Both the position numbers and the translations under genes were made by a program. The notes under the pieces are model-generated. The model worked only from the letters and a program-made list of their open reading frames with translations. It was not told where the DNA came from and did no database searches. This document shows, in pieces, positions 1 to 23,776 of a stretch of DNA of 23,776 nucleotides. Numbering within the stretch: position 1 is the first letter of the stretch; the number at the start of each line of letters is the position of its first letter. The DNA comes from Candidatus Heimdallarchaeota archaeon (GTDB taxonomy: Archaea > Asgardarchaeota > Heimdallarchaeia > Heimdallarchaeales > Heimdallarchaeaceae), in NCBI GenBank assembly GCA_021399395.1, contig JAAFKJ010000004.1, positions 1 to 23,776 of the forward strand, read 5' to 3'.

Positions 1-494
1 ATCTTCATGGTAATCTCTTTGATTTGTTCCCATGAATATTCTTTGCGCATTGGTTTGACATCATCCGGCCATTTCTCAGGTAGAATTAATCTCTGAAGGA
101 ATGGATGATTCTCGAAATAAACTCCGTAGAAATCATAAATTTCTCTTTCATAATATTCGGCTGCAACAAAAAAGTCCGCCATACTTGGAGACTTTGGATT
201 TTTCTTATCAACTTTTGTAACAATGAAGTTTATTGGTACTTCTCTAAACTCCTCTTCTATTCTGTGTTGAATATGATAACAAATGTTGAATCCATCTTCC
301 TTTTCAACACCACTTATAGTTGAAAGGTGATATATACCCGCTTCCTCATTAAGAATTTTCATAAGATTATAAGCATTTTTAGCATTGCAAAGAATGTCAA
401 AATGCCCTTCTTCAACCTTAATTACTTCCTCAACGAGTTTTTCTGGTAAACTTACATCTAAAATACTTTCTAGTTCTTTGAGTTCTGCGCTCAT
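1..494 (-). CDS. NuoC/MbhK/EchD-family (complex I 30-kDa-like) subunit, probably of a group 4 membrane-bound [NiFe]-hydrogenase; 3' end runs off the window
   Basis: Translated by hand from ATG at 494 (MSAELKELESIL...). Carries the family motif AAEYYEREIYDFYGVYFENHPFLQRLILPEKWPDDVKPMRK. GAGG SD-like site and TTTTTATAA TATA-like box (~534-545) upstream. Near hypC/hypD/hycI. Confidence 0.88.
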   Translation of the reverse strand, partial: MSAELKELESILDVSLPEKLVEEVIKVEEGHFDILCNAKNAYNLMKILNEEAGIYHLSTISGVEKEDGFNICYHIQHRIEEEFREVPINFIVTKVDKKNPKSPSMADFFVAAEYYEREIYDFYGVYFENHPFLQRLILPEKWPDDVKPMRKEYSWEQIKEITMK

Positions 495-610
495 AAGAAG
501 TCCTCACTTAGCATTTTATTTATTCTCTAAATAGTTATAAAAAAAGGTTGTGTTGTATAGGTGTGAATTTTATAGAGAAACACTTGTTTATATTAATCAT
601 TGTTGAAGTA

Positions 611-1294
611 TTAATCTTTGATGAAAATATAATCATTCCCTTTGAATTTCTCAGGGATTTCCTGAAGATGCCACCCCCTAACTTGTAAAGCCAGAAGATT
701 ACCTATCATCCATGGTGTTATACTATGCTCTCCACATCTGAAATTCTCTTCGGAGATCCAAGACCCATCCTTCTCTTTCAGTTCTAACCATTGATTGATA
801 GAAAGAAAACGTCCTGTATACCTTACTCCGTAAGATCTTTCTAATAACTCAGGAATTGATTTAACTAATGTTTGAGCTATTTCTTCATCATCTTTCTCTT
901 GGCAATCTGCAATTGTATTCAAAACTGCAGTTTTAGTATCAAAATTATCTGATATTCTTGGTTTTACAGGATTGAAATACTCAAACGAAGGATTAATTGC
1001 ATTTTCTTCGCAAAGAAAGACCCTTTCTGTAATAATTCTAAACTTAAAACCTCTTGTGATGAGAACGAATATGTATGCAATATCGATATTATTCAGTCTG
1101 TATTTTCTTCTAAGTAATTTTATTCCCTCACTTACACCTATCTTGCTTTTTGCTTCACCACTGCATTCATGGTCATCCAAAATTTCAGGGATTGAACGCT
1201 TTAGATTTGTTAAGAAATACTGGTTTGGCTTATTTGAAAAATCAATGAAATTTCTTAATATCTGGGCATTAGCATCCTTTTCTCTGAGCACCAT
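611..1294 (-). CDS. hypothetical protein with two internally duplicated ~90-aa domains
   Basis: 227-aa ORF. SIPE(I/L)L(D/E) and RG(F/W) blocks each occur twice. TATA-like TTAAATATA lies ~25-33 nt upstream of the ATG. Confidence 0.7.
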   Translation of the reverse strand: MVLREKDANAQILRNFIDFSNKPNQYFLTNLKRSIPEILDDHECSGEAKSKIGVSEGIKLLRRKYRLNNIDIAYIFVLITRGFKFRIITERVFLCEENAINPSFEYFNPVKPRISDNFDTKTAVLNTIADCQEKDDEEIAQTLVKSIPELLERSYGVRYTGRFLSINQWLELKEKDGSWISEENFRCGEHSITPWMIGNLLALQVRGWHLQEIPEKFKGNDYIFIKD

Positions 1295-1372
1295 ACTAAT
1301 AAAATATACTAAAACTAATATATTTAACTTATTCGTTATTCTTCGATAGAAACAAGCAAAGACTAAAGGGAA

Positions 1373-1594
1373 TTATGGATTCAATATTTCATCCCAAAGT
1401 TTCAGATCTTCTTTTGCTTGCTCTGAATCTAATTTAGAAATGATAAAACCTGTATGGACAAGTACGTAATCTCCAATTTCCAAAGGTTCTTCCAGTAATG
1501 AAGTGTCTGCTTCTCTTCTAACACCTGTAATATCTACCATGACTCTTTTGTCACTCAAAATTTCACAGATCAAACCTGGGATTGCTAAACACAT
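1373..1594 (-). CDS. hypC: [NiFe]-hydrogenase maturation chaperone HypC/HupF
   Basis: N-terminal MCLAIPG and GDYVLVHTGF motifs. Start moved to the ATG at 1594 so that Cys is residue 2, with a GGTGG SD upstream. Confidence 0.96.
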   Translation of the reverse strand: MCLAIPGLICEILSDKRVMVDITGVRREADTSLLEEPLEIGDYVLVHTGFIISKLDSEQAKEDLKLWDEILNP

Positions 1595-1643
1595 CTTAAC
1601 CACCTTTTTCTTATCAGTTAATTAACTCTTTTCATTAAGCAAT

Positions 1644-2747
1644 TTATTCTTCCCAAATTATCTCTTCATAAGTGGCTGCTACATTACATGTACCTTCATG
1701 ACTAACCATACATGCACCAATAGGATAATCTGGTCTACAAGTTTTATTGAAAAGCTTACATTGATGTGGTTTTGATTTTCCAATTAATATCTCGTCGCAT
1801 ATACATCCACCTTGGAGATCAATTGAATTCAATTCAGGAATATTATATTTCTTCTTAGCATCTATGTGACTATATTTTTCGCTTATTTCATGACCTGTAT
1901 TAGGCCAAGTTCCCAATCCTCTCCACCTTGCATCTGAAACAACATATGCTTCATTCAAAGCTTTAACTGCTGCAACATTGCCTTCATATTTGACATATCT
2001 CTTATAATCATTGGAGACATGAGGATTGTTTTCCTTAATCTGCTTCAGTAACGAATAGATGCCTAAAAGGATGTCAACAGGTTCAAACCCAGCTACAGAA
2101 ACGGGAAATCCATAATCTTTGGCAATGAAATCATAGGGTTGAGCTCCAATAATTGTTGAAACATGTCCTGGAGCAAGAAAACCTTGAAATTCTAAATCAT
2201 CACGTTGAACTAATAATTCCATTGCGGGTGGTACAAGTTTATGAGAAGAATAAATACTGAAATTTGGTTGTTTAGTACGAATGACTTCTGCAGCTGTTAC
2301 ACAAGAAGTAGTTTCAAACCCCACACTGAAGAAAATTACTTCTCTCTCTGGGTTTTGTTCAGCGAGTTTAATAGCATCAGAAACACCATAGACAATATGA
2401 ACATCAACACCTCTTCCTTGAGCTTGATAGAGAGATTCTTTAGAACCAGGAACACGCATCATGTCACCAAAGGTGGTAATGATAACATTATGATTGTCAG
2501 CAACCCAAAGAATTTCATCAACATCTTGAGCACTAGAAACACAAACAGGACATCCAGGTCCAGCTATCAAATCAATCTCTTTAGGTAATAATGAACGTAA
2601 TCCAGCTTTTACTAAATCATGTTCATGGGTTCCACAAACATGCATAATTCGAACTTTATCTTCTATCTCATTTGTTATCTGCTTTATCTTTCTTATTAAA
2701 GCATCAACAATCTCCTTATCTCTGTACTTTGAAGTTGGCCCTGACAT
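1644..2747 (-). CDS. hypD: [NiFe]-hydrogenase maturation protein HypD
   Basis: HVCGTHE, GPGCPVC, GFETT, PGHVS and GFEP motifs, plus the C-terminal Fe-S Cys cluster (CIC...C...C...GACMVSHEGTC). Confidence 0.97.
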   Translation of the reverse strand: MSGPTSKYRDKEIVDALIRKIKQITNEIEDKVRIMHVCGTHEHDLVKAGLRSLLPKEIDLIAGPGCPVCVSSAQDVDEILWVADNHNVIITTFGDMMRVPGSKESLYQAQGRGVDVHIVYGVSDAIKLAEQNPEREVIFFSVGFETTSCVTAAEVIRTKQPNFSIYSSHKLVPPAMELLVQRDDLEFQGFLAPGHVSTIIGAQPYDFIAKDYGFPVSVAGFEPVDILLGIYSLLKQIKENNPHVSNDYKRYVKYEGNVAAVKALNEAYVVSDARWRGLGTWPNTGHEISEKYSHIDAKKKYNIPELNSIDLQGGCICDEILIGKSKPHQCKLFNKTCRPDYPIGACMVSHEGTCNVAATYEEIIWEE

Positions 2748-2860
2748 TCTCGGATCTCTCTGAAGTTCTATAATTCTCTGCTCGAAATTATAATTAAATA
2801 GCTTCTTCTCTTAGACAAAAATAATGATACTCGTACTTCTAATTGAACATACTTTTTTTT

Positions 2861-3028
2861 CTAGTAAATTCCATAGGCTCTATCAAGTTCTCTAAGAAGT
2901 GCTGCTACTTCAGGGTCAGTACTAACAATCCCTGCTTGTTCTAAGGTTTTACTAAGGTATTTTATATCAAAAGTTGCAATTGCTTCATGATAAGTTTGTT
3001 TGATGAATTCTTTAGTTTGTTCATCCAT
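2861..3028 (-). CDS. small hypothetical protein (55 aa)
   Basis: ATG 3028 to TAG 2861: MDEQTKEFIKQTYHEAIATFDIKYLSKTLEQAGIVSTDPEVAALLRELDRAYGIY. AGAGGT SD just upstream. Fills an otherwise empty gap and is below the ORF-track size cutoff. Confidence 0.65.
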   Translation of the reverse strand: MDEQTKEFIKQTYHEAIATFDIKYLSKTLEQAGIVSTDPEVAALLRELDRAYGIY

Positions 3029-3132
3029 TTTAGTACCTCTAATTTAATCTAGAAGAAATGCAACAAATATATCTATTTTACTTTCTTACAAGTTTTGACT
3101 AGGTTTAAATAATGGGTGGAAAAGAAGAGGAT

Positions 3133-3681
3133 ATGAAAATACTTGTGACCTATTTTAGTCAAACTGGAAACACAAAGCAAATCGCTGAAGCTATTCATGA
3201 AGTAACATCACAAAGCAATGATTCATTTCTGAGAGACTTTAACGAAATTACAGTTAGTGAACTAGATGACTATGATTTGGTTTTTCTAGGATCAGCTTGT
3301 CATCATGCTAATTTAGCTCCACCAGTACTGAAGTTTATTGAAACTATGCCTTCTTCACCTAACTTCAAGCTTGCAGGTTTCGTGACTCATGCAACCTATC
3401 CTCCTGAAGGTTCCGAATATCATGCTGAGATGTTCGAGAAGTGGGGAAGTCTATGTGCTAAAACCTATGAAAAACTTCAAAATGAGAAAAACATTGATTA
3501 TAAAGGTTATTTCAGATGTATGGGTATTCCATCGAAACCAATTGAACAATTCATAAATCAACAGATAATTCCTGATGAGGAAGAATGGGCTGAATATATT
3601 GCAGTAATAGTAAAACATCCTGATGTATCAGATATTGAAAATGCGAAAAAATTTGCAAAAGAAATTCTTGATAAATGCTAG
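3133..3681 (+). CDS. flavodoxin-family protein
   Basis: MKILVTYFSQTGNTKQIAEAI FMN-phosphate loop, DLVFLGS, C-terminal HPDxxDIENAKKFA. ATG 3133 (GAGGA upstream) is preferred over 3112. Confidence 0.88.
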   Translation: MKILVTYFSQTGNTKQIAEAIHEVTSQSNDSFLRDFNEITVSELDDYDLVFLGSACHHANLAPPVLKFIETMPSSPNFKLAGFVTHATYPPEGSEYHAEMFEKWGSLCAKTYEKLQNEKNIDYKGYFRCMGIPSKPIEQFINQQIIPDEEEWAEYIAVIVKHPDVSDIENAKKFAKEILDKC

Positions 3682-3781
3682 GTTCACTAAATCAATGAAA
3701 ATTCTTAGTAGAAATTAATCCTTCGAAATGTTTATCAGTCAGAAATTAAGCTATTTTCTTTGATACTTGAAGGGTTAACAA

Positions 3782-4288
3782 ATGAAATTAAGGGATTATA
3801 TCCTCGTAACAATAACTTGGGTTTCTTTATTCACGCAAATCATTCTAACATTCGTTTTATGGGATAATTATTATGATATCTATGCTCTAGTTATTGTTGG
3901 ATATGTCTTTTGGGGACTTTCAATTATTTTTGGTGTCATTCCAATATTCTCATTTAGAAAAAGAGGTGGTGTTCCAAAAAAATCCAGTTATATTCATACT
4001 ACTGAACTGGTTGATTCTGGAATATATGCAATAGTTAGACACCCTCAATTTTTTGCAGGCATACTTTGGAGCATGGCAATAGTATTTATCTCTCAACATT
4101 GGGTAGTGGATGTTTTATTAATACCAGTTGTCGTTACCACATATCTTGATACTTTGAGGGCTAATAAGGATTTGATTGAGAAGTTTGGCGAAGATTATGT
4201 AAAGTATATGAAAACAGTACCGGGCTTAAATGCTTTTTGGGGTATTATGTTACTAGTTTTCCGAAAAATAAAGAGAGACAAGAAATGA
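3782..4288 (+). CDS. ICMT/Ste14/PEMT-family integral-membrane methyltransferase-like protein
   Basis: About four hydrophobic helices. LVDSGIYAIVRHPQF and LIEKFGEDYVKYMKTVP motifs. Confidence 0.85.
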   Translation: MKLRDYILVTITWVSLFTQIILTFVLWDNYYDIYALVIVGYVFWGLSIIFGVIPIFSFRKRGGVPKKSSYIHTTELVDSGIYAIVRHPQFFAGILWSMAIVFISQHWVVDVLLIPVVVTTYLDTLRANKDLIEKFGEDYVKYMKTVPGLNAFWGIMLLVFRKIKRDKK

Positions 4289-4309
4289 TACATATCAAAT
4301 GATATGGTG

Positions 4310-5296
4310 TCACTTCTTTTGAAATTCCTCAGGGATATATACGGCAAATTTACATTCTAACGCACCAGTAAGTGGTGTTTCAATAGGTTCTACTTTGACT
4401 GGTTGATCAAAAATTATGTCCCAATATTGTTTGAAAAAACCAGCACTACAGTTACAGAAATTAGGTGAAATATTTTTCTCTTCTCCTTTCTTAATCGCTC
4501 CTCTAACCCAAGCACAATAACAACTATAATATCTTTTCATCTTTTCATCATCCGTATTAAGAAAACTTCCCATTTGATAAGGTATTTTTGTTACAATAAT
4601 TCTATCTCCTTCTCTTATGCCTGGAGTCATAGTACTACTATTTTTCACGTAATTTACAACGTCTTCAGTAACGTACTGTGCATATTCTAAAGTACCTTCT
4701 TCAGCATGTTTTTCTAATCTTTGAACAAATTCATCTTTCTTGGTTTGTAGAAATTCATCTATATCACCAATTTTCAAAAAATCTTCTCTATCCTTCTGAA
4801 TTGGTTCGATGGGGCGTCCATGCAAACAAGGAGCAAGAAGTTCTACAGTTTTTTCTTCACCTAAAATCTCTTCAAGTCTTTTCATAACTAGTTGTGTTGT
4901 TTTTGGTTTCTTATCGGGATCTACCCCTAAAGGAGGAAGAACTATACTTTCAAAGATTTTATCTCGTATATTCTCCCCATGTTTTTCAGCTACTCTGAGA
5001 TATAAATTATCCATTGCATTATGGGCTTCTACGATGTCAATTAGTTCAATGACATAATCATATTTCTTAATGAAATTTGCATAGTTAAACAATGCGCGAA
5101 TAAAATTCAAAACGTTATCTTGATTTGTTTCAACCAATCCTTCTGTATATTCTAAGATTTTACCTTTTGGAATTGATTTTATATCAATACTTTCCTTCTC
5201 AAAATAGTCCTTAAATTCTTCTAACAGTTTTAGGAAAATTTGAATCTGTTCTTCCTGAACTTCTTTTTGTACTAAATAATCCTCAAATGATTCCAT
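4310..5296 (-). CDS. hypothetical protein with C-terminal Cys-rich domain (DUF6144/V4R-like)
   Basis: 328-aa ORF with PCLHG, SCYCAW, FCNCSAGF and ECKFAV motifs. Family assignment is from recalled motif similarity only. Confidence 0.6.
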   Translation of the reverse strand: MESFEDYLVQKEVQEEQIQIFLKLLEEFKDYFEKESIDIKSIPKGKILEYTEGLVETNQDNVLNFIRALFNYANFIKKYDYVIELIDIVEAHNAMDNLYLRVAEKHGENIRDKIFESIVLPPLGVDPDKKPKTTQLVMKRLEEILGEEKTVELLAPCLHGRPIEPIQKDREDFLKIGDIDEFLQTKKDEFVQRLEKHAEEGTLEYAQYVTEDVVNYVKNSSTMTPGIREGDRIIVTKIPYQMGSFLNTDDEKMKRYYSCYCAWVRGAIKKGEEKNISPNFCNCSAGFFKQYWDIIFDQPVKVEPIETPLTGALECKFAVYIPEEFQKK

Positions 5297-5393
5297 GTAA
5301 TTGTTTCTTGTTTTACAGACAGTTATATATTCTCTGTTTAGATTTCAAAAATAGAAATAAAAAATGAAAACAAGACAGAATTGGTTTTCTTTC

Positions 5394-6155
5394 TTATCTT
5401 CTTTTTCTCTTGAACTTAACTTTAGACACAATTACACCTAGGACAAATATCCCTGATAAAACACCAATTGTTGATATTGGTAGTCCTGTTGTGTTAGTGT
5501 CATCGTCGTCTGGTATCTCGCATTCATTGTCGAATTCATCAACCCAGCCAGAATTGGGGGCTATATCTTCTAGTGTACTTAGTGTGCTTGCTCTAGCCAC
5601 TCCTTGAATAACATAACCTTTTCCAAGTGGTTGTTCTCTGTAAATTGCACCATTTATATCGAAAGTTATATTATAACCTGAAACAACTGCAATATCCAAA
5701 TCTGGGATTATATCTTCCCAACTGTTACCATCCCAGTAAAATGTTCCTTCTACCTTGTCACTTCCATCAGATGTGAGATAATAACGATATGCTAGGATAT
5801 AAGAGGTATTTAGCCATTGATCACCATTCCATCTACAATCGAAATGAGCTCTATATTCGAATACTTCTTCACTCCAATTTGTTGTATCTGGATAGGTATC
5901 ATGCATACTTGTGTCAATCAAGATGTTGTAATGTCTCCATGTATTTGCTCCGCTGTCATTAAAATACGGATTCTCGTTCAAGGTGATTGTTAAAGATTCT
6001 TTATAAATTGATAATTTGGTGATATCAAAATAGGTGGCAGAAGCGTCACCAACAGTATCTAAACTCCAACCAGCATATGTTGGTTTTGAATGAAGTATGC
6101 TTAAAAGAAATATCATAATTGTAAGTGTAGAAATGATAATACTTCGTCTTTTCAT
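5394..6155 (-). CDS. secreted, C-terminally membrane-anchored (cell-surface) hypothetical protein
   Basis: N-terminal MKRR plus hydrophobic signal. Asp/Thr linker, C-terminal TM helix, basic tail KVKFKRKRR. Several NxS/T sequons. Confidence 0.75.
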   Translation of the reverse strand: MKRRSIIISTLTIMIFLLSILHSKPTYAGWSLDTVGDASATYFDITKLSIYKESLTITLNENPYFNDSGANTWRHYNILIDTSMHDTYPDTTNWSEEVFEYRAHFDCRWNGDQWLNTSYILAYRYYLTSDGSDKVEGTFYWDGNSWEDIIPDLDIAVVSGYNITFDINGAIYREQPLGKGYVIQGVARASTLSTLEDIAPNSGWVDEFDNECEIPDDDDTNTTGLPISTIGVLSGIFVLGVIVSKVKFKRKRR

Positions 6156-6220
6156 AGTATATTATTCATCTTTTTGTTAAAAAACCTAACTTAAACTGCA
6201 ATGCCCTTTTTTCCCGGGAT

Positions 6221-6760
6221 TTAGTCTTTCTTCTCGTTAGCAAGTTTTATCCTTTCAATAAGTAATTCAGCAAATTCCTCTCCTGCTTCAATGCATTCTT
6301 CAGAAAGAGGAGTTTGAAAGTATAATTGTTTGGGTTGTATCCCTACATAAAGTGTAGATAAATCTGGAATTTCAGGTTTCAGAAACTCTTCTAGCATTGT
6401 TACAGAGAGTGTGTGAGTTGATAAGTGAAAACCACTTGAGACTGCTTCTTTGGGAAATATTCCTATGGCACCAGGAATTTCTTTCATGTCAGCAGCATCT
6501 AACAATATTATCCTATTGGGACCGAAATTTCTTATTTTTCCAAGAAAATGTTCTGGCACTCTTTCACAATAGAAATTCATCACCCATTCTGGCAAATCTT
6601 CTCTCTGCAGGATTTTCAGGATATGTAACCCAACGGCGTCATCACCATTATCTTCATTTCCTATACCAAGTATCGCTAGCTTTACTGCACCAGCTAGAAA
6701 ATCATCTATGGCCTTTACAAATTCTTCAGTAAATGGTTCAACAACCTTCTTACTATTCAT
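6221..6760 (-). CDS. hycI: hydrogenase maturation endopeptidase, HycI type
   Basis: LGIGNEDNGDDAVG, ILLDAAD, STH and GIQP motifs of peptidase family A31. Confidence 0.9.
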   Translation of the reverse strand: MNSKKVVEPFTEEFVKAIDDFLAGAVKLAILGIGNEDNGDDAVGLHILKILQREDLPEWVMNFYCERVPEHFLGKIRNFGPNRIILLDAADMKEIPGAIGIFPKEAVSSGFHLSTHTLSVTMLEEFLKPEIPDLSTLYVGIQPKQLYFQTPLSEECIEAGEEFAELLIERIKLANEKKD

Positions 6761-6826
6761 TTGATTGAAATTTCTTAGTTGCTTGATAAATTCTTCTTTT
6801 GAAGTAAAAAGTTAGAACAAGTTGCT

Positions 6827-7705
6827 CTACTCCGTTAAATCCCCCAAAAATTCGAGAACAGCTCTACTACACTCCTCCGGATAGAATAACCATACATATG
6901 CATGCATTCCTCCTTTGATGTGAACAATTTTACTTTCAGAGAGTAAAGATCTGAAGTGTTCCAAGGCAGATTTGAATTTCTCGTTTTTCCAGTTTTCTTC
7001 ACCTGGAAGAAACAACACTGGTGCTTTGATATTTTTGTAGTAATCTTCAAATCGAATGGTCCAGTAGTTCTCCATATAACTCTCGCTTACCCAGAGGGGC
7101 ACAGTTCCTGTATATTTTCCATCAAGAGTTTCATATATCTCATATTCTGCCATAGTTTTCACATGTTCATTCCAAAAACCTCGAGGTTCATAGGCTTCCT
7201 TCAGTTTTTGCATTATTTCTTCAGGAGAATCATAGAAAACTTGGGATGACCTTATCCTCTCTATCATTTGTTCTTTCTCTTTCTTCCTCTCTTCTTCAGA
7301 GGGGTCACTTAAACCGTAAGGATCGTAAGCATTGTTCATAGCACTACCTTCAACAACTACGGATAGAACTTTTTCAGGATATCTTGCTGCTATACTTACA
7401 GATAGTTCAGCACCCAAAGAACTCCCAACAAAGTGAGCTTGCTCTATTTTCATTTTATCCATTAATAGAACAATATCATCTGCCATAGTATCCAAGTTAT
7501 AGTCTGTTTTTGGTTTATCAGAAAGCCCATGACCTCTGTAATCAATAAGGATTAACCTATATTTGTTTTTGAGAAAAGGTACTATCCCATTCCACATCGC
7601 AAGAGATGAGAACCCAAAGTGTAGTAAAATGATAATTTCACCATCACAGGGATAATCGTTATAATGTAAATTTATACCATTGACTTCTATATAGTTATCA
7701 ATCAT
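6827..7705 (-). CDS. alpha/beta hydrolase fold protein (292 aa)
   Basis: LLHFGFSS, IDYRGHGLS, nucleophile elbow GSSLG, C-terminal His (GGMH). True start taken as ATG 7705 (MIDNYIEVNG). The ORF-track extension to 8026 is antisense to the SRP RNA. Confidence 0.9.
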   Translation of the reverse strand: MIDNYIEVNGINLHYNDYPCDGEIIILLHFGFSSLAMWNGIVPFLKNKYRLILIDYRGHGLSDKPKTDYNLDTMADDIVLLMDKMKIEQAHFVGSSLGAELSVSIAARYPEKVLSVVVEGSAMNNAYDPYGLSDPSEEERKKEKEQMIERIRSSQVFYDSPEEIMQKLKEAYEPRGFWNEHVKTMAEYEIYETLDGKYTGTVPLWVSESYMENYWTIRFEDYYKNIKAPVLFLPGEENWKNEKFKSALEHFRSLLSESKIVHIKGGMHAYVWLFYPEECSRAVLEFLGDLTE

Positions 7706-7792
7706 GTTAGAACCCTTCTTTATATTGCAAAGCACGAGAACTGAAATTTGAACCATTAAATACCTATAGTTTAACTGACCCAAAATAGCAAT

Positions 7793-7802
7793 GTTTAAAA
7801 TA
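7793..7802 (+). promoter_or_regulatory. TATA box of the SRP RNA gene
   Basis: TTTAAAA at 7794-7800, about 25 nt upstream of the predicted RNA 5' end. Confidence 0.6.
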
Positions 7803-7823
7803 GTCTGACTCCTTTTTGCAATT

Positions 7824-8163
7824 ACGAAACTGAGTCGATAGCAACGACTAGCCGGGGACCTAGGGCGTCCTTGTACCAGAAGCGCTCTATATGCTGGGGT
7901 GAACTCTGTTGTTGAGGCTTCGTTGAAGTTGATACGCCTTATTCGGAAAGCGTCGAAGCGTCGACCCGTTGGACTGTATATTTCAGAGGCGGTTTCGGAG
8001 GAAATCGTCAGAAAGGATAAGATCAAAATGGGCCAGGCACGGAAGTGAGAAGCTCTAAGATCGATATGTGGTGCTTGCGGTCATCGGCGTGGAGCTTATG
8101 AGTAAGAAACGGCTTCTGATGCGTTGTCGAACTTCAGGTCGCTATGTTCGGCTCAGTTGTCGT
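7824..8163 (+). ncRNA. ffs: archaeal signal recognition particle (7S) RNA with Alu and S domains
   Basis: GC-rich island. Helix 1 pairs ACGA-AACTGAGTCGA (7824-7838) with TCGGCTCAGTT-G-TCGT (8148-8163). Alu domain has a UGUA turn (7872) and loop-loop pairing TAGGGCG(7861-67)/CGCTCTA(7883-89). Helix 6 is GGCGGTTTC-GGAG-GAAATCGTC (7988-8009). Helix 8 is GGGC-CAGG-CAC-GGAA-GTG-AGAA-GCTC (8030-8055). Confidence 0.95.
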
Positions 8164-8233
8164 CTATTTCTTACGAAAAATCTATTAACTATTATTATAT
8201 GTGGTGATATTTACTACTGTAAGATGTGTTATC

Positions 8234-10198
8234 ATGGATAATCTCTTGGACAAAAAATTCTCAGAGATAGAAGAAAAATTCCTTACTGGTAAGATTAAGG
8301 AAGCACTTCAAGATATGGAATCCATTGACCAAAATGAAGAAAGTTCGTTTGAAGATAGAACAATATGTGATATTCTAAGAACTAAGCTCTACTTCTTTTA
8401 CCAACCATTTTCTCAAGCTATAAAATTTGGTGAAGAAGCTCTTAAAGGAAGTATGGATATTGGAAATGAATTATTGATTTTTGATGCAGCCTTTCATTAT
8501 GGAAGGGCTCTGTGTTTGATGGGAATAATTGATGTTGGTGCTGCAAAGCTTAAGCTAGCAGAGGAGACTCTTAACAAATTCCATGATAAAGAATCCTCTG
8601 AATTTCTTAGAAGAGAAGTGTGGTTATTAGGTCATTCCAAAGGTTGGAGAGACGGATTTGACTTCTTATTTGAGAGACTCACCCAAGCTTTAAGCATCGC
8701 TGAAAGCTTAGACGACGAATATTTACAAGTGAATATCTACTATGAATTAGCCTCCCTATATCAATGGTATGGAGACCATCGTAATTTCAAAAAATATCTG
8801 AATATTTGCCTAGAACTTGCTGAGAGATTTGGTTATCAGGAATATATTATGTGGAGCCTAATAGGCTTAGGTACTGTAGATCTCTACAAAGGTGATTTGG
8901 ACAAAGCTTTTGATTTCTTTATGGCGAGTCTTCCCATTGCTAATAAATTGGAATCATCCTATGCTCTGTCTTTTATTCTTGGAGATATTGGTTTAATTTA
9001 CTGGCATAAACAAGATGAAGATTCTGCATTGAACTTCTACAATAAGTGCATTAAAGGTCTTCAGAATTCAGACAATACTAAGCACCGTCAATATCCTTGG
9101 ATATTGTTTAGATCCATCCTAGTACTTTTGGAACAAGGAAGATATGATGAGGCTAAAGAACAACAAGAGATAATTACTTCTATTTCTGAATTACAGAGTT
9201 ACAGATCACAACATCTTAGCCACAAACTTGCGAGGTTAAGCGAAGCTATAATGTTAAAGAAAATATCACCAATTGATCATTTTCATGAGGTTACTAAATT
9301 GCTTGAGACAGTGGCATATGATTCTCTTATTCATGATGAGTTAAATAAAACTGCATTGTATCATTTATGTGATTCATATTTTAGACAGCTATTGTCATCT
9401 AATGATTTGAGGTTTCTAGTGAAAATCAATGAAAAAGTAAGGGATTTAGAAAATATGGCAAGAAAACAAGAATCTTCAGTCATTCTTGCTGAAGCACTTT
9501 TGTTTGAATCTCAAATTTCCTTACTCAATCTAGATATAACCGAAGCAAAATTGCTGCTAAATGATGCTCAAAGAATTGCTGAAGAAAAGGAAATCCACCG
9601 GCTAGCTAACTTGATTTCTAATGCCTATGATAACGTTCTTGATAATTTAGACCAATGGGAAACTGCATCGTCTCTTCTTCCAGATATCTCTGATAGAATG
9701 GAGATTACGCATATTGAAGAACTACTCCATAAATTGATTAGGAATAAGATTATTTATTCCAGCATTGTAAAGGAAGAAGAACAACCTAGTGCGTTTATTA
9801 TTCTCAATGAAGAAAATTCTCTTCTTTTTTTTGAAGTTTTGAATGACATATCCCTGGATGTTGAGGTGCTGGATGGAATTCTTCCGGAGATTCAGAATGT
9901 GGTAAATAAATATGATTGTGTGAATCCTGTATTTGAGCGTGTACGGTATAAGGGTTATACCATTATCGTAGATAAATACCGAACACTCACATTTTGCTAT
10001 ATATTTATTGGAAAATCATATTCTGCATGTGTAAAATTTCAGAAGTTAGTAAAGGAAGTGCAGAGTTCTTCCAATATCTGGAAAAATCTTCTTCCAAAAC
10101 TTGAAAATGGACACAAGTTAACAACTGAAGATTGTAATCAACTTACAGCGTATTTACATAACATCTATAAAAATGAAAAAAGGATTTGTGAAGACTAA
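8234..10198 (+). CDS. tetratricopeptide-repeat protein with putative C-terminal longin/roadblock-like domain
   Basis: Repeated TPR-like helices (e.g. LGTVDLYKGDLDKAFDFFMASL, IGLIYWHKQDEDSALNFYNKCI). C-terminal alpha/beta region (PSAFIILN...YTIIV...FCYIFIGKSY). ATG 8234 preferred over GTG 8201. Confidence 0.8.
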   Translation: MDNLLDKKFSEIEEKFLTGKIKEALQDMESIDQNEESSFEDRTICDILRTKLYFFYQPFSQAIKFGEEALKGSMDIGNELLIFDAAFHYGRALCLMGIIDVGAAKLKLAEETLNKFHDKESSEFLRREVWLLGHSKGWRDGFDFLFERLTQALSIAESLDDEYLQVNIYYELASLYQWYGDHRNFKKYLNICLELAERFGYQEYIMWSLIGLGTVDLYKGDLDKAFDFFMASLPIANKLESSYALSFILGDIGLIYWHKQDEDSALNFYNKCIKGLQNSDNTKHRQYPWILFRSILVLLEQGRYDEAKEQQEIITSISELQSYRSQHLSHKLARLSEAIMLKKISPIDHFHEVTKLLETVAYDSLIHDELNKTALYHLCDSYFRQLLSSNDLRFLVKINEKVRDLENMARKQESSVILAEALLFESQISLLNLDITEAKLLLNDAQRIAEEKEIHRLANLISNAYDNVLDNLDQWETASSLLPDISDRMEITHIEELLHKLIRNKIIYSSIVKEEEQPSAFIILNEENSLLFFEVLNDISLDVEVLDGILPEIQNVVNKYDCVNPVFERVRYKGYTIIVDKYRTLTFCYIFIGKSYSACVKFQKLVKEVQSSSNIWKNLLPKLENGHKLTTEDCNQLTAYLHNIYKNEKRICED

Positions 10199-10779
10199 TA
10201 AGTTTCACAAAGCAGTTCAAAGTAATTATGTGGATGACTACAGCATGGACATGTGTGTGGGGGTTCTTCACCTTCATGGACATAGCCACATTTTCTGCAG
10301 ACCCATCTCTTCTTTTCAGATTTTTTGAAGACGGTACCTGCTTCCACTTGCTCAAGAAGTTTTATGTAACGTTCTTCATGATGAACTTCAGCTTTACCGA
10401 TTGCTCTCAATCTTTCTGCAATTTTAGGATGACCTTCCTTCTCTGCAATGTCTGCAAATTCAGGATACATGATCGAATATTCATAATGTTCCCCTGCGAT
10501 TGCTGCTTTCAGATTTGCAATTGTATCATCTAATACTAGTGGCGCTTCTGCATCAACATGAATTGCTTCTTCTTCAAAACCAAGTTTCTTTTTTAATTGC
10601 TTAAGCATTTGAAAATTCCATTTTGCATGTTCTCTTTCATTATCTGCTGTGACAAGAAAGATGTCAGCAATTTGCTCATATCCCTCTTTCTTAGCAACCT
10701 TAGAGTACATTTGATAACGGTTTCTTGCTTGGCTTTCACCAATGAATGCTTTTGCTAAATTTTTCATAGTTTCACTCAT
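10195..10779 (-). CDS. rbr: rubrerythrin
   Basis: GESQARNRY, NEREHA, GEHYE and AEVHHE di-iron ligands, plus a C-terminal rubredoxin domain CRKC...CPCC. Confidence 0.95.
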   Translation of the reverse strand: MSETMKNLAKAFIGESQARNRYQMYSKVAKKEGYEQIADIFLVTADNEREHAKWNFQMLKQLKKKLGFEEEAIHVDAEAPLVLDDTIANLKAAIAGEHYEYSIMYPEFADIAEKEGHPKIAERLRAIGKAEVHHEERYIKLLEQVEAGTVFKKSEKKRWVCRKCGYVHEGEEPPHTCPCCSHPHNYFELLCETY

Positions 10780-10887
10780 AATATTCCTCTCCTTCTGAGA
10801 TAAATCTAGTGTGTTAGATATCTAGAAAATGATTGATTTAAATTAGTTTTGCTCATTAACTTTTGTACGAATGCTAAACAGAATATT

Positions 10888-11820
10888 TCAAGAGTCAAGT
10901 TGATTTTTTAACCAACAACCTCTGCAAAAGTCACTTGTAGTTGCTTCTCCACAGTTGTTACACTCTCTTAGTTCTTTCTTAGGTGGTACTGTTTGCATCA
11001 TCTTGAGTAGTTTTTCATGACCTCTGAGAATATTAAAGGAAAGCATGGGTTGCTTTTCTTGTGTCTTAAATATGAATTCTCTGACATCTCCTCTATACGC
11101 TTCCACAGCGTAGGGACATTGAATTTCTTGGTATTCAAGGTCGTTAAGGTAACAATACATTACAATTTCTGCTTGGGGAGAGTTCCTGAATGGCTTTGCC
11201 CTAGGAACTAAACTGGTGTGAATCTTTCGAGGTTTAGGATCCAATCTAGATAATCTTTGTATATCTCCTCTAATTATATTTAGAAGGACGGTTTCAGCTT
11301 CATCTTCAAGATTATGTCCAGTAAGCAATATGTCTGCACCTACGTCTTGCGCTGCTTGATTCAAAATCTTTCTTCGCAAAATTCCACAATAAGAACAAGC
11401 ACCGAATTCCCTGCTCTTTCCTCTCTCCCCTAGTTTACTTATAATCTCATCAAGATCATACCCAAAATCAGATTTAAAAGAATAAATGTGATGTTCAATA
11501 TTGAGTTTCTGAATATTCTTTTTTGCGTATAGCATCCCTTCTTCCCTATATCCCTCAATTCCTTCATCTATTGTAATTGCAACTATCTCGCTTTCAGGAA
11601 ATTCAGACTCTATCTTGGTTAGTATATTTAGAAGTGCTATACTATCTTTACCACCCGAAACACCAACAGCTACTCGATCATCTCTCTTAAGCATCTTATG
11701 TTTAGTAATTGTTCGTTGGGTTCGTTTTACCATTTGTTCGTTAAAGTGTTTAATACACAATGCCGTTTTATCATACTGACGAACATATACAACTTGATCT
11801 CCACAGAACGCACATTTCAT
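10888..11820 (-). CDS. ncsA: tRNA 2-thiolation enzyme, NcsA/Ctu1/TtuA (TIGR00269-like) family
   Basis: N-terminal Zn finger (CAFC...CxxHF), PP-loop SGGKDS, CSYCG, GHNLEDEAET, CPY, C-terminal CNNC...CRGC. Confidence 0.88.
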   Translation of the reverse strand: MKCAFCGDQVVYVRQYDKTALCIKHFNEQMVKRTQRTITKHKMLKRDDRVAVGVSGGKDSIALLNILTKIESEFPESEIVAITIDEGIEGYREEGMLYAKKNIQKLNIEHHIYSFKSDFGYDLDEIISKLGERGKSREFGACSYCGILRRKILNQAAQDVGADILLTGHNLEDEAETVLLNIIRGDIQRLSRLDPKPRKIHTSLVPRAKPFRNSPQAEIVMYCYLNDLEYQEIQCPYAVEAYRGDVREFIFKTQEKQPMLSFNILRGHEKLLKMMQTVPPKKELRECNNCGEATTSDFCRGCWLKNQLDS

Positions 11821-11829
11821 TTTTTAACC

Positions 11830-13020
11830 TCATAATAACATTGGTAGTACAATATTTATAACTAAAATCAAGAGAGATACAATCCTGATTCCATTCAAGA
11901 TTTTCTTATACTTGGATTCTTCTGAAACTTTCTTCTTCAAATAAATCTGAAGAATCTTATCCCCATCTGTCATAACCAATGGTAACATATTTAGAAAAAC
12001 AGCCATAAGACTGATATTCAATGTATATGTTATCTGTAAGTCCCAGTAATAGGGAAACCAAATAGTTTGCCATGATGCTTTTGGCGGATAATAATTGTAG
12101 ATATTTACTCCAAGATAGATGTTTGATGAACTAGTTGTATTCGAGCTAGGATTAATTTTCGTGGGAATTATTGTAATGTTTGAACTATCTAATAAAGTAA
12201 TATAGAATGGGTCAGCTTCCAGATTCGTTAGCATAATCGTATTATAATCACTTACACTCAAAGCAGGACTATAAACGATCTCACCTAAGGAATCATTATA
12301 CTTTCCAATACTTACTATTACATCTCCAACTTCAATTCCAACTGTATCAGCAGGATAATCATCATAGATGTTTGTTATTAGAACTCCATCAGAAGGACCA
12401 TAACCTATTGAAACAATTGCGGGGGTTAAGAAAAATAGAGCTACAAAGAATAAAGAGAAAACAGCATTAATTGCTGATCCATTAAGAAGCACCTTAATTT
12501 TACTTTTGTCTTCTGCTTTTTCCAATGAATCTTGCAGAAGTTCAACAAACCCCCCAAAGAAAACCAAAACAAGAAAAACACCAGAAGATTTGATTTCAAT
12601 ACCTTCTCTTCTAGCCATAACTGCATGTGCAATCTCATGAGGAATTAACACGACTAATATTGGCAAAATAAAGAGGAGTGCTATCTTGAAATCAATGGTT
12701 ACACCAGGAATAATTAATTGAATTCCTATACTGCCTGGTGAATTAAATAAAATTAGAAAAGGATTAACTATGAAAAACCCTAGTAATCCTATTGATATAA
12801 TACCTGTAAGGATCTTTCCAGTATCATACATGAACTTCCAAAATCGTTTTCCTTTATCTCCCATCTTTTCAAGTATTTTATTGAAGAATTTAGTTCGAAA
12901 AATTATTCCTATGGGAATTATATAAATTCCGTATTTCTGAAGATTCAACATATTGCCTATGAAAGATAGAATTAATAGACCCATCAACACAATTAGTATG
13001 ATTTGGAAAGTTGTTAGCAT
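11830..13020 (-). CDS. site-2 protease (peptidase M50) with PDZ-like domain
   Basis: HEIAH zinc motif in a TM segment, NMLPLVMTDG motif, PDZ-like PADTVGIEVGDVIVSI. Confidence 0.92.
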   Translation of the reverse strand: MLTTFQIILIVLMGLLILSFIGNMLNLQKYGIYIIPIGIIFRTKFFNKILEKMGDKGKRFWKFMYDTGKILTGIISIGLLGFFIVNPFLILFNSPGSIGIQLIIPGVTIDFKIALLFILPILVVLIPHEIAHAVMARREGIEIKSSGVFLVLVFFGGFVELLQDSLEKAEDKSKIKVLLNGSAINAVFSLFFVALFFLTPAIVSIGYGPSDGVLITNIYDDYPADTVGIEVGDVIVSIGKYNDSLGEIVYSPALSVSDYNTIMLTNLEADPFYITLLDSSNITIIPTKINPSSNTTSSSNIYLGVNIYNYYPPKASWQTIWFPYYWDLQITYTLNISLMAVFLNMLPLVMTDGDKILQIYLKKKVSEESKYKKILNGIRIVSLLILVINIVLPMLL

Positions 13021-13136
13021 CAGTTACTCTGTTGCTTATTCTGATATATGTCTTTAAAAAACTGCTTTTTCGATTCAAATCTTTACTTGTGTCTAAAAAC
13101 TGATTCTTTTTATTACCAGAAGATAATTTTTGAAAA

Positions 13137-14237
13137 ATGAATAGAATCTCAAAATGGCATGACAATTATGTTGTTGGAATCCCAAGTGAAGGGTGTAGAC
13201 TATGTTCGCTGGGTTCAAAGATGGTTCTATTTATAACTGGAATGTGCGACTCTAACTGTTTCTATTGCCCAATCATGAAAGAAAAGAGAAATGACGTAAT
13301 CTATGCTAATGAACAACAAATAGAAACTATTGATCAAGCTATCAAGGAAGCACATATGATTTCAGCTCTAGGGGTTGGTATAACAGGAGGTGACCCCTCT
13401 CTAACATTAGATAGGGTTGTAGAATATATCTTATCATTAAAGAAAGAATTTGGTGAAGAATTTCATTGTCATCTCTACACTTCTCATTCACTAACAAACG
13501 AGCAATTCAAACAGTTATTTGACGCTGGTCTTGATGAAATAAGATTTCATCCCCCTTCATTGATTCTCACAGATAGAATTCAAAAAGCAATAATCACCGC
13601 TAAAACATATGATTGGCAAGTTGGTATTGAAATCCCAGTAATTCCAGATAAACACGATAAGATAATTCGGATTATAGATTTCGCAATTGAGTCAAATCTG
13701 AGCTTTGTGAATCTTAACGAATTTGAAATTACAGAAGCAAATATTGAGAAATTGAATAGTTTGGGGTATAAGGTAAAAACAGAAATTAGTGCAGCTGTTG
13801 AGGGGAGTGAATCTCTAGCAAAAGAACTACTTAAGAAATTCAAGAAATCTCCAATAACTCTACACTATTGTTCAGCAAGATATAAAGATGGAGTGCAGTT
13901 AAAAAACAGATTGATTAGAAGAGCAGAGAATTATGCTAAAGAATTTGATGAGATAACTGCAGAAGGTTTGGTTGTAAGAGGGCGAATAATTTTGAGAGAA
14001 GAAGGAATTATCTCAGAAATCATCTCAGATCTTCAAACTGCTTTTGAAATAGAATCTAATAAAATTGGGGTTGATACGGACAATACTATCATCTTTGTGC
14101 ATTGGATCACTGCTAAAGAAATAAGTGAATTTTTGGCTGAGAAATATAAGGATAAGATCATTAGTATTGATATTATCCACCAATATCCTCTTCAAAATGG
14201 CATCATTACATACCTAGAACCTTTGTATGAATCTTAA
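13137..14237 (+). CDS. radical SAM protein, uncharacterized archaeal family (COG2108-like)
   Basis: GCRLC...LFITGMCDSNCFYCP (CxxxCxxC), ITGGDP, HLYT, LDEIRFHP, FVNLNEFE, HYCS. Confidence 0.88.
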   Translation: MNRISKWHDNYVVGIPSEGCRLCSLGSKMVLFITGMCDSNCFYCPIMKEKRNDVIYANEQQIETIDQAIKEAHMISALGVGITGGDPSLTLDRVVEYILSLKKEFGEEFHCHLYTSHSLTNEQFKQLFDAGLDEIRFHPPSLILTDRIQKAIITAKTYDWQVGIEIPVIPDKHDKIIRIIDFAIESNLSFVNLNEFEITEANIEKLNSLGYKVKTEISAAVEGSESLAKELLKKFKKSPITLHYCSARYKDGVQLKNRLIRRAENYAKEFDEITAEGLVVRGRIILREEGIISEIISDLQTAFEIESNKIGVDTDNTIIFVHWITAKEISEFLAEKYKDKIISIDIIHQYPLQNGIITYLEPLYES

Positions 14238-15325
14238 CTATCATGAAGAGGATAGCGAAGAAGAGCCGCAATGCCTCCTAAACTAGCTAATTGCTCTCCA
14301 GATTCATGGTGTATTGACATCATTACTGTTTTCCCTCTCATCCTAGAGTTTTCATCAACTAAACTGTCAATCATAGCTCTCTTCTCTAAATCTTCTACAC
14401 TAATTTGATTATCACTAATAAGTAAAACCTCAATTGCACCCATTTCAAGAGCTCTTTTTACTCTTTCTAGTCCGTATGTAACTGTGCCTGTTTCTTGGCC
14501 CAATCTTTTGAAAATTTCTTCAACCAATCTTGTTTCATAGACAACTCTTTGTTCATTAGCAATTTTTTCAGGTAATTTCTTTGAAAGGACTTCCTTTAAT
14601 CCGACTCTACCTCCCGTGCTCACATGAACACGATTAATTTTCTCTGTAAGTAGTGGGTCTCGATTCTTTATGAATTCATAGAAATTCTCTGGTGTAAATC
14701 CAGGACCTGCTAAAATAATAAGCTCGGTGGAATATTGTTTGACTGTGTCTTGAATTAACTGTAAAACATCAACAAAGAAGGTTCCCATTTCACTTGTGTG
14801 TTGCTGAATATCACTGAATTTTCTTGTTACGGCTGAACTGAACTCTGAAATGATCTTTATCGAAAACTGTGTTACTAAAGCGATACAAACACTATTATCT
14901 TCAATAGTCACTATTAGGATTTTCGCTAACATTGAAGCTTCTTCAACGTCATCAACGACCTTTTTTTCCATAGGTGTCCAATTGAGTTTTTGAATCCTGA
15001 TTTTTTCCATAAGGGATAAAGAGATAGTATGATATGTACCTAATGAGACTAAATCGTCTGGACCAGCCAATATCTTTCCTTTGAATCTTAAATTATCACC
15101 AAAACCATGAAATGCTAGCTCCTCTATCTCAACTTCAAGTGTCATTTTTATTCGCTCCCCTGCATCAGCTCTACCGTCATCTTCTTTTTTTCTGATTCTT
15201 CTTGAAGTTGCAGCTCTTACTATATCTCCTGCTTTCAGGATACGGTAAATAGCATATAAATCATCAATGTTTTCAGGGATGAGCTCAAGTATTCCATTTT
15301 TGTAATCTTTTTTGAGGATCTTCAT
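14234..15325 (-). CDS. pelA: mRNA surveillance / ribosome rescue protein Pelota (Dom34)
   Basis: PENIDDLY, GTYHT, AGPGF, YGLERVKRALEMGAIEVLLISD, GEQLASLGGIAALLRY. No GGQ/NIKS, so not aRF1. Confidence 0.95.
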   Translation of the reverse strand: MKILKKDYKNGILELIPENIDDLYAIYRILKAGDIVRAATSRRIRKKEDDGRADAGERIKMTLEVEIEELAFHGFGDNLRFKGKILAGPDDLVSLGTYHTISLSLMEKIRIQKLNWTPMEKKVVDDVEEASMLAKILIVTIEDNSVCIALVTQFSIKIISEFSSAVTRKFSDIQQHTSEMGTFFVDVLQLIQDTVKQYSTELIILAGPGFTPENFYEFIKNRDPLLTEKINRVHVSTGGRVGLKEVLSKKLPEKIANEQRVVYETRLVEEIFKRLGQETGTVTYGLERVKRALEMGAIEVLLISDNQISVEDLEKRAMIDSLVDENSRMRGKTVMMSIHHESGEQLASLGGIAALLRYPLHDS

Positions 15326-15370
15326 TTCAATCTCAGCTTCAACTTATGTATGAATAGAATTGTAAATTTC

Positions 15371-15817
15371 TTACTTTTGACCTTTGCGTTCTTTTTCATT
15401 TATCAATGTATAAAAATCAACACCTCGGTTCTTTAAATCATCAATTGCTACTCTATAACTTCCTCCCTTACTTTGAGTTAAGGAGTCTGGTACTGAGAGG
15501 AATAGATAATCCATGCGTTTTCCTACAAATTTCACAACTACATAGGATTGCGCACCTATTCTATCCGCAAACAATTGTAAACCTTCTATCTGTTCCTTTT
15601 GTATATAGAAAACGTCCTGACGACTAGTCTTGATTTCTAAAGCTAATAACATGCCTTTCTTTGCAGAACCTGCTAAAACATCAGGTCTAGGCATCTTGCT
15701 TGTTCCAGAAGAAGAAGGTGCTCTCATAACTGCAAACCCATAATCCCAAAAACGGTTAACCAAAGTTCTTTCATAATCTGTTGCTCTTTTTTTACTCAAA
15801 CCAGTCATCTCAGACAA
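15371..15817 (-). CDS. hjc: archaeal Holliday junction resolvase Hjc
   Basis: YERTLV...GFAVMRAPSSSG...PDVLAG...ALEIK PD-(D/E)xK motif. Start is TTG 15817 or ATG 15808. Confidence 0.92.
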   Translation of the reverse strand: MSEMTGLSKKRATDYERTLVNRFWDYGFAVMRAPSSSGTSKMPRPDVLAGSAKKGMLLALEIKTSRQDVFYIQKEQIEGLQLFADRIGAQSYVVVKFVGKRMDYLFLSVPDSLTQSKGGSYRVAIDDLKNRGVDFYTLINEKERKGQK

Positions 15818-15980
15818 TACTAGATTATTTGTATAGAACTTTCTTCGTTATAAAAAGTTGCTTTTCAAAAAAAGGTTATTTAGAAAAATAGAAATATTAA
15901 TCGAAAATTAAGAAATTGAAGCTACAAAAGAGTGTTTGAGAAAATAACTAAACCGATAACCAAATCTCACAGTGAGTTTT

Positions 15981-16430
15981 ATGAGTAAAAATCATCCAAA
16001 AATCATGCCAATGAAAGAAGAAGATATAACTAAAGTCTTTGATGTGGAAAGAAAATGTTTTCCATATCCATTTGGTGAAACCTTAATTGGAAATATTTTC
16101 TTTGGAGCTCCTGAACTTTGTTTAGTAGTAAAATCTGGGGACGGGATAATTGGTTTTGTACTAGGGGGTTATACTGCTACTCTAGGTCAAGTCCATATTC
16201 TCTCTGTAGCTATATTGGAAGATTATAGACACCAAGGGTTGGGCAAAGAGTTGTTAGAGCACTTCGTAAAGAGGACTGAAATTCTTGGTTATGACAGTAT
16301 CAAATTGGAAGTAAGTGTAGATAATAACAAAATTATTCAGCTCTATGAAAGTTTAGGATTCGCAACAATTTCTAGAATACGTAAATACTATCAAGATAAT
16401 TCTGATGCATTTTTAATGGTTAGAAAATAG
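15981..16430 (+). CDS. rimI: RimI/Ard1-like GNAT N-acetyltransferase
   Basis: HILSVAILEDYRHQGLGKELL acetyl-CoA motif, LEVSVDN, LYESLGF, KYYQDNSDAFLM. Alternative GTG start at 15972. Confidence 0.85.
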   Translation: MSKNHPKIMPMKEEDITKVFDVERKCFPYPFGETLIGNIFFGAPELCLVVKSGDGIIGFVLGGYTATLGQVHILSVAILEDYRHQGLGKELLEHFVKRTEILGYDSIKLEVSVDNNKIIQLYESLGFATISRIRKYYQDNSDAFLMVRK

Positions 16431-17675
16431 TTAGTGTTTCATTATCTCTCTTAGTAATTCAGTTGCATATGACCCTTTTCTTAATTCAAATGAAATTCTG
16501 GCTTTGTTTTTACCTTCATTGAATTCATCAGGAAATACATCTATCAGTTTTAGTTTTTCTGGTCTCATTCTTATTGGTCTTAAAGTACCAGTCCCTCCTA
16601 ATTTTCTTGATAAGGGTTTTGAGAAATCGTTTATTGACACAGTTTCATCTTCTAAAATACGTTCATAAATCTCTTTTACCTTCCCCGTTAACTGTACTTT
16701 GCTTCCAATCATGGGCGCATACACTTCATCATTACCTATTCTCTCTCCTTCAACTGGAATCAATAAATCATTACTATACTCTGTATATCTGATAGTTAGA
16801 TACTTGTTAAAAAGATATGATTGATATGCATGAATGAATAGTTTACGTAATTGACCTGGTAATGAGAAAAATACTTGTTCATAGTCATTTTTTGTCCTTA
16901 GAAGTCCAGTAAGGAGTTGTCTTTCAATCTGTAAATAGTTTGGGAGTTTTTTTAGTGATTCTTGTATGTCTTCATTTTCCCAGTATATTTTGCGGGATTG
17001 GATAGCACTTTTGGTTTCCTTTTCAAAAGTTCTACCAACATATTCTCTAATTGCAGCTTTGAAGTCCCCAAGAAGAAGTTTCTCTCCCACTAGGTGTGTT
17101 ATTGGTCTTACATCGCCAAAACGTTGGAGACCAAACCCATTAAGAAGTGTACCACTACTTTCAATTTCTCTGAATTTCTCCTTTATTCTGCCTCTTATTG
17201 TATCTTTATCCAGAGGAATGTTTCTAATCGTAATCTCAAAAAAATTCCCCCATAAATTTCCTAATCTTAGTTCTTTTAATTGAAGGCATAAAGATTTTGT
17301 TTTTATTTTAGGGGTGTTAATTTCTTGAATTTTACCTTTTTCTAGCTGTTCTTTAATCCCCCATACTGAAACTCTCTGTGCGGTTAGAGCTTTCTTATCT
17401 TTTGAACCAGCTATTCCTATATTTTTTCTAGGAATCCCCCAAATCTTTGCAATCCAATCTAAAGCAGCAGATGTATCAATATTATTCTTGATTAAAACAA
17501 AATGAGTGAAAAGTCCTTTCTTTCCTTCTAATTTGAAGTTTTCTCCCCTTGGATCTAAAATTTCAAAATCTTGTGAGATTTCTCCCACTATGAAATCTTC
17601 AGGTTTTTGTTTGATGACCCCTCTGATTCCTTTGGTTTTTGTGATGACAGGAGTTAATAAGGAACTTGAGGACAT
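16431..17675 (-). CDS. truD: tRNA pseudouridine(13) synthase TruD
   Basis: PEDFIV, AGSKDKKALTAQ (catalytic Asp), GNLWGNFF, FGLQRFG, HAYQSYLFN, FELRKGSYATELLRE. Confidence 0.96.
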   Translation of the reverse strand: MSSSSLLTPVITKTKGIRGVIKQKPEDFIVGEISQDFEILDPRGENFKLEGKKGLFTHFVLIKNNIDTSAALDWIAKIWGIPRKNIGIAGSKDKKALTAQRVSVWGIKEQLEKGKIQEINTPKIKTKSLCLQLKELRLGNLWGNFFEITIRNIPLDKDTIRGRIKEKFREIESSGTLLNGFGLQRFGDVRPITHLVGEKLLLGDFKAAIREYVGRTFEKETKSAIQSRKIYWENEDIQESLKKLPNYLQIERQLLTGLLRTKNDYEQVFFSLPGQLRKLFIHAYQSYLFNKYLTIRYTEYSNDLLIPVEGERIGNDEVYAPMIGSKVQLTGKVKEIYERILEDETVSINDFSKPLSRKLGGTGTLRPIRMRPEKLKLIDVFPDEFNEGKNKARISFELRKGSYATELLREIMKH

Positions 17676-17694
17676 TTTAGAACCCTACTTCTGA

Positions 17695-18054
17695 TTACAA
17701 TAATGGTAAACTTTCTGAAACCTTATCTATGAGCTCTTCACGTGAAGGACCTATTCCAATTACTGTTGTTGTTCCAGGGGGGAGTTGTGTTAATCCTGCA
17801 TCATTGATGATCGCATAAGGAATATCTGCTTTTCTAGCTGCTTCTGCTAATTCATGAATTTCTTTTTCAGAGCTAATTTTGACTGTAATCTTCTTCTGAC
17901 CCTCAGAAAACCAATTATCTGCCCAATCAGGATAATATTTCTTTGTTTTTACATAAGCTGAAACGGATCCATGAGCTGTTTGAACCGCAATTTTGCCTTT
18001 GGACATTTTCAAATCCGTACGAACAGCAATCACTTGCTTATATTTGAAGCGCAT
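17695..18054 (-). CDS. pth2: peptidyl-tRNA hydrolase 2
   Basis: KQVIAVRTDLKMSKGKIAVQTAH, GQKKI, DAGLTQ, GTTTVIGIGP. ATG 18054 preferred over TTG 18069. Confidence 0.96.
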   Translation of the reverse strand: MRFKYKQVIAVRTDLKMSKGKIAVQTAHGSVSAYVKTKKYYPDWADNWFSEGQKKITVKISSEKEIHELAEAARKADIPYAIINDAGLTQLPPGTTTVIGIGPSREELIDKVSESLPLL

Positions 18055-18185
18055 ACAGACATATTTCAAAACTTAGCTATAAAATAATAACGATAAGATG
18101 GAACAAATTAATCAAAACCAATACTTCTCATGGTTATTCTTCCTAATATCATCTATTAACATGAATTTTTTGAGTATGTAGTGTT

Positions 18186-18689
18186 TTAGACAAACTCAAT
18201 ATATGCATCCGTGTTAAGAACTGAAGTAACAGTTTGAATTATAATTTCTTCTGGAATTGGAAGATTATCTCTATATTTTTTGGCGATTTCAATCTTGTAC
18301 TCTTTGTCACTAAGGGGGGGTAAATACAATGTAGTTACATTTAGAACAGGTATCGGATCAAGCAAACTTTCGACTAGTTTTCTAGGATCATTTGTTTTTT
18401 CAAGAAAGCGTATCTCCTTACGAACATGGCCTCTTAATTTGTCAACTATGTCTGTAGACGAAAGAATTGGAACATCTTGCTTCCTTGTAATTATCATGAC
18501 AACATCAGATAATTCATAAGAAGAGAAAAATGTAATGTCCTTTAAGTCTTTATTAGATTTAGACATATCAATTAACAATTTAGAAATTTCGATATCTGTG
18601 TCTGAAATTCTACCCTCTCTATGAAGTTGTTTACACTTTCTGCAAAGAGTATTAGTTTGAGCATCTATCAGACAAATAGGAAGTTTCAC
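18186..18689 (-). CDS. archaeal NusA-like (KH-type) protein with N-terminal Cys motif
   Basis: MKLPICxxDxxxxxLCRKC N-terminus, followed by EGRISDTDIEISKLL and VESLLDPIPVLNV, typical of the archaeal NusA paralog family. Confidence 0.7.
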   Translation of the reverse strand: MKLPICLIDAQTNTLCRKCKQLHREGRISDTDIEISKLLIDMSKSNKDLKDITFFSSYELSDVVMIITRKQDVPILSSTDIVDKLRGHVRKEIRFLEKTNDPRKLVESLLDPIPVLNVTTLYLPPLSDKEYKIEIAKKYRDNLPIPEEIIIQTVTSVLNTDAYIEFV

Positions 18690-18813
18690 TAAGTAAACAC
18701 CAATAATATTTGTATAGTTTGTGGTTTTAAGAATTGTGAATACTGCGTGTAAATCTGTTATGTAAATGGAATGGTCAAAAACAATGGGTGGAACTAGAAA
18801 AAGAATAATGAAA

Positions 18814-19713
18814 TTAAATTAAACCTCTTTCCATAAGTATTTTGAATTCATCTAGAGTTAATTTTTCTCCGTCTTTGTACCTGACTAAAATTTCTTCAGC
18901 TTTACCATCAAGTCTTTGCTCTCTAACTTTCTTTGCTTCCATCTTTCTAGCTTTTCGATAAGCTTGCTGTTGTTCTCCAACTTCACTTGAAACCTTCTTC
19001 ACCTTTTGAGTAAGTCCATCCAACTCTTTACGAATGGAACTTATTGTAGAACTCAAAGCAATAACCTCAGCGTGAGATGCATCAGCTTCTTCTTTGATTT
19101 TTTTTGCTTCTTTAGTAGCTGCTATCATCTTTTCCTGATGAATTTGTGATTCTTGTGCCAAAGTAGTGACACTTGTGTGGTATGTTTTAATCTCTGTTTG
19201 CATATGACGAAGTTTGTTTTGAATGTCTCTAAATTCACTTCTTAAATCTTTAAACTGCTCTAGCTTTTCAAACTCAGAACTAAGTTCCTCTAGTTGCTGT
19301 AAAGTTTGTTTTTCCATCTCTTTGGTTAAGAAAGGAGTTGTTTCTAATTGCCTCTCAAGACGACGAATTCTATCTCCCACTTTTCGATTCTTAGGAACAC
19401 TTATGTTTTTCAGCTGCGAACCAAGCTCGATGATTCTTTTTCCTATTTTATCTGCATCTTCTCTAAGAATATCTCGCATTTGTTTTCGAACTTGAACTTC
19501 CTCATTAATTTGATCTCGCTTCTCTTTAGAATCTCTAGCTCCTTCAAAATTTTCTCGAGATAATTGATTGTTCTTGTCTCTACTGCTACGTAATTCGTCT
19601 CTTTTTGAGTTGCATGAACGGAGTTTATCAATCAATTCTTTTCGTCTTAAGCGGATCTCACCGAGATGTTCTCGTTTTTCATCCAAGCTCATTTCTTCTG
19701 TTTCAGTACTCAT
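18814..19713 (-). CDS. conserved archaeal long coiled-coil protein (COG1340-like)
   Basis: Heptad-rich throughout. LERQLETTPFLTKEME and C-terminal AEEILVRYKDGEKLTLDEF motifs. Confidence 0.8.
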   Translation of the reverse strand: MSTETEEMSLDEKREHLGEIRLRRKELIDKLRSCNSKRDELRSSRDKNNQLSRENFEGARDSKEKRDQINEEVQVRKQMRDILREDADKIGKRIIELGSQLKNISVPKNRKVGDRIRRLERQLETTPFLTKEMEKQTLQQLEELSSEFEKLEQFKDLRSEFRDIQNKLRHMQTEIKTYHTSVTTLAQESQIHQEKMIAATKEAKKIKEEADASHAEVIALSSTISSIRKELDGLTQKVKKVSSEVGEQQQAYRKARKMEAKKVREQRLDGKAEEILVRYKDGEKLTLDEFKILMERGLI

Positions 19714-19846
19714 CTTTAGTTCACGTTGGCTGGAATTAGATGTTCCTTATTAGCTAAATCTATCTACAAAGAAGATAAATTTAATTTAAATTTTGTGTCA
19801 ACACACTGTGTCATTTTATTTTTGAAAATTGAGTGCCTTGATGGAT

Positions 19847-20005
19847 CTACTTCTTATTTGATCTTTTCATTCTCAGCTGCTTAGATCTACATTTTCGACA
19901 CTTAACTGCTGTTACAGGATTAGTAGCATAACATTTACGACAGACTTTTTTCTCCATTATATGGGATCTTGCAATAGCTCTATATTCTGGGTTTGTTACT
20001 GGCAC
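19847..20005 (-). CDS. rpl40e: 50S ribosomal protein L40e (eL40)
   Basis: GTG 20005 to TAG 19847: MPVTNPEYRAIARSHIMEKKVCRKCYATNPVTAVKCRKCRSKQLRMKRSNKK, with the CRKC...CRKC zinc ribbon. Strong GAGGTGA SD upstream. Missed by the ORF track. Confidence 0.96.
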   Translation of the reverse strand: MPVTNPEYRAIARSHIMEKKVCRKCYATNPVTAVKCRKCRSKQLRMKRSNKK

Positions 20006-20116
20006 AAAGGCTCACCTCAATTGTTCTGTTTCTTTGCAAATAACAGCATAATAAAAGCATTTCTATTAATAGCAAAAGTTATGGAAACTCAGCGAAAATT
20101 AGTTGTTTTGTAAAGT

Positions 20117-20563
20117 TTATACGTATCTATACTGAAACTTTTCTTTAACAAATTCTAATAACTCTTCAAGTTTTTTCCAGTCCTTTTTACCCTTAGTTCC
20201 TAGTATGGTCTCGATTTCTGTTTTATAGTCTTGGAGATCTTTGATATCAGCTATGTAAGCATTAATCTCAGCTTTATTTGTATCGATTTTAGTAGGGATT
20301 TCTTCCAAGGTTATCTCCATCTTTAATATTGACAAATCTTCACTTTCTTTTGCAGCAAGTAATTTTGTAATGTCGGTGTCAAGTTTTGCTACTCTTGAAT
20401 TTATAGAAAGAATTCTTTGATTTATCATTACTACCATATCTTCTGCACGCGATGCTAGAGGATTTTTGATTTTCTTCTTGCGTTTGATTGAAAAAAATAG
20501 TATTCCAATAACTGCTAATACCCCTGCCCCCACACCTAGAATTATGTAAAGAGTGTTAGTCAT
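20117..20563 (-). CDS. N-terminally membrane-anchored coiled-coil hypothetical protein
   Basis: TM segment LYIILGVGAGVLAVIGILFF followed by KRKKK, then heptad-rich helices. Confidence 0.7.
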   Translation of the reverse strand: MTNTLYIILGVGAGVLAVIGILFFSIKRKKKIKNPLASRAEDMVVMINQRILSINSRVAKLDTDITKLLAAKESEDLSILKMEITLEEIPTKIDTNKAEINAYIADIKDLQDYKTEIETILGTKGKKDWKKLEELLEFVKEKFQYRYV

Positions 20564-20672
20564 TTTCCTAAGGAGAAAATTAATATGAAGCTATTTAAAC
20601 TTAAGTAAATTGTTTAAATATTCGTTTCTAACATATACTTTGTTGTCCAAAAAACATATTATGTGTAATATG

Positions 20673-20688
20673 GGAACTTTTTTAATCC
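20673..20688 (+). promoter_or_regulatory. putative BRE/TATA promoter for the dnaG leader
   Basis: GGAACTTTTTTAATCC resembles other promoter-like elements in the window and sits ~22-30 nt upstream of the first hairpin (20707). Confidence 0.45.
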
Positions 20689-20706
20689 AAGCTTCATTAC
20701 AGTTAC

Positions 20707-20956
20707 TTGAACTAAAAGCATAGTTCAACATATTACAATGACAGGTAAAGAATACCTGCAACGTTAATGTGAGTTTACAAAAAAATGATGGATAAAACTC
20801 ACCCTATCACGATTACAATCAATCACTATCAAATTACATTACCTTTACAAAATAAAGTGTGTTAAATGAGAAGAAGTATAATTTAGGTTAAGCTAAATTT
20901 TATTAATTTTAAGTAGGGTAGGGGTTTGTAGGTTTTCCATCGTTTCAAAGTAAGCT
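20707..20956 (+). ncRNA. candidate structured RNA / long 5' leader of dnaG
   Basis: Three contiguous paired elements: hairpin 20707-20728, extended hairpin 20729-20771, and a long-range arm pairing 20772-20807 with 20913-20956 (~29 bp including G-U). See findings. Confidence 0.5.
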
Positions 20957-20996
20957 AATGCTACTAAAATACAAAGCAAAATACAAGGTGAAACAA

Positions 20997-22634
20997 ATGG
21001 GCGCTAAAACCGATAACTCAACCACAAAATACGAAATACGCGCATCCTTCGAAATTGATGGTATTGTTGAAAAACCAGATATTATCGGAGGAATTTATGG
21101 ACAAACGGATGGATTACTTAGTGAAAATCTTGATATCCGTGAGCTCCAAAAAACAGGCAGAATAGGAAGGATCAATGTTGAACTTCGCAGTATAAGAGGA
21201 AAAACTTCAGGGAAAATTTTCATTCCGACAAGTTTGTCTCGTATGGAGACAGCTATCTTAGCTGCAACACTTGAAACAGTTGATCGTGTAGGTCCATGCA
21301 GCTGTACTGTAAAACTTGACGAGATAATAGATGTAAGAATCAGTAAACGTCAAAGTATTGTTGATCGTGCTTCTGAAATAATAAGACAATGGGATCAGAA
21401 TGTGAGTCCGTTTTCTACTAATATTACTTCAGAAGTTGAACGAACAGCTAAAACAAGTCCAGTTAAAGCAAGTCAGGTAGTAAGTATCAGTGATGAAGGA
21501 TTTTCTGCAGGACCTGGTTTTGAAAAACAAAAGAAAACAATTCTTGTTGAAGGCAGAGCTGATGTTGTTAATCTCTTAAAATATGGTATTGACAATACTA
21601 TAGCTGTAAATGGAACAAGTATTGCTCCAAAACTAATAAAGTTAATCTCAAAGAAAACTGTAACAGCATTCTTAGATGGGGACAGAGGTGGAGATCTTAT
21701 ACTCAAAGAGCTTCTACAAGTTTCCCACATAGAATATGTGGCACGAGCTCCTTTTAAGAAAGAAGTAGAAGACTTGAACAAGAGAGAGACCCTCAAAGCT
21801 TTAGATAATGCAGTTCCATTGAATAAGGCGATATTTCTTACTGGAGTAGATGAGGGAATTACAGTTAAAGAATTTCTTGAAAAATCGAAACCTCCGAGGA
21901 AGAAACTTCGATTAGGTTCCAAATCCAGAAAAACTGAACCTAAGAAAGAGAAGATAAAACAGCAAGATACTAGTGTAAAAGTTGTAAAACCTACTCCGAC
22001 CTCAAGAAAAACTACTGTTGATAAAGGTAAGGCAAGAGCTGTTAAAACTAAAGCAGATGTGAAAGTTGATAAAACTCCAAGAACACCTGCTCCAAGTAAA
22101 TCAGTTGCTTCAGCAACATCTCCAACATCCAGCCGCACCACTACTCAAAAAAGACCTCCTGGTAGGCCTTCAAGTAGGCCCCCAAGTCGTTCTTCTTCGA
22201 CAAGACCTTCAAGTAGACCCCCAAGCAGATCGTCTTCAACAAGACCTTCAAGTAGACCTCCAAGTAGATCCTCAGGAAGACCTCCTGGTAGACCTAGCGG
22301 TAGGACTGGAACTTCCAGACCCCCAAGGAGAGAAATACGAAAAGTCGAGTTGTCAGAACATCTGTCAAAAGCTGTCAAAGAAATCAAAACTAAGTTGGAA
22401 GCAATTGTTTTTGATGAAGCAGACAAGGAAATACTAAGAAGTTCAGCTGCAGAGATTTTTGATAATTTGGGAAAAATCGAAAAGGGTGAAGTACTCGTAA
22501 TAGATGGAGTAATAACTCAAAGATTACTTGAAAGATCAAAGGATAAAGGGATATCTACCGTAATCGGCGCACGAAAAGGTGAGATCTCTAAAAAACCAAC
22601 AAACGTTAAAATTGTTGAATTTAAACACGTTTGA
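20997..22634 (+). CDS. dnaG: archaeal DnaG (TOPRIM protein; RNA exosome-associated subunit) with long low-complexity insert
   Basis: GIVEKPDIIGGIYGQTDGLL, ELQKTGRIGRI, LETVDRVGPC, TOPRIM VEGRADV...FLDGDRGG, C-terminal DGVITQRLLE. ATG 20997 has an AGGTGA SD. Confidence 0.96.
   Translation: MGAKTDNSTTKYEIRASFEIDGIVEKPDIIGGIYGQTDGLLSENLDIRELQKTGRIGRINVELRSIRGKTSGKIFIPTSLSRMETAILAATLETVDRVGPCSCTVKLDEIIDVRISKRQSIVDRASEIIRQWDQNVSPFSTNITSEVERTAKTSPVKASQVVSISDEGFSAGPGFEKQKKTILVEGRADVVNLLKYGIDNTIAVNGTSIAPKLIKLISKKTVTAFLDGDRGGDLILKELLQVSHIEYVARAPFKKEVEDLNKRETLKALDNAVPLNKAIFLTGVDEGITVKEFLEKSKPPRKKLRLGSKSRKTEPKKEKIKQQDTSVKVVKPTPTSRKTTVDKGKARAVKTKADVKVDKTPRTPAPSKSVASATSPTSSRTTTQKRPPGRPSSRPPSRSSSTRPSSRPPSRSSSTRPSSRPPSRSSGRPPGRPSGRTGTSRPPRREIRKVELSEHLSKAVKEIKTKLEAIVFDEADKEILRSSAAEIFDNLGKIEKGEVLVIDGVITQRLLERSKDKGISTVIGARKGEISKKPTNVKIVEFKHV
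22152..22331 (+). repeat. coding tandem repeat (RPSSRPPSRSSST-type, 39-nt period, built of 12-nt RPxx units) in dnaG
   Basis: RPPG-RPSSRPPSRSSST-RPSSRPPSRSSST-RPSSRPPSRSSG-RPPG-RPSG. DNA copies differ at synonymous positions. Confidence 0.9.
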
Positions 22635-22660
22635 TCCTTCCTTCTTTTTTTCTTTATTTC
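22635..22660 (+). terminator. oligo-T / pyrimidine-rich archaeal terminator after dnaG
   Basis: TCCTTCCTTCTTTTTTTCTTTATTTC directly follows the TGA. Confidence 0.6.
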
Positions 22661-22804
22661 CGTAATATTTATGAATTCAGAGAGGATTCTAAATATGAGC
22701 TGATGCCCTTGGAATATCAATAGCCCATAACAATAGTTTTTCAACCTGGGTTATGGTAAAAGCGGTATCTTCAAAGTATGTTTTTAGAATTAAGGTGATT
22801 GTAA

Positions 22805-23776
22805 TTGACTATTGAGGAAAAGGTTAAACTAGTTGTCAAAAATACAGAAGAAGTGATTCTTGAGTCAGAAATAAGAAAAATGTTAGAAGAGAAAAACAAT
22901 CCTAGAACATATATTGGTTTCGAGTTATCTGGTTTAGTTCATTTAGGAACTGGAATTATATGTGGTAACAAACTTAAAGACCTTATCAATGCAGGTTTTG
23001 AAACTATTGTGTTTTTAGCTGATTGGCATAGTTGGATTAACAACAAACTTGGTGCCGATATGGAAAAGATTCAACTAGCTGGAGAATATTTCAAAAAGGC
23101 ATTTGAATCTCTTGGAGTAAAAGGTTCAAAAGTACAATATATCTGGGGTTCAGAGTTAGCTGAAAAGATAACATACTGGGAAAAAATTGTAAGGGTAGCA
23201 AAATCAAATTCATTGACAAGAATGCTCCGCACACTTCCTATCATGGGACGAAAATCTGAAGGTGAGCTTGAATCTGCATTTCTTTATTATCCTGCAATGC
23301 AAGTAGCTGATATCTATAATATGGAAATTGATTTGGCTTATGGAGGTATGGATCAGAGGAAGGCTCACATGCTTGCTCGCGATACTGCTGAGAAAATAGG
23401 TCGAACTAAACCTGCTTGTATTCATACTCCTCTATTGACAGGATTGCAGGGTTATGGAAAGAAAATGGATTCAGAATCAAAACCAGATCTTGCTAATCAA
23501 ATTGACGTTAAAATGTCAAAATCAAAACCTGAAACATGTGTATTCATTCACGATTCAGAGGAAGATGTATCTAGAAAAATTTCAAAAGCTAGTTGTCCAC
23601 CAAAGCAAATTATTGCTAACCCAATCACCGAAATAGTCCAGTATATCCTTTTTGACGTTTCTGATGAATTGATAATTGAACGTGCTGAGAAACATGGTGG
23701 TGATTTATCCTATGACACCTTTGAATCATTTAAACAAGATTATGAACAAGGGGTAATCCACCCTCAAGATCTCAAA
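22805..23776 (+). CDS. tyrS: tyrosyl-tRNA synthetase (archaeal type), 3' end runs off the window
   Basis: TTG start after an AGGTGA SD. MTIEEKVKLV...YIGFELSGLVHLGTG (HIGH-like), LADWHSWINNKLG, YPAMQVADI, GGMDQRKAHMLAR, KMSKS. Absent from the ORF track because there is no stop in the window. Confidence 0.96.
   Translation, partial: MTIEEKVKLVVKNTEEVILESEIRKMLEEKNNPRTYIGFELSGLVHLGTGIICGNKLKDLINAGFETIVFLADWHSWINNKLGADMEKIQLAGEYFKKAFESLGVKGSKVQYIWGSELAEKITYWEKIVRVAKSNSLTRMLRTLPIMGRKSEGELESAFLYYPAMQVADIYNMEIDLAYGGMDQRKAHMLARDTAEKIGRTKPACIHTPLLTGLQGYGKKMDSESKPDLANQIDVKMSKSKPETCVFIHDSEEDVSRKISKASCPPKQIIANPITEIVQYILFDVSDELIIERAEKHGGDLSYDTFESFKQDYEQGVIHPQDLK

Follow-up and report, generated by a model that had tools for sequence, protein, structure and literature searches.

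The intergenic region upstream of dnaG

In the stretch of 23,776 nucleotides considered here (referred to as the window), which belongs to the MAG of a Heimdall-group (Asgard) archaeon, the gene for DnaG is separated from a divergently oriented neighbour by a gap of 434 nt (20564-20996). The dnaG gene itself (+ strand, ATG at 20997, extending to 22634) is recognised by the NCBIfam model NF003108, “DNA primase DnaG”, with an E value of 3e-131, and its product contains a Toprim domain. The neighbour, up148 (20117-20563, − strand), encodes a protein of 148 amino acids with a hydrophobic N-terminus, for which no family was matched in Pfam and NCBIfam. The source assembly amounts to 2.8 Mb in 201 contigs at a completeness of 82%, and the genome encodes two proteins with RNase PH domains, the family to which the subunits of the archaeal exosome ring belong. 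Ahead of its C-terminal domain DnaG carries a low-complexity repeat rich in Pro, Ser and Arg (PSRSSSTRPSSRPPSRSS and similar; window 22000-22400), and within this stretch of the gene the local G+C content rises to 0.44-0.50, compared to about 0.33 elsewhere. On the opposite side of the gap the block TATTTAAACTTAAG (20592-20605) is nearly invariant across the genus and recognisable in g10, one of four further genera of the family which are designated g10 to g13 in the following. Located about 30 nt from the ATG of the divergently oriented up148, this block probably comprises the TATA box of that gene and its start region.

A previous reading of the window, made from the sequence only, had placed into the gap a structured RNA of about 250 nt which leads into dnaG, either as a leader or as an independent non-coding RNA. 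The structured and strand-specific RNA, of about 250 to 290 nt, has withstood our analysis; of the two roles offered for it the leader is favoured and the independent RNA disfavoured. That a conserved structured RNA is present we regard as highly probable, and we put the probability that it is the cis leader of dnaG at roughly three in four.

Promoter and predicted 5′ end

The element is headed by a dedicated promoter on the + strand (20663-20685) consisting of an upstream block GTGTAAT (20663-69), a BRE-like sequence ATGGGAAC (20670-77) and the TATA box TTTTTTAA (20678-85). The TATA-like box of the sequence-only reading is thus real, and the composite ATGGGAAC-TTTTTTAA at 20670-20685 ends 21 nt ahead of the first hairpin. 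The promoter block ATGG[G/T]AA[C/G]TTTTTTAA, together with a GTGT-type block upstream of it, is kept in all five genera of the family. Searching five genomes with the pattern ATGGKAASNTTTTTAW returned it once per genome in each of them, always ahead of dnaG and unique also in the genome from which the window derives. A regulon sharing this motif was considered and is ruled out by its single occurrence in all five genomes searched. The promoters of the SRP RNA and RNase P RNA genes are unlike that of the element. As to the other genes of the window, several of which had been supposed to carry TATA boxes immediately adjacent to their start codons, the check covered the divergent neighbour, in which TATTTAAA is located at 20592-99 and the ATG at 20563 on the − strand.

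Between the TATA box and the predicted start of the RNA lies a spacer (20686-20706, + strand) which, in the alignment, measures 20-21 nt in all 30 loci and is devoid of sequence conservation. In archaea, 20-21 nt is the typical distance between TATA box and transcription start. Since the spacer is fixed in length and free in sequence we read it as this distance, which places the predicted 5′ end of the transcript at about 20707-20710.

Architecture of the predicted RNA

Percentages of paired cells given below refer to an alignment in which each of the 25 genomes of the genus is represented by a single sequence; these sequences divide into six groups, A to F. All stems listed in the sequence-only reading are found where it had placed them and, with one exception, all of them form part of the MFE structure calculated by RNAfold. 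The exception is AAAACT/GGTTTT, in place of which the adjacent register AAACUC/GGGUUU is drawn.

The RNA begins with the hairpin P1 (20707-20728, + strand), which is encoded by TTGAACTA (20707-14) and TAGTTCAA (20721-28) and in the MFE fold pairs UUGAACUA with UAGUUCAA around a purine-rich loop. In every clade it begins no more than about 3 nt from the predicted 5′ end, and 95% of its cells are paired. Throughout the genus its stem corresponds to GAACU/AGUUC; the four other genera carry GUCUGA/UCAGAC at the same place, and this exchange between genera is the clearest helix replacement within the element. P1 is followed by the hairpin P2 (20729-20771, + strand), likewise part of the MFE fold, with an outer stem (20729-35/20765-71) of which only 59% of the cells are paired and an inner stem (CAGGUA, 20742-47, with UACCUG, 20753-58) reaching 75%, with two pairs changed on both sides. 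P2 is found in groups A to D, and groups E and F possess other local hairpins at this position.

From 20772 to 20956 (+ strand) the element folds into a long rod of four stacked helices, P3a, P3b, P3c and P4, the two strands of the rod lying about 170 nt apart; the same architecture is obtained for representatives of all ten clades. P3a (20772-78/20950-56; AGTTTAC and GTAAGCT in the DNA) forms the base of the rod and is paired in 85% of the cells. P3b (20783-92/20936-45), which takes up the stem AAATGATGG (20783-91) / CCATCGTTT (20937-45), has as its core GAUGGAU (20787-93) together with UCCAUC (20936-41) and is paired in 94% of the cells. P3c (20795-800/20922-27) is predicted by the fold, and P4 (20801-07/20913-19; ACCCTAT and GTAGGGT in the DNA) is again paired in 85% of the cells. 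The rod is present as it had been described; it is, however, longer, as its base P3a takes in the T-rich stretch which follows CCATC. This is exemplified by UUGCAAGAAAA/UUUUCUUGUAA in group B and AGAUUACAGGAAA/UUUCUUGUAAUUU in group C; in the window the base comprises AGUUUAC/GUAAGCU together with AAAUGAUGGA/UCCAUCGUUU. Above the base the order of elements is P3b (GAUGGAU/AUCCAUC), an irregular internal loop, P4 and, finally, a multi-branch interior which accommodates variable hairpins, such as 20843-47/20853-57 and 20880-86/20893-99, the latter being the stem AATTTAG/CTAAATT (20880-99) named previously.

The conserved core of the rod is made up of CCUAUCACGAU, AAGUGU and GUAGGGUAGGGG, and CCUAUCACGAU and AAGUGU constitute the near-invariant blocks of the multi-branch interior. 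The most conserved core block, CCUAUCACGAUUAC (20803-20816, + strand), occupies the junction after P4; it is nearly invariant in all 25 genus sequences and recognisable as CUAUCACGAU, CUCAUCACGAUCA or CUAUCAUAAUCA in g11, g13 and g10. A further conserved block, AAGUGUGUUAAAUG (20855-20868, + strand), contributes the 3′ side of an inner hairpin, the 5′ side of which depends on the clade: its GUGU is (nearly) invariant in the genus and finds its partner in ACAU in group A, UACACAC in group C, UACACU in group D and AAUACACA in group F. The G-rich tandem GUAGGG-UAGGGG (20913-20924, + strand) is conserved in the genus and takes the form of GUAGGUAGGGA or GGGCAGGGG in g13 and g10. P4 is formed by CCUAU with one of the two tandem G-rich copies, and which copy is used differs by clade.

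The rod is connected to the SD via a mostly unpaired, A-rich linker (20957-20985, + strand) of clade-dependent length; in group F, g10 and g13 fewer than 10 nt remain between the SD and the base of the rod. In the window the arm closes at 20956 and hence, as noted before, 30 nt ahead of the SD AGGUGA (20986-91), behind which the start codon of dnaG follows (20997-99; SD and start codon together occupy 20986-20999, + strand). GGTGA is present in 27 of the 31 aligned sequences, and AAGTGA, GAGGTAA and GAGATGATGA occur as variants. Loops and tail are rich in purines or in A. The extent of about 250 nt initially assigned to the element turns out to be too small: the element begins at the predicted 5′ end defined by the promoter and, in functional terms, reaches up to the SD.

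Conservation and linkage to dnaG

Using the gap sequence as query, BLAST produced matches in 17 of 41 related genomes. dnaG was detected in 45 of the 47 genomes of the order, and all 30 other genomes of the family (24 of the same genus and 6 belonging to the four other genera) possess a long non-coding stretch ahead of it. A covariance model, R1, comprising P2 and the rod but not P1 (250 positions, 31 pairs), detects the element in all 25 genomes of the genus with E values from 1e-15 to 3e-37, every match being located directly upstream of dnaG. The copy number tracks that of dnaG, as one genome with two copies of the gene (G006) also has two elements. Among 27 metagenomic loci, the element is found in the same place in all four which stem from close relatives.

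Outside the genus R1 loses its reach. Applied genome-wide it gave no match at an E value of 1e-3 or better in any of 22 genomes, and applied to the loci upstream of dnaG it detected the core in g13 (E 1e-4 and 5e-4) and, with E values of 0.037 and 0.99, in g10; in g11 and g12 it gave no match at the right place, nor did it find the element in the families f2 to f4. Direct reading of the four other genera nevertheless reveals that promoter, 5′ hairpin, long rod and versions of the core motifs are all kept. In g13 the divergent neighbour is not a homologue of up148, yet the element remains with dnaG.

Strength of the structural evidence

For the + strand of 20707-20956 RNAfold calculates −60.0 kcal/mol, compared to −39.0 ± 4.1 kcal/mol for 200 dinucleotide shuffles (z −5.11), none of which folds as well. 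As anticipated by the sequence-only reading the + strand is favoured, since the − strand of the same segment reaches merely −47.3 kcal/mol (z −2.44), a value attained by 2 of the 200 shuffles. Based on 60 shuffles each, the + strand attains a z of −2.0 or below in nine of ten clade representatives, namely −4.69 (A), −3.11 (B), −4.85 (C), −3.81 (D), −2.0 (E) and −4.72 (F) within the genus as well as −3.25 (g12), −2.92 (g11) and −3.53 (g13) in the other genera. The g10 representative, with a z of −1.36, folds no better than its 60 shuffles. In nine of the ten clades the z of the + strand lies below that of the − strand, and in group F the two are tied (again 60 shuffles each).

The covariation that had been called for is found in part. 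Of the cells formed by 43 named pairs and the 25 genus sequences, 82.8% are paired, compared to 30-41% if the partners are slid by one to three columns, and the covariation score amounts to 0.166, compared to 0.03-0.07 for slid partners; the structure was derived from these same 25 sequences, which favours the real pairing over its slid versions. None of 500 column shuffles reaches so high a percentage or score, both of which may be inflated by the relatedness of the sequences. Changes on both sides are, in contrast, restricted to 8 of the 43 pairs (20 cells), a number of pairs which is equalled by 120 of 500 column shuffles. Examples are a change from A-U to G-C in P3b, seen in five sequences, and one from A-U to U-A in P4, seen in four. 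RNAalifold, when run on plain MAFFT alignments, recovers P1, P2 and P3b only, or additionally P4, and the variable interior cannot be aligned in this manner. Within the genus, covariation is therefore real but modest, and just as much of the structural argument is carried by the folding energy, by the asymmetry of the strands and by helices being replaced from group to group and from genus to genus. Much of the signal consists of sequence conservation, which could also be brought about by constraint from a protein or at the level of DNA.

Comparison with known RNA families and regulatory devices

The element was not matched by any described RNA family. Rfam 15 yields no match at gathering score in the whole window; within 20450-21100 the best sub-threshold match has an E value of 0.5 and 19.4 bits at a gathering score of 40, and the element regions of the four other genera return nothing at E values up to 0.1. 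RNase P RNA and SRP RNA are both ruled out as identities, for the genome has its own copies elsewhere, the former on contig C55 (26514-26837, 165 bits), the latter within the window at 7838-8145 (+ strand, 95.7 bits). The SRP RNA was missed in the default Rfam scan because its score falls just below the required gathering score, which is 96.5. A mechanically called ORF (6827-8026, − strand) extends with its 5′ part into the SRP RNA gene, and the TTG start of this ORF is thus probably wrong.

A C/D-box or H/ACA guide RNA is excluded as well, as UGAUGG becomes UGGAUGG in group B and matches to snoRNA models stay at chance level (E 1.5-4). Inspection of the P3b/P4 internal loop by eye did not reveal a K-turn signature. 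As a separate observation, sub-threshold matches to the H/ACA RNA HgcG (Pab40) with 45-50 bits (gathering score 77; E 1e-9 to 5e-11) adjoin a tRNA gene downstream of dnaG in g10 and g12 (L082, 3054-3340; L086, 291-576).

Several simple regulatory devices were considered and rejected in turn. An upstream ORF or leader peptide can be dismissed, as the ORFs starting at the conserved AUG within GAUGG encode 5 to 48 amino acids, pass through the conserved CCUAUCACGAU block in any of three frames and, apart from the first residues, have no peptide in common. An attenuator operating by an intrinsic terminator is incompatible with a U-run which consists of TTT in the window, of 4-8 residues in most of the genus and which is absent from g10 and g13; in the folds, moreover, the U-run following CCAUC pairs with the A-rich 5′ strand (e.g. 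UUGCAAGAAAA / UUUUCUUGUAA) and the helix runs on beyond it. Sequestration of the SD by a CCU-rich strand, for which the G-rich block would serve as a decoy, looks striking by eye in group D and g10; it is not conserved, as the predicted partner of the SD differs in nearly every clade, and the probability of the SD being unpaired ranges from 0.13 to 0.57 across clades. Mimicry of the 3′ end of 16S rRNA was suggested by the resemblance of GUAGGGGA, GAUGGAU and AUCAC to helix 45 and the 3′ tail. It is ruled out too, since 7-mers shared with the last 70 nt of the relatives' 16S match are no commoner than in shuffles: none occurs in group B and g13, and in the best case 4 are found compared to a mean of 1.0, a number reached by 4-6% of the shuffles. 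Apart from this, we observed that the 16S rRNA of g1 and g10 (L100/G001, L099/G041) contains an inserted hairpin of some 30-35 nt, by which helix 45 (GUAGGGGAACCUGCGGA) is separated from the terminal GGAUCACCUCC; the g13 genome G045 lacks this insertion.

A probable leader of the dnaG mRNA

Several observations favour a leader of dnaG over a separate non-coding RNA, namely the single dedicated and conserved promoter, to which no second one is added, the close approach of the rod base to the SD in several clades combined with a U-run that is not conserved across genera, the persistence of the element at dnaG where the upstream neighbour differs, and an RNA-library contig which bridges the element and the coding sequence of dnaG. 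In the aligned sequences no second conserved promoter-like block was found between rod and SD, and the conservation of the SD itself implies a leadered mRNA. The bridging contig stems from metatranscriptome data of a relative which is about 90% identical, where two runs of one study contributed a contig of 280 nt covering 20787-21040, i.e. the rod, the SD and the first codons of dnaG, with a depth comparable to that seen in the coding sequence, and another of 239 nt covering 20748-20976. As DNA may be present in such libraries and contigs are no proof of single transcripts, the support lent by the bridging contig is weak. The contigs from four runs do not cover 20300-20747, which is uninformative either way. 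From the above we infer co-transcription of the element with dnaG. That the leader, beyond being part of the mRNA, also exerts a regulatory effect in cis is a step further, which we consider probable, if with clearly less assurance.

The best surviving alternative, an improbable one in our judgement, is a stable non-coding RNA gene which has its own promoter, is kept beside dnaG and acts in trans as a scaffold or protein sponge, with dnaG depending for its expression on read-through or on a weak promoter belonging to it. Strength and dedication of the promoter, the highly conserved core and the pairing of regions near both ends into a rod-like shape would suit such a gene, as would the U-run of 4-8 residues which immediately follows CCAUC in most members of the genus. 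U-runs serve as termination signals in archaea. The run in the window is, however, only a TTT, and in g10 and g13 there is none; beyond this, the helix continues past the run, meaning that the full fold requires read-through. In group F, g10 and g13 the interval between rod and SD neither leaves room for a promoter of dnaG nor shows conservation of one. A copy number which follows that of dnaG exactly likewise speaks against an independent gene and so does, weakly, the RNA-library contig which continues beyond the rod into dnaG and whose depth resembles that of the coding sequence.

A riboswitch-like leader, in which the junction core would bind a small molecule and thereby alter elongation, stability or translation of the dnaG mRNA, is unlikelier still. 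The clustering of near-invariant nucleotides (CCUAUCACGAU, AAGUGU, GUAGGGUAGGGG) at a multi-helix junction with variable flanking helices is reminiscent of such an architecture, and the two possible partners of CCUAU in the tandem UAGGG repeat, of which the copy used is clade-dependent, could allow switching. Yet there is no conserved expression platform, as neither a partner of the SD nor the U-run is conserved across clades, no Rfam riboswitch was matched, no metabolite is obviously tied to DnaG, and typical aptamers are smaller and less rod-like.

Conservation at the level of DNA, i.e. of transcription-factor operators or of a divergent-promoter architecture with the RNA fold being incidental, is very unlikely: the conserved block GTGTAAT-ATGG upstream of the BRE, the similar GTGT-N4-5-ATG motif within the element (20857-20868) and the modest covariation would be in line with it, but the fold is strand-asymmetric in nine of ten clades, helices are replaced by other complementary sequences (P1 between genera, the rod base and inner hairpins between groups) and conservation spans about 250 nt downstream of the start, far beyond what operators need.

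A possible mechanism and its relation to known systems

Returning to the leader of dnaG, we propose that the dedicated promoter ATGGGAAC-TTTTTTAA would start a leader of about 290 nt at about 20707-20710, in which P1, P2, the long rod with its junction core, the A-rich tail, the SD and the start codon would follow one another. This leader would act in cis and set the level of DnaG after transcription has started, with the 5′-terminal hairpin P1 protecting the end of the mRNA and the rod with its core offering a platform for protein binding. As no conserved SD-sequestering helix, upstream ORF or terminator is present, a simple switch is not visible; what remains, in terms of the model, is a large conserved surface of a size suited to a protein, a 5′-terminal hairpin, and loops and a tail rich in A or purines. 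The likeliest binder may be DnaG itself or the exosome containing it, which would result in negative feedback on the stability or the translation of the mRNA. According to two published reports, DnaG is an RNA-binding subunit of the exosome which prefers A-rich RNA or poly(A) and binds rRNA strongly (PMC4227792, PMC3672285). The published RNA binding of DnaG is of a general kind (PMC4227792). The link of the RNA to the DnaG protein is one of position only. By analogy we regard feedback by DnaG or the exosome on the leader as a plausible idea and as the most economical hypothesis, while as a factual claim it is tentative.

The analogy is provided, in the first place, by the 5′ UTR element of E. 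coli rne (Rfam RF00040) and by the leader of pnp, both of which are autoregulatory leaders of enzymes of RNA decay. They would share with the dnaG element the design of a long multi-helix 5′ leader preceding a gene of the RNA degradation machinery, and likewise the logic by which a gene product acts on its own leader through binding or cleavage. They differ in being bacterial and in that their feedback has been demonstrated, as opposed to the archaeal case at hand where it is inferred; Rfam scans show no match of the element to them in sequence or structure, and DnaG is an RNA-binding cap subunit and not the nuclease. A second parallel concerns the leaders of archaeal and bacterial ribosomal-protein genes, which mimic the binding site on rRNA, such as the L1 operon leader of Methanococcus. 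If the feedback were true, the dnaG leader would, like these, be a cis structure of an mRNA bound by the RNA-binding protein it encodes, a kind of control which is known in archaea; in contrast to it, the ribosomal-protein leaders are much shorter, and mimicry of the 16S 3′ end has found no support here. The ompA 5′ UTR, finally, is a stabilising stem-loop at the 5′ terminus of a bacterial mRNA which counteracts 5′-end-dependent decay. P1, lying no more than about 3 nt from the predicted 5′ end, has the placement that protects, but the comparison would account for P1 alone and not for the rod of 180 nt, and the enzymes of 5′-end decay differ in archaea.

Structured regions upstream of dnaG were also noticed in other families of the same order. 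In family f4 (L089-L091) a different, more G+C-rich structured region of about 330 nt lies about 100-350 nt upstream of dnaG; in it CCACGCGAACAAUUAGGUGUCG and CGACACCAAUUGUUUGUGG form a helix of some 19 bp, a CCCUAUCGA block is also present, and its z is −2.97 on the strand of dnaG and −2.88 on the other strand. In family f3 (L092-L094) a hairpin with the conserved sequence GC(C/U)GGA..CGAGG.C..CUGAGG..CCGAUGA..GCAA..UCC(G/A)GC precedes dnaG by about 120-190 nt; it measures about 55 nt, and Rfam gave no match for it at E values up to 0.1. Its closing helix GCUGGAU/AUCCAGC resembles P3b (GAUGGAU/AUCCAUC), and by this resemblance the hairpin could be a minimal relative of the dnaG element. Since R1 finds nothing in other families, shared ancestry with their regions upstream of dnaG is not supported. 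Farther afield, gaps of 188-379 nt precede dnaG in 8 of 11 loci of Micrarchaeota, and gaps of 41-149 nt do so in Nitrososphaeria and Geothermarchaeota (roughly measured from stop to stop).

Implications

The element accounts for the otherwise puzzling length of the gap between up148 and dnaG. Archaea have, to our knowledge, very few known cis-regulatory RNAs, and among the texts accessible to a full-text literature search no description of an archaeal dnaG leader, or of any non-coding or cis-regulatory RNA of Asgard archaea, was found. It is conceivable, albeit doubtful at present, that DnaG, alone or as part of the exosome, senses its own level via the leader of 290 nt and that this is an instance of lineage-specific dnaG leaders occurring in several archaeal phyla. 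If true, it would represent the archaeal counterpart of the feedback loops of bacterial RNase E and PNPase, and a habit so far undescribed. Being conserved family-wide and tied to a single gene, the leader offers a handle on the regulation of the archaeal exosome or of DnaG as well as on what the RNA-binding domains of DnaG recognise, and the element provides an easily scored annotation marker for these MAGs.
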